A stretch of DNA of 64,000 nt from a bacterium (GTDB taxonomy: Bacteria; UBA8248), in contig CBDBZY010000003.1 of the NCBI GenBank assembly GCA_965213685.1, forward strand, positions 32,001-96,000, written 5' to 3'. The notes under the pieces are model-generated. The model saw only the letters and a list, made by a program, of their open reading frames with translations. It had not been told where the DNA came from and ran no database searches. Both the position numbers and the translations under genes were made by a program. Below are positions 1 to 64,000 of the stretch, piece after piece (positions within the stretch are counted from its first letter, which is position 1; each line of letters opens with the position of its first letter).

Positions 1-84
1 GAGGCCGCTTTGCGGTCATTGCCGGGACTGAAGCCGGTGGCGGAACTGGCGGACGGCATCGTGTTCAAGGTGGCGGCATGGTGA
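1..84 (+). CDS. 3' end of an upstream CDS (partial, unknown function)
   Basis: Frame 1 is open from the window edge: EAALRSLPGLKPVAELADGIVFKVAAW*, with high GC3 codon usage. Confidence 0.4.
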   Translation, partial: EAALRSLPGLKPVAELADGIVFKVAAW

Positions 85-93
85 GAGGAGGAT

Positions 94-109
94 CCCCCCC
101 CCCCCCCCC
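94..109. repeat. poly-C tract (C16), intergenic, upstream of the dprE1-like gene
   Basis: Read directly from the sequence. Confidence 0.85.
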
Positions 110-265
110 GAACCCGCATCGGCCGGCGTATGAATCCGCCCGCCGACACGCCATGACGGGTTTCGTGGGATCGGGCTCGGGGACGGCCTTGTGTCATGGC
201 GCGTTCGCCGGCTGTGCGCTCAGGCGCCGGCCGTGCCGACGCTTCGCCTTCTGCGGAGCGGGAGC

Positions 266-1597
266 GTGAAGCTCTCCGGCTGGGGCCGGTATCCGGTGCT
301 CGACTGCCGGGTCGAACGCCTGCGCGAGGGCGGGGCACTACCCGGCCTGCTTCGCCGCGGCGACGCCCTCATCGCCCGCGGCAACGGCCGTTCCTACGGC
401 GACGCCGCACTCAACCCGGACCTGACGCTCTCCATGCTGGCGATGGACCGGATGCGGGCGTTCGACGCCGGGACCGGCCTCCTGGACTGCGAGGCCGGCG
501 TGCTGCTCGCCGACATCCTGGAGGCGTTCGCACCGCGCGGCTGGTTCCCGCCGGTGGTTCCGGGAACCAGGTTCGTCACCGTCGGCGGCATGATCGCCGC
601 GGACGTGCACGGGAAGAACCATCACCGCGAGGGCGCCTTCGGGGCACACGTCGAGTCGCTGGTTCTGGCCGCCGCGGACGGCGAGATGCGGGAGTGCAGC
701 CGAACGGAGCGCGCCGACCTGTTTCGCGCCACCATCGGCGGGATGGGGCTGACCGGGGTGATCCTCTCCGCGCGCTTCCGGCTGCGGCGGATCGAGACCG
801 CCTTCGTGATGGAGGAGACCCTGGCCGCGCGCGACCTCGACGAAACCATGGCCTTGTTCGAGGCGTCCCGCGAGTGGCCGTACAGCGTGGCCTGGATCGA
901 CTGCCTGGCACAAGGCGCACAGCTGGGCCGTGCGGTGATGACGCGCGGCGCATTCATGGACCGCAGCGCGCTGCCGGCGCGACTGGCGTCGGCTCCCCTG
1001 CGTCCGGCGCGGGCGGGCAGGCTCGCGGTTCCGGTCGATGCGCCGTCCGTTCTGCTCAACCGCTTTTCGATCCGTCTGTTCAACGCGCTGTACCACCGGC
1101 GCGGGCGCATGCGCACCGGGGCGCGGCCGCTCCATTTCGCTCCGTTCTTCTTTCCCCTGGACGGGGTCGAGGCGTGGAACCGCCTCTACGGGCGGCGTGG
1201 ATTCGTCCAGTACCAGTGCGTGCTGCCCAAAAGCGAAAGCGCGGCCGGCGTCGCCGCCCTCCTGGAGCGCGCAGCCGCGTCCGGGCGGGGTTCGTTCCTC
1301 GCAGTGCTCAAACTCTTCGGCCCCGCCGGAGACGGGCTGATGTCGTTCCCCATGGAAGGCTATACGCTCGCGCTCGATTTTCCGATGCGCAACGGAGCGC
1401 TGGGGCTGCTCGACGAACTCGACGCGATCACCCATCGCCACGGCGGGCGGGTCTATCTCGCCAAGGACGTTCGCTGCACCCCCGAGCGGGTGCGCGAGGG
1501 CTATCCGCGCCTCGACGCCTTCGCGGCGGTCCGCGCCGAGGCGGCCGGGGCGCGGCCCAGGTTCGCCTCCGCCCTCTCGCGCAGGCTCGCGCTGTGA
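266..1597 (+). CDS. FAD-binding oxidoreductase, DprE1-like (polyprenyl-phosphoribose 2'-oxidase)
   Basis: GTG start after GGAG; LSGWGRYP, ARGNGRSYGDAA, VPGTRFVTVGGMIAADVHGKNHH, GFVQYQ, FLAVLK, GYTLALDFP and GGRVYLAKD motifs; DprE2-like SDR in the same operon. Confidence 0.88.
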   Translation: MKLSGWGRYPVLDCRVERLREGGALPGLLRRGDALIARGNGRSYGDAALNPDLTLSMLAMDRMRAFDAGTGLLDCEAGVLLADILEAFAPRGWFPPVVPGTRFVTVGGMIAADVHGKNHHREGAFGAHVESLVLAAADGEMRECSRTERADLFRATIGGMGLTGVILSARFRLRRIETAFVMEETLAARDLDETMALFEASREWPYSVAWIDCLAQGAQLGRAVMTRGAFMDRSALPARLASAPLRPARAGRLAVPVDAPSVLLNRFSIRLFNALYHRRGRMRTGARPLHFAPFFFPLDGVEAWNRLYGRRGFVQYQCVLPKSESAAGVAALLERAAASGRGSFLAVLKLFGPAGDGLMSFPMEGYTLALDFPMRNGALGLLDELDAITHRHGGRVYLAKDVRCTPERVREGYPRLDAFAAVRAEAAGARPRFASALSRRLAL

Positions 1598-1617
1598 AGG
1601 AAGGAGACCATCTGACC

Positions 1618-3515
1618 ATGCCGCGCAACGCCGCCCCGAACGCTCTCCGGCGGGGCACCGGACGGATACCGCGGGCGCTGCTGGCCTCGTTGCTGGGCGG
1701 GCTGTTGTTCGTCCTGGTCTTCGGATGGGCCTATTCGGGCATCGAGGGCGAGCTCTACAAGGCGCGCGACGATGGCGTGATCACGATGAGCCATGCCCGG
1801 AACCTGGTGGAGTACGGGTTCATCGGGGTCAACCCTTCCGGCGGCCGGGTCGAGGCATACTCGGCGCCGGTGCAACTCTTCCTCTACGTCGCCGCGTATG
1901 CGGTCGCCGGCGTCGGCTACGCCGCATATGCGGAAGCGCAAACGATTGTTGCGACTTTTCTGCTGGGCGCGCTGCTGGTGCTGTTTTTCCCGGAACGGAA
2001 AGTCCTGGCCGTCGCCCTGGCCGGGTTGGCCGCAGTGTTCCTGGTCTGGATGCGGCCCTTCCTGCTGTGGCACGGATCGGGGATGGAGAACGCCGTCACC
2101 CACGTCCTCTTTCTGGCGGCCGTGCTGAGCATGGTCAGGCTGGCTCGGAACCTCGGGGGGGGGGGGGGGGGGGGGACTGGTTGGCCATCCCGATCTTCCT
2201 GGCGTCCGTCTCCCGCATTGACGGCATCTGGCACATCGGTCCCCTGCTGGTTGTTTTCGGGATGTTCTGGCGGGTGGCGTTTCGAGACTGGCGAGGGGCG
2301 CGTGTTTCCCTGCTGGTCCTGGGGCTGTGGGTCCTGTTCCAGGGATGGCGGTATTCGTATTTCGGCGACCTGCTGCCCAACGTAGCCTACGCCCGGGGCA
2401 TTTCCGTATACGACAATCTCCGTCCCTGGCTGGCGCTGAATTGGGGGCATATGGCCCGGGCGGTCGTTCGCGCCGGCTCCATCCTGGATTCTCACGGCGG
2501 TGTGCTGCTGCTGTCGTTGCCCGCGCTCCTGGTCGTATCCCCACGCCGGGAGTACACGCTGTTGGCGCTGCTTCTCGGCAGCCTGGCCCTGACCTCGGCA
2601 TTCAACGAGGCGGTTTTCGGCCGCGCGCTACTGGATGGTGCGAGAACGACCACGCACCTCGCCGTGGTCTCGGCTCTCGGGGCCGTCGCGCTTCTGTATT
2701 GCCTGCTGCGCAGCCGGCGAACCCGGTGGGCCGCTCCGGTGCTGGTCATGACGGGATTGCTGGCGTTGGGCATGAAGTCGGTCGAACCATATCCCATATG
2801 TTGCAAGTCCCTGCGCATCGAAGCCAATCGGCAGTATTTCGCCCGGATTTCGCACGCGGAGGACCTGCCCCGCGCCACAGTCGCCACCCCCGCTCTGGGC
2901 GTGACGAGCTGGCACAAGCAGTTCAACGTCGTGGACTTGCTCTTTCATGGTTCGCCCTTGATGGCCAAGCTGCGACCGCCACTCCGGGCGGACTACTTCT
3001 TCCACTACGCCGCTCCGGACCTCATTTACGCGCTCAGCGCTCCTGCCTGCCGCCGGGATGCCGAGATATTCTCCGACCCCCGGTTTGGCCGGCTATACCA
3101 ACCACTGAAGGTGTGGATAACGGATTGGACCAGAGAACACTGTCATGCCAACCCCCAGTCCCGGACGGGATTCTGGATACGCAGGGACATCCTCAAATCA
3201 TCGGGATCCGCTGAAAGGCGGCTCATTGAACATATGAAGACCGACTTGTCCTCCGCGCGGTTGCAGGACGAGCTCGGACGCTGCCAGGACATCGCCACAG
3301 GCCTTCACGACTGCGCCTACGTGGCGCGGACCGCCTACCGGTTCCTGCCGGAATTTGCAAGCCGGGGCCAGATGAATCGACTCGAGGAAATCTTCGCGGC
3401 CAGCCGTACCGCGCCCTTCGACCTCTACCTGATCACCGGATACCGGGACGCCCGGGCGCACCGCGCCTTCATCCGCTTCCTGAGGGAGCTTCAACCGGAG
3501 AAGGGACGGCGCTGA
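1618..3515 (+). CDS. GT-C-like polytopic membrane glycosyltransferase, frameshifted at G21 (2155-2175)
   Basis: SD AAGGAG; DDGVITMSHARNLVEYG...VEAYS loop and GSGMEN in the first frame; RIDG and YFGDLLPNVAYAR continue in the 1725..3515 frame after the poly-G. Confidence 0.7.
2155..2175. repeat. poly-G tract (G21) inside GT-C gene 1, breaks the frame
   Basis: Read directly from the sequence. Confidence 0.9.
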
Positions 3516-3681
3516 TCGCTGCGCGGCCTTCGGACATCGGGTGTGCCAGTGAAACGATGGGTCGAATGCCGGGCCGGCCTGCTGTCGATCCGGCATGGAA
3601 TTTCGACCGGGCCATCGGTAAGATGTCCGCCCGTCTCCCGGGGCGGCTTCGACCTCGTGGATCATCAAGAAGGCGACGCAC

Positions 3682-5658
3682 ATGGAAGGCTATATACGCT
3701 CGCGCTCGATTTTCCGACGCGCCCTGCCCGCCCCGCTGCGCAACGCGCTGTTCGCCATGTTCATCGGCGGCGTCCTGGCCTACGGAGCCAGTTTCGCCTG
3801 GTATCTTCTCGCCCGCTTCGACCTGGTCAACCTGCTCCGCGACGTCAACGGCGACGACTCCTTCTACTACTTTCAGATCGCCAGGAATCTGGCGGAAGGA
3901 AAGTTCTCGACCTTTGACGGCGGCATTACCCGGACCAACGGGTATCACCCCATCTGGATGCTACTCATCACGCCATTCTACTGGGTATTTGACGCCGAGC
4001 CCGCGTTGTTCGCCATCAAGGCTTTCGAGATCATGCTCATTGCCGGCGGCGTGACGCTCATCGTTCTGGCTGCCCGCGTAGCGCGGTTGCCCTGGATTCT
4101 GTTGTTCGCTGCGCTGCCATTTCTCTATGGTTACAGAGCCTTCTTTCGAGGGATGGAAAGCGCCGCCGCGTTGTTCATGCTTGGCCTGCTCTTCCTGACC
4201 ATGACTCTCTTTGCGCGGAATCCGGCCCGGTGGACGTGGCCGCTGGCCGCGGTGGCCTTCGCCCTCCCATGGGTCCGTCTGGAGTTCGCCGCCGTTTCGG
4301 TGGCGGCAACGGCGATGCTGTATGTTGTCGAGCGGCCGGCCCGGGACCGCTCGCCCTGCGCATCACCCGCTCTCCGGGCGTGTGTTCCGCTGTTCGGTGC
4401 GTGTTCGGGTATCCTCGCCTACTTCGCCTACAACTGGCTTGTCTTCGGTGGTGCTGTGCCAGTGAGCGGGGCGATCAGGCAAATGTGGTCGCAGAACCAC
4501 TGGAAGCGGGAAGGCGGGTACAGTCTCACGCAAAACTTCCATGATGTCCTGCAAGTTCCCGCCTTCGGCACCGGGCTGGCGGTGGCTCTGGGAACCTGCG
4601 TTTGCGTTCTCCTGGTTCTGTGGTCCACCCGCCGCGTCCGCCGGCGGGACGACAGGTTGCTCCTGCACTTTCTGGCGGCCGCATTCGGCCTGGCGGTGGG
4701 CCACATGGCGAAGTTTGCGCAGACGGTCCTCATGGTGGACCCCACCTGGGGAAGCTACGCGCACTACTTCGTTCCGGTGTATCTGATGGCGGCATTGATT
4801 GTGCCGATTGCATGCTATGTCGCGTTGCACCTCATTCGTCGCTTCGTCGAACCAAGGCTCGGCCGCGCGGCCACTGTCCCGCGTTTGGGTATCGTCGCTG
4901 CTGGCGCGCTCGCGTTGTTGATCCAGACGGACTTTACCGGCCCATTCCGATATGTTGACGGGGCAAGCGAGTCCTCTCAACGCGAGTGGGAGATCACCAG
5001 CTACCTGGGCGCGCAAGTGATGAACCGTGTGCTTCCCGGGGACAGCGTGATCGGGTCATGGGACTCTGGCGTCCTGGGATATTTCTCGCGCTTCCCGGTA
5101 GTGAATATGGACGGCGTGGTGAATTCCTACGACTACATGCAAGCGAGCAATGCAGCAAAGTGGGGGCGAGGTGAGCAGTTCGGGATTACCCATTTCGCCA
5201 ACGGCCGGCCTCGAATCATCCCTCCGAGGCGCTGGATCACCCACTTCGGGATTACCCATTTCGCCAACGTCGTCCCGGTCAGCCGACGCAAAAATACCGC
5301 ACTGTTCGAAGGGTTTCCATTTTTTCAGGGGTACGAACGGAAATTCCAACTCCGCCCAGCGTTGCCGCTGGAGGCGTCGTTGGGCGATTTCGACAAAGAC
5401 GCCTGGTTTTGGGAGCAAATGGCGCCTCACTGGGACTACGAGTCGGAGTCCGTCTCGGTCGTCGTCGACGGCAACATGGCGCAGGCGTTCTTCAAGGATC
5501 ATACGTTGGCGAAAACCCGTGACGAACCGTTGGTTTTTTCCTGGTTCACCGAGAAAGGAAAGCAATTCCGCGTTTGGCGCCCGTGGGAAAGCATAGGTGA
5601 GAACGACGGGGGGGGGGGGGGGGGGGGGGATTCTATCAAGCTTTTTCGATTTACCTAA
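3682..5658 (+). CDS. GT-C-like membrane glycosyltransferase 2
   Basis: DDSFYYFQIARNLAEG...TNGYHPIW, GMES, RLE, YNWLVFGGAVPVSG and WDSGVLGYFS...NMDGVVNS; many TM segments. One G fewer in the poly-G would end the ORF at 5734, overlapping the next ATG. Confidence 0.75.
   Translation: MEGYIRSRSIFRRALPAPLRNALFAMFIGGVLAYGASFAWYLLARFDLVNLLRDVNGDDSFYYFQIARNLAEGKFSTFDGGITRTNGYHPIWMLLITPFYWVFDAEPALFAIKAFEIMLIAGGVTLIVLAARVARLPWILLFAALPFLYGYRAFFRGMESAAALFMLGLLFLTMTLFARNPARWTWPLAAVAFALPWVRLEFAAVSVAATAMLYVVERPARDRSPCASPALRACVPLFGACSGILAYFAYNWLVFGGAVPVSGAIRQMWSQNHWKREGGYSLTQNFHDVLQVPAFGTGLAVALGTCVCVLLVLWSTRRVRRRDDRLLLHFLAAAFGLAVGHMAKFAQTVLMVDPTWGSYAHYFVPVYLMAALIVPIACYVALHLIRRFVEPRLGRAATVPRLGIVAAGALALLIQTDFTGPFRYVDGASESSQREWEITSYLGAQVMNRVLPGDSVIGSWDSGVLGYFSRFPVVNMDGVVNSYDYMQASNAAKWGRGEQFGITHFANGRPRIIPPRRWITHFGITHFANVVPVSRRKNTALFEGFPFFQGYERKFQLRPALPLEASLGDFDKDAWFWEQMAPHWDYESESVSVVVDGNMAQAFFKDHTLAKTRDEPLVFSWFTEKGKQFRVWRPWESIGENDGGGGGGGDSIKLFRFT
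5179..5269 (+). repeat. 25-bp exact direct repeat, in frame, encoding FGITHFAN twice
   Basis: ttcgggattacccatttcgccaacg at 5179-5203 and 5245-5269. Confidence 0.9.
5608..5629. repeat. poly-G tract (G22) near the 3' end of GT-C gene 2
   Basis: Read directly from the sequence. Confidence 0.9.
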
Positions 5659-5730
5659 CGATGTCGCGCATCCCGTTCGGATCACGACAGCGCCAGCCGG
5701 CAGCGTCCGCCACGGCGCGGATGCTCCCCA

Positions 5731-8115
5731 ATGAAGAAAGGTATCTTGCCTACACTCCGAAGGGCGCTCTATCCTCTGTCGTTCCTGCCCTGGCTGGGGC
5801 TGCTCGGCTGGTTCTCCGCCGTCGCCTGGTTCCTCTGCGACGACGCCTTCATCAGCTTCCGCTACGCCCGCAACCTGCTGGAGGGCCACGGGCTGGTCTT
5901 CAACCCCGGCGAATACGTCGAGGGCTATAGCAACTTCCTGTGGGTGCTGGAGCTGGCCGCGATCTGGGGGCTGCTGGGGATTCCCCCGGAGCGGGCGGCG
6001 CCCTGGCTGTCCGTCGCCTGCACCGTCGGCACTCTCGTCGCACTGGGCGTGTGGTGCGCCCGGCTGCCTCGGCTGCGCCACCGGCGGCTGGTCGCCTGGA
6101 TGGCCTTCGGCCTGCTGTGCTCCAGCGCCACCTTCGCGGTGTGGACCTCGGGCGGCGGGCTGGAGACGCGGCAGTTCACTCTGTTCACCGTCTTGGCCGT
6201 GCTCTGCCTGAGCCTCCGGCGTTCGGAGCGCCGGGGTCTGGTGGCGGCCTCGCTGAGCCTGGCGCTGGCCGCCGGCACCCGGCCCGAGGGATTGATGACG
6301 GGGCTCCTATGCGTCGGCTGGTTCGCTCTTCAGTCGATGGCGGACGCCGGGCGTCCTCGCCCGGACTGGCGGCGGCTGGCGTGGTTGGCGGCGCCCTTCC
6401 TCGCGCTGGTGGCCGCCCACTACCTGTTCCGCTACGCCTACTACGGCGAGTGGCTGCCCAACACCTACTACGCCAAGCACGTGCGGCCCTGGTATGAGTC
6501 GGGCTTCCGCTACCTGTGGGCGGCGGCGCTGGAGACGGGGCTGTATCTCCTCCTGCCCCTGGTCGCCCTCGCCGCGCGCGAGCGTTGGCGTGCGCACCGG
6601 GACGGGGCGTTCGCGCTCCCGCTCCTCCTGGTCGGCGTCCACATGGCTTACGTGATGCGGGTCGGCGGCGACCATTTCGAATACCGGCCGCTGGATTTTT
6701 ACTGGCCGCTGCTGGCGCTTCCGGCGGCGGCGGGGATCGCGCATCTCGGCTCCCGCCTGGCCGCCGGCCGCTGGCGTCCCCGTCTTCCCGCGCTTGGCGC
6801 GATGGGCACACGGGCCTGCGCGGCGGCCGTCTTCGCGCCGGTTCTGTTCTACGCCGGCGCGATCCAGGGCGCGCTGCTGTTTGATGGGGCTGCGATACGC
6901 GAACGTATCTTTAAACTGCATATAGAATTGGATGATGAAAACGCCGGGTGGCTGCTCCACGCGCCCGGGATGCCGATGCTCGTCGCCATCTCCAACGACC
7001 TGCGACGCCTGGCTGCCAAACAGCTGGTCGCTTCGCCCTTCACGGAGCACCGCGAATTCGCCAGAGTGCGTTTGCGACGATGGAAGCCCTACGAGAAGAT
7101 GGAACGGGGAATCATTCCCGATGACGCTCTAGCGGTCTTTGGCGCGCTTGGCGTTCGGTCCTATTATCTTCCGGACCTCAGAGTCATCGACAGAAATGGC
7201 CTGACTGATGCAACCGTGGCCCGCAACCCGGCCACCCGCGCGAATCACAAACGGGTTATCGGCCATGATCGGCGACCGCCGCCGGGATACCTCGAAGAGC
7301 GGGGCGTCAACATCACCGTGCGTTTCGCGGCGCGCAATCCGACGAAGGCGCTCATGCGGGGGCGCTATGCCGTGCGGGTCGGCCCGAATCTCTGGATGCC
7401 GTTCAGCTCCCCGGACGAGGAGTGGGTTCTCGACCGCTTCGCCGGACGCAATCTGCAGGTGCGAGACAAGCGATACGCCCGCCTGTCCTGGGAGAAGGCG
7501 GCGCCGGACTTCGACTACCGGTCGGGGGACCTGGGGTTCGTGGTGGAGGTGAACCTATTCTCAAGCAACGCCAGGATACAGGCGTTCGCCAGGAGCTGCG
7601 CGCCGGACGAGCTGTTGGTATGGCCCTGGTTGAACAGGAGGAGGTACGCACCGGCAAGCCGCTGGACGATCAACGAGACGGGGCTGTGCCGGGCCACCGC
7701 CGTAACGTCTCGGAAGTGGATCAGGTCGGGCGTCGACGATCTGTCCCGGCTGGAGGAAGTCAAGCGGGTGAAGGCAGTCGCCATTCGCTCGGTGTTCAAC
7801 GTCTATCTGCTGGGCAGGCGCCTGATCTACTCCAGGCAGCCATGCCGTCCGGGCGACAACGCCGGGCGGTTCTTCCTGCACGTGTTTCCGGTCGATGCGC
7901 GCGACCTTCCCCGTGCGCGCCGGAAATACGGTTTCGACAATCTGGACTTCCGGATGGAGGCGCCCAAGAAGGCTGGAGGGCATTGCACGGCGGTGCGCAA
8001 GCTGCCGGACTATCCCATCGCCAAGATTCGTGCCGGCCAATACCTCAAAAGCGTGGGCCGGCTCTGGGAGGGAACTATCGCCGGTCCGGGCAGTAGCGGG
8101 AGGCCGCCGCCATGA
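5731..8115 (+). CDS. GT-C-like (arabinofuranosyltransferase-like) membrane protein with C-terminal soluble domain
   Basis: DDAFISFRYARNLLEGHGLVFNPGEYVEGYSNFLW, GGLET, TRPEG, YYGEWLPNTYYAK, GGDHFEYR, DRNGLTD..IGH motifs. Confidence 0.8.
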   Translation: MKKGILPTLRRALYPLSFLPWLGLLGWFSAVAWFLCDDAFISFRYARNLLEGHGLVFNPGEYVEGYSNFLWVLELAAIWGLLGIPPERAAPWLSVACTVGTLVALGVWCARLPRLRHRRLVAWMAFGLLCSSATFAVWTSGGGLETRQFTLFTVLAVLCLSLRRSERRGLVAASLSLALAAGTRPEGLMTGLLCVGWFALQSMADAGRPRPDWRRLAWLAAPFLALVAAHYLFRYAYYGEWLPNTYYAKHVRPWYESGFRYLWAAALETGLYLLLPLVALAARERWRAHRDGAFALPLLLVGVHMAYVMRVGGDHFEYRPLDFYWPLLALPAAAGIAHLGSRLAAGRWRPRLPALGAMGTRACAAAVFAPVLFYAGAIQGALLFDGAAIRERIFKLHIELDDENAGWLLHAPGMPMLVAISNDLRRLAAKQLVASPFTEHREFARVRLRRWKPYEKMERGIIPDDALAVFGALGVRSYYLPDLRVIDRNGLTDATVARNPATRANHKRVIGHDRRPPPGYLEERGVNITVRFAARNPTKALMRGRYAVRVGPNLWMPFSSPDEEWVLDRFAGRNLQVRDKRYARLSWEKAAPDFDYRSGDLGFVVEVNLFSSNARIQAFARSCAPDELLVWPWLNRRRYAPASRWTINETGLCRATAVTSRKWIRSGVDDLSRLEEVKRVKAVAIRSVFNVYLLGRRLIYSRQPCRPGDNAGRFFLHVFPVDARDLPRARRKYGFDNLDFRMEAPKKAGGHCTAVRKLPDYPIAKIRAGQYLKSVGRLWEGTIAGPGSSGRPPP

Positions 8116-8855
8116 ACGACGGGCGGGCGGCGGCGCTGGTGCTCGGCGCCACGTCGGACATCGGCCGCGCCATCGCGCGCGCGCTGGCGCGCGGCGGCTA
8201 CGCGATGCAGCTCGCGGGGCGCGACCTGGCGCGGCTCGAGCGGGAAGCGCGGGACATCCGGGTGCGCACCGGCGCCGTCGTGACCTCCCATTGCGCCGAC
8301 GCGCTCCGGGACGATGGCGGCGTCTCGATGCTCGATGCGCTCGACCCCCTGCCCGAGGTGGCGGTCTGCGTCGTCGGGCTGCTTGGCGACCAGGCGGAGA
8401 GCCAGGAGAACGGCGCCGCCGCCGAGCGGGTGATGCGAACCAACTACGTCGGCCCCGCGCTGCTGGTGGGCGCCCTTGCCGAGCGGTTCGAGCGGCGCGG
8501 CAGCGGCGTCCTGGTCGGCGTCAGTTCGGTGGCGGGCGAGCGCGGGCGCGCCGCGAACTACGTGTATGGCTCCGCCAAGGCGGGGTTCACGGCGTTCCTG
8601 TCCGGGCTGCGCAACCGGCTGTCCGCATCCGGCGTTCACGTGGTGACGGTCAAGCCGGGCTTCGTGCGCACCCGCATGACGGACGGGATGGCGCTGCCGG
8701 CGCGGCTGACCGCCACGCCCGAAGAAGTGGCCGCGGCAGTCGTTCGGGCGATCCGCCGCCGCCGCGACGTGGTGTACGTGCGCCGCGTCTGGGGGCCGAT
8801 CATGCGCATCATGCGCGCCATCCCCGAGCCGGTCTTCAAGCGGCTGAGGCTGTAG
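8112..8855 (+). CDS. short-chain dehydrogenase, DprE2-like
   Basis: LGATSDIG, SSVAGERGRAANYVYGSAKAG (YxxxK), VKPGFVRTRMT; ATGA overlap with the upstream gene. Confidence 0.88.
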   Translation: MNDGRAAALVLGATSDIGRAIARALARGGYAMQLAGRDLARLEREARDIRVRTGAVVTSHCADALRDDGGVSMLDALDPLPEVAVCVVGLLGDQAESQENGAAAERVMRTNYVGPALLVGALAERFERRGSGVLVGVSSVAGERGRAANYVYGSAKAGFTAFLSGLRNRLSASGVHVVTVKPGFVRTRMTDGMALPARLTATPEEVAAAVVRAIRRRRDVVYVRRVWGPIMRIMRAIPEPVFKRLRL

Positions 8856-9035
8856 CGCGGAGCCCCCCCCTCTCGCCGTCTCAGAAGGCGCCGAGCCGGT
8901 CCGGAACGTTTGTTGTTCTGGTTTTTCCGCGCCGGAAGGTGGCGTCGGTACCGGCTGGTGCTCGCCTCGTCCGGAAGGAGCCGACGCAACGCTGCGGCGG
9001 CAATGGCGGACTGCTCGATTAAGCGTACGTTCCTC

Positions 9036-9881
9036 TCACGGGGCGGCGACGGCGTTTCGGAGCACCCCGACGTTCTCGATCTCGCATTCGACCACGTCGC
9101 CCGGCCCGAGGAGCCCCGGCGGCTCCATGGCGAAGCCCACGCCCTCCGGAGTGCCGGTGGCGATCAGGTCGCCGGGCAGGAGGGTGAAGCCCTCGGAGAG
9201 CGTCGAGACGATGGTGGCGACGTCAAAGATCATGTCGTTCGTGTTCGAGTGCTGGCGCGTCTCGCCGTTCACCCGGCTCATCACGGCCAGGTTGTTCCCG
9301 TCGCCCGTCTCGTCCTTCGTGACGATCCACGGGCCCAGGGGGCCAAAGGTGTCGAGCGCCTTGCCCTTGAACCACTGGCCGTGGGCGCGCTGCACGTCCC
9401 GCGCCGAAACCTCGTTCATGATGGTGTAGCCATAGACGTAATCCATCGCCCTGTCCTCGGGAATGTGGATCCCCTCCTTGCCGATGACGATGACGAGTTC
9501 GCATTCATAGTCGAGCTCCGTCACGCCCTGGTGTTGGACGATCTCCCCGTCCGGCCCGTTGTGCGAACCCGGCCACTTGCAGAAGAACACCGGAATCTTG
9601 GGATAGACGCCCACCTTTCTTCCGCCGTGCTTGCGCGCCCCCTCGTCGGCGTGTTTCTTGTAGTTGAGGCCCACGGCGATGACGGGCCGCGCGAGCTCCG
9701 CTATCGGCGCGAGCAGCCGCACGGATTCGAGCGGTATCGGCCGGCCGTTCGTCTCGGGCGTCCCGCCCCGGGCGATGACGCTCGCCGCGTCGCCGGTTTC
9801 GGGCGTCACGTCCTCCACGCCGCCCGCCGTCAGAATGGCGACGCGGGGGCCTGTGTCCGATGCATACGTCAGCAGTTTCAT
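9036..9881 (-). CDS. fumarylacetoacetate hydrolase family protein
   Basis: VGLNYKKH, LDYECEL, GYTIMNEVSARD, GKALDTFGPLGP, PGDLIATGTPEGVG. Confidence 0.92.
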   Translation of the reverse strand: MKLLTYASDTGPRVAILTAGGVEDVTPETGDAASVIARGGTPETNGRPIPLESVRLLAPIAELARPVIAVGLNYKKHADEGARKHGGRKVGVYPKIPVFFCKWPGSHNGPDGEIVQHQGVTELDYECELVIVIGKEGIHIPEDRAMDYVYGYTIMNEVSARDVQRAHGQWFKGKALDTFGPLGPWIVTKDETGDGNNLAVMSRVNGETRQHSNTNDMIFDVATIVSTLSEGFTLLPGDLIATGTPEGVGFAMEPPGLLGPGDVVECEIENVGVLRNAVAAP

Positions 9882-9955
9882 GTTCTCTCCCCGGTTTGTG
9901 CGAGACGCTGAGAAGATATAGGGCTTTTGACGCTTCGCGGTCTGGATGGCGGCGC

Positions 9956-10759
9956 TCAGCCCGCGCACTCCCGAATCATCCGCGCCCGCGCCCGGGCGCC
10001 GTCGTTCATGAAGGTGAGGTCGCTGCCCGCGAGGATGAAGCGCATTCCCTCCCGGATTCTGCGCGCTATCATCTCCGGCTGGTAGGACCCGCCCATGCCG
10101 GCGATTTTGCCGTGCTTCCCGCAGGCGGCGATCACCTGCGCATACACCTTGTTGACCCGGGGATGATCGTGCTGGCCGACGACCCCCATCCCCGTGCTCA
10201 GGTCGTTCGTGCCGATCAGCAAAACGTCAATCCCCTCCACGGCGGCGATGGCGTCCGCCGCATCCCCCGCCTCGGGCGTCTCGATCATGGCGACCAGGAG
10301 GGTTTCCGCGTTGATGCCGGCGAGCAACTCGGCGGCGCCCATCGCCTCGAAGCCCCCGTGGGCCAGCCCGCCGCCCGCGCTGCGCCCGCCCTCGGGCGGA
10401 AATTTGCAGATGTGCGCGAACTCCCTCGCTTCCTCCGCGCTGTTCACGTGCGGGAGGACGACCCCCTGCGCGCCGCTGTCCAGGACGCGCGTGCTCAGGT
10501 CGGCGTCGAGCGACGCCACGCGCACCAGCGGCGTGATCCCCTGGCTGAGGGCGGCGATGGATATCTGCTGCGCCGTCTCGAGGCCGAAGGGCCCGTGTTC
10601 GAGGTCGATGAAGAGCCAGTCGAATCCGGCCGCCCGCATCGCGAGGCCGACCTCCACCGTGCGCGCCATGCGCACGCCCACGCCCAGGGTGACCTCTCCC
10701 GCGCGGGATTTTCGCTTCGTCTCGTTCGTGATGATGCCCAAGGGGGTGCCCTCCATCAT
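9956..10759 (-). CDS. HpcH/HpaI aldolase family protein (start may be TTG at 10741)
   Basis: GFDWLFIDLEHG, LDSGAQGVVLPHV, AMIET, GIDVLLIGTNDLS. Confidence 0.9.
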   Translation of the reverse strand: MMEGTPLGIITNETKRKSRAGEVTLGVGVRMARTVEVGLAMRAAGFDWLFIDLEHGPFGLETAQQISIAALSQGITPLVRVASLDADLSTRVLDSGAQGVVLPHVNSAEEAREFAHICKFPPEGGRSAGGGLAHGGFEAMGAAELLAGINAETLLVAMIETPEAGDAADAIAAVEGIDVLLIGTNDLSTGMGVVGQHDHPRVNKVYAQVIAACGKHGKIAGMGGSYQPEMIARRIREGMRFILAGSDLTFMNDGARARARMIRECAG

Positions 10760-10946
10760 GCGGCGGGAAACGGCCCGCGCGGTGAAGCGGGCGACGCGGT
10801 CTCTCTCGTGCCCCATTGAGATACTCCACTTGGGCCGCCCCCGCAAGGGCCGCGCGCCTCGCTCCGCGCCGGCGGGGGTGGCGAAACCGGCGACTCCCGG
10901 TGTATGTTGTCCCGTCCATCAGTGTGCTCGGGAGGGGTTTCCGCCA

Positions 10947-11489
10947 ATGATTCGCTCCATCCGCCTGCAGCACATGGGCATCAAGGTGCGCGACCTGGAT
11001 CGCGCCATCCGCTTCTATTCCGAGGTGCTGGGCTTCCGCCTCCGCTCGCGCCACGAGGCGGGCAGCCACCCGGCGGCCCCGTTCGGCTCCGCGTTCATGT
11101 ATCTGGACGACTATCACCACCAGCTGGCGATATTCAGCGTGCCCGCCGACTGGGTGGAAGCGGAGGGGGAGGACACCGTCCCCCGGCACGACGTGGGCCT
11201 GCACCACCTGGCGTTCGAGGTCGCCGACCAGCGGGCGTTCGACGACGCGGTGGCCTTTCTGCGCGCGCGGGCGGACGCCAGAATCGTCTGGGGGCCGTTG
11301 CGCCTCGATGAGAGCAACGGCCTGTGGGGCGGGCACGAGGGGGTGTACTTTCTCGACCCGGACGGCAACCGCATCGAGGTGTTTCATGGCTCGGACATGT
11401 ATCCGGGCAGCCGTCCCGCGTGGAGGGAGGCGCAGGGGGGGCGCTGCGCGCGGACGGCTGAAGCCGACGCCGCTGAACATTCCACGTGA
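10947..11489 (+). CDS. VOC/glyoxalase/extradiol dioxygenase superfamily protein
   Basis: LQHMGIKVRDLDRAIRFYSEVLG, HHLAFEV, YFLDPDGNRIEV; SD GGAGG. Confidence 0.85.
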   Translation: MIRSIRLQHMGIKVRDLDRAIRFYSEVLGFRLRSRHEAGSHPAAPFGSAFMYLDDYHHQLAIFSVPADWVEAEGEDTVPRHDVGLHHLAFEVADQRAFDDAVAFLRARADARIVWGPLRLDESNGLWGGHEGVYFLDPDGNRIEVFHGSDMYPGSRPAWREAQGGRCARTAEADAAEHST

Positions 11490-11620
11490 CGCAGGGGGAG
11501 GAACGCCCCGCAGGCGGTCGGATGGGGAGCCTTCGCCTTCCGCCGCCCCCTCATCTGTATTAGAATCGCCGGAATTTCATACGGCGTACCGCCGGACCTG
11601 TTGGGAGGGGAGGTCTCCGC

Positions 11621-12739
11621 ATGGCAATGAATCCTGAGCGTCCGGCGCCTCGCTTCGACTGGTTCATCCCGATCGATGGCGACGGCGCGCACATCGGCAC
11701 GGCCCGGGCCGAGCGCCCGCCCACGTATGCATATCTCGCCCGCGTCGTGGAGGCGGCGGAGGAGAACGGTTTCTACTCCATGCTGATTCCCACGCGCTTT
11801 GCGAACGGGCTTTTCGACCAGGGGGCGCCCCTGGCCGAGACTTGGACGATGGTGAGCGCACTGGCCGCGCGCAGCCGGCGCGTCCGTTTTCTGGTCGCCG
11901 TGCGCCCGGGATTCGTGAACGCGGGCCTTTTCGCCCAGATGGCGGCGACGCTCAGCCAGATAACGGGCGGGCGCGTGGACCTGAACATCGTGCCCGGCGG
12001 CATCAAGGGCGAGTTCGAGAAGATGGGCGAGCGCATCGACCATGACACGCGCTATGAGCGGGCGGAGGAGTTCATCGCCGCGATCCGCAAGCTCTGGGAG
12101 AAGCCCGAGCCGATCCGCTTCGAGGGCAGGTTCGTGAAGCTCGACGGCGTGCACTGCTCCCCCGGCCCGGCGGGAGAGACGCCCAGGTTCTATCTCGGGG
12201 GAGCCTCCCCCGCCGCCCTGCGGCTCGCGGGCGCGCAGTCCGACGTCTACCTGGGCTGGATAGGCCCGGTCGAGGAGACCCGAAAGCACCTGGAGCGGGC
12301 GCGGGCCTCTTTTGCGGCGGCGCGCCGCGCGCCGGCCTTCGGGGTGCGCTCGCATTTGGTGATGAGGGACACGGAGGCCGAGGCCTGGGAGGAGACGGAG
12401 GAGTTGCTCAGCCGGGCGGCGGATTCCGTGAAGGCCCAGCGCGGCGCCCTCCTCGCCGGCACGCACATGGTGGGCGCCGCCGCCCAGGCGCGCGCGTTTG
12501 AGGACTTCCGGGTCGCCCCCCGCCTGTGGAACGGCATCTCCCAGGTGCGGGTGAACTGCGGCTCCGCCCTGGTCGGAACGCCCGAGCAAATCGCCGAGGA
12601 ACTCCTGGCCTACTGGCGCCTGGGGATCGACGAGTTCATTCTCTCCGGCTATCCCCACGTGGAGGAATGCCACCGCGCCGCGCGCGACCTCATCCCCCGC
12701 GTCCGGGAGCTGATAGCCGGCGAGCGGGGGACGGCGTAG
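11621..12739 (+). CDS. LLM-class flavin-dependent monooxygenase (SsuD-like)
   Basis: WFIPIDGDG, AAEENGF, FLVAVRPG, YLGGASPAA, LVGTPEQIAE..GIDEFILSGYPHVEE. Confidence 0.9.
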   Translation: MAMNPERPAPRFDWFIPIDGDGAHIGTARAERPPTYAYLARVVEAAEENGFYSMLIPTRFANGLFDQGAPLAETWTMVSALAARSRRVRFLVAVRPGFVNAGLFAQMAATLSQITGGRVDLNIVPGGIKGEFEKMGERIDHDTRYERAEEFIAAIRKLWEKPEPIRFEGRFVKLDGVHCSPGPAGETPRFYLGGASPAALRLAGAQSDVYLGWIGPVEETRKHLERARASFAAARRAPAFGVRSHLVMRDTEAEAWEETEELLSRAADSVKAQRGALLAGTHMVGAAAQARAFEDFRVAPRLWNGISQVRVNCGSALVGTPEQIAEELLAYWRLGIDEFILSGYPHVEECHRAARDLIPRVRELIAGERGTA

Positions 12740-12854
12740 GGCCGCGCGATTCGGGTTGCGGAGAGAGCGCGGGGCGGGAGTTTGTTGGGGGTGATGTTGC
12801 GGGAATCGGCGTTTCATTTTCTGGCGTTCCGTCTGGTGTCCCAAAGGAGAGGAT

Positions 12855-13838
12855 ATGCGCGCTGTCTGGTATGAGGAGTATGGTCCGGCGAAAGAGGTGC
12901 TGAGGCTGGGCGAGCTCGAGGCCCCGGAACCCGCCGCCGGCGAGGTGCGGGTGCGCGTGCGCGCCTCGGGCGCCAACCCCTCGGACTACAAGGCGCGCCT
13001 GGGGTCTCGCGGCGAGATGCGCTGGCCGAGAATCATCCCCCACTCCGATGGCGCGGGCGTCATCGAGAGCGTGGGGGCGGGGGTGGACGCCGCGCGCCTG
13101 GGCGAGCGCGTCTGGGTGTTCAACGGCCAATGGGAGAGGCCGTACGGCACGGCGGCCGAGTTCATCGTCTTGCCGGAGCGCCAGGCGGTTCCCCTGGCGG
13201 ATTCGGTGGATTTCGCCCAGGGGGCGTGCCTGGCGATTCCGGCGATGACCGCCCACCGGGCGCTGTTCCTGGATGGGCCGATCGCGGGCCAGACCGCCCT
13301 CGTCACCGGCGGGGCCGGCGCCGTGGGCCGCTATGGCGTTCAGCTCGCCAAGTGGGGGGGCGCTGCGGTCATCGCCACGGTGAGCGGCGAGGAGAAAGCG
13401 CGAATCGCGCGCGAGGCGGGCGCGGATCACGTCGTGAACTACAGGGAGGAGGATGCGGCGGAGCGCATCATGGCGCTCACCGGCGGGGAGGGGGTGGACC
13501 GCATCTGCGAGGTGGACTTCGGAGAAAATCTGGAGGTGACCCGCCGGGTGTTGAAAGAAAACGGAACCGTCGCGGCCTACGGCTCCACGCGCGCCCCCGA
13601 GCCGGTGTTGCCCTGGTACCGGATGATGGGTAACAACACGGCCATCCGCATGGTGTTCGTCTACGCGATGCCGGATTCCGCCATCTCCCAGGCCTGCCGC
13701 GACATCAACGCCGCGTGCGAGGCGGGCGCGCTCACCCACCACATCGGCGCGCGTTTCCCCCTGGAGGATGCCGCCGCCGCCCATGAGGTCATGGAGAATT
13801 TTGCGAACGTCGGGAACGTGGTGGTGGAAATCGGATGA
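12855..13838 (+). CDS. NADPH:quinone reductase (MDR family)
   Basis: ASGANPSD, PHSDGAGVI, GTAAEF, AIPAMTAH, LVTGGAGAVG. Confidence 0.92.
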   Translation: MRAVWYEEYGPAKEVLRLGELEAPEPAAGEVRVRVRASGANPSDYKARLGSRGEMRWPRIIPHSDGAGVIESVGAGVDAARLGERVWVFNGQWERPYGTAAEFIVLPERQAVPLADSVDFAQGACLAIPAMTAHRALFLDGPIAGQTALVTGGAGAVGRYGVQLAKWGGAAVIATVSGEEKARIAREAGADHVVNYREEDAAERIMALTGGEGVDRICEVDFGENLEVTRRVLKENGTVAAYGSTRAPEPVLPWYRMMGNNTAIRMVFVYAMPDSAISQACRDINAACEAGALTHHIGARFPLEDAAAAHEVMENFANVGNVVVEIG

Positions 13839-13873
13839 GGGCGGCGCACTCCCCGTTTCGGGGCGGGATTTTC

Positions 13874-13902
13874 TTGAAAGACGGCGCGCGGGAGTTTATA
13901 TT
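13874..13902 (+). promoter_or_regulatory. putative sigma70 promoter upstream of the usp gene
   Basis: TTGAAA-17 bp-TATATT in an AT-rich patch. Confidence 0.5.
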
Positions 13903-14168
13903 CATATTAGATAGCGCAAGGGAATCGGGGGGAGTGGATGGAATGCGGGGGGAGACGAGTCTCCCTCCCTGGAGCGATGCGCCGGCCCCGCAGGGGACGG
14001 CAAGGAATGGTCGGCGCGAGGCAGTTGGGGCGGGCCCCGCCCGGCGAGTGGCGCGCGAGCGGGAAACGGGGAATCACCCCGGAAGGCGGGGCGGCCCCGT
14101 CGCCTCCGTTTTTTATCGGGGATGCAGGTCGGACATCCCACATTTCTGAATACCTGGAGGAAGGTGTC

Positions 14169-14690
14169 ATGCGAATATACGATCCGAAAAGGATATTGGC
14201 TCCCGTCGATTTCTCGGACGTCAGCAAGGGGGTCTTGAAAGTCGCGTCGGAGATCGGCGAGAACCGGAATGCGGAGGTGACGACCATCCACGTGGCCAGA
14301 AACCCCGACTACGCGGCCAAGTACGGAGGCTTCGGCGCCGAGCTCGTGGGCACGATCTCCCCGAGCCGCCTGCTCGAGGATACGCGCGTCGAGCTGCAAA
14401 GCAATCTGGAAATCCTGGCGAAGGAGATCGGCTCCGCCGTGCCCATAGAATCCGTGGTCGTTTTCGGCGATCCGGTCCGGGAGATTCTGAGCTTCACCGA
14501 GGCGGGCGATTTCGACCTCCTCGTCATGGGAACGCACGGCCACAACATGATAAGCCGCTTCCTGATCGGGAGCGTCTCCGAGCAGGTCATCCGCCGCGCC
14601 CCCTGCCCGGTGTTCCTGCTGCGGGACAAGGTGGCCTCCCAGAAGATGGCGGAGATGGAGCGGAGCGAGAGCGAGGAGGAGGGGGGCTGA
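14169..14690 (+). CDS. universal stress protein (UspA family)
   Basis: KRILAPVDFS, DLLVMGTHGH..LIGSVSEQVIRRAPCPV; SD GGAGG. Confidence 0.92.
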   Translation: MRIYDPKRILAPVDFSDVSKGVLKVASEIGENRNAEVTTIHVARNPDYAAKYGGFGAELVGTISPSRLLEDTRVELQSNLEILAKEIGSAVPIESVVVFGDPVREILSFTEAGDFDLLVMGTHGHNMISRFLIGSVSEQVIRRAPCPVFLLRDKVASQKMAEMERSESEEEGG

Positions 14691-14842
14691 GGCGGGCGCC
14701 GGGCTGTGCCGGGTCGTTCCCGCGCGCGCGAGTATAAGCGCGAGATAAGATAGAGGCGGACAGATAGAGGCGGAGGCTGAAATAGCCCCGCCACTCCATC
14801 CGACGCCCGGCAGCAAATACTCCAAACCACGTGGGAGAGGAG

Positions 14843-14873
14843 GAACGCCTGGCCTGCCGGTCAGGCGTTTTTT
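14843..14873 (+). terminator. intrinsic terminator
   Basis: aacgcctggcc-tgcc-ggtcaggcgtt hairpin followed by a T run. Confidence 0.7.
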
Positions 14874-14920
14874 CGGGATGAGCGGACGGTGCGGCGCTCG
14901 GGGACTTCAGCTCGTCCTGG

Positions 14921-14948
14921 TTGACAAAAATTTTCGCTTGGCTACAAT
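14921..14948 (+). promoter_or_regulatory. putative sigma70 promoter of the ABC operon
   Basis: TTGACA-16 bp-TACAAT. Confidence 0.6.
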
Positions 14949-15117
14949 GCGTTTCACTCTATATGTATCATGAAGATCAGACGCGCGAGTTGAACGGGGC
15001 GAGGCCTCGAAATTCTGCGTTATCGGGATGGACGATGAATCGTCGATTGAATCGATGGCGCGGCTTTTCTTCTCGTCCCACCATGGAATCCACAGGAACG
15101 GAGGGAGGAACACCCTG

Positions 15118-16569
15118 ATGAGCGAGAAAAAGATGCACCGAAGAAGCCTGCTGAAGGCCGGTCTGGCCACCGCGGTGGCCGGCCCCGCTTTCATGCGAAG
15201 CGCCGGCGAAGCCCAGGCCGGACCGGAGGAGGACCGCGTCGTCCAGGCGGCCAAGAAGATGGGCAAGGCCTCGCTGAACGGGATGATGTGGGGTCTCTAC
15301 TGGCGGAACTACCCCGACCTCAACCGCGAGTTCCAGAAGGCCACCGGCATCTCGATGGACAAGGTCAGCGACGTTCCCAACCTGCAGATTCCCCAGCGGG
15401 CGATGGCGGAGGCCATCACGCGCTCGGGCAAGTTCGACATCTTTCACGTGGAATCCATGATGATCCCCTCCCTCGCGGCCGCGGGAATGCTCGAGCCCCT
15501 CGACGGCTACATGAAGGAGGCGGGCTTCGATCTCCAGATGGTGGGCAACTTCGAGACCTTCATGACCTACCAGGGCAAGACCTACGCCATGCCGACGGAC
15601 GGCAACGTCTGCCCGCAGTTCATCCGCAAGGATTTGTTCGACAATCCCGACGAGCGGAAGGCCTTCGCCGACAAGCACGGCAAGCCCCTCAAGTGGCCGG
15701 TCACCTGGGAGGACGAGCTGGAGGTGATGAAGCACTTCCACCGGCCCGACAAGGAGTTGTACGGCTTTGGCGGCCTGCGGGACAAGGCGAACAGCAGCTT
15801 CTGGTACTGGATGTATCTCTACAGCGCGGGCGGATTCCCCTTTGACGACGACGCCAACCCCACGCTGACCACGCCCGCCGCCGAATACGCCTTCGACACC
15901 TGGCTGGCGCGCAAGCAGGTCTCCCACCCCGAGGCGAGCGCCTGGGGCTCCCCCCAGATGATCCCCCGGATTCGCAACGGCAAGATATTCTCCTGCCAGT
16001 ACTGGGACGGGATTATCGCGCTCATCGAGAGCCCGACGGCGAAGACGAAAACGAGGGGCATGTGGCGCTACGGCCTGGTGCCGGGCTCGAAGTTCTCCGG
16101 CAAGCTCGTCCACCGCGCGTTCTCCGCTCCGGTGATGGGCATGGTCGTGAACCGCCACAGCCCGCGCAAGAAGCAGGCCGTCGCGTGGGCCATGTACATG
16201 AGCACCTACAAGAACAGCGCCGAGGTGGTCGGCCATCCGAAGTTCACCTTCCACGACCCCTGGCATCCCAAGCACATGACCGACCCCCAGGTGACGAAGG
16301 TCTATACGCCGGAGGGCATCAGGTCCGTGGAGCAGAACCTCCTCGTCACCGCGCCGCCGCCGTATGTGACCGGCTACCAGGAGTTCAAGGAAGTCGTGGA
16401 CCGGAACCTCTCGGAGGCCTACGCGGGCCGGAAGAAGGGCGCCAAGAAGGTCATGGGCGACATCCAGAGCGAATGGGCGAAGATCATACGCAAGGTCGGC
16501 AAGCGCAAGCTCAGGCGGGAGATTCCCTTCTACAAGGCCATGATGCCGACAATGAACACTCCCTCGTAG
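15118..16569 (+). CDS. ABC transporter substrate-binding protein (CUT1-like) with Tat signal
   Basis: HRRSLLK twin-arginine motif; LEPLDGY, YAMPTDGN, WPVTWED; SD GGAGG. Confidence 0.88.
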   Translation: MSEKKMHRRSLLKAGLATAVAGPAFMRSAGEAQAGPEEDRVVQAAKKMGKASLNGMMWGLYWRNYPDLNREFQKATGISMDKVSDVPNLQIPQRAMAEAITRSGKFDIFHVESMMIPSLAAAGMLEPLDGYMKEAGFDLQMVGNFETFMTYQGKTYAMPTDGNVCPQFIRKDLFDNPDERKAFADKHGKPLKWPVTWEDELEVMKHFHRPDKELYGFGGLRDKANSSFWYWMYLYSAGGFPFDDDANPTLTTPAAEYAFDTWLARKQVSHPEASAWGSPQMIPRIRNGKIFSCQYWDGIIALIESPTAKTKTRGMWRYGLVPGSKFSGKLVHRAFSAPVMGMVVNRHSPRKKQAVAWAMYMSTYKNSAEVVGHPKFTFHDPWHPKHMTDPQVTKVYTPEGIRSVEQNLLVTAPPPYVTGYQEFKEVVDRNLSEAYAGRKKGAKKVMGDIQSEWAKIIRKVGKRKLRREIPFYKAMMPTMNTPS

Positions 16570-16580
16570 GAAAAACCTCT

Positions 16581-16621
16581 CTCCTCCCCCGGGCCGCGCG
16601 CGCGGCCCTGGGGGGGGGAGG
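16581..16621 (+). promoter_or_regulatory. GC-rich intergenic stem-loop after the SBP gene (mRNA stabiliser or partial terminator)
   Basis: ctcccccgggccgcg...cgcggccctgggggg inverted repeat between SBP and permease. Confidence 0.45.
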
Positions 16622-16734
16622 CGTGTGCGCTTTGATGGCCGGGGCGGGCTGATGAGAGCGGCCCGCTCCGGTCGCCGGGGCCGCGTCCCTTTCCGGGCGC
16701 CGCCTCGCTTCTCCCGAGCTCAGGAGTCTCACGC

Positions 16735-17703
16735 ATGGCGACAGCGACAGTTGCGCAGCCCAAGGGCAGGCGCTCCACCCGCGCCCGCGGCGTCCGGGTG
16801 TTCAAGTGGAGCGCGCTCTCCCCGCTGATTCTGCTGTTCGCGTTCCTGATGCCCGTCTTTCTCTTGCAGATATATTTTTCGCTTCACTCCTGGACGGTCT
16901 ATCTGTCCACCTGGTTCGACGCGGAGTTCGTGGGGCTGGAGCTGTTCCAGGAGGTGCTGACCGAGGGGCGCTTCTGGCGGGCGATGGGGCGCTCGCTGCT
17001 GTTCGCGGGCCTCTCGACGATCGGCTGCTTCGTCTGCGGCTTCGGCCTCGCGCTGCTCATGTATCGGCCCTTCCGGGGCCAGGCCTTCTTCTACATCCTC
17101 TTCATCATCCCCATGCTGACGGTGCCCGTCGTCATCGCCTACACCGCCGACATGCTTCTGTATGAGAAGGGGCCCATCAACGGGTTCCTCAGCTATTTCC
17201 TGCCGGGGGACCTGTCGAAATTCACGTGGCTGGCCAACCCGAATTTCGCCATCTTCACGATCATCCTCCTCGAGGTATGGAACTGGACCCCGTTCGTCTT
17301 CATCATCATGCTGGCGGGTCTCGCCTCGCTGCCCAGCGAGCCGGTGGAGGCCGCGCGCATTCTCGGGGCGAACCGGCTGCAGATATTCCGCGAGATTCAG
17401 CTGCCGCTCCTGCGCCCCGTCATCTTCCTGGCGCTCATCCTCCGTTTTCTGGAGGCCATGGCGGAGTTTCCCAAGACGTGGGGCCTTATCCAGGGAGGAC
17501 CGGGCACCGCCACCGAGACCATACCCATCTATCTTTTCTACACGACGTGGGTGTCCTTCGACATATCCAAGGGCGCGGCGATGTCCTATGTCGTCATGCT
17601 GATCATGATCTGCATCGTTCTGACGGCCATCTACGTCCTGCGTCGGGAGAAGCGCGCGCTCGACACCCTCTACAATGCGCCGGATACGGAGGCCCAGACA
17701 TGA
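16735..17703 (+). CDS. carbohydrate-type ABC transporter permease
   Basis: WNWTPF..LAGLASLPSEPVEAARILGA (EAA loop), GGPGTATET. Confidence 0.92.
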   Translation: MATATVAQPKGRRSTRARGVRVFKWSALSPLILLFAFLMPVFLLQIYFSLHSWTVYLSTWFDAEFVGLELFQEVLTEGRFWRAMGRSLLFAGLSTIGCFVCGFGLALLMYRPFRGQAFFYILFIIPMLTVPVVIAYTADMLLYEKGPINGFLSYFLPGDLSKFTWLANPNFAIFTIILLEVWNWTPFVFIIMLAGLASLPSEPVEAARILGANRLQIFREIQLPLLRPVIFLALILRFLEAMAEFPKTWGLIQGGPGTATETIPIYLFYTTWVSFDISKGAAMSYVVMLIMICIVLTAIYVLRREKRALDTLYNAPDTEAQT

Positions 17704-18602
17704 ACCGGATTTGGAAGGGGAGGCTTTTCAACGTCTTTCGCTACGCAGCCCTCCTGGTCTGGACGCTGATCGTGGTGTTTCCTGTGTTCTGGATCATCTC
17801 CACCTCGTTCAAGCCCGACTGGGAGTGGCATGCCTGGCCGCCCGTCTACTGGTCCCAGGAGGCCTCATGGGCCAACTACCGGGCGGTATGGGGCAGGGAG
17901 GAGAGCCCCCGCTCCTCCTCCGAGGCGGAGACGCAGACCGCCCGCTATGAGTCGGCCTCCGCGAACAAGCCGTGGCAGGCGCTGTGGAACAGCCTCTACA
18001 TCGCCGTCACCGCCACCGCGCTTTCGGTCGCCTTCGGCTCGATTCTCGCCTACGGGGTATCCCGCTACCGGATATTGTCCGAGGTGCGCATGTTCCAGCT
18101 CCTCGTGCTGCGGATGATACCGCCCATCGTGGTGGCGGCGCCGCTGACCCTCTACTACTCGGCGATTCATCTGATGGATACGGCGACGGGGCTGGTGATC
18201 GTCTATTTCATCACGACGCTACCCTACTCCGTCTGGATGACGAAGAGCTTTGTCGATGAGGTGCCGGTCGAGATCGAACAGGCCGCGGAGATTCTGGGCG
18301 CGAGCAAATGGCAGGCGATCCGCGAGGTGATATTCCCGCTGATTCGCTCGGGCGTCGTGGCGACGTTCCTGTTCATTCTCATCCTGACGTGGAGCGAGTA
18401 TCTGCTCTCGCTCATGCTCTCCAAGGTGGACGTGGTCACCCTGCCCGTCCAGCTGGCGAAATACGAAGGCTCCGACGAGGGCCGCGTCTACGGCCATCAG
18501 GCCGCGCTGTCGGTGGGGATTACCCTGCCGCTCATGCTTATCGGCATTTTCATTCGGAAACACCTGGTGCGCGGCTTCACTTTCGGAATGGTGAAGAGGT
18601 AA
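17700..18602 (+). CDS. carbohydrate-type ABC transporter permease
   Basis: FPVFWIISTSFKP, VPVEIEQAAEILGAS, TWSEYL; ATGA overlap. Confidence 0.92.
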   Translation: MNRIWKGRLFNVFRYAALLVWTLIVVFPVFWIISTSFKPDWEWHAWPPVYWSQEASWANYRAVWGREESPRSSSEAETQTARYESASANKPWQALWNSLYIAVTATALSVAFGSILAYGVSRYRILSEVRMFQLLVLRMIPPIVVAAPLTLYYSAIHLMDTATGLVIVYFITTLPYSVWMTKSFVDEVPVEIEQAAEILGASKWQAIREVIFPLIRSGVVATFLFILILTWSEYLLSLMLSKVDVVTLPVQLAKYEGSDEGRVYGHQAALSVGITLPLMLIGIFIRKHLVRGFTFGMVKR

Positions 18603-18609
18603 AAAAACA

Positions 18610-19692
18610 ATGGCGAGAATCGAACTCAAGGGTTTGCGCAAGGTATTCGGCAGGAACATCGAGGCCGTCAAGAACCTCGATTTCACCATCGAGGAAGGCG
18701 AGTTCGTCGTCATCGTCGGCCCCTCGGGCTGCGGGAAGACGACCACGCTGCGCATGATCGCGGGTTTCGAGGAGCCCACCTCGGGCGAGATCGTCATCGA
18801 CGGGAGGGTCGTCAACGACATCGACCCGGGCGACCGGGGAGTCGGCATGGTCTTCCAGACGCACGCGCTGTTTCCGCACAAGACGGTGGCCGAGAACATC
18901 GAGTTTGGCCCGCGCATGAAGAAGGTGCCCCCGGAGACGCGCAAGAAGCGCGTGCGCGAAGTGGCCGGCGTCGTCCGCATCGGCCACCTCCTCGACAAGC
19001 TGCCCGCCCAGTGCTCGGGCGGCGAGGCCCAGCGCGCAGCATTGGCCCGCACCCTCATCACCGACCCCTCCGCCTTCCTGCTCGACGAGCCGCTCTCCAG
19101 CCTCGACGCCAAGCTGCGCCGCGAGATGCGCGCGGAGATCGACCGCCTCCACGAGGAGTTGCGCAAAACGTTCGTCTACGTCACGCACGACCAGGAGGAG
19201 GCGATGACCCTCGCCGACCGCATCGTGGTGATGCGCCAGGGCGTCATTGAACAGGTGGGCACGCCGCTCGACATCTACAACGACCCGGTGAGCTACTTCG
19301 TGGCTGATTTCTTCGGCAGCCCTTCCATGAACCTCATTGCGGGGCGGGTGGAGAACGCCAACGGCGGCGGCCCCGTGTTCACCGGAGAGGACGCGCGCGT
19401 CGATTTTGCGCTGCCGGACGCCTACGCGGGCGTATCTTCCGGGGCCTACACCCTGGGCGTGCGGCCTGAGCATGTCCTCGTGGGAATCGAGAGCGCGGCC
19501 TTCTCCTGCGACGTTCAGCTCGTCGAGCCGCTCGGCAAGGACACCCTGCTCTACTTCGACCACGGCGCCGATCGCCCGACCATCGCCGTCGTCGAGGCCT
19601 CCGAACGCTTCAAGGCCGGCGAGCGGATCAACGTCGGGTTCGACCCCTCCCGCGTCTATCTCTTCGATTCCGACGGAAAGCGCGTCTCATAG
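18610..19692 (+). CDS. ABC transporter ATP-binding protein (MalK-like)
   Basis: GPSGCGKTT, CSGGEAQR, LLDEPLSSLD, YVTHDQEEAM; C-terminal TOBE-like region. Confidence 0.94.
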   Translation: MARIELKGLRKVFGRNIEAVKNLDFTIEEGEFVVIVGPSGCGKTTTLRMIAGFEEPTSGEIVIDGRVVNDIDPGDRGVGMVFQTHALFPHKTVAENIEFGPRMKKVPPETRKKRVREVAGVVRIGHLLDKLPAQCSGGEAQRAALARTLITDPSAFLLDEPLSSLDAKLRREMRAEIDRLHEELRKTFVYVTHDQEEAMTLADRIVVMRQGVIEQVGTPLDIYNDPVSYFVADFFGSPSMNLIAGRVENANGGGPVFTGEDARVDFALPDAYAGVSSGAYTLGVRPEHVLVGIESAAFSCDVQLVEPLGKDTLLYFDHGADRPTIAVVEASERFKAGERINVGFDPSRVYLFDSDGKRVS

Positions 19693-20155
19693 CGCATCCG
19701 GGGTAGCGGATCGCCGCGCGCGCGATGCGGCGGCGAGAGAGAGGCGCGCGCTTTTGAGCAGCCGCATCCCCGTTCCGCCGAAATCCGGCAACCGCCGGAA
19801 AAAGAACTTCCCCTCCCTCCTCCCTCCGCCGGGGCCAGCCTCCCGGAAGCGTGCGCGTAATGGGGGCGCGATGCGTCTCCTCCTGGGAATGACGATACGC
19901 AGAGCGCGGCGATTCCACGGGGATCACGCGAATCGGGCGGCTGAGGATTTCAGGGGCGGCGGCGCGCGCAGCCTCGCCGTCGGGACGGCCGCCGAATCAT
20001 GCCTGCGGGGAGGATGGTCCTTCCAGGATGCGGAATCGGGCGTTCATCTTCGCCCTGGAATCGAGGGGAGGGGGAGGCGTGCGGGAATGGCCGGCGGGGC
20101 CGCGGCAGGACGTCCGACCGGGATGGTTCTCCTGCCTCCGACGCCTGGAGTCACC

Positions 20156-20189
20156 CATATGGCGAGCGGGTAGCCCCGCTCGCCATATG
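20156..20189 (-). terminator. perfect 15-bp hairpin downstream of the peptide precursor genes
   Basis: catatggcgagcggg-tagc-cccgctcgccatatg, 17 bp past the precursor stop; no strong U-tail. Confidence 0.65.
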
Positions 20190-20206
20190 TTCAGCAACCG
20201 CTATCA

Positions 20207-20557
20207 CTAGGCGTAGGGATCGTTCCACCTGTCGTTGGCGGTTGACGTCCCGGTGCCCCAGAAGCGCTCCCAGGAGACGCCTCCGGCGACGCTGTCCAGT
20301 TCCGCCTCGCTCAGTTCTCCATCTTTGGGGGCGTTCGCCGCCGCAGCGGGAATGACCACGTGTTTGACGTTCTCGCTGTCCAGCAGGATGGCGACCTTCG
20401 CGCCCGGCGGCACGTCCAGCCCGAGTTCGGCGGCCAGCTCCGGGGCGTCGCCCGCAGCCGCGCGCGCGCTCAGCGCCTCGTCTTCGGCGAGCCTTGTGCC
20501 GATGCTGCGAAGTTGCTCCCAGCGCTCGGTTTTGCTTGTCGGGGTTTTCCTGGTCAT
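20207..20557 (-). CDS. NHLP-leader peptide precursor; predicted core VSWERFWGTGTSTANDRWNDPYA
   Basis: NHLP-like leader (ELGLDVPPGAKVAILLDSENVKHVVIP) ending ELSEAELDSVAGG; SD AAGGAG; next to an NHLP exporter. Confidence 0.88.
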   Translation of the reverse strand: MTRKTPTSKTERWEQLRSIGTRLAEDEALSARAAAGDAPELAAELGLDVPPGAKVAILLDSENVKHVVIPAAAANAPKDGELSEAELDSVAGGVSWERFWGTGTSTANDRWNDPYA

Positions 20558-20681
20558 CTCGTCTCTCCTTGCAGGTCGAGGGGGGGATGGGAGTTGCCGG
20601 ATATTTTTTGACGTGGCTTTGGCCTCTAAGGATGAACGTGCGCGTCCGCCGGGCCTGTCCCTGCGCCGCGCGTTCCGTCCG

Positions 20682-20870
20682 TTATTCCCCGAATCCGCTG
20701 CCGCTTCCGTCCGGCAGGTTGTGCCAGCGGTCGAATGACCCGCTAGATGAACGGGGCCTCCGGGGCGCCGAGTGATGGCCGCCCGACACCTCTCCGAGCT
20801 CCTCGTCGCTGACGCTGCCTTCCTCCTCCCGGGTCTTTCCGCTTTCTGTTTCAGAATCGGGTTTCGTCAT
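20682..20870 (-). CDS. second double-glycine precursor with short acidic leader; predicted core HHSAPRRPRSSSGSFDRWHNLPDGSGSGFGE
   Basis: Leader ends VSDEELGEVSGG; strong SD AAAGGAGG; promoter upstream; tandem with the NHLP precursor. Confidence 0.75.
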   Translation of the reverse strand: MTKPDSETESGKTREEEGSVSDEELGEVSGGHHSAPRRPRSSSGSFDRWHNLPDGSGSGFGE

Positions 20871-21022
20871 GGTCGCTCCCTCCTTTTGGTTTCCGCGCGC
20901 CCTCTCGCGTTGCCGGGTGCGGGGTTGGAAACAGGAACAATCCGGGAGCCTCCCCTCCGGCGAGGCGCGCGATGCCCGGGTCGCCCCCAGTCGAACTGAA
21001 AAACTCCTCTGAACTCTCTTCT

Positions 21023-21051
21023 AACGTAGTGCTTTGCTCTGCGCGTGTCAA
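21023..21051 (-). promoter_or_regulatory. putative sigma70 promoter for the precursor genes
   Basis: Minus strand TTGACA-17 bp-TACGTT in an AT-rich patch. Confidence 0.6.
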
Positions 21052-21888
21052 TGAAAGAATGGACGAGAATCGTTGCGTCGCCGGGCGATTTTCCGCACCT
21101 GCGCAGTTTCGGGCTGACCGAGAAGCGAGAAGCCCGCGGCGGGCGGCTCCCCTCCCGCGAAAGCGAACTCCCCGCCCCGACAAAACCGCCGGGATGCGCG
21201 CGTCGGAGGCCGGGCGGGAAGGGTCCGCCGCGCGTGCTACGCGCCATTTTCGAGGCCACGCCCCCGGGGTTGGCTCCGCGCGCGGGTCGGTGCGCGCATA
21301 TGGACGCAGACCCGTTTCTCCTTGATCATCCGCTGGCGGGAGTGTAACCTTCTGCGCTGTTCCAGAATGCAGGAGTCGCGGCATGCCGCCCCGCGTGGCG
21401 CGCGCATATGCTGCCTGGGTGGCCGGGCGTTCCGTAAGGCGTCGCGCGGGCCGGGCGGGCCTTCGGCGGAATGGTTTTATGTGCCCCGGTGCGCGTGCGG
21501 TGCGCGTGCGGAGTGGATGGGATTTTTCGAGGAGGGGAATTTCACGCGCGGGGGAGATGGGAGTTTTCGTCTCGCGGCGAGTCGGGCGGCGCGCGCCGCT
21601 AACGCTAAGAGACGGCGTCTCCCCCTGGCTCCAGCCCGGACGCCGTTGCGGGGCCAGGAGCAGGAGGCCCGTCGTCCGGATGATGGGACACGGAATGACG
21701 ACCGCGATGGCACGGAGCGACTGGCGGCCCGTGCGCCGTCGTTCGGAATCCGCAAGAAATCCAGCCCCGATCATGTTTCCCGCCCCCTCGCCGGCTTCGC
21801 CTGGCGCAGCGCGCCGGCGCTTCCTGCGGAGTGTTGCGCGCGCAACCCCGCGCGCAACCCATGCTCTTGACGACGGAGAGACGCGAAG

Positions 21889-23166
21889 ATGGCGCGGAAG
21901 CAGATATTTCGGCAAGCCTCGCTGGATCGCCTCGCGACGCCGGAGCGGCTTGACCGCGCGCTTTTTACGACGACGCCCAAGGGATGGCTGGCGATTCTCG
22001 CCCTGCTGCTCATCGCGGCGGCGACGGTAGCCTGGTCGATCGGGGGCGAGGTTTCGACCTACGTGCAGGCCGAGGGCATTCTCCTGAACCGCGGCGGCAA
22101 GGTGGTCGACGCCGTATCCTCGGGCGTCGGGACGCTCACGCGCATCATCGCCGCCGTCGGACAGACGGTGGAGAAAGGCGACGTCGTGGCGGAGGTCGCC
22201 AACGCGGAGGCGCTGGAGCGCTATCGCAGCGCGCTCGCCCTCGTGGAGGAGCGCGCCGCGGAACTGGAGGATTTTCGGTCGGCGTCGGCGGAGGAAGACG
22301 CGATCATCGAACGCAACGTCGTCCGGCGGCGCGCGCATCTGGAGCGGCTGGAAGGCAGCGACCGCCAGGCGCTCGAGGTGGGCCGCAAGCGCCTCGAAAG
22401 CTATTTGCGGCTTTTCGAGAGGGGCGTCATCGACCAGGTGACCGTGGAGAATAGCCAGCAGGATTACGACGAGCTGCAGCGGGCGCTGTTCGCCACCTTG
22501 CGCGAACGCGACGACCTGGAGGCGAGCGAGGTGAAGCGCAAGAACGATCGCAAGACCCGGCTCAACGAGATGAAGGCCCGCCTCGAGGCGGCCCAGCGCG
22601 GGGCCAGGGAGCTCGAGGCTCTGCTGGGCACCCAGCGGATTCTGGCGCCGGTCTCCGGCCGCGTGACCGAGATCAAGGCGTCGATTGGCGGCTGGCTCGA
22701 GGAGGGGTTCTCCGTCCTCAGCATCAACACGGGCGCGAAACCTCCCGGCGGCGCGGGCGCGACCCCTCTCGAGGCGCTGGTCTACATACCCCCGGACGAC
22801 GGCAAGCAGGTCGAGCGGGGGATGGAGGCGCTGGTCTCCCCGTCCACGGTGCGGCGCGAGGAGTACGGCTCCATCAAGGGGCGGGTGGAGAGCGTCTCCA
22901 CGCTTCCGGTGAGCATGGGGGGCATGGTGGCCGTCCTGCAGAACCGGAGCCTCGCCGAGCGCCTCTCCAGGGGAGGGCCGCCCTATGCGGGCCGGATCGC
23001 GCTGCTGTCCGACCCGGAGACGGCGAGCGGCTTCGCCTGGACTTCGCCCAAGGCCTCGGATCAGTCCCTGTCCTCGGGCACGCTCGCCAGCGTCGAGATA
23101 AAGGTCGGCAGCCAGGCGCCGATCACCCTCGTCGTCCCCCTGCTCAAGGAACTGTTCGGACTGTGA
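21889..23166 (+). CDS. NHLP bacteriocin system secretion protein (HlyD-like membrane fusion protein)
   Basis: IFRQASLDRLATPERLD, one TM, coiled coil, VSPSTVRREEYGSIKGRV, SGFAWTS, APITLVVPLLK. Confidence 0.9.
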   Translation: MARKQIFRQASLDRLATPERLDRALFTTTPKGWLAILALLLIAAATVAWSIGGEVSTYVQAEGILLNRGGKVVDAVSSGVGTLTRIIAAVGQTVEKGDVVAEVANAEALERYRSALALVEERAAELEDFRSASAEEDAIIERNVVRRRAHLERLEGSDRQALEVGRKRLESYLRLFERGVIDQVTVENSQQDYDELQRALFATLRERDDLEASEVKRKNDRKTRLNEMKARLEAAQRGARELEALLGTQRILAPVSGRVTEIKASIGGWLEEGFSVLSINTGAKPPGGAGATPLEALVYIPPDDGKQVERGMEALVSPSTVRREEYGSIKGRVESVSTLPVSMGGMVAVLQNRSLAERLSRGGPPYAGRIALLSDPETASGFAWTSPKASDQSLSSGTLASVEIKVGSQAPITLVVPLLKELFGL

Positions 23167-25358
23167 GCGACGCATCCGACCTGAAGGGCAACCTCCACCG
23201 CCGCCGGGGCGGGCGGCGCGCGACGCCCGCCATCCTGCAGATGGAGGCGACGGAATGCGGCGCCGCCTGCCTCGCCATGATCCTCGCCCACTACGGGCGA
23301 TGGGTGCCGCTCGAGGAGTTGCGGGTGCGCTGCGGCGTGTCGCGCGACGGCAGCAAGGCGGTCAACATGCTGCGCGCGGCGCGCGAATACGACCTCACGG
23401 CGCGGGGCTTCCGACGCCAGGACGCGCGGAGCCTGCTCGACCTCCCCTTCCCGATGATCGTGTTCTGGAATTTCAACCACTTCATCGTGCTCGAGGGAAT
23501 CAAGGGAAACAAGGTCTACATCGTCGACCCGGCCTTTGGTCCGCAGAAGATCACCCTGGAGGAGTTCGACGAGGGGTTCACGGGCATCTGCCTCGGGTTC
23601 GCGCCCGGGCCGGAGTTTCGTCCCAGCGGCGCCCGGCCGAGCGTCTGGCGCGGCCTGTTCTCCCGCCTCGGCAATACGCGCTCCCCGCTGCTCTTCATGC
23701 TGTTGGCGACCCTGGCGCTCGTCGTGCCGGGCCTCGCCATCCCCACCATATCCAAGGTGTTCGTGGACGACGTGCTGATTCCGCGCAGCGAGAGCTTCGT
23801 CGCCCCGCTGCTGATCGGCTTGGGGGCGGCGGCCGTTCTGCAGGGCGCGCTCACCTGGCTGCAGCAGAACTGCCTCGCGCGCACGGAGGCCAAGCTCTCC
23901 CTGGTCAGCACGTCGAAGTTCTTCTGGCACGTGGTCACCCTGCCGATGACGTTCTTCGGCCAGCGCTTCGCCGGCGACCTCGCGAGCCGGGTCGCCTCCA
24001 ACGACAGGATGGCGCGGCTCATCTCGGGCGAGTTCGCCACCAACGCGATCAACATGCTCACGATGGCGATCTACGCCGCCGTGATGCTCTCCTACGACCT
24101 GACGCTCACCCTGGTCACGTTCGCCATGGTCGCCGTCAACCTCCTGGCGCTCCGGTGGGTCTCGCGCGCCCGCGAGCACGGGAACCGCCGCCTGCTCAAG
24201 GAGCAGGGCAAGGTGGCGGGCACCTCGGTGAACGGCCTTTACATGATCGAGACGATCAAGGCCAGCGGAACGGAGGGCGAGTTCTTCGCGCGCTGGGCCG
24301 GCATATACGCCAACGCCCTCTCGGCCCAGCAGGAGCTCGGCCTCTACACGAACCTTCTGAACGTCGTTCCGCCGCTGCTCGCCTCGCTGACCACGGTCGC
24401 CATTCTCGGCGTCGGCGGCCTGCGCATCGTCGATGGCGCGCTCACGATCGGCGGGCTGGTCGCCTACCAGTCCCTGGTGCAGAGCTTCTTCCTGCCGATC
24501 GACGGGCTGGTCCGGTTCGCGGCCAACATCCAGACCGTCAAGGGAGACATCGCCCGCCTCGACGACGTGCTGAACTACGCGCCGGACGAGCGCGTCGTCC
24601 AGAGGATGAGCGAGCGTCATGCGGAGGCGCCGCCGTCCGCGCGCGGCTTCCTCTCCATCGAGGACGTCACGTTCGGCTACAACGCCCAGGAGCCGCCGCT
24701 GATCGAGAACTTCAGCCTGTCGGTCAAACCCGGCCAGCGCGTGGCGCTCGTCGGCGGCTCCGGGAGCGGAAAGTCGACCGTCGGCAAGCTCATCTGCGGC
24801 CTGCTGAAGCCGTGGTCCGGCGTCGTGCGCGTCGACAAGCGCATCATCGACAACATTCCGCCCGGCCACCTGACCGAGGTGATCTCCTATGTGGACCAGG
24901 AGTGCGTGCTGCTCGAGGCCAGCGTGCGCGACAACGTCACCCTCTGGAACACGGCCATCGGCGAGCATCAGCTCACGCAGGCGCTTCGAGACGCCGTGAT
25001 CCATGACGAGATCATGTCCCGCCCCGGCAAATACGAGACGAAGGTCGAGGAGAACGGACGCAACTTCAGCGGCGGCCAGCGCCAGCGCCTGGAGATCGCC
25101 CGCGCGCTCGCCACCGACCCCACCATCCTGGTGCTGGACGAGGCCACCGCCGCCCTGGACCCGCTGACCGAGCTGGCGATCGACGACCGCCTGCGCCAGC
25201 GCGGCTGCACCTGCCTGATCGTGGCCCACCGGCTCAGCACAATCCGGGACGCCGACGAGATCGTGGTCATGGACCGCGGCACCGTCGTGCAGCGCGGGAC
25301 GCACGACGAGCTGATCGCCGAAGACGGCGTCTACCGCACCCTCATCATGTCCAACTGA
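23163..25358 (+). CDS. NHLP family peptidase-containing ABC exporter (C39 + TMD + NBD)
   Basis: QMEATECGAACL (catalytic Cys), CGVSRDGS, FNHFIVLEG (His), DPA; GGSGSGKST, FSGGQRQR, LDEAT. Confidence 0.93.
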   Translation: MSDASDLKGNLHRRRGGRRATPAILQMEATECGAACLAMILAHYGRWVPLEELRVRCGVSRDGSKAVNMLRAAREYDLTARGFRRQDARSLLDLPFPMIVFWNFNHFIVLEGIKGNKVYIVDPAFGPQKITLEEFDEGFTGICLGFAPGPEFRPSGARPSVWRGLFSRLGNTRSPLLFMLLATLALVVPGLAIPTISKVFVDDVLIPRSESFVAPLLIGLGAAAVLQGALTWLQQNCLARTEAKLSLVSTSKFFWHVVTLPMTFFGQRFAGDLASRVASNDRMARLISGEFATNAINMLTMAIYAAVMLSYDLTLTLVTFAMVAVNLLALRWVSRAREHGNRRLLKEQGKVAGTSVNGLYMIETIKASGTEGEFFARWAGIYANALSAQQELGLYTNLLNVVPPLLASLTTVAILGVGGLRIVDGALTIGGLVAYQSLVQSFFLPIDGLVRFAANIQTVKGDIARLDDVLNYAPDERVVQRMSERHAEAPPSARGFLSIEDVTFGYNAQEPPLIENFSLSVKPGQRVALVGGSGSGKSTVGKLICGLLKPWSGVVRVDKRIIDNIPPGHLTEVISYVDQECVLLEASVRDNVTLWNTAIGEHQLTQALRDAVIHDEIMSRPGKYETKVEENGRNFSGGQRQRLEIARALATDPTILVLDEATAALDPLTELAIDDRLRQRGCTCLIVAHRLSTIRDADEIVVMDRGTVVQRGTHDELIAEDGVYRTLIMSN

Positions 25359-25364
25359 GACGAT

Positions 25365-28306
25365 ATGGCCGCCGACGATATCATCCAGCGCATCCACGGC
25401 TCCCTGTTCTCGGCGGGGGCGCACCGCCCGTTCTTCCTGGACGATCCGGAGCGCGTCGTTTTTGTGCGGCAGGGCTACCTGGACATCTTCGTGGTCGAGG
25501 TGGCGGGCGGGGAGGTCGCCAGCCGCCAGCCGCACGTCACCCGCATCCCTGCGGGCGAGATGGCCTTCGGCGCGGAGAAGCTGGCGGGTGCCGCGTTCGT
25601 CAAGCCCAACGATCTCGCCTTTCTGGCCGTGCCCTCCCAGGACGCGGTTCTCATCGGGGGCAGGCGCGCCGGGCTCACCGGCAAGGAGAATTTCGACCTC
25701 GAAGCCCTGATATGGATCGACAACTGGCTCTTCCGCCTCTCGGAATTTCTGGTGCGCGGCGGCCAGCCGCTTCCGCGCGACGCGGTGCTGCTCGAGGCCG
25801 ACCCGGACGTTCCCTACCCGGCGGGCTCGGTCGTGAGCGCCCACCACTCGGACGTCATCTGGGTTTCGGCCAACCGGCCCATGCGCTTCGCCGGACGCGA
25901 CATGCTGCCCGTGGAGGCGGGCGACATCCAGCCGCTCTCCGAACGGACGTGGTTCGCTCTCGACGAGGACACCGAGGTCACCGCGATGCACACCCCGTCC
26001 GTCTTCGTCTCGGGGCGCCTGTGGGACGCTTTCGACCGCCACAGCCGGCTGGTGCTGGACTACGTGAACGTTTCGTGGACCGAGAAGACCGCCGCGGCAA
26101 AGGAGCGCTACCGGGTTTCCCTTTCCGGCCACGAGGCGGCCAGGAGCAGGATGTTTCAGCACCTAGGCGGCGTGCTGGGGGCGGCGGAGGACGACCGCGC
26201 CCCGGAGGCGGCCGCCCGTGCGTCGCTGCCGGCGGCGGTGAAGATCGTCGCCGAGTCCGTGGGCGCCTCCCTCCACCTCTCGGGCGCCGCGCCGGAGGGA
26301 AGCGATGCGGAGGAGACGATCATGCACCTGGCCGGCCCCTCCGGCATACGCGCGCGGCGGATATCCCTCGCCCCCGGCTGGTGGCGGCGGGACGGGCCGT
26401 CCTTCGTCGGGTTCGCGGCGGAGGGGGAGCGCCCATTCGCCCTGCTCGCGGACGGGCGCGGCCGCTACCGCTCTGTCGACCCGGAGACCGGCGCGTCGGC
26501 CGCCGTGAACCGCGAGGGCGCCGCCCGGCTCGCAAGCCACGGGGTGGTTCTCTATCCTCCGCTTCCGGACCGGATAGAAAGCGGCATGGCGGCGTTGCTC
26601 CACGTTCTGCGCCGGCACAAGCGGGACATCCGCACCGTGCTCTCCATGGCCGTTATGGGCGCCCTGTTCTCCCTGCTGATCCCGATCCTGACGGGTCAAC
26701 TTCTCGCCGAAATCATCCCGCGCGTCGACGTCCCGATGTGGGTCGCTAGCCTCGGCGCGCTTTTTCTCGGCACGATCGGCGCGACGATATTCCAGATCAT
26801 CCAGGCGCTGGCGCTTTTGCGCATCGAGGGCCGGGTGGGCGAAGACCTCCAGTCCGCCGTCTGGAGCCGGCTCCTCTCGCTGCCGGTGCCGTTTTTCCGA
26901 AACTTCGCCGCCGGCGAGCTGGCCGACCGCGCGAACGGCATCTTCGAGATACGCCAGTTGCTGACCAACGCCACCGTCGGCGCGGTGAGCAGCGGCATTT
27001 TCTCGATATCCAGCTACGCGCTCATGTTCTACTACAGCTGGCCGCTCGCGTTGTGCGTCCTCGCGCTGCTTTTCGCTTTTTTTTGGCATGAGCTGGATTT
27101 TCGCGCGCGGCCAGATGGAGCACTACCGCACCGCGTTCCGCACCCAGGGGGTCATCGACGGGCTCGTTTTCCAGATGATCACCGGAATTGCGAAGCTCCG
27201 CGTGGCGAACGCCGAAAACTACGCGCTCGCGCGCTGGGCGGAGCGGTTCGCCGAGCAGAAATACGCGACGCTGGCCGCGCGGCGCTGGGCCGCGGCGCAG
27301 TTTTCCTTCAACAGCATGTTCGTGCCGCTATCCTCGCTCGGCCTCGTCGCCTTCATCTGGTATGCGCTCATCGCCGGCGGCCAGCAGCCCGATTTCGACC
27401 TCGCCGCCTTCCTGTCCTTCAACGCCGCCTTCGGGCAGCTCGCCGCCGGGGTGACGGGGCTGACGGCCGCCTGGACGATAGCGGTGGTGACCGTCCCGCT
27501 TTTCGAGCGCGTCCAGCCCATCTTCGAGTCCCTGCCCGAGAGCGCCGACGGCGGCGAGATCGCCCCGAAAGACCTGACGGGAGACATCGAGTTCGTCAAC
27601 GTAACCTTCCGGTATCTGCCGGAGGGGGCCGAACGCGCTCGACGGGGTGTCCTTCCACATCCGCCCGGGCGATTATGTGGCCTTCGTCGGCGCGTCCGGT
27701 TCGGGCAAATCGACCATCTACCGCCTCATACTCGGCTTCGAGCGGCCCGCCTCGGGCACCGTGTTTCTCGACGGCTACGATCTGCTCAGCCTCGACCTGC
27801 CCAGGGTGCGCAGTCGCATGGGCGTGGTGCTGCAAAACGGCCAGCTCATTCCCGAGAGCATTTTCAAGAACATATCGAGTTCCGCCACGTTGACGGTGGA
27901 GGAGGCCTGGGCGGCCGCCCGGGCCGCCGGCATTGACGAGGACATCCGGGCCATGCCGATGGGCATGCACACCGTCCTTTCCGAGGGGGGCGGGCGGCGG
28001 CAGCCTGTCGGGCGGCCAGCGAAGCAGCGCCTGCTGATCGCCCGGGCGCTCGCCCGCAAGCCGCGCATCGTGCTGTTTGACGAGGCCACCAGCGCGCTGG
28101 ACAACCGCACCCAGGCGATCGTCCAGGCGTCGCTGAACAATCTCAGCATTACCCGCGTGGTGATCGCCCATCGTCTCACCACCGTCCAGGACGCCGACCG
28201 CATCTTCGTGCTGGAGGCGGGGCGGGTGGTCGAGAGCGGGCGATACCGCGAGCTCATGGAGCGCGACGGCGCCTTTGCGAGTCTGGCGAAACGCCAGATG
28301 AGCTAG
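25365..28306 (+). CDS. NHLP family second ABC transporter subunit (no peptidase), multiply frameshifted
   Basis: FLDDPERVVFVRQGYLDIF N-domain, WWRRDGP, TMD, GASGSGKST, DEATSALDN; frame breaks at T8 27077-27084, ~27625 and ~27985-28020 (LSGGQ appears off-frame), probably sequencing errors. Confidence 0.85.
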
Positions 28307-28367
28307 GGCGTTTCCGGGCGATTTCCGAGTCCCGTCCGCTTGCGCGGGGTTTCGCCGGAGAGGCGTC

Positions 28368-28396
28368 TTGCGCTTCGGTTCGTTTCTCCATAATAT
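28368..28396 (+). promoter_or_regulatory. putative sigma70 promoter of the DUF1302 operon
   Basis: TTGCGC-17 bp-TAATAT. Confidence 0.4.
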
Positions 28397-28459
28397 TTGA
28401 CTGCGCCATACCAACAGAACAAGAGAAAACGACCTTGCCAAAGAGGAGAGGCCAGGGAC

Positions 28460-30625
28460 ATGAAGCCAGCCGATTCAAGCCGCTTTGCCTTGCCCGCCGC
28501 GCGCGCGGCGACGAACCCCCCTGGACGGAGGGACGCCTCCCGGCCCAGCCGCCGCCCGTTCCGCTTTCTCGTCTGCGCGCTTGCTCTGGGATGCGCCTTG
28601 TGCGCACCGCCGGCGGCACAGGCGGGCGATTTCCGGCACGGCGAGCTCGAAGGCAGTCTGGACATCACGCTCTCCCATGGAATCACGTCCCGCGTCGAGG
28701 GCCGCGACAAGCGCCTCATCGGCGAGGGCAACGGCGGTTCCGCACGCTCCGTCAACTCCGATGACGGCAACCTCAACTATGACAGCGGACTGGTGAGCCA
28801 CACGTCGAAGTTCACCGGCGAGCTCGACCTCAATTACCGGAACTTCGGCGCGTTCGCCCGCGTCCACGGCTTTTTCGACTTCGAGAACGACAGGGGGAAG
28901 AGGGCGCGCAACCCCCTGACGGACGAGGCGAAGGACATGGTGGGAAAAGACCTCGACGTGCTGGACCTCTACCTCACCGGCGCGTTCGACCTCGGCGATG
29001 CGCGCATGGACCTGCGGCTCGGCAACCACGTGATCAGCTGGGGCGAGAGCACGTTCATCCAGAACAGCATCAACGTCATCAATCCGTTTGACGTGAACAA
29101 GCTGCGAACGCCGGGTGCGGAGTTGCGCGACGGGCTGGTGCCGGTTCCGATGGTCTCGGCGTCCGCCGCGCTGACGGACGCCCTCTCGGTGGAGGGGTTC
29201 TACCAGACGAAGTGGGAGAAGACGGAGATCGACCCTCCCGGCACCTATTTCTCGACGGGCGACTTCGCCGGCGCGGGCGCGCGAAAGGCCGTGCTCGGTT
29301 GGGGCGCCATTCCCGACACCGGTTTCGGGTTCGGGCCCATCACCCAGGCGATCAACGCCGACCTGCGGCGCTTCTCCGTCACCCACCCCACCCGGGGGGT
29401 TGTGCCGCTGCCCCAAACGCCGCAGGCGAACTTCGACGGCGACTTCCTGAGCGTGCTACGCGGGCGCAGCGACAAACCGGATGACTCCGGCCAGTGGGGG
29501 ATCGCGCTGCGCTACCTCGCGGAGGGCCTCAACAACACCGAGTTCGGCTTCTACTTCATCAATTACCACAGCCGTCTGCCGGTCTTCAGCGCGCGCACCG
29601 GCACGCAGCAGGGGGTATCGAGCGGCCTCTATGCGGCGGCGGCGGTGGGCGCGCCCGGCTCCGCCACCGTCGGCGCCATCACCCAGGCAGTCTCGGCGGA
29701 GGTCTCGTCCGCCGTCAAGGCCGGGTCGATCAGCGCCGCCGAGGCCCCCGGGATCATCCAGGCGCAGGTGAGCGCGCAGGCACAGCGCATCGCGGGCCTC
29801 CTCGCCATCGATCGCTACACGAAGACGGCGGGTTATTTCTTCGAATACCCCGAGGACATCCAGCTTCTGGGCGTCAGCTTCAACACCCAGCTGGGGGCGT
29901 CGGGCTGGGCGTTGCAAGGCGAATACTCCTACCGCCGCGACGCCCCCCTGCAGATTGACGATGTCGAGCTGCTGTTCGCGGCGCTCACGCCGCTGACCGA
30001 GGACCTCGCGAGCGGAACGGCCTGCGCGAAACCCTTTCAGTTCTACTGCCGGAACCAGGTGGGCGCCTTTGGCACCGAGGACTATATTCGCGGCTTCATC
30101 GAGCGCGACGTGAGCCAGGTGCAGGCCACCGCCACGAAGGTTTTCGGCCCCGTCATCGGGGCGAGCGGGCTGGTGTTCGTCGCGGAGGCGGCGCTGATGC
30201 GCGTGCACGACATGCCGGACAAGAGCAAGCTGCGCCTGGAGGGCCCCGGCACGCACACCAGCGGCAGTCCCTTTCACTCCACGGCACAGGGCGCGCACGC
30301 CGGCCTCGAGGCGGAGCCGTCGGATCGGTTCCCGACCGCCACCTCCTACGGCTACCGGGTCGCGGCGCGTCTGGACTACCTCAACGCCATCGGCGCGGTG
30401 AACGTCTCGCCGCGCGTGCAGTTTCAGCACGACGTTCAAGGCACCAGCCCGGGCCCCGGCGGGCCGTTCGTGGAGGGCCGGACCGCGGTGACCCTCGGGC
30501 TGGCGGCGAGCTATCTCAACCGCTGGCATTTCGACCTCAGCTACACCACGTTCGCCGGCGCCCGGCGATATAACCGGCTGAGCGACCGCGACTTCGTCTC
30601 CGCCACCGTCAAATACCTGTTCTAA
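28460..30625 (+). CDS. DUF1302 family outer-membrane protein
   Basis: Signal peptide; NSDDGNLNYD, LRLGNHVISWGES, INPFDV..PGAE, EYPEDI; ends DRDFVSATVKYLF (terminal Phe). Confidence 0.88.
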   Translation: MKPADSSRFALPAARAATNPPGRRDASRPSRRPFRFLVCALALGCALCAPPAAQAGDFRHGELEGSLDITLSHGITSRVEGRDKRLIGEGNGGSARSVNSDDGNLNYDSGLVSHTSKFTGELDLNYRNFGAFARVHGFFDFENDRGKRARNPLTDEAKDMVGKDLDVLDLYLTGAFDLGDARMDLRLGNHVISWGESTFIQNSINVINPFDVNKLRTPGAELRDGLVPVPMVSASAALTDALSVEGFYQTKWEKTEIDPPGTYFSTGDFAGAGARKAVLGWGAIPDTGFGFGPITQAINADLRRFSVTHPTRGVVPLPQTPQANFDGDFLSVLRGRSDKPDDSGQWGIALRYLAEGLNNTEFGFYFINYHSRLPVFSARTGTQQGVSSGLYAAAAVGAPGSATVGAITQAVSAEVSSAVKAGSISAAEAPGIIQAQVSAQAQRIAGLLAIDRYTKTAGYFFEYPEDIQLLGVSFNTQLGASGWALQGEYSYRRDAPLQIDDVELLFAALTPLTEDLASGTACAKPFQFYCRNQVGAFGTEDYIRGFIERDVSQVQATATKVFGPVIGASGLVFVAEAALMRVHDMPDKSKLRLEGPGTHTSGSPFHSTAQGAHAGLEAEPSDRFPTATSYGYRVAARLDYLNAIGAVNVSPRVQFQHDVQGTSPGPGGPFVEGRTAVTLGLAASYLNRWHFDLSYTTFAGARRYNRLSDRDFVSATVKYLF

Positions 30626-30655
30626 CAGCCCAACAGCCAGGAAAGCGGAGTAGCC

Positions 30656-32017
30656 ATGAAAACCACCATCGTGAGACTCACCATCGCAATCGTCTTGGCG
30701 TGCGTCGCCACCAGTGCCTCCGCCGCGATTTCCGCCGATGCGGTTGCCCGCCTTGGCGGGGACCTCACCCCGCTGGGCGCGGAGCGCGCGGGCAACGCCG
30801 CCGGCACCATCCCGGAGTGGACGGGCGGCCTCACGGAGCCGCCGGCCGGCTATCGGCCCGGCGAGCACCACCGCGACCCCTACGCCGGCGACCGACCGCT
30901 TTTCGTCATCGACGCCAAGAATCTCGACAAACACCGCGACAAGGTGTCGACGGGGCACCAGAGGATGCTCGAGATATATCCGACGTTCCGGCTCCCGGTG
31001 TATCCCACCCGCCGCAGCGCCGCCTCCGCCCCGCAGCGCATCTACGACGCCACCCGGCGCGTCGCCGCGACCGCGAAGCTCGCGGCGGGCGGCAACGGCG
31101 TCGCGGGCGCGACGATAGGGACTCCGTTCCCGATTCCCCGGGACGGCGCGGAGGTGATCTGGAATCACCTGCTGCGCTATCGGGGGGAGGTCGCGAGGCG
31201 CATCATCGGCCAGGCCGCCGTCACGCGCGGCGGGGACTACACGCTCGTCAAGTTCGAGGACGCCTACATCATGCGCTACGCGCAGCCGGGCATGACGGAG
31301 GAGCGGCTCAACAACAAGATGCTGCTCTTCCGCCAGAACGTGCTCGCGCCGGCGCGGCTCGCGGGCAGCATCCTGCTGGTCTACGAGACGATGAACCAGG
31401 TCGCCGAGCCGCGCCACGCCTGGGTGTACAATCCCGGCCAGCGCAGGGTGCGGCGCGCCCCGAACGTCGCCTATGACAACCCGGGCACCGCGGCGGACGG
31501 GCTGCGGACGAGCGATCAGTTCGACATGTTCAACGGCGCTCTCGACCGCTACGACTGGCGGCTGCTCGGCAAGCGGGAGATGTATGTGCCCTACAACAGC
31601 TACAAGCTGCACAGCGACAAGCTGGCCTTCGCCGACATCCTCACCCCGCTGCACATCAATCCGGCGCATGCGCGCTACGAGCTGCACCGGGTCTGGGTGG
31701 TCGAGGCGACGCTCAAGGAGGGGGCGCGCCACATCTACAAGAGGCGCAGGTTCTACGTGGACGAGGACTCCTGGCACGTCCTGCTCGCGGACATCTATGA
31801 CAACAGGGATCAGCTCTGGCGCGTGTCGGAGGCCCACGTCGTCAACTATTACGAAAAATCCGTCGTGTCCTCGACCCTCGAGACGCACATCGATATCCAG
31901 GCGGGCCGCTACCTCGCCCTGGGGCTCAAGAACGAGTTCCCGATGATCGACTTCGACGCGAACCTCACGCCCAATGATTTCACGCCGGCGGCGTTGCGCC
32001 GCAGGGGAAGGCGATGA
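30656..32017 (+). CDS. DUF1329 family periplasmic protein
   Basis: LTPLGAERAGNAAGTIPEWTGG, PFPIP..GAEVIWNH, WVYNPGQRRVRRAP, RYELHRVWVVEATLK. Confidence 0.92.
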   Translation: MKTTIVRLTIAIVLACVATSASAAISADAVARLGGDLTPLGAERAGNAAGTIPEWTGGLTEPPAGYRPGEHHRDPYAGDRPLFVIDAKNLDKHRDKVSTGHQRMLEIYPTFRLPVYPTRRSAASAPQRIYDATRRVAATAKLAAGGNGVAGATIGTPFPIPRDGAEVIWNHLLRYRGEVARRIIGQAAVTRGGDYTLVKFEDAYIMRYAQPGMTEERLNNKMLLFRQNVLAPARLAGSILLVYETMNQVAEPRHAWVYNPGQRRVRRAPNVAYDNPGTAADGLRTSDQFDMFNGALDRYDWRLLGKREMYVPYNSYKLHSDKLAFADILTPLHINPAHARYELHRVWVVEATLKEGARHIYKRRRFYVDEDSWHVLLADIYDNRDQLWRVSEAHVVNYYEKSVVSSTLETHIDIQAGRYLALGLKNEFPMIDFDANLTPNDFTPAALRRRGRR

Positions 32018-33000
32018 GTGGGGGAGCCTTTCTTCGGCTTCGGGGACTGGATGGAAGGCGCCGGTGTTTTCTGCCGCTCGCCTTGGCCGCCTCGCTGCTG
32101 TTTCCCGCGGCGGCGCGCCCCGATCCGGCCGCGCGCGCACCGCTCGCCATCCGCTCTCTCCTGCTCGACGGCGCCTCCGTCGGCGCCCGGCTGGTGGTGG
32201 TGGGCGAGCGCGGCCACGTGCTGGTCTCCACCGATGCGGGCGCGAGCTGGAAACAGGCCCGGGTGCCCACCCGCGCCCTGCTCACGGCGGTGCACATGCA
32301 CGATGCGCGCACGGGCTGGGCGGTGGGGCACGACGCGGTGATTCTGCGCACCGACGACGGCGGCATGACCTGGCGGATGGTGCATCACGCGCCCCGGGAG
32401 GAGCGCCCCCTGCTCGACGTCTGGTTTCGCGACGCGCGCACCGGCTTCGCGGTGGGGGCGTACGGCTATTTTCTGGCCACCGGGGACGGCGGCCGCACCT
32501 GGACGCCGCGGATGATTGGCGAGGAGGATTTCCATTTCAACGTGTTGGCCCCCGCCGGGTCGGGTCGGCTGTTTCTCGCCGGGGAGTCGGGCGCCGTCTA
32601 CCGCACCGACGACGGCGGGGACACCTGGCGCAAGTTGTCCTCCCCCTACGTCGGTTCGTGGTTCGGCGCGCTCGCACTGGACGCGAACCGGCTGCTGCTG
32701 CTGGGGCTGCGGGGCCGCCTGTTTCGCTCCGAGGACGGGGGCGAGAGCTGGGCGCCGGTGCCCACCGCGACGAAGGCGACGCTGACCGGGGCGGTGCGCA
32801 TGAAATCCGGCTTGCTGCTTGTCACCGGTCTTGAAGGCACCCTGCTCGTCAGTCGCGACGGCGGGCGCAGCGTTTCGGTCGACGCCGCGTTCGGGACGCC
32901 GCCCTCCCGCCAGGGAATCTCGACGGCCATCGCGCTTGCCGACGGCGGCGCGCTGCTGCTGGGAGAATTCGGCGTCAAGCGCTTGTCCCGGACTCGGTAG
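32014..33000 (+). CDS. YCF48-related / BNR-repeat beta-propeller protein
   Basis: Repeated (S/T)xDxGxxW Asp-boxes; VGERGHVL, AVGHDAVIL, AVGAYG. Confidence 0.9.
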   Translation: MSGGAFLRLRGLDGRRRCFLPLALAASLLFPAAARPDPAARAPLAIRSLLLDGASVGARLVVVGERGHVLVSTDAGASWKQARVPTRALLTAVHMHDARTGWAVGHDAVILRTDDGGMTWRMVHHAPREERPLLDVWFRDARTGFAVGAYGYFLATGDGGRTWTPRMIGEEDFHFNVLAPAGSGRLFLAGESGAVYRTDDGGDTWRKLSSPYVGSWFGALALDANRLLLLGLRGRLFRSEDGGESWAPVPTATKATLTGAVRMKSGLLLVTGLEGTLLVSRDGGRSVSVDAAFGTPPSRQGISTAIALADGGALLLGEFGVKRLSRTR

Positions 33001-33010
33001 CCTCCCGCCG

Positions 33011-35374
33011 ATGCCGGACGCCTCCCCCTCCTCCCTTTCCTCCGAACCATCCCCCTTGACGGCGCGAATGGAGCGGATGCTGTTCTCGCGCCGCCGCCTC
33101 GTCCTCGCGGCGTTCGTCCTGCTCACGCTGGCGATGGCCTGGCTGGCCACCGGTTTGCGGGTCGACGCCGGCTTCACCAAGCTGGTGCCGCTTCAGCATG
33201 AGTACATGCGCACGTTTCTCAAGCATCGCGCCGAGTTCGCCGGTGCGGACCGCGTGGCGGTGGCGCTCGTGGCGCGACGCGGCGATATTTTTACGCCCGC
33301 GTTCTTCAGCCTGCTTCAGAAGGTGACCGACGCGGTCTTCTTCCTGCCGGGCGTGGATCGCACCCAGGTGTACTCCGTGTTCACGCCGAACGTGCGCTTC
33401 ACCGAGGTGGTGGAGGACGGCATCGCCGGCGGAAACGTGCTGCCGGCGGATTTTCGGCCGACGGAGGCCGGCTTCGCGCGGGTGCGCGAGAACATCGTCA
33501 AGGCGGGCATCGTCGGCCGGCTGGTGGCGAACGACTTCTCCGGCGCGCTCGTCAGCGCCAGGCTGCAGGAGTTTCATCCGAACACCGGCGAGCGGCTCGA
33601 CTATCTGGAGGTCGCGCGCGCCCTGGAGGCCATACGCCGGGAGGCGCAGGCCCACGGCGGCGTGGACGTCCACATCATCGGCTTCGCCAAGGCGGTGGGG
33701 GAGATTGCGTCGGGTGCGGCCGAGGTGCTGATGTTCTTCGGGGTCGCCGTCGCGATCACCGCCCTGTTCGTGTACGCCTACACCCGCTCGGCGCGCCTCG
33801 CCGCGATGCCGCTGGCCTGCTCTCTCGTCGCGGTGGTCTGGCAGCTCGGCGCGCTCGCCGGCCTCGGCTTCGGCGTTGACCCGATGTCCATCCTGGTGCC
33901 GTTTCTGGTGTTCGCCATCGGGGTGAGCCACGGGGTGCAGATGGTGAATTCCGTGCAGGCCGAGGGGGGCGGCCTCCTCGCCGCGCGGAGGAGCTTTCGC
34001 CGCCTGCTGCTGCCGGGGACGGTGGCACTCGCGTCCGACGCCATCGGGTTCGTGGCCATCTACCTCATCGAGGTGCGGGTCATTCAGGAGATCGCCATCA
34101 CCGCCAGCCTGGGCGTGGCGGCGGTCATACTCACGAACCTGGGCCTGCTGCCGGTCGCGCTCTCCTATCTGGAGGGAGGCGCAGGGGCGGAGCGGGGAGG
34201 GCGCACCCGTCTTTTCCGATCCCTCTGGGCGCGCGCCGCAAGGGTGGCCCAGCCGAGGCCCGCCGCCTGGGCGATCGGCGTGGCCGCGCTCCTGCTGCTG
34301 GTCGCTGCGCATTACGCTCCGCAGGTCCGGGTGGGCGATCAGCACCAGGGCGTGCCGGAGTTGCGCGCACACTCCACCTACAACCTCGACAGCGCGGTCA
34401 TCGCCGGCCGCTTCGACATCGGCGTGGACGTGTTGACGGTGATTGCCGAAACCGTGGCGCAAGGGTGCGTCGACCACGGGGTGATGCGCGCCATCGACGC
34501 GTTTGAGTGGCGGATGCGGAACGTGGACGGCGTTCGCTCGGTGGTGGGGCTCGCGGGGGTCGCCCGCAGGCTCAACGCCGGCTGGAACGAGGGGAGTCTC
34601 AAATGGCGCACCCTCCCGCGCAACAGTCAGCTGCTCGCGCAGTCCGTCGCCCTCGTGCCGACGAGCAGCGGGCTGCTCAACGCCGACTGCTCGGCGATGC
34701 CGGTCATGATCTACACCGCCGACCACAAGGCGGAGACCATCCGCCGGGTCGTCTCCGCCGTGAAGGCCTTCCGCGACGGGCGGAACGACGACAGGGTCTC
34801 CTTTCGCCTGGCCGCCGGAAACGTCGGGGTGATGGCGGCGACCAACGAGGAGATCGAGGCCTCCCAGTTCCCGATTCTCGGATACGTGTACGCCTCGGTG
34901 ATCGCGCTGTGCCTGGTCTCGTTCCGTTCGGTGACGGCGACGATCTGCATCATCTTCCCCCTCGCCCTGGTCTCCCTGCTCGCCTACGCGCTGATGGCGT
35001 TCCTGCAGATCGGGCTCAAGGTCTCCACGCTGCCCGTGGTGGCCCTCGGCGTGGGCATCGGGGTGGATTACGGGATATATATCTGCGGACGGCTCCTCGC
35101 CTACCTGGAGGAGGGGCTGGATTTCGCCGCGGCATACGAGCGGACGCTCGCCACTACGGGCGCCGGCGTGGTGCTCACCGGCCTGACGCTGGCGGTCGGA
35201 GTGGCGACGTGGATTCTCGCGCCCCTCAAGCTGCAGGCCGACATGGGCACGGTGCTCTCGTTCATGTTTCTCGTCAACATGGTGGGCGCCATCGTGCTGC
35301 TGCCCGCACTCGGCGCGTTTCTGGTGAGGCCCGGGGCGCGGAAGAACGCCCGACCGGGGCGGGCGGGCGGATGA
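33011..35374 (+). CDS. MMPL/RND family transporter
   Basis: VDAGFTKLVP..HEY, VFTPNVRF, PFLVFAIGVSHGVQ, LPVVALGVGIGVDYGIY, LKLQADMG. Confidence 0.9.
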   Translation: MPDASPSSLSSEPSPLTARMERMLFSRRRLVLAAFVLLTLAMAWLATGLRVDAGFTKLVPLQHEYMRTFLKHRAEFAGADRVAVALVARRGDIFTPAFFSLLQKVTDAVFFLPGVDRTQVYSVFTPNVRFTEVVEDGIAGGNVLPADFRPTEAGFARVRENIVKAGIVGRLVANDFSGALVSARLQEFHPNTGERLDYLEVARALEAIRREAQAHGGVDVHIIGFAKAVGEIASGAAEVLMFFGVAVAITALFVYAYTRSARLAAMPLACSLVAVVWQLGALAGLGFGVDPMSILVPFLVFAIGVSHGVQMVNSVQAEGGGLLAARRSFRRLLLPGTVALASDAIGFVAIYLIEVRVIQEIAITASLGVAAVILTNLGLLPVALSYLEGGAGAERGGRTRLFRSLWARAARVAQPRPAAWAIGVAALLLLVAAHYAPQVRVGDQHQGVPELRAHSTYNLDSAVIAGRFDIGVDVLTVIAETVAQGCVDHGVMRAIDAFEWRMRNVDGVRSVVGLAGVARRLNAGWNEGSLKWRTLPRNSQLLAQSVALVPTSSGLLNADCSAMPVMIYTADHKAETIRRVVSAVKAFRDGRNDDRVSFRLAAGNVGVMAATNEEIEASQFPILGYVYASVIALCLVSFRSVTATICIIFPLALVSLLAYALMAFLQIGLKVSTLPVVALGVGIGVDYGIYICGRLLAYLEEGLDFAAAYERTLATTGAGVVLTGLTLAVGVATWILAPLKLQADMGTVLSFMFLVNMVGAIVLLPALGAFLVRPGARKNARPGRAGG

Positions 35375-35501
35375 CGCCCATCCGCACCGGCCGGCATCTG
35401 CGTCCCGCTTTGCCGAGCGGGCAACGCGACTCTACCGGCGGGCTTTTCGCGCTCTCCTCGGGCGTTGGCCGCAAACGCGAGATGAGAGGAGCGTCCCGTT
35501 G

Positions 35502-35960
35502 ATGAGGGGTCGCGCCCCCGCCGTTCCGTCCGCCTTGGCCGCGCTCGTCTTGCTCTGCGGATGGGCCGAGGCCCAATCGCCATTCGATAGGGGCGTGGTG
35601 CGCATCACGCAAGACGGGCGCGAGGCGCGCCTCAAAGTCGAGATCGCCCGGAATCGCCGCACCCGCGCGAGGGGGCTCATGGGCCGCGCGCACCTGGCCG
35701 AGAATGCGGGGATGCTCTTTGTTTTTGAGGGGGAGGAGCGCCGGTTTTTCTGGATGAAAAACACGCGGATTCCCCTGTCGCTCGCCTTCATCGGCCCGGA
35801 GGGGCACGTTCTGGAGATCGTCCACCTCCAGCCGCACAAGCCGGGGAGGAGGATTCCCTCCTACACCTCCCGCCGCAAGGTGCGGTGGGTACTGGAGGTG
35901 AACCAGGGCTGGTTCCTGCGCAATGGCTTCGGGCTGGGCGCGCGCGTGCTCATGGAGTGA
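35502..35960 (+). CDS. DUF192 domain protein
   Basis: VEIA..RARGLMGR..GMLFVF..FWMKNTRIPLSLAFI..VLEVNQG. Confidence 0.9.
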   Translation: MRGRAPAVPSALAALVLLCGWAEAQSPFDRGVVRITQDGREARLKVEIARNRRTRARGLMGRAHLAENAGMLFVFEGEERRFFWMKNTRIPLSLAFIGPEGHVLEIVHLQPHKPGRRIPSYTSRRKVRWVLEVNQGWFLRNGFGLGARVLME

Positions 35961-37017
35961 ACCCGCGCGCCGCGTCGGTCGCTTTTCGGCCGAGGGGCAG
36001 AAGCGGCATGACTTCTGCGGCGAAGCGCTCCATCTCCTCGAACATGGGGTGGAACTGGAGCAAAAACAATTCCACCCCCGCCTCGTGAAACGCCATGATG
36101 CGGCGGGCGATGGTTTGCGGGGAGCCGACGAGTCCCGTCGCCGTGCCGCCGTTCGAGCCCACGCCGCCCGCCCGCGCGCTCGTTTTCCTGTGCTGGGCGG
36201 CCCTGTCGACCCCCTGGAGTTTTGGCGCCTCCGTGATGAGCGAGAAAAGACGCCCGAGTTCCGCCTGGGCTTCCGCGTCGCTCTCGCGGCAGACGATGAA
36301 AGAACTCATCCCGTGGCGCACCCGTCTGCCGTGCGCCTCCGCCTCCCGGTTCACGTCGGCCATCAACGCCTGCGCGTCCGCGAGCGGGCGGCCGTTGAAC
36401 AGGAATACGTCCGCCGCCTTGCCGGCCAGCTGCACGGCGGCGGTGGATTCGCCCCCGAAGTAGAACGTGGGCCAGGGCTTTCGCACGGGCCTGGGGGAGG
36501 TGACCCCCTCGGTGATCCGGAAATACCTGCCCTGGAAGCTGAACCGATCCTCCGTCCAGTAGGATTTGAGGATGCGCATCACCTCCTCGGAGAGCGCATA
36601 GCGCTCGTCGTGCGGCGGGAAGGGGATGCCCGCCATCTCGTTCTCCTGCGCCCACCAGCCCGAGACGATGTTGATGGCGAAGCGCCCCCCGCTGATGCGG
36701 TCGATGTTCGCCCCCATCTGGGCGACGAGCGCGGGGTGCCGGTAGGCGCTTTTGGCGGCGACGATGAGTTCGATCTTCTCGGTGACGGGGGCGAGCGCCG
36801 CCGCGGTAATCCAGGCCTCCAGAACGGGCGCGCCCACGCCCTTGATGCTGTTGAGGCTTCTGTCGAGCAGCAGGGTGCTCGCAAAGCCCAGCGCCTCCGC
36901 GCGCTGGACGTAGCGCGCATTGTGCGCGAAGGAGGCCTCCTTCACCGTCTCGGGCCTTTCGACGCGACCGAGAAACGTGCCCCACACGGGCGCCCATACG
37001 CCCATTCTCAACGTCAT
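35950..37017 (-). CDS. LLM-class flavin-dependent monooxygenase (SfnG/SsuD-like)
   Basis: AEALGF, LEAWITAAALA, IDRISGGRFAINIVSGW, YFGGES, LVGSPQTIA. Confidence 0.9.
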   Translation of the reverse strand: MTLRMGVWAPVWGTFLGRVERPETVKEASFAHNARYVQRAEALGFASTLLLDRSLNSIKGVGAPVLEAWITAAALAPVTEKIELIVAAKSAYRHPALVAQMGANIDRISGGRFAINIVSGWWAQENEMAGIPFPPHDERYALSEEVMRILKSYWTEDRFSFQGRYFRITEGVTSPRPVRKPWPTFYFGGESTAAVQLAGKAADVFLFNGRPLADAQALMADVNREAEAHGRRVRHGMSSFIVCRESDAEAQAELGRLFSLITEAPKLQGVDRAAQHRKTSARAGGVGSNGGTATGLVGSPQTIARRIMAFHEAGVELFLLQFHPMFEEMERFAAEVMPLLPLGRKATDAARGFTP

Positions 37018-37102
37018 GTCCGCTCCCGTCCTCCGCATGGATGAACGAAATCTATCATCCATTCCGCCTGCAAGTCTTGTGGTTCGCGTTCATTTTATTC
37101 GT

Positions 37103-37362
37103 TCAAGGAATCGGGAATGGATACACAGGCTCGTCGCCAGATGTTTTGCCGGTCAACCAAAGGAGGGTCGATTCGAGATGACGGAAACTTCTTGATTGAT
37201 TCCGAAGCCGGTCAAAATCCAATGCTGCGGTGAATTTTGCCTGGTCTCTGGTGGGTTTGTATGATTTCTCCGCTTTCATAGCGCTCGGAGGAGTTGCGGA
37301 ATAGCGGATTGATCGCCCGCGCCCTCCAGTATGAGTGCCGGTTTTCGACAATCTGAAATCAT
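37103..37362 (-). pseudogene. DUF4276-like (TOPRIM-related) gene with large internal deletion
   Basis: TAATG-coupled ATG at 37362 gives MISDCRKPALILEGAGDQSAIPQLLRAL* (stop 37276-37278); another frame gives the C-terminal-like YKPTRDQAKFTAALDFDRLRNQSRSFRHLE; the middle is absent. Confidence 0.65.
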
Positions 37363-38564
37363 TACCCATGGATGCCTTCAATCGACATGAGCTCTCCCAA
37401 AGTGAATAAGCGGTCTCTCGCCGCGTTGAGTTGGGACTTGTGCAGTTCGCCGGCTTTCGTGATCCCGCCGTCGAGTTCGACGGCGATGATTTGCTCGGGC
37501 TGGAATTGATCCAAAAATTCCGGGCTGTGCGTGGTGACGAGAATTTGGGCGGTCCGGGAGACTTCCTTGATGGAGTCTGTAATCAGCCGCAAGGCACCGG
37601 GGTGAACCGTGAGTTCCGGCTCTTCGAGTGCGATGGTGTCCGGCTTCGGGTCCTGGTACAAAGCGACGAGAAGCCCGAGTATGCGGAGGGTGCCGTCCGA
37701 CATCTGGTTCACGTTGAAAGTAGGGGTTTTGTTTTTGTTTTGTTTGCTGATTTGGAATTGCGGCGTCAGATAACCGGCGACGCTTTGCATTTTGACGTTT
37801 TCCAGACCGGGAACTACCTGCTGAAGAGAGTGGATGATCTCGGAAACCGCTTCCGCGCGTTTTCGACCCCTCCTTCTCATATGTTTGAGTATGGACGCCA
37901 GATTTTTTCCTTGTGTTTCCAGGTAAATCTCCTTGCTCTGGTTTTGTGGGGTGCGCAATGTATTCGGAAAAATGGCGTATGATTCAAAATTCCCCAACAT
38001 CTCCCTCAGCCTGGAGAAATCGCTTGCATACCGCGAGTTCAGGAAAAAGTCGTCCGGATCTTCTGTGGGTTCCTTGCTGCTCCCCGAAGGAGGTCGATCT
38101 GCAGAGGGCGTGCTCGAAAGTTGATCGAACAGCGTCGGCTCCTCTGACTCCTCCGCATTGACGTACCGAACGACTGTGTCTTCAGATCGCGTTCTCGAAT
38201 AGCAGTAAGTTTCGGGATGTTTTGCAATTTCCCCGGATTCGCTCCAGATTTCATATCCGTCGCGCAGGGAGCGTAGCGTGAAGGAGAATTCTCCGCGCCA
38301 TCCTTTCCGTGCGGTCTCGAGCTGCAGGGAAACGTCATAGGGCCTCGTAGGAGACCATTGCCGTATCGTCTGAATGCCGTGTCTGTCATTGATCGCCTGG
38401 TCGAGGCCATTTTTCAGGGCGTCGCGGACAAATTTGATCGCGTCTATGATGTTGCTTTTGCCGACCCCGTTCGGACCGACCAGAACATGGACGTCGCCCA
38501 GGTTCAAATCTATGTGTTCGATGCTTCTGTAGTGGCTGATGGAGAGTTTGGTAATCAAAGCCAC
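37362..38564 (-). CDS. AAA_21/SMC-like ABC ATPase
   Basis: ISHYRSI, LVGPNGVGKSN, MSDGTLR, LEEPELTVHP, VTTHSP; visibly lower GC than the flanks. Confidence 0.88.
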   Translation of the reverse strand: MALITKLSISHYRSIEHIDLNLGDVHVLVGPNGVGKSNIIDAIKFVRDALKNGLDQAINDRHGIQTIRQWSPTRPYDVSLQLETARKGWRGEFSFTLRSLRDGYEIWSESGEIAKHPETYCYSRTRSEDTVVRYVNAEESEEPTLFDQLSSTPSADRPPSGSSKEPTEDPDDFFLNSRYASDFSRLREMLGNFESYAIFPNTLRTPQNQSKEIYLETQGKNLASILKHMRRRGRKRAEAVSEIIHSLQQVVPGLENVKMQSVAGYLTPQFQISKQNKNKTPTFNVNQMSDGTLRILGLLVALYQDPKPDTIALEEPELTVHPGALRLITDSIKEVSRTAQILVTTHSPEFLDQFQPEQIIAVELDGGITKAGELHKSQLNAARDRLFTLGELMSIEGIHG

Positions 38565-38731
38565 GCAACCTCATGGACGCGCGGTCCGGATGTATTCAAG
38601 CGGATACGAATGGTAGATTTTTCGGCCCGCGTTTTTCGGGCACGGGCAATCGCTCCCCACCCCCCAAACCCCCCGCCAGGCGTTTGTCCGGGCGGGGATG
38701 GCGCGTGGCGAAGCGCGGGCGGAGGAGAGGG

Positions 38732-40600
<1,869 letters not shown>

Positions 40601-40644
40601 TTATCAACGTGTCGGCGAAAGGGAAACCATCGGAGGTGAAAGAC

Positions 40645-40725
40645 CTGTCGCTTCCCTACGCCGGCGCTAACCGGTTCAGGTTCGAAGGGTTTGTTCTCAG
40701 CCTGCAAGGCACCCCCAGCGAACTT
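40645..40725 (-). ncRNA. TPP riboswitch
   Basis: Minus strand tcgctGGGGGTGC..GCTGAGA..ACCCTTCGAACCTGAACCGGTTAGCGCCGGCGTAGGGAAgcga upstream of thiC. Confidence 0.93.
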
Positions 40726-40886
40726 TCCATCTCCAAGAGTAGCAGGGGTTGGGCCGGGAGTCAAAAGGGAAATCGAGCGGGAGAGACGATTTGCCCGGCC
40801 TCCGTTTCGTAGTGGCGGGGGGCGCGTTCTGCTATCATGGGACGTTGCGGTTCGGGACGTCCCGGAGCCTGGACGGGGGAGGGCGA

Positions 40887-42791
40887 ATGCCGTTGAGCGT
40901 GAAGCGGAGGTGGGCGTGCGCCGTGGCGGCGGCCGCGTTTTTGGTTTTCTCGGGCGCGTTGTCGAACCCGTTCATGCACGACGACATCGCCATCATCGGA
41001 GAGAACCCCCTCGTGCGCGAGAGCGGCCGCACTCTCGAGGCGTTTCGGCACGACTACTGGGCGGCGGTGGAGACGAGCGAGAAAAGAGACCGCCTCTACC
41101 GGCCCCTCACCATCGCCTCCTTCGCGCTGAACCACGCCCTGGGCGGCATGAACGTGACGGGCTACAGAATCGCCAACGTGTCGCTCCACGCCCTCGCCTG
41201 CGTCATTTTGTTCTGGCTGTCCCTGCGCTTCGGGCTTTCCCCGGGCGCGGCGGGGGCGGTCTCCTTGCTGTTCGCCCTGCATCCGGTTCACACCGAGGCG
41301 GTGAACGCCGTCGTCGCGCGCGCCGACCTGATGGCCGCCGTGGGCGTTTTCGGGGGATTGGGGCTTCTCCTGGGGGTTGCGCTCCCGAGAGCGGAAACGC
41401 GGAGCGCGGAGGGGGGCGGCGGAGGAGGAGAGGAGGGGAGGGACGCCTCGCCGCTTCCGGGCGTTCTCCTGCCGGTTGGCCTCGCCTGCGCGCTCTGTCT
41501 TTTTGCGCTGCTCTCCAAAGAGGCCGGCGTCGCCCTGCTGCTCACCGCCCTCTTGTGGTGGCTCTGGGGACGATATGCGTGGGAGCGTGCGCATCGTCCC
41601 CCTTTCCGGCATACGCTCATCGCCATCTGCGCCTTGGGCCTCGTCCTTCTCGCGTATGTGTGGATGCGGTATGCGGCACTGGGGATGCTGGTGCGCCCCT
41701 ATCCGCCATCCAGGCTGGACAACGTCGCCGCCCTCCTGCCGGCGGGCGGGCGAATCCTCGTCGCCCTCGGCGTCCTGGGCCGCTGCGTCCATCTCCTGGT
41801 TTGGCCGTGGCCGCTGAGCGTGGACTATTCCTTCGCGCAGATTCCGGTGGAGGGGGCGGAAGTCCTCCTCTGGATGGCGGCGGGGGTCTCCTGCCTGGTG
41901 GGGTGGGGCTATGGCGCCTGGCGCCTGCGGAGGGATATGCCGTGGATCGCCTTCGGGCTGGCCCTCTTTGTCGGGGGATATTTTCCCGTCAGCAACTTGG
42001 CGATTCCGGTTGGCACCATCATGGCCGAGCGGGCGCTCTACATTCCCTCGGCCGGTTTTCTGATCGCAGCGGCACCGACGGCGGGCGCGCTGCTCTCCCG
42101 GGGGGGCTGGCGAACTCCCGCAACCGCGCTCGCGGGCGTCTGCCTGCTCTTCGGCGTCTTGACGGCGCAGCGAAACCACGAGTGGGGCGAGACGCTCCGC
42201 TTCTGGCGGCGGACGGCCGAAGTGTCGCCCCGCAGCGCGCGCGCGCAAAGGGTGTATGGGCTGGCGCTGATCGCGCAGAAAAAATTCGGGGAGGCCATCG
42301 CGCCCCTGCGCAAGGCGGTGGAGATTTATCCCGTCTATGATTACGCTTGGGTGGATCTGGGCATCGCGCAGATGCGGATCGGCGAGGAGGCCGGGGCCGA
42401 AATATCCCTCAAGCGCGCCTTGCGGCTCAACGAGAATAACGCGGAGGGACACCTGGCGCTGGGCGCGCTGTATATGGGCGCGAACCGGGGCGACCTGGCG
42501 CGGCCCCGCCTCGAGCGGGCGGTGCGCCTCAAGCCGACGCTGGAGGAGGCGCGTTTCAACCTGGGCACCCTGTATCTGCGGGCGGGGCGGAGGCTTCTGG
42601 CGATAGGGCAGTTCCGGGCGGCGCTGCGGCTCCGGCCGGACCATGGAGGCGCGCACCACAATCTGGCGCTGGCGCTCTTCCTGGAGCGCGACCGGAGAGG
42701 TGCTCGAGAACACGCGAGGGAGGCGGAGAGGCTCGGCGCGCCGCTTCCGGCGGCGTTCATGAGGGAATTATTGGGGCGCGGGCGGCCCTAG
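40887..42791 (+). CDS. TMTC-like GT-C glycosyltransferase with C-terminal TPR repeats
   Basis: FMHDD..I..N, YRPLT, LFALHPVHTEAV..ARADL, LLSKE, PLSVDY, AERALYIPS, RNHEW; TPR repeats. Confidence 0.82.
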   Translation: MPLSVKRRWACAVAAAAFLVFSGALSNPFMHDDIAIIGENPLVRESGRTLEAFRHDYWAAVETSEKRDRLYRPLTIASFALNHALGGMNVTGYRIANVSLHALACVILFWLSLRFGLSPGAAGAVSLLFALHPVHTEAVNAVVARADLMAAVGVFGGLGLLLGVALPRAETRSAEGGGGGGEEGRDASPLPGVLLPVGLACALCLFALLSKEAGVALLLTALLWWLWGRYAWERAHRPPFRHTLIAICALGLVLLAYVWMRYAALGMLVRPYPPSRLDNVAALLPAGGRILVALGVLGRCVHLLVWPWPLSVDYSFAQIPVEGAEVLLWMAAGVSCLVGWGYGAWRLRRDMPWIAFGLALFVGGYFPVSNLAIPVGTIMAERALYIPSAGFLIAAAPTAGALLSRGGWRTPATALAGVCLLFGVLTAQRNHEWGETLRFWRRTAEVSPRSARAQRVYGLALIAQKKFGEAIAPLRKAVEIYPVYDYAWVDLGIAQMRIGEEAGAEISLKRALRLNENNAEGHLALGALYMGANRGDLARPRLERAVRLKPTLEEARFNLGTLYLRAGRRLLAIGQFRAALRLRPDHGGAHHNLALALFLERDRRGAREHAREAERLGAPLPAAFMRELLGRGRP

Positions 42792-43182
42792 CGCCCCGGA
42801 GCGGGGGCCCGCAGCGCTTTTTGTTCTCCCCCTCCACCGGCCGGATACGATCCGTCTCCCGTCCGGTGCGGGGCGATGGCTGCGCGGCCAAAACGGGCGG
42901 GAGCAATGGACGGAAGGAGAAGGATTTTGGAGGGCGCGCCCCTTGCCTCCGGCGGGGTGGCCAAACTTGTTTTCCGCTCCTTGCGCGGTATATTTGTACG
43001 TGCTTGGGGCACGCGCCTGGTTCGGGACTTCTCGTTGCCTCCGCGCCGCCATCCGTTTCGGGGCACTCCCGGCGGACGCCGCGCCGTCCGGTTTGCGGTT
43101 TCCGCGGGCGGTGAAGGATAATCGGCGCGAGTGCCCCAGAGGGGCGTCGTTTCTGAAGGGGCTGTCTTCATATGGGGGTCTT

Positions 43183-45102
43183 ATGATTTCACACGCCATC
43201 CACAAGTCGTCGGCCATCCTGCTGGCGTTCGCCCTCCTGCTCGGTGCTTCCGCCGGATCGGGGCACGCGCAGGGGAACGATTATCGCAGAGCACTCGGGG
43301 TCATCAGCGACAAGCTGCGCCAGCGGTTCCCGCATCTGCGCGGTGCGGTGGTCGCCGTCAAGGGGGGCGACCTCTACCTCAGCCTGGGCGAGAAGGACAA
43401 GGTGGCCAAAGGGGTCAAGCTCCGCGTCTATCGAGCGGGCGCGCCGTTCCGGCATCCGACCACGGGGGTTGTCCTGGGCGCACTCGAGCAGGAGATCGGC
43501 GAGGCCGAAGTCGTCGAGGTGCGCGCGAAATTCTCCATCGCGCGCATGGTCCGACTCACCCCGGGCACGGATTTGGCTCCCCGCGTCGGCGACACCGCGC
43601 GCGTGTCCTCGGAGAAGGTGCGCCTGGCGATACTGCCGTTCGTCAACCAGACGAAAGAGTCCATCAGCATGGAGGTGCTCACGAGAGAGTTGGCCCGCCA
43701 GCTCATCGGAAGCGGGCGCTTCGACGTGTTCGACGTGGATCGGCTGCAGGTCTGGCTGCTGGAGAGCGGCATCGCCAACGACGAGATTCTCCAGGGCGCG
43801 AACCCGATTCGCCTGCGCAACCAGATACGCGCCGACATGGCTCTCGAGAGCGAGGTGCGCGAAGTCCGGGGGAAGAAAATTCTCTCCACCCGTCTTTTGT
43901 CCCTCACCACGAGGAAAGAGATTTTCCGGGCCGTGTCCATCGCCGATGAATTGCCCTTTGAGCAAAGACCGCCCAAGGAGCAGGAACTCAGGCGCGGCGA
44001 TGGCGGCGGACGCGCCGGGGCGGCGAACGCGAGTTTCGTGCTGGATCGCCAGGGCGTTCCCGGTGCGGCCGGCGGCACGCGCAGCTATTTGTTTCACAGC
44101 CTCTCTTTCCGGGGGGTGTCCGTTGCGGACGTGAACAATGACGGGAAAAAAGAAGTTGTCCTCATCACTTCGGGCCAGGTGCTCGTCTATCGCCTCGAAC
44201 AAAACCGGATGCGCGAGATCGCCCGCTTCGACGAGGGGGCGGCGAACGATTTCCGGTGGCTTGACATCGCCGACATGAACGGCGACGGCGCACCCGAGTT
44301 CTACCTCGCCTCGTATCGGTCAAACGAGTTGTTCTCGATGGTGCTGCAGTTGAAGGGCCGGCAGTTCGTGCCCCTCGTCAAAAACGACAGGACGTTGTAT
44401 CGGCTACTGCAGGTCCGGCGGCCGGGGCGGGGCGCGAACGTTCCGGATTCCGAGAAGTATCTGCTCCTGGGCCAGAGGGAGGGGATCGACAAGCCCTTCG
44501 ATGGCCCCATCCGCCGCTATCGCTGGTCGGGGAGAAAGCTCGTGGCCGCCGCTCCCTACGCGCTTCCGCCGAATCTGACGATACTCGGTTTCGGCGTATG
44601 GGACATCGACAGGGATGGTGCCCTGGACGTCATCGAGGTGGGGAATGACAATCGGCTCCGGGTGTTCTCGAGGCGCGGCGAGCAGCTCTCCGCTAGTTCC
44701 GGAACCTACGGCGTGCCCGTCTATCGGTTCCGGTCCGAGGCCAATACCGAGAGCACTTACGACAGCGAGCTCGACGGGGCGGATATCCTCATACGCTCGC
44801 GCGTTCTGGTGGAGGACGTGGACGGAGACGAAGTAGAGGAGGTTTTGGTGATCCGCAACGAGCTCGCCTCCTCCTTCGTGCCGGGCCTGGGGGTTTCCGG
44901 GGGGCAGATCGTGAGCCTGATATGGGACGGGAGCGGGTTGTCCGAAACGTGGCGATCCAAGAAACTGAGTTTCGGAGTCGTGGATTTCGCCCTGGCCGAC
45001 GCTGATAATGACGGACTGCGCGATTTGGTGGTGGTGGCGTCGAACGCGGGCCCGTTCACTAGCGGGAGAAGCCGGGTTTTCTTCTACAAGATCAAAGAAT
45101 AG
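43183..45102 (+). CDS. secreted FG-GAP/VCBS-repeat protein with FlgT-C-like and CsgG-like N-terminal regions
   Basis: Signal peptide; LYLSLG..HPTTGVVLG; LAILPF; ADVNNDGKKE, ADMNGDGAPE, WDIDRDGALD, EDVDGDEVEE, ADADNDGLRD repeats. Confidence 0.75.
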   Translation: MISHAIHKSSAILLAFALLLGASAGSGHAQGNDYRRALGVISDKLRQRFPHLRGAVVAVKGGDLYLSLGEKDKVAKGVKLRVYRAGAPFRHPTTGVVLGALEQEIGEAEVVEVRAKFSIARMVRLTPGTDLAPRVGDTARVSSEKVRLAILPFVNQTKESISMEVLTRELARQLIGSGRFDVFDVDRLQVWLLESGIANDEILQGANPIRLRNQIRADMALESEVREVRGKKILSTRLLSLTTRKEIFRAVSIADELPFEQRPPKEQELRRGDGGGRAGAANASFVLDRQGVPGAAGGTRSYLFHSLSFRGVSVADVNNDGKKEVVLITSGQVLVYRLEQNRMREIARFDEGAANDFRWLDIADMNGDGAPEFYLASYRSNELFSMVLQLKGRQFVPLVKNDRTLYRLLQVRRPGRGANVPDSEKYLLLGQREGIDKPFDGPIRRYRWSGRKLVAAAPYALPPNLTILGFGVWDIDRDGALDVIEVGNDNRLRVFSRRGEQLSASSGTYGVPVYRFRSEANTESTYDSELDGADILIRSRVLVEDVDGDEVEEVLVIRNELASSFVPGLGVSGGQIVSLIWDGSGLSETWRSKKLSFGVVDFALADADNDGLRDLVVVASNAGPFTSGRSRVFFYKIKE

Positions 45103-45140
45103 GCTTTCCGTTCCGGAAGCGACGCCTTTTCGGCTCGGCC

Positions 45141-45671
45141 TTACGGCAGGAGTTTTATCAGGGCGACGATCGCTGCCACGATACCGCCGGACAAAACCAG
45201 CGCCCCCTGGTACATCTCCGTGCGCAATTTGGCGATTTCGCCTTTCATGTCGGCCCGCAGCGCAACCCCGGAATTGGCGATTTCGGTCTTTACTTCTGCG
45301 ATTTCGGCGCGCAGCGCGGTGCTGGCTTCTGCGATGTCGGCCTTGGTGGAGTTTCGGAGTTCCGCGATTTCGGTCTTTACTTCTGCAATTTCGGAGCGCA
45401 GTGTGGCGCTGGCTTCTGCGATGTCGGCGCGCAGCGCGGTGCTGGCTTCTGCGATGTCGGCCTTGGTGGAGTTTCGGAGTTCCGCGACTTCGGTCTTTAC
45501 TTCTGCAATTTCGGCGCGCAGTGCGGTGCTGGCTTCCGCGATATCGGCCTTGGTGGCCACGTTCTCCGCGATGGCGTCCCGCACCGTGATGACGACGGCT
45601 TCCGCCTGGGCTTCTTCGAACCCGGATTCTTTAAGCAGCTTCGTCGCCTGGAGCGTGTCGAATGCGGGCAT
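45141..45671 (-). CDS. DUF1640/CCDC90-like membrane-anchored coiled-coil protein (short stalk)
   Basis: FDTLQATKLLKESGFEEAQAEAVV head, VATKADI neck, repeated stalk, C-terminal TM ending IKLLP. Confidence 0.85.
   Translation of the reverse strand: MPAFDTLQATKLLKESGFEEAQAEAVVITVRDAIAENVATKADIAEASTALRAEIAEVKTEVAELRNSTKADIAEASTALRADIAEASATLRSEIAEVKTEIAELRNSTKADIAEASTALRAEIAEVKTEIANSGVALRADMKGEIAKLRTEMYQGALVLSGGIVAAIVALIKLLP
45270..45555 (-). repeat. near-exact tandem coding repeats (ADIAEASTALR / EIAEVKT / ELRNSTK units)
   Basis: Blocks such as gcgatgtcggccttggtggagtttcggagttccgcga occur twice and tcggtctttacttctgc three times. Confidence 0.85.
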
Positions 45672-45975
45672 GGCGTCCTCTCCCGATAGGCGTCGTCCAC
45701 GAGTATAGCCCAAGGGCGCTCGCGGGCGCAAGTTCTCGCTTTCAGGGTAGGTAGGGGTGGGGTGGTTTCGCGTCATTCGGCAAGAGTCATCCCGACCGGC
45801 CGGGCGCACCGCTCCTGTCCGTACCCTGCGAGGAGCCGCCGGCGGCGAAAATTTGCCGTCTCCCGTCCCGCCCAAGCCTCATGCGGGCGGCGAAACGCCA
45901 GCCAGCTCCAACCCCCGCATTTCCTCCTCCGATCCGTTTTCAGGGCGATTCGCGCGGGGGACGATAATTTTTCCG

Positions 45976-46005
45976 TTGACAAAAAACGGAGTTTTCGTCT
46001 ATTCT
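45976..46005 (+). promoter_or_regulatory. putative sigma70 promoter of the porin gene
   Basis: TTGACA-18 bp-TATTCT. Confidence 0.55.
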
Positions 46006-46233
46006 CTCTTGCTATGTAGCATTATGACTCTATGGGGCGTTCCAGGGATGTCTTGGCCGGGAGAGTCTCCGGTCCATTCCCGGAACCTTGTCGCCGGGCA
46101 GGGCGGCCACGCGAGAGGAGGTGATGCAAGAGGAGAGAGGCGATCCCTGCGGTAAAGAGGCAAGTTCGTAACGAGGGAAACACACAGGAATGCGGCAACA
46201 CTTTTTTGAAACCTCTTGCGAGGAGAATCTCTG

Positions 46234-47628
46234 ATGAAGAAATTTCTGCTAGCTTTGTTTGCGCTGGCGCTCGTCGTGGCGTTTACCGCACCGGCGTATG
46301 CGGCGGCCGACTTCCGCTTCTCCGGCTTCTTCCGGATGCGCGGCGTCACCTCGGACAACGAGGATCGCAACGAGGACGCGGGCAGCGGCAAACAGTACTT
46401 CGACGCCTTGACCCGTCCGCGCTTCACGGCCAAGACCAACGGCGGCAAAATCATGGCCCTGTATGAATTGGACTGGACGAGCGCGAACAACGGCTTCGAC
46501 CTCACTGGCCGGCACGCGGTGGGCACGAACCGCTGGGTGGTGGATTTCGTCATTCCGGGAAGCGCGTTCCGCTTCCGCTGGGGTCGGACGGATTACGTCT
46601 CGCCCGACAAGGAAATCTTCGACAGCAGCGGCCGTTCCCGTAACGCGGGCTACGCGGTGTATGGCAAAATCGCCAACAACCTCTCGCTCAGCGCGTTCAA
46701 CACTGTGCGGAGAAACGACAAGACTGATGCGTCCGATGACGCGGACAACTATCTCGTGGCGCTGGGCTGGAAGGCGGCGCCCAACATCACGCTGTCGCCC
46801 TGGATCGCCAACTCCCGCGACAGCAGTGCGAGCGGCTATGACATGTGGTACACTGCCCTGACCGCCAAGGCGAAGGTGGGCATCGTGAGCATCAACGCCA
46901 CGGGCGTCTTCCAGAACGGCGACGTCGCCAAAGACATCGACCTCTCGGCCTGGGGCTTTCTGCTGAGAACCACGTTCGGCCTCGGCAAGCTGAAGCTCAT
47001 GGCGAACGCCACGATGCTCACGGGCGAGGACAGCAACTACGTCCTGCCGGCGGGGACAGAACGAAATGACGTGGGGCACCAGTCCATGCTGGCCGACAAG
47101 GAGCTCAACCGCTTCACGTTCCCGAGTCTCGGCGGGGTAGGCTGGGTATTCGGTCCCCACATCATGACCTCGCGTCGCTGGACGACGACGGGCAACTCCG
47201 TCCGCAACGTGACCTTGAGCGGCAACGGCCGGACCACGCAGCTGAACGGCGCGGCGATGATCGAGGGGCTGTTCGAGTACAAGGTCAGCAAGACGTTCAC
47301 GATCGGCGGCGGCCTGTCCTTCATCCAGTCGGCGGAAGCGGTGTCCAAGGTGTGCTGGGACGGCGTCGCGGCCGGTGACGACATGGAGGGCGTGGCAGTG
47401 GACGGCGATTGCCACGCAAACGAGAAGGTGGACGACGACGACCTCTACGATGACTCCAAGGACTTCGGCACGGAGTTCAACCTTGGCTTCAAGTGGAAGC
47501 TCTACCCGAACCTCGAGCTGCGCACGGTGGCCGCGTACCTGTTCGCGGGCGACTACGGCAAGAAGATGGGTGACAAGGACTTCGACGACACCTGGGTGGT
47601 CGCTTGGACGATGCGTCACACCTTCTAG
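46234..47628 (+). CDS. outer-membrane porin-like beta-barrel
   Basis: Signal MKKFLLALFALALVVAFTAPAYA; FSGFFRMRG; amphipathic strands; DFGTEFNL..AAYLFAGDY; terminal Phe; strongly biased codons. Confidence 0.8.
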   Translation: MKKFLLALFALALVVAFTAPAYAAADFRFSGFFRMRGVTSDNEDRNEDAGSGKQYFDALTRPRFTAKTNGGKIMALYELDWTSANNGFDLTGRHAVGTNRWVVDFVIPGSAFRFRWGRTDYVSPDKEIFDSSGRSRNAGYAVYGKIANNLSLSAFNTVRRNDKTDASDDADNYLVALGWKAAPNITLSPWIANSRDSSASGYDMWYTALTAKAKVGIVSINATGVFQNGDVAKDIDLSAWGFLLRTTFGLGKLKLMANATMLTGEDSNYVLPAGTERNDVGHQSMLADKELNRFTFPSLGGVGWVFGPHIMTSRRWTTTGNSVRNVTLSGNGRTTQLNGAAMIEGLFEYKVSKTFTIGGGLSFIQSAEAVSKVCWDGVAAGDDMEGVAVDGDCHANEKVDDDDLYDDSKDFGTEFNLGFKWKLYPNLELRTVAAYLFAGDYGKKMGDKDFDDTWVVAWTMRHTF

Positions 47629-47671
47629 CGTGAGGCGCATTCGCGTTCCGTCTGCATGAGGCGGACGACGG

Positions 47672-47701
47672 ACCGGGGGGCTTCGGCCCCCCGGTTTTTT
47701 T
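47672..47701 (+). terminator. intrinsic terminator
   Basis: accggggggc-ttcg-gccccccggt followed by a T run. Confidence 0.9.
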
Positions 47702-47890
47702 GTGGCGGACGACGCGGAGGCGCGTGGCGTCGCCGCCGGAGCCAGGTCGCGCCCCCTCTCGTCTATCCGGCCCCCCTCTATCCGCCGCCGGCTCTGCCGG
47801 GCGAAGCGGTGAAAACGCCGTCATCATCCCAGAGAGACGGGGGGAGCCGGAGCTGCAGGGACGCTCTTCGGCGGCCAGTGCGGGGATAAT

Positions 47891-47927
47891 GGCTCCCGCT
47901 CATATGGTTTCGTTATCGCACGGATTT
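47891..47927 (+). repeat. left copy of imperfect direct repeat flanking DUF1640 gene 2
   Basis: ggctcccgctcatatggtttcgttatcgcacggattt; matches 49023-49058. Confidence 0.8.
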
Positions 47928-47989
47928 TTTCGCTGGGAGGGAGAGGAATCGGGTTTCGAGCGAGTGGGGGGGAGGCGCCGCTTTTGTTC

Positions 47990-48886
47990 CTAGGGCAGCA
48001 GTTTTATCAGGGTGACGGTCAAACTCACGACCAGACTCACGATGCCGGCGGACAGATATAGTGCCCCCCGGTACATGTCCGTGCGCAACCCGGCGATATC
48101 GGTCTTGATCTCTGTGCGCAACTCGGCGATATCGGTCTTGAATTCCGCGCGCAGTTCAGCGATATCGGCTTTGGTTTCACTGCGCAGTTCGGCGAAATCA
48201 TTGCGCAGCCCGGAGAATTCGACCTGGAGTTGGGCGAACTCGCCGCGCAGTTCAGCGATATCGGCCTTGATTTCGTTGCGCAGTTCGGCGAAATCATTGC
48301 GCATCCCGGAGAAGTCGGCCTGGAGTTGGGCGAATTCGCCGCGCAGTTCAGCGATATCGGCCTTGGTTTCATTGCGCAGCTGCGAGAAGTCGGCCTGGAG
48401 TCGGGAGAACTCGCTGCGCAGCTCCGAGAACTCGGCCTGGAGTTGGGCGAACTCGCCGCGCAGCTGCGAGAACTCGGACTGGATTTGGGCGAACTCGCCG
48501 CGCAGCTCCGAGAACTCGGCCTGGAGTTGGGCGAATTCGCCGCGCAGTTCAGCGATATCGGCCTTGGTTTCATTGCGCAGTTCGGCGAAATCATTGCGCA
48601 TCCCGGAGAAGTCGGACTGGAGTCGGGAGAATTCGCCACGCAGCTGCGAGAAGTCGGTCTGGAGTTGGGAGAACTCGCCACGCAGCTCCGAGAAGTCTGT
48701 CTGGATTTGGGCGAATTCGCCGCGCAGCCCGGAGAACTCGCCGCTGAGTTCGGCGAATTCGGTCTTCGTGGCGAGATTCTCGCCGACCGCATCCCGCACC
48801 GTGCTGACGACGGCTTCCGCCTGGGTCTCCTCGAACCCGGATTCCTTGAGCAGCTTCGTCGCCTTGAGGGTATCGAATGCGAACAT
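47990..48886 (-). CDS. DUF1640/CCDC90-like membrane-anchored coiled-coil protein (long Phe/Leu heptad stalk)
   Basis: MFAFDTLKATKLLKESGFEETQAEAVV head, LATK neck, about 220 aa of FxxLxxE heptads with interspersed 11-mers, C-terminal TM ending IKLLP; SD GGAGG. Confidence 0.88.
   Translation of the reverse strand: MFAFDTLKATKLLKESGFEETQAEAVVSTVRDAVGENLATKTEFAELSGEFSGLRGEFAQIQTDFSELRGEFSQLQTDFSQLRGEFSRLQSDFSGMRNDFAELRNETKADIAELRGEFAQLQAEFSELRGEFAQIQSEFSQLRGEFAQLQAEFSELRSEFSRLQADFSQLRNETKADIAELRGEFAQLQADFSGMRNDFAELRNEIKADIAELRGEFAQLQVEFSGLRNDFAELRSETKADIAELRAEFKTDIAELRTEIKTDIAGLRTDMYRGALYLSAGIVSLVVSLTVTLIKLLP
48090..48760 (-). repeat. 21-bp/33-bp coding tandem repeat array
   Basis: Recurrent gcgcagttcagcgatatcggc, ctggagttgggcgaa and cgagaactcg units. 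Confidence 0.9.
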
Positions 48887-49022
48887 CGGGTTTCCTCCTC
48901 CCGTTGGCGTTGCCCAGTATAGCCCCAAAGTTCTCGCCCGCGCAAATCGCCGTTTCGGGAGGGGTTGGCCGGGTCGGCGAGACATTCTTTCTGTGGAGGC
49001 GGCGCGCTCCCCCGCGCGGGCT

Positions 49023-49058
49023 GGTTCCGGCTCACATGGTTTCGTTTCGCACGGATTT
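49023..49058 (+). repeat. right copy of imperfect direct repeat flanking DUF1640 gene 2
   Basis: ggttccggctcacatggtttcgtttcgcacggattt. Confidence 0.8.
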
Positions 49059-49260
49059 GGCAGGCGCGCGACGGGCCTGGGAGTATGGTTGCCGGACCGC
49101 TTTCCGGGTTCCGCTTTTCGGACGAGGTCTGTTGACAGGTTTCCCGGGGAATGGGATATACCATCCGGCGGCTGGCGGATGCGCAGGTTCGCCCCTACGG
49201 GAGGTTGTTCCCCTGCCACTGACTGTGTGAGGGCGAGAGAGGCTGAGGAGAGAACGAACG

Positions 49261-50421
49261 ATGGCGAACAAGCGCCGCCTCATGGCTCCTGGCCCCACGC
49301 CGGTGCCCCACCGGGTGCTCGAGGCCATGGCGCGGCCCCTGATTCACCACCGGACGCGGGAGTTCGAGATGCGTTTCGAGGACGTGCGCCGGGGGCTGGG
49401 CTGGCTTTTCCAGACGAGCGGCGACGTCATCACCCTCGCCGCCTCGGGTTCGGGCGGCATGGAGGCGGCGGTGGCGAACCTGCTCTCCCCCGGCGATTCC
49501 GCCCTCATCGTCGAGGGCGGCAAGTTCGGGGAGCGCTGGACGGAGATTTGCGCGGCCTATGGCGTCGAGGCGGACGTCCTGAAGGTCGAATGGGGTCGCT
49601 CGGTGGATGTCGATGCGTTCGAGGCGCGCCTGGCGCGGGGAGGACACCAGGCCGTCCTCATGCAGGCGAGCGAGACTTCCACCGGCGCGAAGCATGACGC
49701 GCGGGAGATCGGGCGGGTCGTCCGCGAGCGATCTCCGGAGACGCTCGTGGTCGTGGACGCCATCACCGCGTTGGGCGTGTATGACCTCGGAGCCGAGGAA
49801 TGGGGGCTGGACGCCGTGATCACAGGCAGCCAGAAGGCGCTCATGCTGCCGCCGGGGCTGGCCTTCGTGTGGCTGAGCGCGCGCGCGTGGCGGGCGGCCG
49901 CGGCGACCCAATCGCCCCGGTATTATTTCGACCTGGCGCTCGAGCGGAAGAGCCAGAGAAAGAACACCACGGCGTGGACGCCGGCGATTTCCCTGATGGC
50001 GGGACTGGGCGCCGCGCTTGAGATGATGCGCGAGGAGGGGCTCGCGAACATATTCGCGCGTCACGCGCTTCTGGCGGAGGCGACCGGGGCGGCCGTCCAG
50101 GCCCTGGGGCTGGAGATATTTCCCCAGGACCTCAGGAGCGAGGCGCTCACCGCCGTTCGCGTCCCCGAGGGAATCGACGGCAAGGAGATTCCCCGCCGGA
50201 TGGAGGACGCGCACGGGGTGACCATCGCCGGCGGGCAGGGCGGCCTGGGCGGCAGGATTTTCCGGATCGGGCACCTGGGCCATGTGGACTCCTCCGACGT
50301 GCTGGCGGCGGTCGGCGCCCTGGAGTCCACCCTCGCCGACCTGGGATATGCCCTGGAGAAAGGGCGCGGCCTCGCGGCGGCGCAAGAGGTGCTGGCGGCG
50401 CAAGAGGTGCTGGAAAAGTGA
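49261..50421 (+). CDS. class V aminotransferase (alanine/serine-glyoxylate family; probable phosphoserine aminotransferase role)
   Basis: LMAPGPTPVP, ASGSGGMEAA, ETSTG, VVDAI, GSQKALMLPPGL, FRIGHLG; coupled to serA. Confidence 0.9.
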   Translation: MANKRRLMAPGPTPVPHRVLEAMARPLIHHRTREFEMRFEDVRRGLGWLFQTSGDVITLAASGSGGMEAAVANLLSPGDSALIVEGGKFGERWTEICAAYGVEADVLKVEWGRSVDVDAFEARLARGGHQAVLMQASETSTGAKHDAREIGRVVRERSPETLVVVDAITALGVYDLGAEEWGLDAVITGSQKALMLPPGLAFVWLSARAWRAAAATQSPRYYFDLALERKSQRKNTTAWTPAISLMAGLGAALEMMREEGLANIFARHALLAEATGAAVQALGLEIFPQDLRSEALTAVRVPEGIDGKEIPRRMEDAHGVTIAGGQGGLGGRIFRIGHLGHVDSSDVLAAVGALESTLADLGYALEKGRGLAAAQEVLAAQEVLEK

Positions 50422-52026
50422 GGGAAACGCATCGCGTTCTGATTTGCGAGCCCCTCTCCCCCCGGGCGGAGGAGATACTCGGGGCACGGGACGGCTTCGA
50501 GGTGCGCAGCCGCGTCTTCGAGGCGCGCGCGGAGCTGCTCGACGCCGTCAAAACGGCGGATGCGCTCATCGTGCGGAGCGGCACGCGGGTGGACAAGGAG
50601 CTGCTGGAGGCCGGGGACGCGCTCAAGATTGTCGCGCGCGCGGGCATCGGCGTGGACAACGTGGACCTCGAGGCCGCCAGCGTGCGCGGGGTTCTGGTGG
50701 TGAACGCCCCCGATGGCAACGTCATCACCACGGCGGAGCATACCATCGCCATGATGTTCGCCCTGGCGCGCAAGATTCCCTCCGCCGTCTCCTCGCTCCA
50801 GCAGGGGAGGTGGGAGCGGAGCCGCTTCGTGGGGAGCGAGCTCTCCTCCAAGACCCTGGGCGTCGTGGGCATGGGGCGCGTGGGCTCGCAGACGGCGGCG
50901 TTCGCCCGCAGCCTGGGCATGAACGTCATCGCCCACGATCCCTACATCGCCGAGGAGGTGCTCTCGAAGCGGGGCGTGAGTCCCGTGGGCTTCGGGGAAC
51001 TCCTGGAGAGGGCGGACTACATCACCCTGCACGTGCCGGGAACCGCTGAAACCGGAAATCTCATCGGCGCGGCGGAAATCGCCCGGATGCGCGATGGCGT
51101 TCGCCTCATCAACTGCGCGCGCGGGGGGCTGATAGACGAGGCGGCCCTGGCCGAGGCGCTCGACAGCGGGAAGGTCGCGGGCGCCGCGGTGGACGTGTAC
51201 GCCCAGGAGCCGCCGGGGACGGACGGCCCGCTCATCGGGCGCGACGACGTCGTCTGCACGCCCCACCTGGGCGCGTCGACCACGGAGGCGCAGGAGAACG
51301 TGGCGATCAGCGTGGCGGAGCAGGTGGTGGCGTATCTGACGGAGGGCGCGGTGCGGCACGCCGTGAACCTGCCGGCGCTGGGGCCCGAGGCGCTGGAGCA
51401 AATCGGCCCCCACCTCGAGCTGGCCGACCGCCTGGGCGATTTTCTGGCCCAGCTCGCCGAGGGGGGATTGCAGGCGATAGAGGTGGTCTATGGCGGGGCG
51501 CTCGATATGCCCATGAAGGCGCTGGCCGCAGCGGCGCTCAAGGGGGGTGCTGGGCCATTTCCTGGCGGGCGCGCGCGTGAACATGGTGAACGGCCTCCTG
51601 CTTGCGAAGGAGCGCGGGATCGAGGTGGAGACGACGGTGCGCTCGGAGAACCTCCTCTACACGGACCTGGTCGAGCTGCGCGTGAAAACCGACGCGGGCG
51701 AGCGCTCCGTGGCGGGCACGTTTTTCAGAAAGGACGAGCCGCGGATTGTGCGGATTGACGACTTCTCCGTCGACGTGGCCCTCGCCGGTTATCTCCTCGT
51801 GTTCCGGAACGACGATCGCCCCGGGCTGATCGGCAGAATCGGCACGCTGCTCGGAAGCCACAACATCAACATCGCCGGGATGCAGCTCGGAAGGATGCGG
51901 AAGCACGCCGTCGCCGTCGCCGTCCTGACGCTGGACGATCCCGTGCCCGAGTGCGTCATGAAGGAGGTGCGGGCCATTCCCAACATGTATGACGCCCAGC
52001 TGGTCAAGCTGGTGTCCCCATCATGA
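50418..52026 (+). CDS. serA: D-3-phosphoglycerate dehydrogenase (frameshift at G6 near 51545)
   Basis: IVRSGT, RAGIGVDNVD, GMGRVG, INCARGGLIDE, TPHLGASTTEAQ; ASB/ACT domain (DRPGLIG..NINIAGMQLGR) in the 51547..52026 frame. Confidence 0.93.
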
Positions 52027-53314
52027 GGCGGACGGCGTCCCTGCGCGCCATTCCGGGCGGGTCGCGCGTGTTCCTCCCCGGCGAGGCGCGACGCAAGAGA
52101 GAGGTGGAGGAGAGGCTCCTCCGCGTATTCGAGCAGTGGGGATTCCGGGAGATGCTCACGCCCGCCTTCGAGTTCTACGCGCCCAGGGCGGGTTCCGGGG
52201 CACTGGACGCACAGACGTATCGGATGGTGGATTTGGAGAGTGGCGGCCTGCTGGCGCTTCGCGCGGACATGACGCCCCAGATCGCGCGGGCGGCCGGAAC
52301 GATTCTGGCCGCGCACCCCCCGGCCCTTGCGGCTCTCCTATTCGACGAACGTCTTTCGCCACGCCCACGTGGCGGGGGGAGCTGCAGCGGGAGTTCTGGC
52401 AGGCGGGCGTGGAGCTGATCGGCCTGGTCTCCTTGGAGGCCGACGCCGAGGTGATAGCCATCGCCGTAGAGTGCCTGCGGGCGAGCGGCGTGGAGAATTT
52501 TCGCATGTCCCTGAGCCATGGCGCATTCCTGCGGGGGATTCTGGACGCCCTGGGCCTGGAGGGTGCCCGGAGGGCGGAGCTGCTCGAGGCGATAGGCCGC
52601 CGGGACGCCGCCGGGGTGGCGAGCCTGCTGAAAGGGTGTCCGCGCGAGAGGACCGACGCCGGGCTCCTCGAGCGCATCCCCGAGTGCTTCGGCGGAGTCG
52701 AGGCGCTCCGGAGGGTGGAGGAGCGGGTGAAGACCCCGGGGGCCAGGCGCGCGGTTCGGGAGCTTTTGCGGGTGTTTCGCATACTGGAGCTGTATGGCCT
52801 CTCGGAGCGCATCCTCTTCGATTTGTGCGATTTCAGGGATTTTGACTATTACACGGGCATGATATTCGAGGGGTTCGTGGAGGGTTCCGGGTATCCCGTA
52901 TGCGGCGGCGGCCGGTATGATCAGCTCTTGGGCCTCTATGGGGACGACGCACTCGGAACGGGGTTCGCCGTCGACCTGAACCAGTTGCTTCCCCTGGCGA
53001 TGGAGGGGGCGGCGAGCGGAAACGGGACGGATTTCCTCGTCATCGACCGCACCCGGGAGAAGCGGACGGGCATCCTCCTCTCCCGCAGGCTCCGCGCGCG
53101 GGGCTGGCGGGTGGCGCGCGACATCATTCGCCGCGATCCGGAAGGCTCCCTCGCATACGCGCGGGCGGCGGGCGTGTCGAAATGCCTCATCATCGAGCGC
53201 GGCGCGGGGAGGGGCGGCAGGGTGCGGCTCCTGGAGCCTGGCGGAGAAGACTTGGGCGCATACCCGGTCGCGGAGATACTCCATCGGGTGGGCGGAAGGG
53301 AAGGCGACAGATGA
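52023..53314 (+). CDS. hisZ: ATP phosphoribosyltransferase regulatory subunit (frameshifts near 52320 and 52375)
   Basis: TPAFEFY, LALRADMTPQIAR, RLSYSTNVFR, REFWQAGVELIG, DYYTGMIFE, GGGRYDQL; upstream of purA. Confidence 0.88.
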
Positions 53315-54633
53315 GCGTCTTGGCGATTCTCGGCGGCCAGTGGGGCGATGAGGGAAAGGGCAAGGTCATCGACTGGCTCGCTGGCCAGGCGGACGTGGTG
53401 GCCCGCTATCAGGGGGGGGCCAACGCGGGCCACACGGTGGTGGTCGAGGGGAGGCAGTATATCCTCCACCTGATGCCGACGGGGATATTGCGCCCGGGGG
53501 TGAAGTGCATCATCGGCTCGGGCGTGGTGGTGGACCCGCTGGCGCTGGTGGAGGAGATCCGCTACCTCCGAGCGGAGGGCATCTACATCGGGGAGAACCT
53601 CGTCGTCGGCAAGCGGGCGCACCTCATCATGCCCTACCACAAGGTGCTGGACTCCCACATGGAGGAGCTGCTGGGGGTGAATCGCATCGGCACGACGGGC
53701 CGCGGCATCGGGCCGGCCTACTCCGACAAGGCGGCGCGGCTGGGGGTGCGCATTTCCGACCTCTTCGACGAGAAAATACTCAGGGAGCGCGTCCGCGTCA
53801 GCCTGGCCATCAAAAAGCGGCTTCTGGGGGACATCGGGCTGAGCGCGGAGGAGGCAAGAGCCCTGGATGCGGCCCACGTCCTGGAGGTCTGCTCCGGGGT
53901 GCGGGAGATACTCGGCCCCCACGTGCGGAACACGGATGCGGAAATCAACGAGGCGTTGAGCAAGAACCGGAAAATCCTCCTCGAGGGCGCGCAGGGAATC
54001 CTGCTGGACCTGGACATGGGCACGTATCCCTATGTGACGTCGAGCAACACCGGCGTGGGCGGGGCGATGAGTGGCCTGGGGCTGCCCTATCATCGCCTGG
54101 GCGCGGTGTTCGGCATCATGAAGGCGTACTGCACCCGGGTGGGCCAGGGCCCGTTTCCCTCCGAGATGGGGGAGGCGGACGCCGGCCGCCTGCGGGAGGA
54201 GGGCGGGGAGTTCGGCGCCACCACCGGCAGGCCCAGGCGATGCGGATGGTTCGACGCCGTGGCGGCGCGCCACTGCGTCCAGGTGGCCGGAATGGACGCG
54301 ATAGCGGTGACGAAGCTCGACGTTCTCGACAACCAGGAGAGGATTCGGGTTTGCGTGGGCTATGAATACGAGGGGGAGCGCCTCACGGTGTTTCCGGCGG
54401 AGACCTCGATTCTGGAGCGATGCCGGCCCGTGTACGCGGAGTTTCCCGGCTGGATGTCCTCCACCGGGGGAGTGCGGGATTACGAGAAACTCCCTCCCCG
54501 GGCGAAGGATTACATCCGGCGGATCGAGGAGTTGACGGGCAGGCCGGTGTGGCTGATTTCCACGGGGCCCCGCCGTGATGATACGATATGCCTCCACAAC
54601 CCCTTCCAGGGGGACGGGGTGCCCGGCGGTTGA
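53311..54633 (+). CDS. purA: adenylosuccinate synthetase
   Basis: GQWGDEGKGK, GGANAGHT, IGTTGRGIGPAY, EGAQG, TYPYVTSS, GATTGRPRRCGWFD. Confidence 0.97.
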   Translation: MSVLAILGGQWGDEGKGKVIDWLAGQADVVARYQGGANAGHTVVVEGRQYILHLMPTGILRPGVKCIIGSGVVVDPLALVEEIRYLRAEGIYIGENLVVGKRAHLIMPYHKVLDSHMEELLGVNRIGTTGRGIGPAYSDKAARLGVRISDLFDEKILRERVRVSLAIKKRLLGDIGLSAEEARALDAAHVLEVCSGVREILGPHVRNTDAEINEALSKNRKILLEGAQGILLDLDMGTYPYVTSSNTGVGGAMSGLGLPYHRLGAVFGIMKAYCTRVGQGPFPSEMGEADAGRLREEGGEFGATTGRPRRCGWFDAVAARHCVQVAGMDAIAVTKLDVLDNQERIRVCVGYEYEGERLTVFPAETSILERCRPVYAEFPGWMSSTGGVRDYEKLPPRAKDYIRRIEELTGRPVWLISTGPRRDDTICLHNPFQGDGVPGG

Positions 54634-54717
54634 CTTCGGGACGCTTCCCGGAGATTCTCGCGCGTCTTCTCCGGCCACCCTCTTCCGGCCGCCGGCGATG
54701 AGGAAAGGGGGGAACGC

Positions 54718-55615
54718 ATGGCGCCTGAAAACGTATCCCTCGGGCTGGCTTTCGCGGCGGGGGTGTTGAGTTTCGCCTCCCCGTGCATCCTCCCCCTGGT
54801 TCCGAGCTACCTCTCCTATCTGACGGGCTTGTCCTACGAGGAGATCCGCGAGAGCGGCGAGGGCCGCCCGCGTGCGAAGCGTCATTCTGGCGAATTCCCT
54901 GTTCTTCGTGGCCGGCTTCTCCCTCGTCTTTGTGCTCCTGGGCGCCAGCGTCTCCTTCCTCGGCAACGTCCTGTTCGCATACCAGGACGGCGTCCGGCTG
55001 CTGGGCGGCATCCTGATCACCATGTTCGGCCTCTACGTCGGAGACAGGGCGTTCGACTTCCTTGGCCAGAGGTTCTTCTCCGCGCGGCCTGCGGGCGCGA
55101 GCGGCGCGTTCGCCGCCGTGGTCCTGCTGGCGGGCCTGGCGGGGCTGCGAAAGGGCTATCCCACGCTGGGCGGCGCGCTCACGGCCGCCGCCCTGTATGT
55201 CTTCGCCGCCGTCTTCCTGCCCGCACTCTCCGCCGATAGCCGCGTCATGCTGAAGAGCAAGCCCGCCGGCTGGCTCGGGAGTGCCCTGGTCGGCGTCACC
55301 TTCGCCGCCGGCTGGACGCCCTGCGTCGGCCCCATTCTGGGCAGCATCCTCCTGTTCGCGGGAACGCAGCAAACGGCGGGCCAGGGCGTCCTCCTCCTGG
55401 CGTCCTACTCCGCCGGCCTGGGCGTCCCGTTTCTCCTGAGCGGTCTCGGCGTGGGCTATTTCTTCCGGTTCTACCAGACGTTCCGGCGGTATTTCCGCGG
55501 CGTGGAAATCGCGAGCAGCGCCATGCTTCTGCTCGTGGGCGTTTTGCTGATATCCAACTATCTGAACGCGATTTCCGCCTATCTCATCTTCTGGACGGGA
55601 TTTACGGGCATCTAG
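54718..55615 (+). CDS. ccdA: cytochrome c biogenesis protein CcdA (frameshift near 54865)
   Basis: AFAAGVLSFASPCILPLVPSYL and FAAGWTPCVGPILGSIL, YSAGLGVPF. Confidence 0.88.
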
Positions 55616-55681
55616 GCGTTGCGGGGCGCGCGCTTCCTCTCCGCGCCCGTTTTTTGCGCCTTCCCGTTCGGCTCCTGTGCG

Positions 55682-56431
55682 TCAGGTCGGCGGTTTTTCC
55701 GATTGCGCGCAGGCGATGGCGTCCGCAAAGGCGCGAAAGGCGGCCCTCGGGTCTCGCGCGTCCCGGATGGGCCTGCCCACCACCAGCAGGCTGGCGCCGT
55801 TTCGCATCGCGTGGGACGGGGTTTGCGCGCGCGCGTGATCGTCATGCGCACCGGCTTGGAGCCGGACGCCTGGCGTGACGATCAGCGCCCCGTCGCCCAG
55901 CAGCCGCCGGAGCGGCGCCACCTCCCCGGGCGAGGCGACCACGCCGTCGAGGCCGGCCTCCCGGCTGAGCCTGCCCATCGCCAGCGCCTGGGGTTCCACC
56001 TCCCGGCAGACGCCGATGGCGCGGAGGGCGCCGTCGTCCAGACTCGTGAGCACCGTGACCGCCAGAACGGCGGGCGGGTTCCGGCATTCCTCGCGGCCCC
56101 GCGCGCAGGCCTCGAGCATGGCGGGGCCGCCCGCGGCGTGAACGGTGAGGAGCGACACCCCCAGCTCGCCCGCGGATTTCACGGCTCTTCGGGCGGTGGC
56201 GGGGATGTCGTGGTATTTCAGGTCGAGGAAAACGCCGGCCCCGCGCGCGCGGACGGCCTCCACCGCCGGCGGACCCTCCCGGCTGAAAAGCTCCATCCCG
56301 ATCTTGAACCAGCGCGCCGCGCCCTCGAGTGCGTCCATCAGGCGCGTCGCCTCGGGGAGGGTGGGCAGGTCCAGTGCGCAGATGATTCTCTCGGCGGGGG
56401 CCAAATCGGCCCGGGGGTCTGGCGCGTCCAA
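55682..56431 (-). CDS. pyrF: orotidine-5'-phosphate decarboxylase
   Basis: ICALD, KIGMEL, FLDLKYHDIPAT, AVTVLTS, VTPGVR, VVGRPI. Confidence 0.96.
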   Translation of the reverse strand: MDAPDPRADLAPAERIICALDLPTLPEATRLMDALEGAARWFKIGMELFSREGPPAVEAVRARGAGVFLDLKYHDIPATARRAVKSAGELGVSLLTVHAAGGPAMLEACARGREECRNPPAVLAVTVLTSLDDGALRAIGVCREVEPQALAMGRLSREAGLDGVVASPGEVAPLRRLLGDGALIVTPGVRLQAGAHDDHARAQTPSHAMRNGASLLVVGRPIRDARDPRAAFRAFADAIACAQSEKPPT

Positions 56432-56491
56432 TGGCGCCTCCTCCTTCTTCGCGTCCGGCCCCTGTGCCCCGCGCGGGGGGCAGGGGGCCCC

Positions 56492-57247
56492 CTAGTCGGG
56501 GTCGTTCTCCCACTCTTTTTCGCGCTCCTCCTCCCGCCTCTTCTTGCGTCGGAGGATGATGCGCGAGATGAGGACGCTGATCTCGAACAGGACGATGATG
56601 GGCCCCGCCAGAAACACCTGCGTCACCACGTCCGGCGGCGTGAGCAGGGCGGCCATGACGAATGCGCCGACAAAGACGTATCCGCGATTTTTCGACAGGA
56701 AGTCGGGCGTGATGACGCCGATTTGCACGAGCAGAACGGTGATGATGGGCACCTCGAACACCAGTCCGAACGTGAAGATCAGCTTGAAGGCGAAAGAGAT
56801 GTAGAAACCGATGGAAATCTGGGGCGTCAGGGTTTCGGTGGCGAATCCCAGCAGAAAGGCGAGGCCGTAGGGGAGGATGAGGAAATAGCAGAACAGGGCG
56901 CCGCCGATGAAGCTCAGCGTCGAGAAAAACACGAAGGGTATGACGTAGCGCTTCTCCCGGTCCATGAGCCCCGGGGCGCAAAACCGCCAAATCTGGAACA
57001 GGATGATGGGCAGGCTGATGAACACCGCGCCGAAGAAGGAGACCTTGACGTGCGCGAAAAACGCCTCCGTCGGCGCCAGGAAAACGAGCTTCTGCCCGGC
57101 GATGGGGCGCTGCATCAGGTCGAGCAGGTCGGCGGAGAAATAATAGGCGCCCAGGAACACGGCGAGGACGGTGCCGAGGATGTAGAGGATTCTGTTGCGC
57201 AGTTCCGTCAGGTGCCCGGTGAGGGGCATGGAAGCGTCGCCGCTCAC
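56492..57247 (-). CDS. tatC: Tat translocase TatC
   Basis: MPLTGHLTELRNR, PTEAF, FCAPGL..EKRY, FEVP, TPPDVVTQ. Confidence 0.95.
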   Translation of the reverse strand: MSGDASMPLTGHLTELRNRILYILGTVLAVFLGAYYFSADLLDLMQRPIAGQKLVFLAPTEAFFAHVKVSFFGAVFISLPIILFQIWRFCAPGLMDREKRYVIPFVFFSTLSFIGGALFCYFLILPYGLAFLLGFATETLTPQISIGFYISFAFKLIFTFGLVFEVPIITVLLVQIGVITPDFLSKNRGYVFVGAFVMAALLTPPDVVTQVFLAGPIIVLFEISVLISRIILRRKKRREEEREKEWENDPD

Positions 57248-57642
57248 GTCCGGGTGTCATCCTCTTGTGCGGATTTCTCGGCGGCGTCCGCGTGCGCCGC
57301 ATTCTCCGAGGAGGCGCTCCCGGACGTGCTCTCGCCGGCCGCTGCCTGCTCCGCCTCCTCCCCCCTCTCCTCCTCTTCCTCCGAGGCGTCGGCTTCGGGC
57401 GCCTGCTCCTTCTCGGCGGCCTTTTTCTTCTCTCCCCCGGTTTTCGCGTCATCCTCGAGCAGGTCGAGGTCGTAGTCGCTCTCCAGGTTGAAGCTGTCCT
57501 GAAAATCCGACGTCGCGCGCTTGAAGTCGCCCAGCGCCTTCCCGAGCGAGCGGGCGAGTTCCGGCAGGCGCTTGGGTCCGATGACCACCAGGGCGACCAC
57601 CAGTATCACGATCAGCTCCGTCATCCCGATGCTTCCGAACAA
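57244..57642 (-). CDS. tatB: Tat translocase TatB/TatA family subunit
   Basis: TTG start; FGSIGMTELIVILVVALVVIGPKRLPELARSLGK; acidic tail; coupled to tatC. Confidence 0.85.
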   Translation of the reverse strand: MFGSIGMTELIVILVVALVVIGPKRLPELARSLGKALGDFKRATSDFQDSFNLESDYDLDLLEDDAKTGGEKKKAAEKEQAPEADASEEEEERGEEAEQAAAGESTSGSASSENAAHADAAEKSAQEDDTRT

Positions 57643-57811
57643 GGCCCCTCTCCTCCCCCGCACCCCGAAGACCGTTCCCTGGGTTTATACCAAAACATGC
57701 GGGCTTGGTGAACGCGCTCCCGGGCGGGCGGCTATGATCGCCCTGCGCCTTGTGCTACATTCGCCGCACGTGGGTTGGCCCGGGCGGGGTGTCCTTACAA
57801 AGCGCAGGCGC

Positions 57812-59683
57812 ATGGATCGGGAACCAGCAGAAGAAAAACGGGTGGCGATTCAGGAGTCCGCCGCGTTTCCATATGTTCGCGGCGCCTTGGGCCTCGAGGA
57901 TGTGGACGATTCCTCGGTGGCGGAGATTCTCGCGCCCCTTCTCCACAGAAGCCCCGGCGGCCTCCTAGGCGCGGATGCGGCCGCCCGGCTGCTCGGCGCG
58001 CCCCATCTCCCCGAAACCACGTTCGCCGTCGTCGACATCGAGACCACGGGCGGGCGTCCCCCCCAGCACCGGATCACGGAGCTGGCCGCCGTGAAGGTGC
58101 GCGCCGGCGAGGTGGTCGAGACGTATGACGCCCTGGTCAACCCGGGTCGGGAGATTCCCTGGAACGTCGTGCGCCTGACCGGAATCACCGACGCCATGGT
58201 GGCGGACAAGCCGGGCTTGATGGATGCGCTGCCGCCGTTCCTCGATTTTATCGAGGGTTGTGTCTTCGTCGCCCACTGCGCGAATTTTGATTTTCATTTT
58301 TTGAGGTACTACGCGGAAGAATTCCTGCGCCGCCGGTTTTCTCCCCCGGTTCTCTGTACGTTCGAGCTGGCGAACCGGCTTCTGCCGGGGCGGAAACGCT
58401 TCAACCTGGGGGAATTGAGCCGCGCGTTGGGGGTTCCCGACCGGGGAGGGGACAGGCACCGCGCACTGGGCGACGCCCGGGCGACGGCGGAGGTCTTCAT
58501 CCGCTTTGCGCGCATGTGCCAGCTGCTGGGTCTGGGGAGCCTCGAATCCTTGCTGGCGTTTCAGGCGCCCGAAGAGGCGGCGCCCGCCCCCCTGGCGGAG
58601 GGGATTCGGCTCGACCCCTCGGAGGTGGAGTCGCTCCCCGTCGCCCGCGGCGTCTATCGCCTGTATGACGAGAGAAAACAGGTTGTGTTCGCGGGCAAGG
58701 CCAACAACATCCAGCGCGCGGTCCGGGATATGTTCTATCCCAGAAACCGCGCCGCCAGCCGGTTCGCCCTCAGGCTGCGGAACGTGCGCCGCGTGGAGGC
58801 GCATCTCCTGCGGAGCGAGCTGGTCATGAACGTCGAGGCGTTCCGGGCGATGCGAAAATCCCGCCTCGTGAACGGGAGCCTCTCCGTGGCGGGTGCGGGC
58901 TTTTTGCGGCTCGCCCCCGATGGCGCGCCCGCCCGGGTGTCCGTCGCCGCCCGCCTCCTTGCGGATGGCGCGCGCTACTATGGCCCGTTCCGGAAAAAGG
59001 CGCAGCTTCTGGATCTGCTGGGCGCCATTTGCGCCGCCTTTCCGCTCGCGTGCGAGGTTCCGGACGGATATCAGGACGTCAAGCGGGGCGGCGGCCCCCC
59101 GCGCGGAGGAAAGGAGCCGCCCCGCCTGTCGGGCGCCGACGGGGCGGCGCTGCTCGGGGTGCTCGGCGACATCCTGGAGGGCCGCGCGCGCAAGGAGGAT
59201 GAGGGGGTCGTCTTCGCCCTTTTGCGAAACGCCTGGAGCGCGGAGGGGGTCTCGGCGGGCAGGCTGCGGCGCCGCCTCGCCCGGCTCCATCATCTGGTGC
59301 GGACATACGCCCTGTCGGGGCCCTCCGTCGAGCGGAGAAGGCTCATCATCGTGGAGCCCGGCCAGACGCGCGAGCACAGATATTGCTATTTCATACGGGA
59401 TGGGCTGCTGGCCCATGAACTCTCGTTCGAGCGCGGCGCGCCGCCCGTCCGCGCCCTGGAGCGCAAGGTGCGCGAGATATTCCGGGACGGGGACTTCCGG
59501 GCGCCGGAGGCGAACCGGGAGCGCATGGATGAGGCGGCGGTGTTCGCCGGCTGGATGCGGCGGGAGCTGATGGACGGGTTCATGCTGAGCCTCCAGGGCG
59601 GCGGCTCCCCGGCCCGGGTGATGGACGCCTTGATGCGCGCCCTCCATGACCCGCAGGCGGCGGGCACGACGATAACGCTGTGA
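57812..59683 (+). CDS. DEDDh 3'-5' exonuclease (DnaQ-like) fused to a UvrC-like GIY-YIG domain
   Basis: VVDIETTG, LTGITD, AHCANFD, HRALGDA; then GVYRLYD..FAGKA and YYGPF. Confidence 0.8.
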   Translation: MDREPAEEKRVAIQESAAFPYVRGALGLEDVDDSSVAEILAPLLHRSPGGLLGADAAARLLGAPHLPETTFAVVDIETTGGRPPQHRITELAAVKVRAGEVVETYDALVNPGREIPWNVVRLTGITDAMVADKPGLMDALPPFLDFIEGCVFVAHCANFDFHFLRYYAEEFLRRRFSPPVLCTFELANRLLPGRKRFNLGELSRALGVPDRGGDRHRALGDARATAEVFIRFARMCQLLGLGSLESLLAFQAPEEAAPAPLAEGIRLDPSEVESLPVARGVYRLYDERKQVVFAGKANNIQRAVRDMFYPRNRAASRFALRLRNVRRVEAHLLRSELVMNVEAFRAMRKSRLVNGSLSVAGAGFLRLAPDGAPARVSVAARLLADGARYYGPFRKKAQLLDLLGAICAAFPLACEVPDGYQDVKRGGGPPRGGKEPPRLSGADGAALLGVLGDILEGRARKEDEGVVFALLRNAWSAEGVSAGRLRRRLARLHHLVRTYALSGPSVERRRLIIVEPGQTREHRYCYFIRDGLLAHELSFERGAPPVRALERKVREIFRDGDFRAPEANRERMDEAAVFAGWMRRELMDGFMLSLQGGGSPARVMDALMRALHDPQAAGTTITL

Positions 59684-59890
59684 GTCCCCCGGGAGCACCC
59701 CCCGCGCGGGGCGCGCGCGAAACTCCTCCTCCCCCTCCCCTCCCATGCGGTTTCTTGCGCCCCGCGACGGGGCGTGCTATTTTTCATCTCCTCTGTTCTG
59801 GATTTTCTTCCGGGACTCCAGCCCGCGCACGGGGCGCGGGAGCGGCGTGTTTGCCTGGCGCTTTTTCTCGCATGAAGAGGTTTCGCGGCC

Positions 59891-61225
59891 GTGCCGAGAG
59901 ACGGGGATTTCTGGGATGAGGGCGTCGAGCGCATGGAGAGGGACGCGCTCGCCTCCCTTCAGCTGGAGCGCCTTCGGTGGCAGGTTCGCCGCTGCCACGA
60001 GGGCTCCGCGTTCTATCGGGAGCGGCTCGACGCGGCGGGCGTCGGGCCGGATTCGGTGCGCGCGCTGGACGACCTCCGGAAAATTCCTTTCGTGACGAAA
60101 TCAGAGCTCCGCGATGAGCAGCAAAGGCACCCGCCCTTCGGGCGATACGTCGTCGCTCCCCCCGGGACGTGGGGGGAGCTGCACCCCTCCACGGGCACCA
60201 CGGGCGTTCCCGTCAGCACGATCTGGAGCAGGCGGGACGTGGAGAACATCGCGGATTTCACGGCGCGGACGATGTGGAGCTTCGGGGTGCGGCCGGGCGA
60301 CATCGTCCAGAATGCGTTCAGCTATGGTCTGTGGGTCGCCGGCATGAGCGTGCACTACGCCACCCGGAAGATGGGCTGCTTCGTGATACCCATCGGCGCC
60401 GCCATGACCGACCGCCAGATACTCTATCTCACCACCATCGGCTCGACGGTGCTTCTGAGCACGCCGAGCTACGGCCTGTACATCGGCGAGAAGCTCCTGG
60501 AGCAAGGCGTGGACGCGGGGGAGATTCCCCTGCGCATCGGTTCGTTCGGCGGGGAGGCGGGCGCGCAAAACCCGTCCACGCGCTCCCGAATCGAGGCCGC
60601 TCTCGGAATCGACGCCTACGATTATTATGGGCTGGGCGAGATTGGGCCGACCTTCGCGAGCGAATCGGCAGCGAAGTCGGGCCTCATCTGGGCGGAGGAT
60701 CACCACATCATCGAGGTGGTTGACCCGGAGACGAAAAAACCGGCGCGCGAGGGCGAGGTCGGCATCCTCGTCATCACGCATCTCACGCGCGAGGCCACGC
60801 CCATGCTGCGCTACTGGACGAACGATTTCGCCCGCGTGGAGGCCTCCCCCAGTCCCTGCGGGAGAACGCACCTCCGCTCGCCCGGCGGCATCCTGGGGCG
60901 CGGCGACGACCTCGTCATCTACAAGGGGGCGAAGTTCTACCCCGCCCAGGTGGAGAAGGTGGTGCGAAGTTTCGCGGCTCTCGGCAACGAGTTTCGCGTG
61001 GAGCTGCATCCGGATGCGTCGACGGGGCGGGATCGCTGCGTCGTCGTGGCCGAATGCGCGGCGGGCGCGTCGGATTCCGGCTTGAGCGACGCGTTGCGGA
61101 GCAGCCTCCGGGCCGAGCTCTTCGTGACGCCGGAGGTGCGGGTTTTGCCCGCCGGCTCCCTGGAGAGAACGTCGTTCAAGGCGCGAAGGTTTCTGGACCT
61201 GCGCGAATCGAAGGCGCGGACGTGA
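59891..61225 (+). CDS. phenylacetate-CoA ligase family (PaaK-like)
   Basis: PFVTKSELR, STGTTG, NAFSYGLW, TPSY, YGLGE, GRGDDL..KG..YPAQVE. Confidence 0.9.
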   Translation: MPRDGDFWDEGVERMERDALASLQLERLRWQVRRCHEGSAFYRERLDAAGVGPDSVRALDDLRKIPFVTKSELRDEQQRHPPFGRYVVAPPGTWGELHPSTGTTGVPVSTIWSRRDVENIADFTARTMWSFGVRPGDIVQNAFSYGLWVAGMSVHYATRKMGCFVIPIGAAMTDRQILYLTTIGSTVLLSTPSYGLYIGEKLLEQGVDAGEIPLRIGSFGGEAGAQNPSTRSRIEAALGIDAYDYYGLGEIGPTFASESAAKSGLIWAEDHHIIEVVDPETKKPAREGEVGILVITHLTREATPMLRYWTNDFARVEASPSPCGRTHLRSPGGILGRGDDLVIYKGAKFYPAQVEKVVRSFAALGNEFRVELHPDASTGRDRCVVVAECAAGASDSGLSDALRSSLRAELFVTPEVRVLPAGSLERTSFKARRFLDLRESKART

Positions 61226-61232
61226 GCGGCGC

Positions 61233-61253
61233 GGGGGGGGGGGGGGGGGGGGG
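61233..61253. repeat. poly-G tract (G21), intergenic, abutting the thiolase RBS
   Basis: Read directly from the sequence. Confidence 0.85.
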
Positions 61254-61259
61254 AGCGCG

Positions 61260-62430
61260 TTGCGTGACGTATCCATCATCGGAGCGGGGGTCACGCCCTT
61301 CGGCGTGAGAGCGGAGAGCGTCGTCGCCCTGGGCGCTGCGGCCTGCCGCGACGCGCTCGCCGACGCCGGTCTTGCGCCGGAGCGGGTCGAGGCGTTCTTC
61401 CTGGGAAATTTCGCGGGACAAGCCTTCGTCGGCCAGAACCACCTGGCGCCCCTGGTGGCGCACGCGGCGGGGCTGGGCGCCATACCCTGTACCCGCCTCG
61501 AGGGCGCGTGCGCCTCAGGGGGGCTCGCGATGCGCCAGGGGGTGCTGGCGGTCGCCTCGGGCCAGGCGGATTTCGCCCTCGTCGCGGGCGTCGAGAAGAT
61601 GACGTCCGCGGGGACGGACGAGACGGCCGCCATCCTCGCCGCCGCGGGCGACGTGGCGGTGGAGGGGCGCGTCGGCTCCACGTTTCCCGCCCTGTTTGGC
61701 CTCATCGCCCGCCGCCACATGCATGAACACGGAACGACGCGCGAGGAGATCGCCCAAGTGGCGGTGAAGAACCACGCCCACGGCAGGCTCAACCCGAACG
61801 CGCACATGCGCAAGGAGGTGACGCTGCCCCAGGTGCTGGACGCCAGGCCGGTGGCCGAGCCGCTCGGGCTTTTCGATTGCTCGCTCATCAGCGACGGCGC
61901 GGCGGCCGTCGTGCTGTGCCCCGCGGAGGCGGCGTCCGCGCATCACGAGAAACCCGTCGAGGTCGCGGCGTCGGCGCAGGCGTCGGATTCTCCCGCCCTG
62001 TCGGACAAGCGCGACATCACCTCGTTTCACGCCACCCGGAAGGCGGGGGAGGACGCCTTCGCCCAGGCGGGCCTCGGCCGCGAGGACGTCGACCTCGCCG
62101 AGATTCACGACTGCTTTACCGTGGCCGAGATCATCGCGCTCGAGGATTTGGGATTTTTCGCCAAAGGCGAGGGGGGGCCGCGGCGCGCGCGAGGGGATGA
62201 CGAGGCTCGGCGGCGCGCTGCCGGTGAACACCAGCGGCGGGCTGAAGTCCAAGGGCCATCCGGTGGGGGCGACGGGCGTGGCGCAGATTCACGAGCTGAC
62301 GCTTCAGCTGCGCGATGAGGCGGGGGCGCGCCAGGTTCCGGGCGCCCGCGTGGGGCTGGCCCACAATCTGGGAGGCTCGGGCGCCACGTGCGCCGTCCAC
62401 ATTCTGCGGGCGGCGCGCGGCGCGCGGTGA
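61260..62430 (+). CDS. SCP2-type thiolase family protein (frameshift near 62175-62197)
   Basis: [37 protein letters not shown]; then [23 protein letters not shown] in the next frame. Confidence 0.88.
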
Positions 62431-62447
62431 GGAGCGGAGGCGGACCC

Positions 62448-62753
62448 GTGGAGATATTCGTTTGCGCGCGATGCGGACGCACCCGCCTGGAGGAGGCGGG
62501 GAGTTGCGGACATTGCGGCGGCGACGCGGAGGCGAGGGAGGTGTCCGGCAGGGGGGAGGTCTACAGCTTCTCGACGGTACACATGGGGCCCCGGGGGATG
62601 CCGACGCCCTACCGAATCGCCCTCGTGGAGTTGCGGGAGGGCGGGCGGGTTCTGGCCCGCCTCGCCGACGGCGAGGGAGACGAGCCGGCGGTGGGCGATC
62701 CGGTGGTTTTCTCCGGCCTCTCGGATGTCGGGCCGGTTTTTCGGAGATGCTGA
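62448..62753 (+). CDS. DUF35 family Zn-ribbon/OB-fold protein
   Basis: CARCG..CGHCG, GRGEVYSFSTVH, PYRIALVELREG; follows the thiolase. Confidence 0.88.
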   Translation: MEIFVCARCGRTRLEEAGSCGHCGGDAEAREVSGRGEVYSFSTVHMGPRGMPTPYRIALVELREGGRVLARLADGEGDEPAVGDPVVFSGLSDVGPVFRRC

Positions 62754-64000
62754 GTGGTTCTTTTGGCGAACGCAATCGATCAGGAGGCGACGCGCGCCAA
62801 GCTCCTCTTCGTCGGGAGTCTGACGCCGGGCAGGGAGAGCATGCTCGGCGGCCTGCGGAACATCGGGATGGAGGCGCTTCATTTCCCGAATCTTTCCCGG
62901 GGGCGCGGGCGCATGGATTGGTGCGATTTCGTTCTCTACGCGGCGGCCGGTCGCGCCGACATGTCCCCGATGCGGAGGGTCGGCGAGAGGGGCAAGCCGC
63001 TCGCCGCCGTCCTGCGTCCGCAGGACAAGGGGTTCACGCCCCTGAGCATCGAGTCGGGCGCGCGCGCCGTCTTCGTCGACGAAGTGCACCCCGAGGAGGT
63101 TTTGCAGTTCGCCCGGCGACTGAGCGAGGAGGGCTACCTGCAGAGGGAGCTGCGGTGGCTTCGCACGGAGGCGAGAGAGGAGCACGGCGGGTGGCAGTTC
63201 GTGGGAACGAGCGCGGCGGCGCAGAGGCTTCGGCACTCCATCCAGGAGGCGGGCCAGGCGTTCCGCACCATCCTCCTCGAGGGGGAGAAGGGGCTGAATT
63301 TCCATCGCGTCGCCCGCGCCCTGCATTCCCGGCACCCGGGGGTGCGCCACCCGTTTCTTCACTGGGGGCCGAAAATGCGGCGCGCCCAGGAGATGGGCAG
63401 AGCCATCCAGCGAATCGAGGAGGGGCGCGTCGAGGAGGGCGACATCACCCGGAAAGGGGGGACGCTCTTCGTCGAAGACGCCCAGCTCATCGGCAGAGAC
63501 CACCAGAACGCTCTGGCGAAGGCTCTGTGGAAAAAGGGCGTGTCCGGGGAGTTCCGCCTGATTCTGGGCCGCACCCATGACCCGGAGAGACTGATGCAGG
63601 ACGAGATATCCGAGAGTCTGTATCAAGAGGACTCCACCCGCCTCGTCAAAATTCCGCCGCTGCGCGAGAGGAAAAAGGATATTTCTCTCGTGGTCCAGGG
63701 GGTTCTGGATGAATTCTCGCGGCGGATGGAGCAGCCGAGGAGGCGAATCACGCCGGCGGCGATGAAGTGGTTCTGTGAGCAGAAATGGTGGGGCAACGAA
63801 TCCGAACTCGAGGTTTCCGTATGTCGTGCCTGTCTGGTGAGTGCGGGGGACGCCATTTCGCTCGAGGACCTGAGCGCGTCTCCGGCGCGGAGGAGAACCG
63901 CCGGCATCGAGGGTTTCTTCCGGGACAGGCTCTCCTCGGTGGTGGCCGCCCTGGCCGACGGGGGGGAGAGCGACTTCTACGAACACACCATCCGCAGCGT
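62754..64000 (+). CDS. degenerate sigma54-activator-like (NtrC-family) protein, runs off the window
   Basis: Manual translation: FVGTSAAAQRLRHSIQEAG..TILLEGEKGLNFHRVARALH, GGTLFVED, IPPLRERKKDI, WWGNESELE. Confidence 0.72.
   Translation, partial: MVLLANAIDQEATRAKLLFVGSLTPGRESMLGGLRNIGMEALHFPNLSRGRGRMDWCDFVLYAAAGRADMSPMRRVGERGKPLAAVLRPQDKGFTPLSIESGARAVFVDEVHPEEVLQFARRLSEEGYLQRELRWLRTEAREEHGGWQFVGTSAAAQRLRHSIQEAGQAFRTILLEGEKGLNFHRVARALHSRHPGVRHPFLHWGPKMRRAQEMGRAIQRIEEGRVEEGDITRKGGTLFVEDAQLIGRDHQNALAKALWKKGVSGEFRLILGRTHDPERLMQDEISESLYQEDSTRLVKIPPLRERKKDISLVVQGVLDEFSRRMEQPRRRITPAAMKWFCEQKWWGNESELEVSVCRACLVSAGDAISLEDLSASPARRRTAGIEGFFRDRLSSVVAALADGGESDFYEHTIRS

What the first reader, a model, noticed from the sequence alone, without database searches (positions are those of the whole stretch)
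20156..28306. NHLP peptide locus with two Cys-free precursors, an intact C39 exporter and no maturation enzyme
Seen: two tandem minus-strand precursors with their own promoter, SD sequences and downstream hairpin, divergent from a HlyD + C39-ABC + ABC trio. The C39 Cys, His and Asp are present. No YcaO, LanM, radical SAM, P450 or methyltransferase is recognisable in the 64 kb. Known: NHLP/proteusin loci usually carry such enzymes, often with Cys/Ser/Thr-rich or hydrophobic cores. Inference: these polar, Trp/Arg/Asp-containing cores are either exported unmodified (signal or bacteriocin-like) or modified by enzymes encoded elsewhere. This may be an undescribed peptide class.
Basis: partly seen in the sequence, partly recalled or inferred. 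Interest (0 to 1): 0.8.

Follow-up and report, generated by a model that had tools for sequence, protein, structure and literature searches.

The report
Enzyme-free peptide export cassette, sponge symbiont
A sponge-dwelling bacterium carries an inserted gene block with two small peptide genes and an intact cut-and-export pump, but no recognisable peptide-modifying enzyme anywhere in its assembled genome, so it likely secretes plain, tryptophan-anchored peptides from a system that normally makes chemically decorated ones.

Summary
The locus is real: one divergent NHLP precursor (precA), one short double-glycine-leader peptide (precB, not an NHLP), and the NHLM exporter trio. The second ABC gene is frameshifted in the window but reads whole (978 aa) in short-read contigs of 3 of 4 runs. 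The 8.7-kb block is a lineage-specific insertion; its flanks are adjacent in 18 of 22 congeners. No YcaO, LanM-type, halogenase, PqqD/RRE, prenyltransferase or cyclase was found in the 94%-complete genome. The only P450 and SPASM radical SAM lie far away on a probably foreign segment. The exporter holds the genome's only C39 domain. Three more short GG-leader peptides lie on another contig (noted earlier by this scan, e1-6728469). PrecA's core belongs to a small unnamed family, W-x3-W-G...W, conserved at about 40% leader identity (5 of the 5 nearest leaders, 0 of 142 distant ones). Most likely (0.55) it exports unmodified peptides, probably signals. The main rival (0.25) is a cassette that left its Trp-modifying enzyme behind: related exporters nearly always come with enzymes. 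Haft 2010 already noted enzyme-less NHLP hosts, so this is a new variant of a known system. Expression and products are untested.

The parts
19696..28425 (.). Approximate extent of the lineage-specific insertion between a sugar-type ABC ATPase gene and the DUF1302 gene
   Evidence: Flanks lie 0.1-1 kb apart in 18 of 22 congeners, 111 nt in G001
20156..20189 (-). Perfect 15-bp hairpin downstream of precA, no U-tract; likely terminator or 3' stabiliser
   Evidence: (z -4.36)
20207..20557 (-). precA: 93-aa divergent NHLP leader plus 23-aa core VSWERFWGTGTSTANDRWNDPYA (core at 20210-20278; 2715.21 Da monoisotopic)
   Evidence: (best PDB hit is the NHLP 8tb1, E 4.7e-7)
20565..20570 (-). SD-like AAGGAG for precA
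   Evidence: sequence
20682..20870 (-). precB: 31-aa acidic GG leader plus 31-aa polar core containing DRWHN (core at 20685-20777; 3376.56 Da monoisotopic); no homolog found in the protein collection
   Evidence: stop kept as TAA>TAG in strain X4
20879..20885 (-). SD-like AAGGAGG for precB
   Evidence: sequence
21023..21051 (-). Possible sigma-70-type promoter (perfect -35, 17-nt spacer, 3/6 -10); unproven
   Evidence: not reported by the scanner
21889..23166 (+). HlyD-like membrane fusion protein, TIGR03794
   Evidence: 244 bits vs cut-off 156
23163..25358 (+). Peptidase-containing ABC transporter, TIGR03796, with C39 Cys32/His106/Asp122; the only C39 domain in the genome
25365..28306 (+). 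Peptidase-less ABC partner, TIGR03797; frameshifted in this assembly, whole (978 aa) in short-read contigs

Best explanation
The block is an acquired export-only cassette: it encodes two double-glycine precursors and an intact cleaving exporter, and it likely releases the 23- and 31-residue cores as linear, unmodified peptides that probably act as cell-to-cell signals in the sponge. Shown: the genes, leader recognition positions, catalytic residues, insertion at an otherwise empty site, and no recognised maturase in the assembly. Inferred from PCAT biochemistry: the C39 domain reads the -12/-7/-4 leader helix and cuts after Gly-Gly, and the ABC1/ABC2 pair with HlyD and the genome's TolC-like protein (C3:325592) moves the core out. 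Inferred more weakly: the same pump serves three further short-leader peptides on contig C45, and the fixed Trp anchors with a variable polar spacer are read by a receptor. Signalling rather than killing is the least supported step (about 0.5 within this explanation).
For: Absence of enzymes in G000: YcaO 0, Trp halogenase 0, PqqD/RRE 0, LanC 0 and DUF4135 0 (both controls silent, but LanM, DUF4135, PoyD-type, ATP-grasp and Asp/Asn-hydroxylase proteins from neighbouring loci also gave no BLAST hit, with names from 93, 115), ABBA prenyltransferase-like and cyclase-like profiles 0. The 22 radical SAM hits read as housekeeping by my inspection; the single SPASM protein and single P450 lie on C31 past 350 kb where GC drops to 0.57-0.60. 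The high-GC part is 3.07 Mb, the size of its nearest relatives by flank identity (G001, G007: about 3.0-3.1 Mb), which have no NHLP precursor, exporter, YcaO or prenyltransferase. Upkeep: exporter whole in three runs; strain X4 has 3 silent and 1 leader change in precA and a conserved stop in precB, with listed indels only between genes. Against P0002 the core differs at 6 of 23 and the leader at 6 of 88 positions (p = 0.017). One C39 pump, five Cys-free GG peptides. Parallel case: single-chromosome G054 keeps an exporter and an orphan aromatic core but lacks YcaO, prenyltransferase, halogenase and DUF4135. No immunity-like ORF in the two large intergenic gaps.
Against: No RNA or peptide data (no RNA run listed). 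17 of 18 other-lineage genomes with this exporter clade have YcaO, and Cys-free Trp cores in congeners and other symbionts often sit beside an ABBA-fold prenyltransferase-like gene. Conserved W-x3-W and distal W positions fit enzyme recognition as well as receptor recognition. The gene neighbourhoods of the other family members could not be seen. The coding-versus-intergenic deficit of X4 substitutions is not significant (5 of 540 vs 23 of 1012, p = 0.07; 50 rows were not shown). PrecB has a neutral coding score (-1.7) and no homolog. The C45 peptides have Glu at -7 (two-residue shift) and may not be cut. No cognate sensor kinase lies at the locus. The assembly is 94% complete and chimeric.
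Confidence: 0.55

Rival explanations
1. Orphaned cassette. The W-x3-W-G...W cores evolved as substrates of a Trp-modifying enzyme (an ABBA prenyltransferase is the best candidate, then a flavin halogenase or a cross-linking enzyme) in a donor symbiont. The enzyme did not come with the transfer or was lost, so what is exported here is an unfinished product.
For: The block is an insertion whose exporter belongs to a 61-76% identity clade spread over Pseudomonadota, Acidobacteriota, Binatota and this genus. In 11 congeners a Trp-containing NHLP sits beside a gene whose predicted fold matches indole/aromatic prenyltransferases; G022 and G008 have that pair plus the most similar in-genus exporter. 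G054 versus G043 shows YcaO plus oxidase missing beside a transposase-like gene with the exporter kept. Leader-dependent Trp geranylation by such enzymes is published (PMC12715784).
Against: No enzyme remnant in the intergenic DNA. Genes are intact in several samples, and a 90%-identical precA with fixed Trp anchors exists elsewhere. Further short-leader peptides were added or kept in the same genome.
Confidence: 0.25
2. The cores are modified in this organism by an enzyme that is unrecognised or missing from the assembly.
For: Completeness 94%, 49 high-GC contigs. NHLP precursors are often far from their enzymes (Haft 2010). The proteome of about 2,900 predicted proteins was probed by family, not annotated in full; methyltransferases are present.
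Against: All NHLP-linked enzyme families seen in about 170 fetched loci are absent.
Confidence: 0.13
3. The cores are unmodified narrow-spectrum antibacterials (class II microcin or bacteriocin-like) rather than signals, or the block is silent cargo.
For: Same export logic as class II microcins (established knowledge); dense competitive habitat; no expression data.
Against: Cores are short, polar and nearly neutral (hydrophobic fraction 0.16-0.30, net charge -1 and +1); no immunity-like ORF. Intact genes argue against decay.
Confidence: 0.07

Closest known systems
NHLP/NHLM export system (TIGR03793 precursor; TIGR03794/03796/03797 trio; Haft, Basu and Mitchell 2010, PMC2887384)
   Same: Same exporter trio, GG cleavage site and NHase-like leader in precA. 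The paper says the leader tracks the transporter better than any enzyme and that some members occur in species without TOMM or lanthionine enzymes.
   Different: Cores are Cys-free, polar and Trp-anchored rather than rich in heterocyclisable residues; precA scores below the family cut-off; four of the five candidate substrates have short leaders; no enzyme in the genome.
srp sponge proteusin clusters (LCCCW core, YcaO, brominase; Nguyen 2021 as described in bioRxiv 2023.06.09.544420 and PMC9426513)
   Same: Same habitat and genus: 9 congeners among the loci fetched carry LCCCW precursors; NHLP plus NHLM exporter; Trp in the core.
   Different: The srp-type exporter is only about 44% identical. 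G000 has no LCCCW precursor, YcaO or halogenase.
Long-leader RiPPs Trp-prenylated by ABBA prenyltransferases (MppC/MppE, PMC12715784)
   Same: Long structured leader and Trp-containing core; related-fold enzymes sit beside Trp-core NHLPs in congeners.
   Different: No such enzyme in G000; no lanthionine ring possible.
Unmodified double-glycine peptides exported by PCATs: streptococcal ComC/CSP via ComAB, class II microcins
   Same: GG leader read at -4/-7/-12, cleavage on export (PMC10885120); short unmodified product with strain-variable sequence (PMC3055912, abstract start only).
   Different: Gram-negative-type three-gene exporter, NHLP leader on one substrate, and no linked sensor kinase or immunity gene.

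Membership tests
NHLM export system | HlyD-like TIGR03794 over cut-off | tested here: met
   244.1 vs 156.2 bits
NHLM export system | C39-ABC TIGR03796 over cut-off with catalytic Cys/His/Asp | tested here: met
   1021 vs 853 bits; C32, H106, D122
NHLM export system | Peptidase-less ABC TIGR03797, intact | tested here: met
   Three consecutive pieces match model positions 4-286, 299-466, 472-686; open 978-aa frame once the bases absent from three runs are left out. The whole protein was not rescored.
NHLP precursor (precA) | TIGR03793 over curated cut-off | tested here: not met
   30.1 vs 50.9 bits, E 3e-7; relatives P0007, P0152, P0006 also below
NHLP precursor (precA) | NHase-alpha homology without the CxxCSC metal site, about 80-90 aa leader ending in GG | tested here: met
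   Profile hits 8tb1, 9cjx and nitrile hydratase alpha chains; no Cys in the protein; GG at 92-93; Atlas nearest clusters are NHLP, score 0.87, a lead only
NHLP precursor (precA) | Folded NHLP nucleus | tested here: inconclusive
   AlphaFold mean pLDDT 45.7; three helices, two strands and a final helix, but too poor to search
NHLP precursor (precB) | NHase-like long leader | tested here: not met
   31-aa leader, no TIGR03793 hit; resembles short acidic GG leaders beside other NHLM exporters
Proteusin / TOMM / srp RiPP | Class-defining maturase (YcaO, radical SAM epimerase, LanM, halogenase) in cluster or genome | tested here: not met
Prenylated long-leader RiPP | ABBA prenyltransferase in cluster or genome | tested here: not met
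   0 hits in G000; 11 of 29 genomes searched have it
Unmodified PCAT-exported pheromone or class II microcin | Hydrophobic residues at leader -4, -7, -12 and GG | tested here: met
   for precA and precB; not met for the three C45 peptides
Unmodified PCAT-exported pheromone or class II microcin | Linked receptor kinase or immunity gene | tested here: not met
   None in the insertion or among Pfam-assigned window genes
Unmodified PCAT-exported pheromone or class II microcin | Mature product unmodified and active | not testable with these tools
   needs LC-MS/MS and bioassay

The most novel reading that the evidence does not exclude
Sponge symbionts have repurposed the NHLP/NHLM machinery as a general secretion route for unmodified, Trp-anchored polar peptides. 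The W-x3-W-G-(polar spacer)-W family and the orphan aromatic cores in G043/G054 would be a new class of enzyme-free signals between symbionts or to the host, with fixed tryptophans as binding anchors and the spacer as a strain-specific address.
Probability: 0.25. Interest if true: 0.72.

Novelty: new variant of a known kind. Interest (0 to 1): 0.42.

Why it matters
Enzyme-centred genome mining discards loci like this. If the unmodified cores are the real products, part of the very large NHLP repertoire of sponge symbionts (39 to 51 hits in single genomes) is a peptide signalling vocabulary rather than cryptic natural products, and it is cheap to test because the cores can be synthesised directly. 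If instead they are orphans, the conserved W-x3-W-G...W motif is bait for finding an unknown Trp-modifying enzyme in the donor lineage.

Tried and rejected
Second NHLP locus on C44: it is the true nitrile hydratase alpha subunit. ABC2 pseudogene: rejected. P450 and SPASM radical SAM on C31 as trans maturases: set aside; no RRE, no precursor nearby, no over-cut-off RiPP family, on a lower-GC segment that looks foreign (the alphaproteobacterial look of its ClpX is my recall). DUF1302/DUF1329/YCF48/MMPL genes as part of the system: rejected, they are the conserved flank in congeners without the cassette. A genome holding a close precA relative: none in 20 exporter-clade genomes (best 64 bits), 20, 23 and 78 genomes of related alphaproteobacterial groups (overlapping; no positive control inside those three), 50 other genomes of the phylum or viral contigs. 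The metagenome scan with HlyD gave 4 distant loci. Origin of the exporter: a 36-row quick tree grouped it with alpha/acidobacterial copies, a 14-row tree with G022/G008 (support 84), so one versus two acquisitions is unresolved. AlphaFold of precA was too poor to use. No RNA holder listed: no evidence either way. Literature: 0 papers with RiPP + tryptophan + cross-link + WxxxW; searches listed no paper on enzyme-free NHLP products; most subscription journals are not covered. No complex prediction was run.

Full report
SOURCE. The window is G000:C3:32001-96000. The assembly is chimeric: 49 contigs at high GC total 3.07 Mb, the other 22 total about 4.9 Mb at GC 0.33-0.54. Completeness is listed as 94.19%. 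I therefore read the organism as a sponge symbiont; the GTDB name UBA8248 is my recall, not a result.

OBSERVATION. The two small ORFs, SD-like sites, hairpin and exporter trio are present. PrecA has a 93-aa NHase-like leader below the TIGR03793 cut-off whose profile finds the solved NHLP 8tb1 first. PrecB has a 31-aa acidic leader and is not an NHLP; such short leaders are common beside NHLM exporters of other bacteria. Both have the hydrophobic -4/-7/-12 residues that C39 domains read (PMC10885120 passages; PMC12537861 passages). ABC2 is broken in the window but whole in contigs of X1, X2 and X4, all from one study that may include the source sample. The promoter is plausible only.

ENZYMES. 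None in the window. In the genome: no YcaO, Trp halogenase, PqqD, LanC or DUF4135 (the LanC and DUF4135 controls were silent). Profiles built from 26 prenyltransferase-like, 8 cyclase-like and 15 halogenase sequences of related loci found nothing. Of 23 and 20 recurring neighbour families from other NHLP loci, the ones with G000 homologs were exporter parts, TolC, signalling or housekeeping genes and one desaturase-like protein at 24% identity. The 22 radical SAM hits look like housekeeping enzymes on inspection. One SPASM protein and one P450 sit 4 kb apart on a lower-GC tail of C31. This is a family-by-family search, not a full annotation.

OTHER SUBSTRATES. The exporter holds the only C39 domain; a TolC-like gene is on the same contig. 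I found them at C45:53651-54587, amid metabolic genes with no enzyme. Their leaders are 72% similar in DNA to precB's, with two extra residues before the GG.

HISTORY. In 18 of 22 congeners the two flanks are 0.1-1 kb apart; three of the others are fragmented and one showed only the left flank among listed rows. The closest relatives by flank identity (G001, G007) have no NHLP precursor, exporter, YcaO or prenyltransferase. The exporter belongs to a clade of MAG copies at 61-76% identity from several phyla. Most sit in or near YcaO/oxidase/DUF4135 clusters with Ser/Thr/Ala/Gly-rich cores, and 17 of 18 non-genus genomes have YcaO. G022 and G008 carry a similar trio (66%) with no precursor beside it and a Trp-core NHLP plus prenyltransferase-like gene elsewhere. 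Whether their exporter and this one share one acquisition is unresolved.

CORE FAMILY. A search of 1.84 billion representatives and a profile search gave P0002, P0006, P0007, P0151, P0152 and P0015/P0150. Ranked by leader alone, the 5 nearest all have W-x3-W-G at the core start and a later D/G-(R/W/D)-W; the sixth (P0150) has Arg at both first anchors; 0 of 142 lower-ranked cores have the motif. All were first found with full-length queries, so some bias toward shared cores remains. Leader identity to precA is 38-46% for all but P0002. PrecB's core shares DRW(H)N. Against P0002 the core changes faster than the leader (6/23 vs 6/88, p = 0.017), all six changes in its first 12 residues with the Trp residues fixed. 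No genome context was obtainable for these relatives, which is the main gap.

MECHANISM. Cleavage and export follow from PCAT biochemistry and are well supported. With no enzyme in the cell the product would be linear and unmodified whichever history is true; the open point is whether that form is the selected one. Intact genes, silent changes in strain X4, a 90% homolog, extra short-leader peptides and the parallel in G054 (exporter plus orphan aromatic core, YcaO and oxidase missing relative to G043) favour yes, 0.55. The usual company of this exporter clade and of Trp cores (ABBA-fold model, pLDDT 85.9, best Foldseek hits indole prenyltransferases at E about 1e-6, TM about 0.5) supports the orphan reading, 0.25. 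Signal rather than antibiotic rests only on short, polar, near-neutral cores, spacer variation and no immunity-like ORF.

LITERATURE SEEN. PMC2887384: passages and section 6. PMC12715784: first third of the text. PMC12426817, PMC9426513, PMC12537861, PMC10885120 and bioRxiv 2023.06.09.544420: passages; supplements not read. PMC3055912: start of abstract. Nguyen 2021: not read, known through citing passages. Haft 2010 already reports NHLP members in species without known enzymes. No paper on this core motif or on enzyme-free NHLP products was listed.

VERDICT. Real, carefully bounded and maintained, but a variant of a system known since 2010. The new elements are a genome-wide enzyme-free case and an unnamed Trp-anchored core family. 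Interest 0.42.

Noticed in passing
G000:C45:53651-54587 (L208): Three tandem short GG-leader peptide genes related to precB's leader, with a two-residue shift; two of them are singletons in the protein collection.
   Followed up: partly
L033:3720-15421 (G002): NHLP precursor whose core is only IYY, beside a P450, a methyltransferase, two prenyltransferase-like genes and an NHLM exporter. It recalls cittilin (YIYY core, P450, methyltransferase; from memory) on an NHLP leader.
   Followed up: no
L024:1411-3054 and equivalents in 11 congeners: Conserved two-gene unit: NHLP with a Trp/Asn/Gln-rich core plus a protein with no Pfam hit whose model matches ABBA indole prenyltransferases. The same family lies in the srp clusters.
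   Followed up: partly
L035:1360-5139: In srp-type clusters of this genus an NHLP leader is fused to a squalene-hopene-cyclase-like domain, next to a desaturase/AlkB-like fusion protein.
   Followed up: no
G052, G050, G010: Very large dispersed NHLP repertoires: 51, 46 and 39 hits.
   Followed up: no
L078:1878-2144, L081:16231-16491 and others: Leader-only NHLP genes (86-92 aa, no GG, no core) recur in YcaO clusters of this exporter clade; possibly trans-acting leaders.
   Followed up: no
P0006, P0151: Members of the precA family with a tandemly doubled NHLP leader.
   Followed up: no
L192, L193, L194 (G043, G054): Orphan NHLPs with Trp/Tyr/Asp/Arg/Gly-rich Cys-free cores inserted among housekeeping genes; one is syntenic in both genomes.
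   Followed up: partly
L073:2101-8819: Same layout in a metagenome contig: one GG precursor divergent from the trio, no enzyme on the 9.3-kb contig.
   Followed up: no
L088, L109; G000:C44:194189-199620: SpoIIE-type phosphatase, anti-sigma and STAS genes recur beside NHLM exporters; G000 has a homologous unlinked cluster. Possible lead for a response pathway.
   Followed up: no
G000:C31 beyond about 348 kb; 22 low-GC contigs: The assembly is chimeric; the C31 tail changes composition within a contig.
   Followed up: partly
window 38732-40726: thiC under a TPP riboswitch.
   Followed up: no
window 45141-45875 and 47990-49219: Two CCDC90-like coiled-coil genes.
   Followed up: no
G000:C5:48000-50350 and C48:16400-28400: Regular repeat arrays that look like CRISPR arrays, seen as repetitive pseudo-ORFs.
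   Followed up: no
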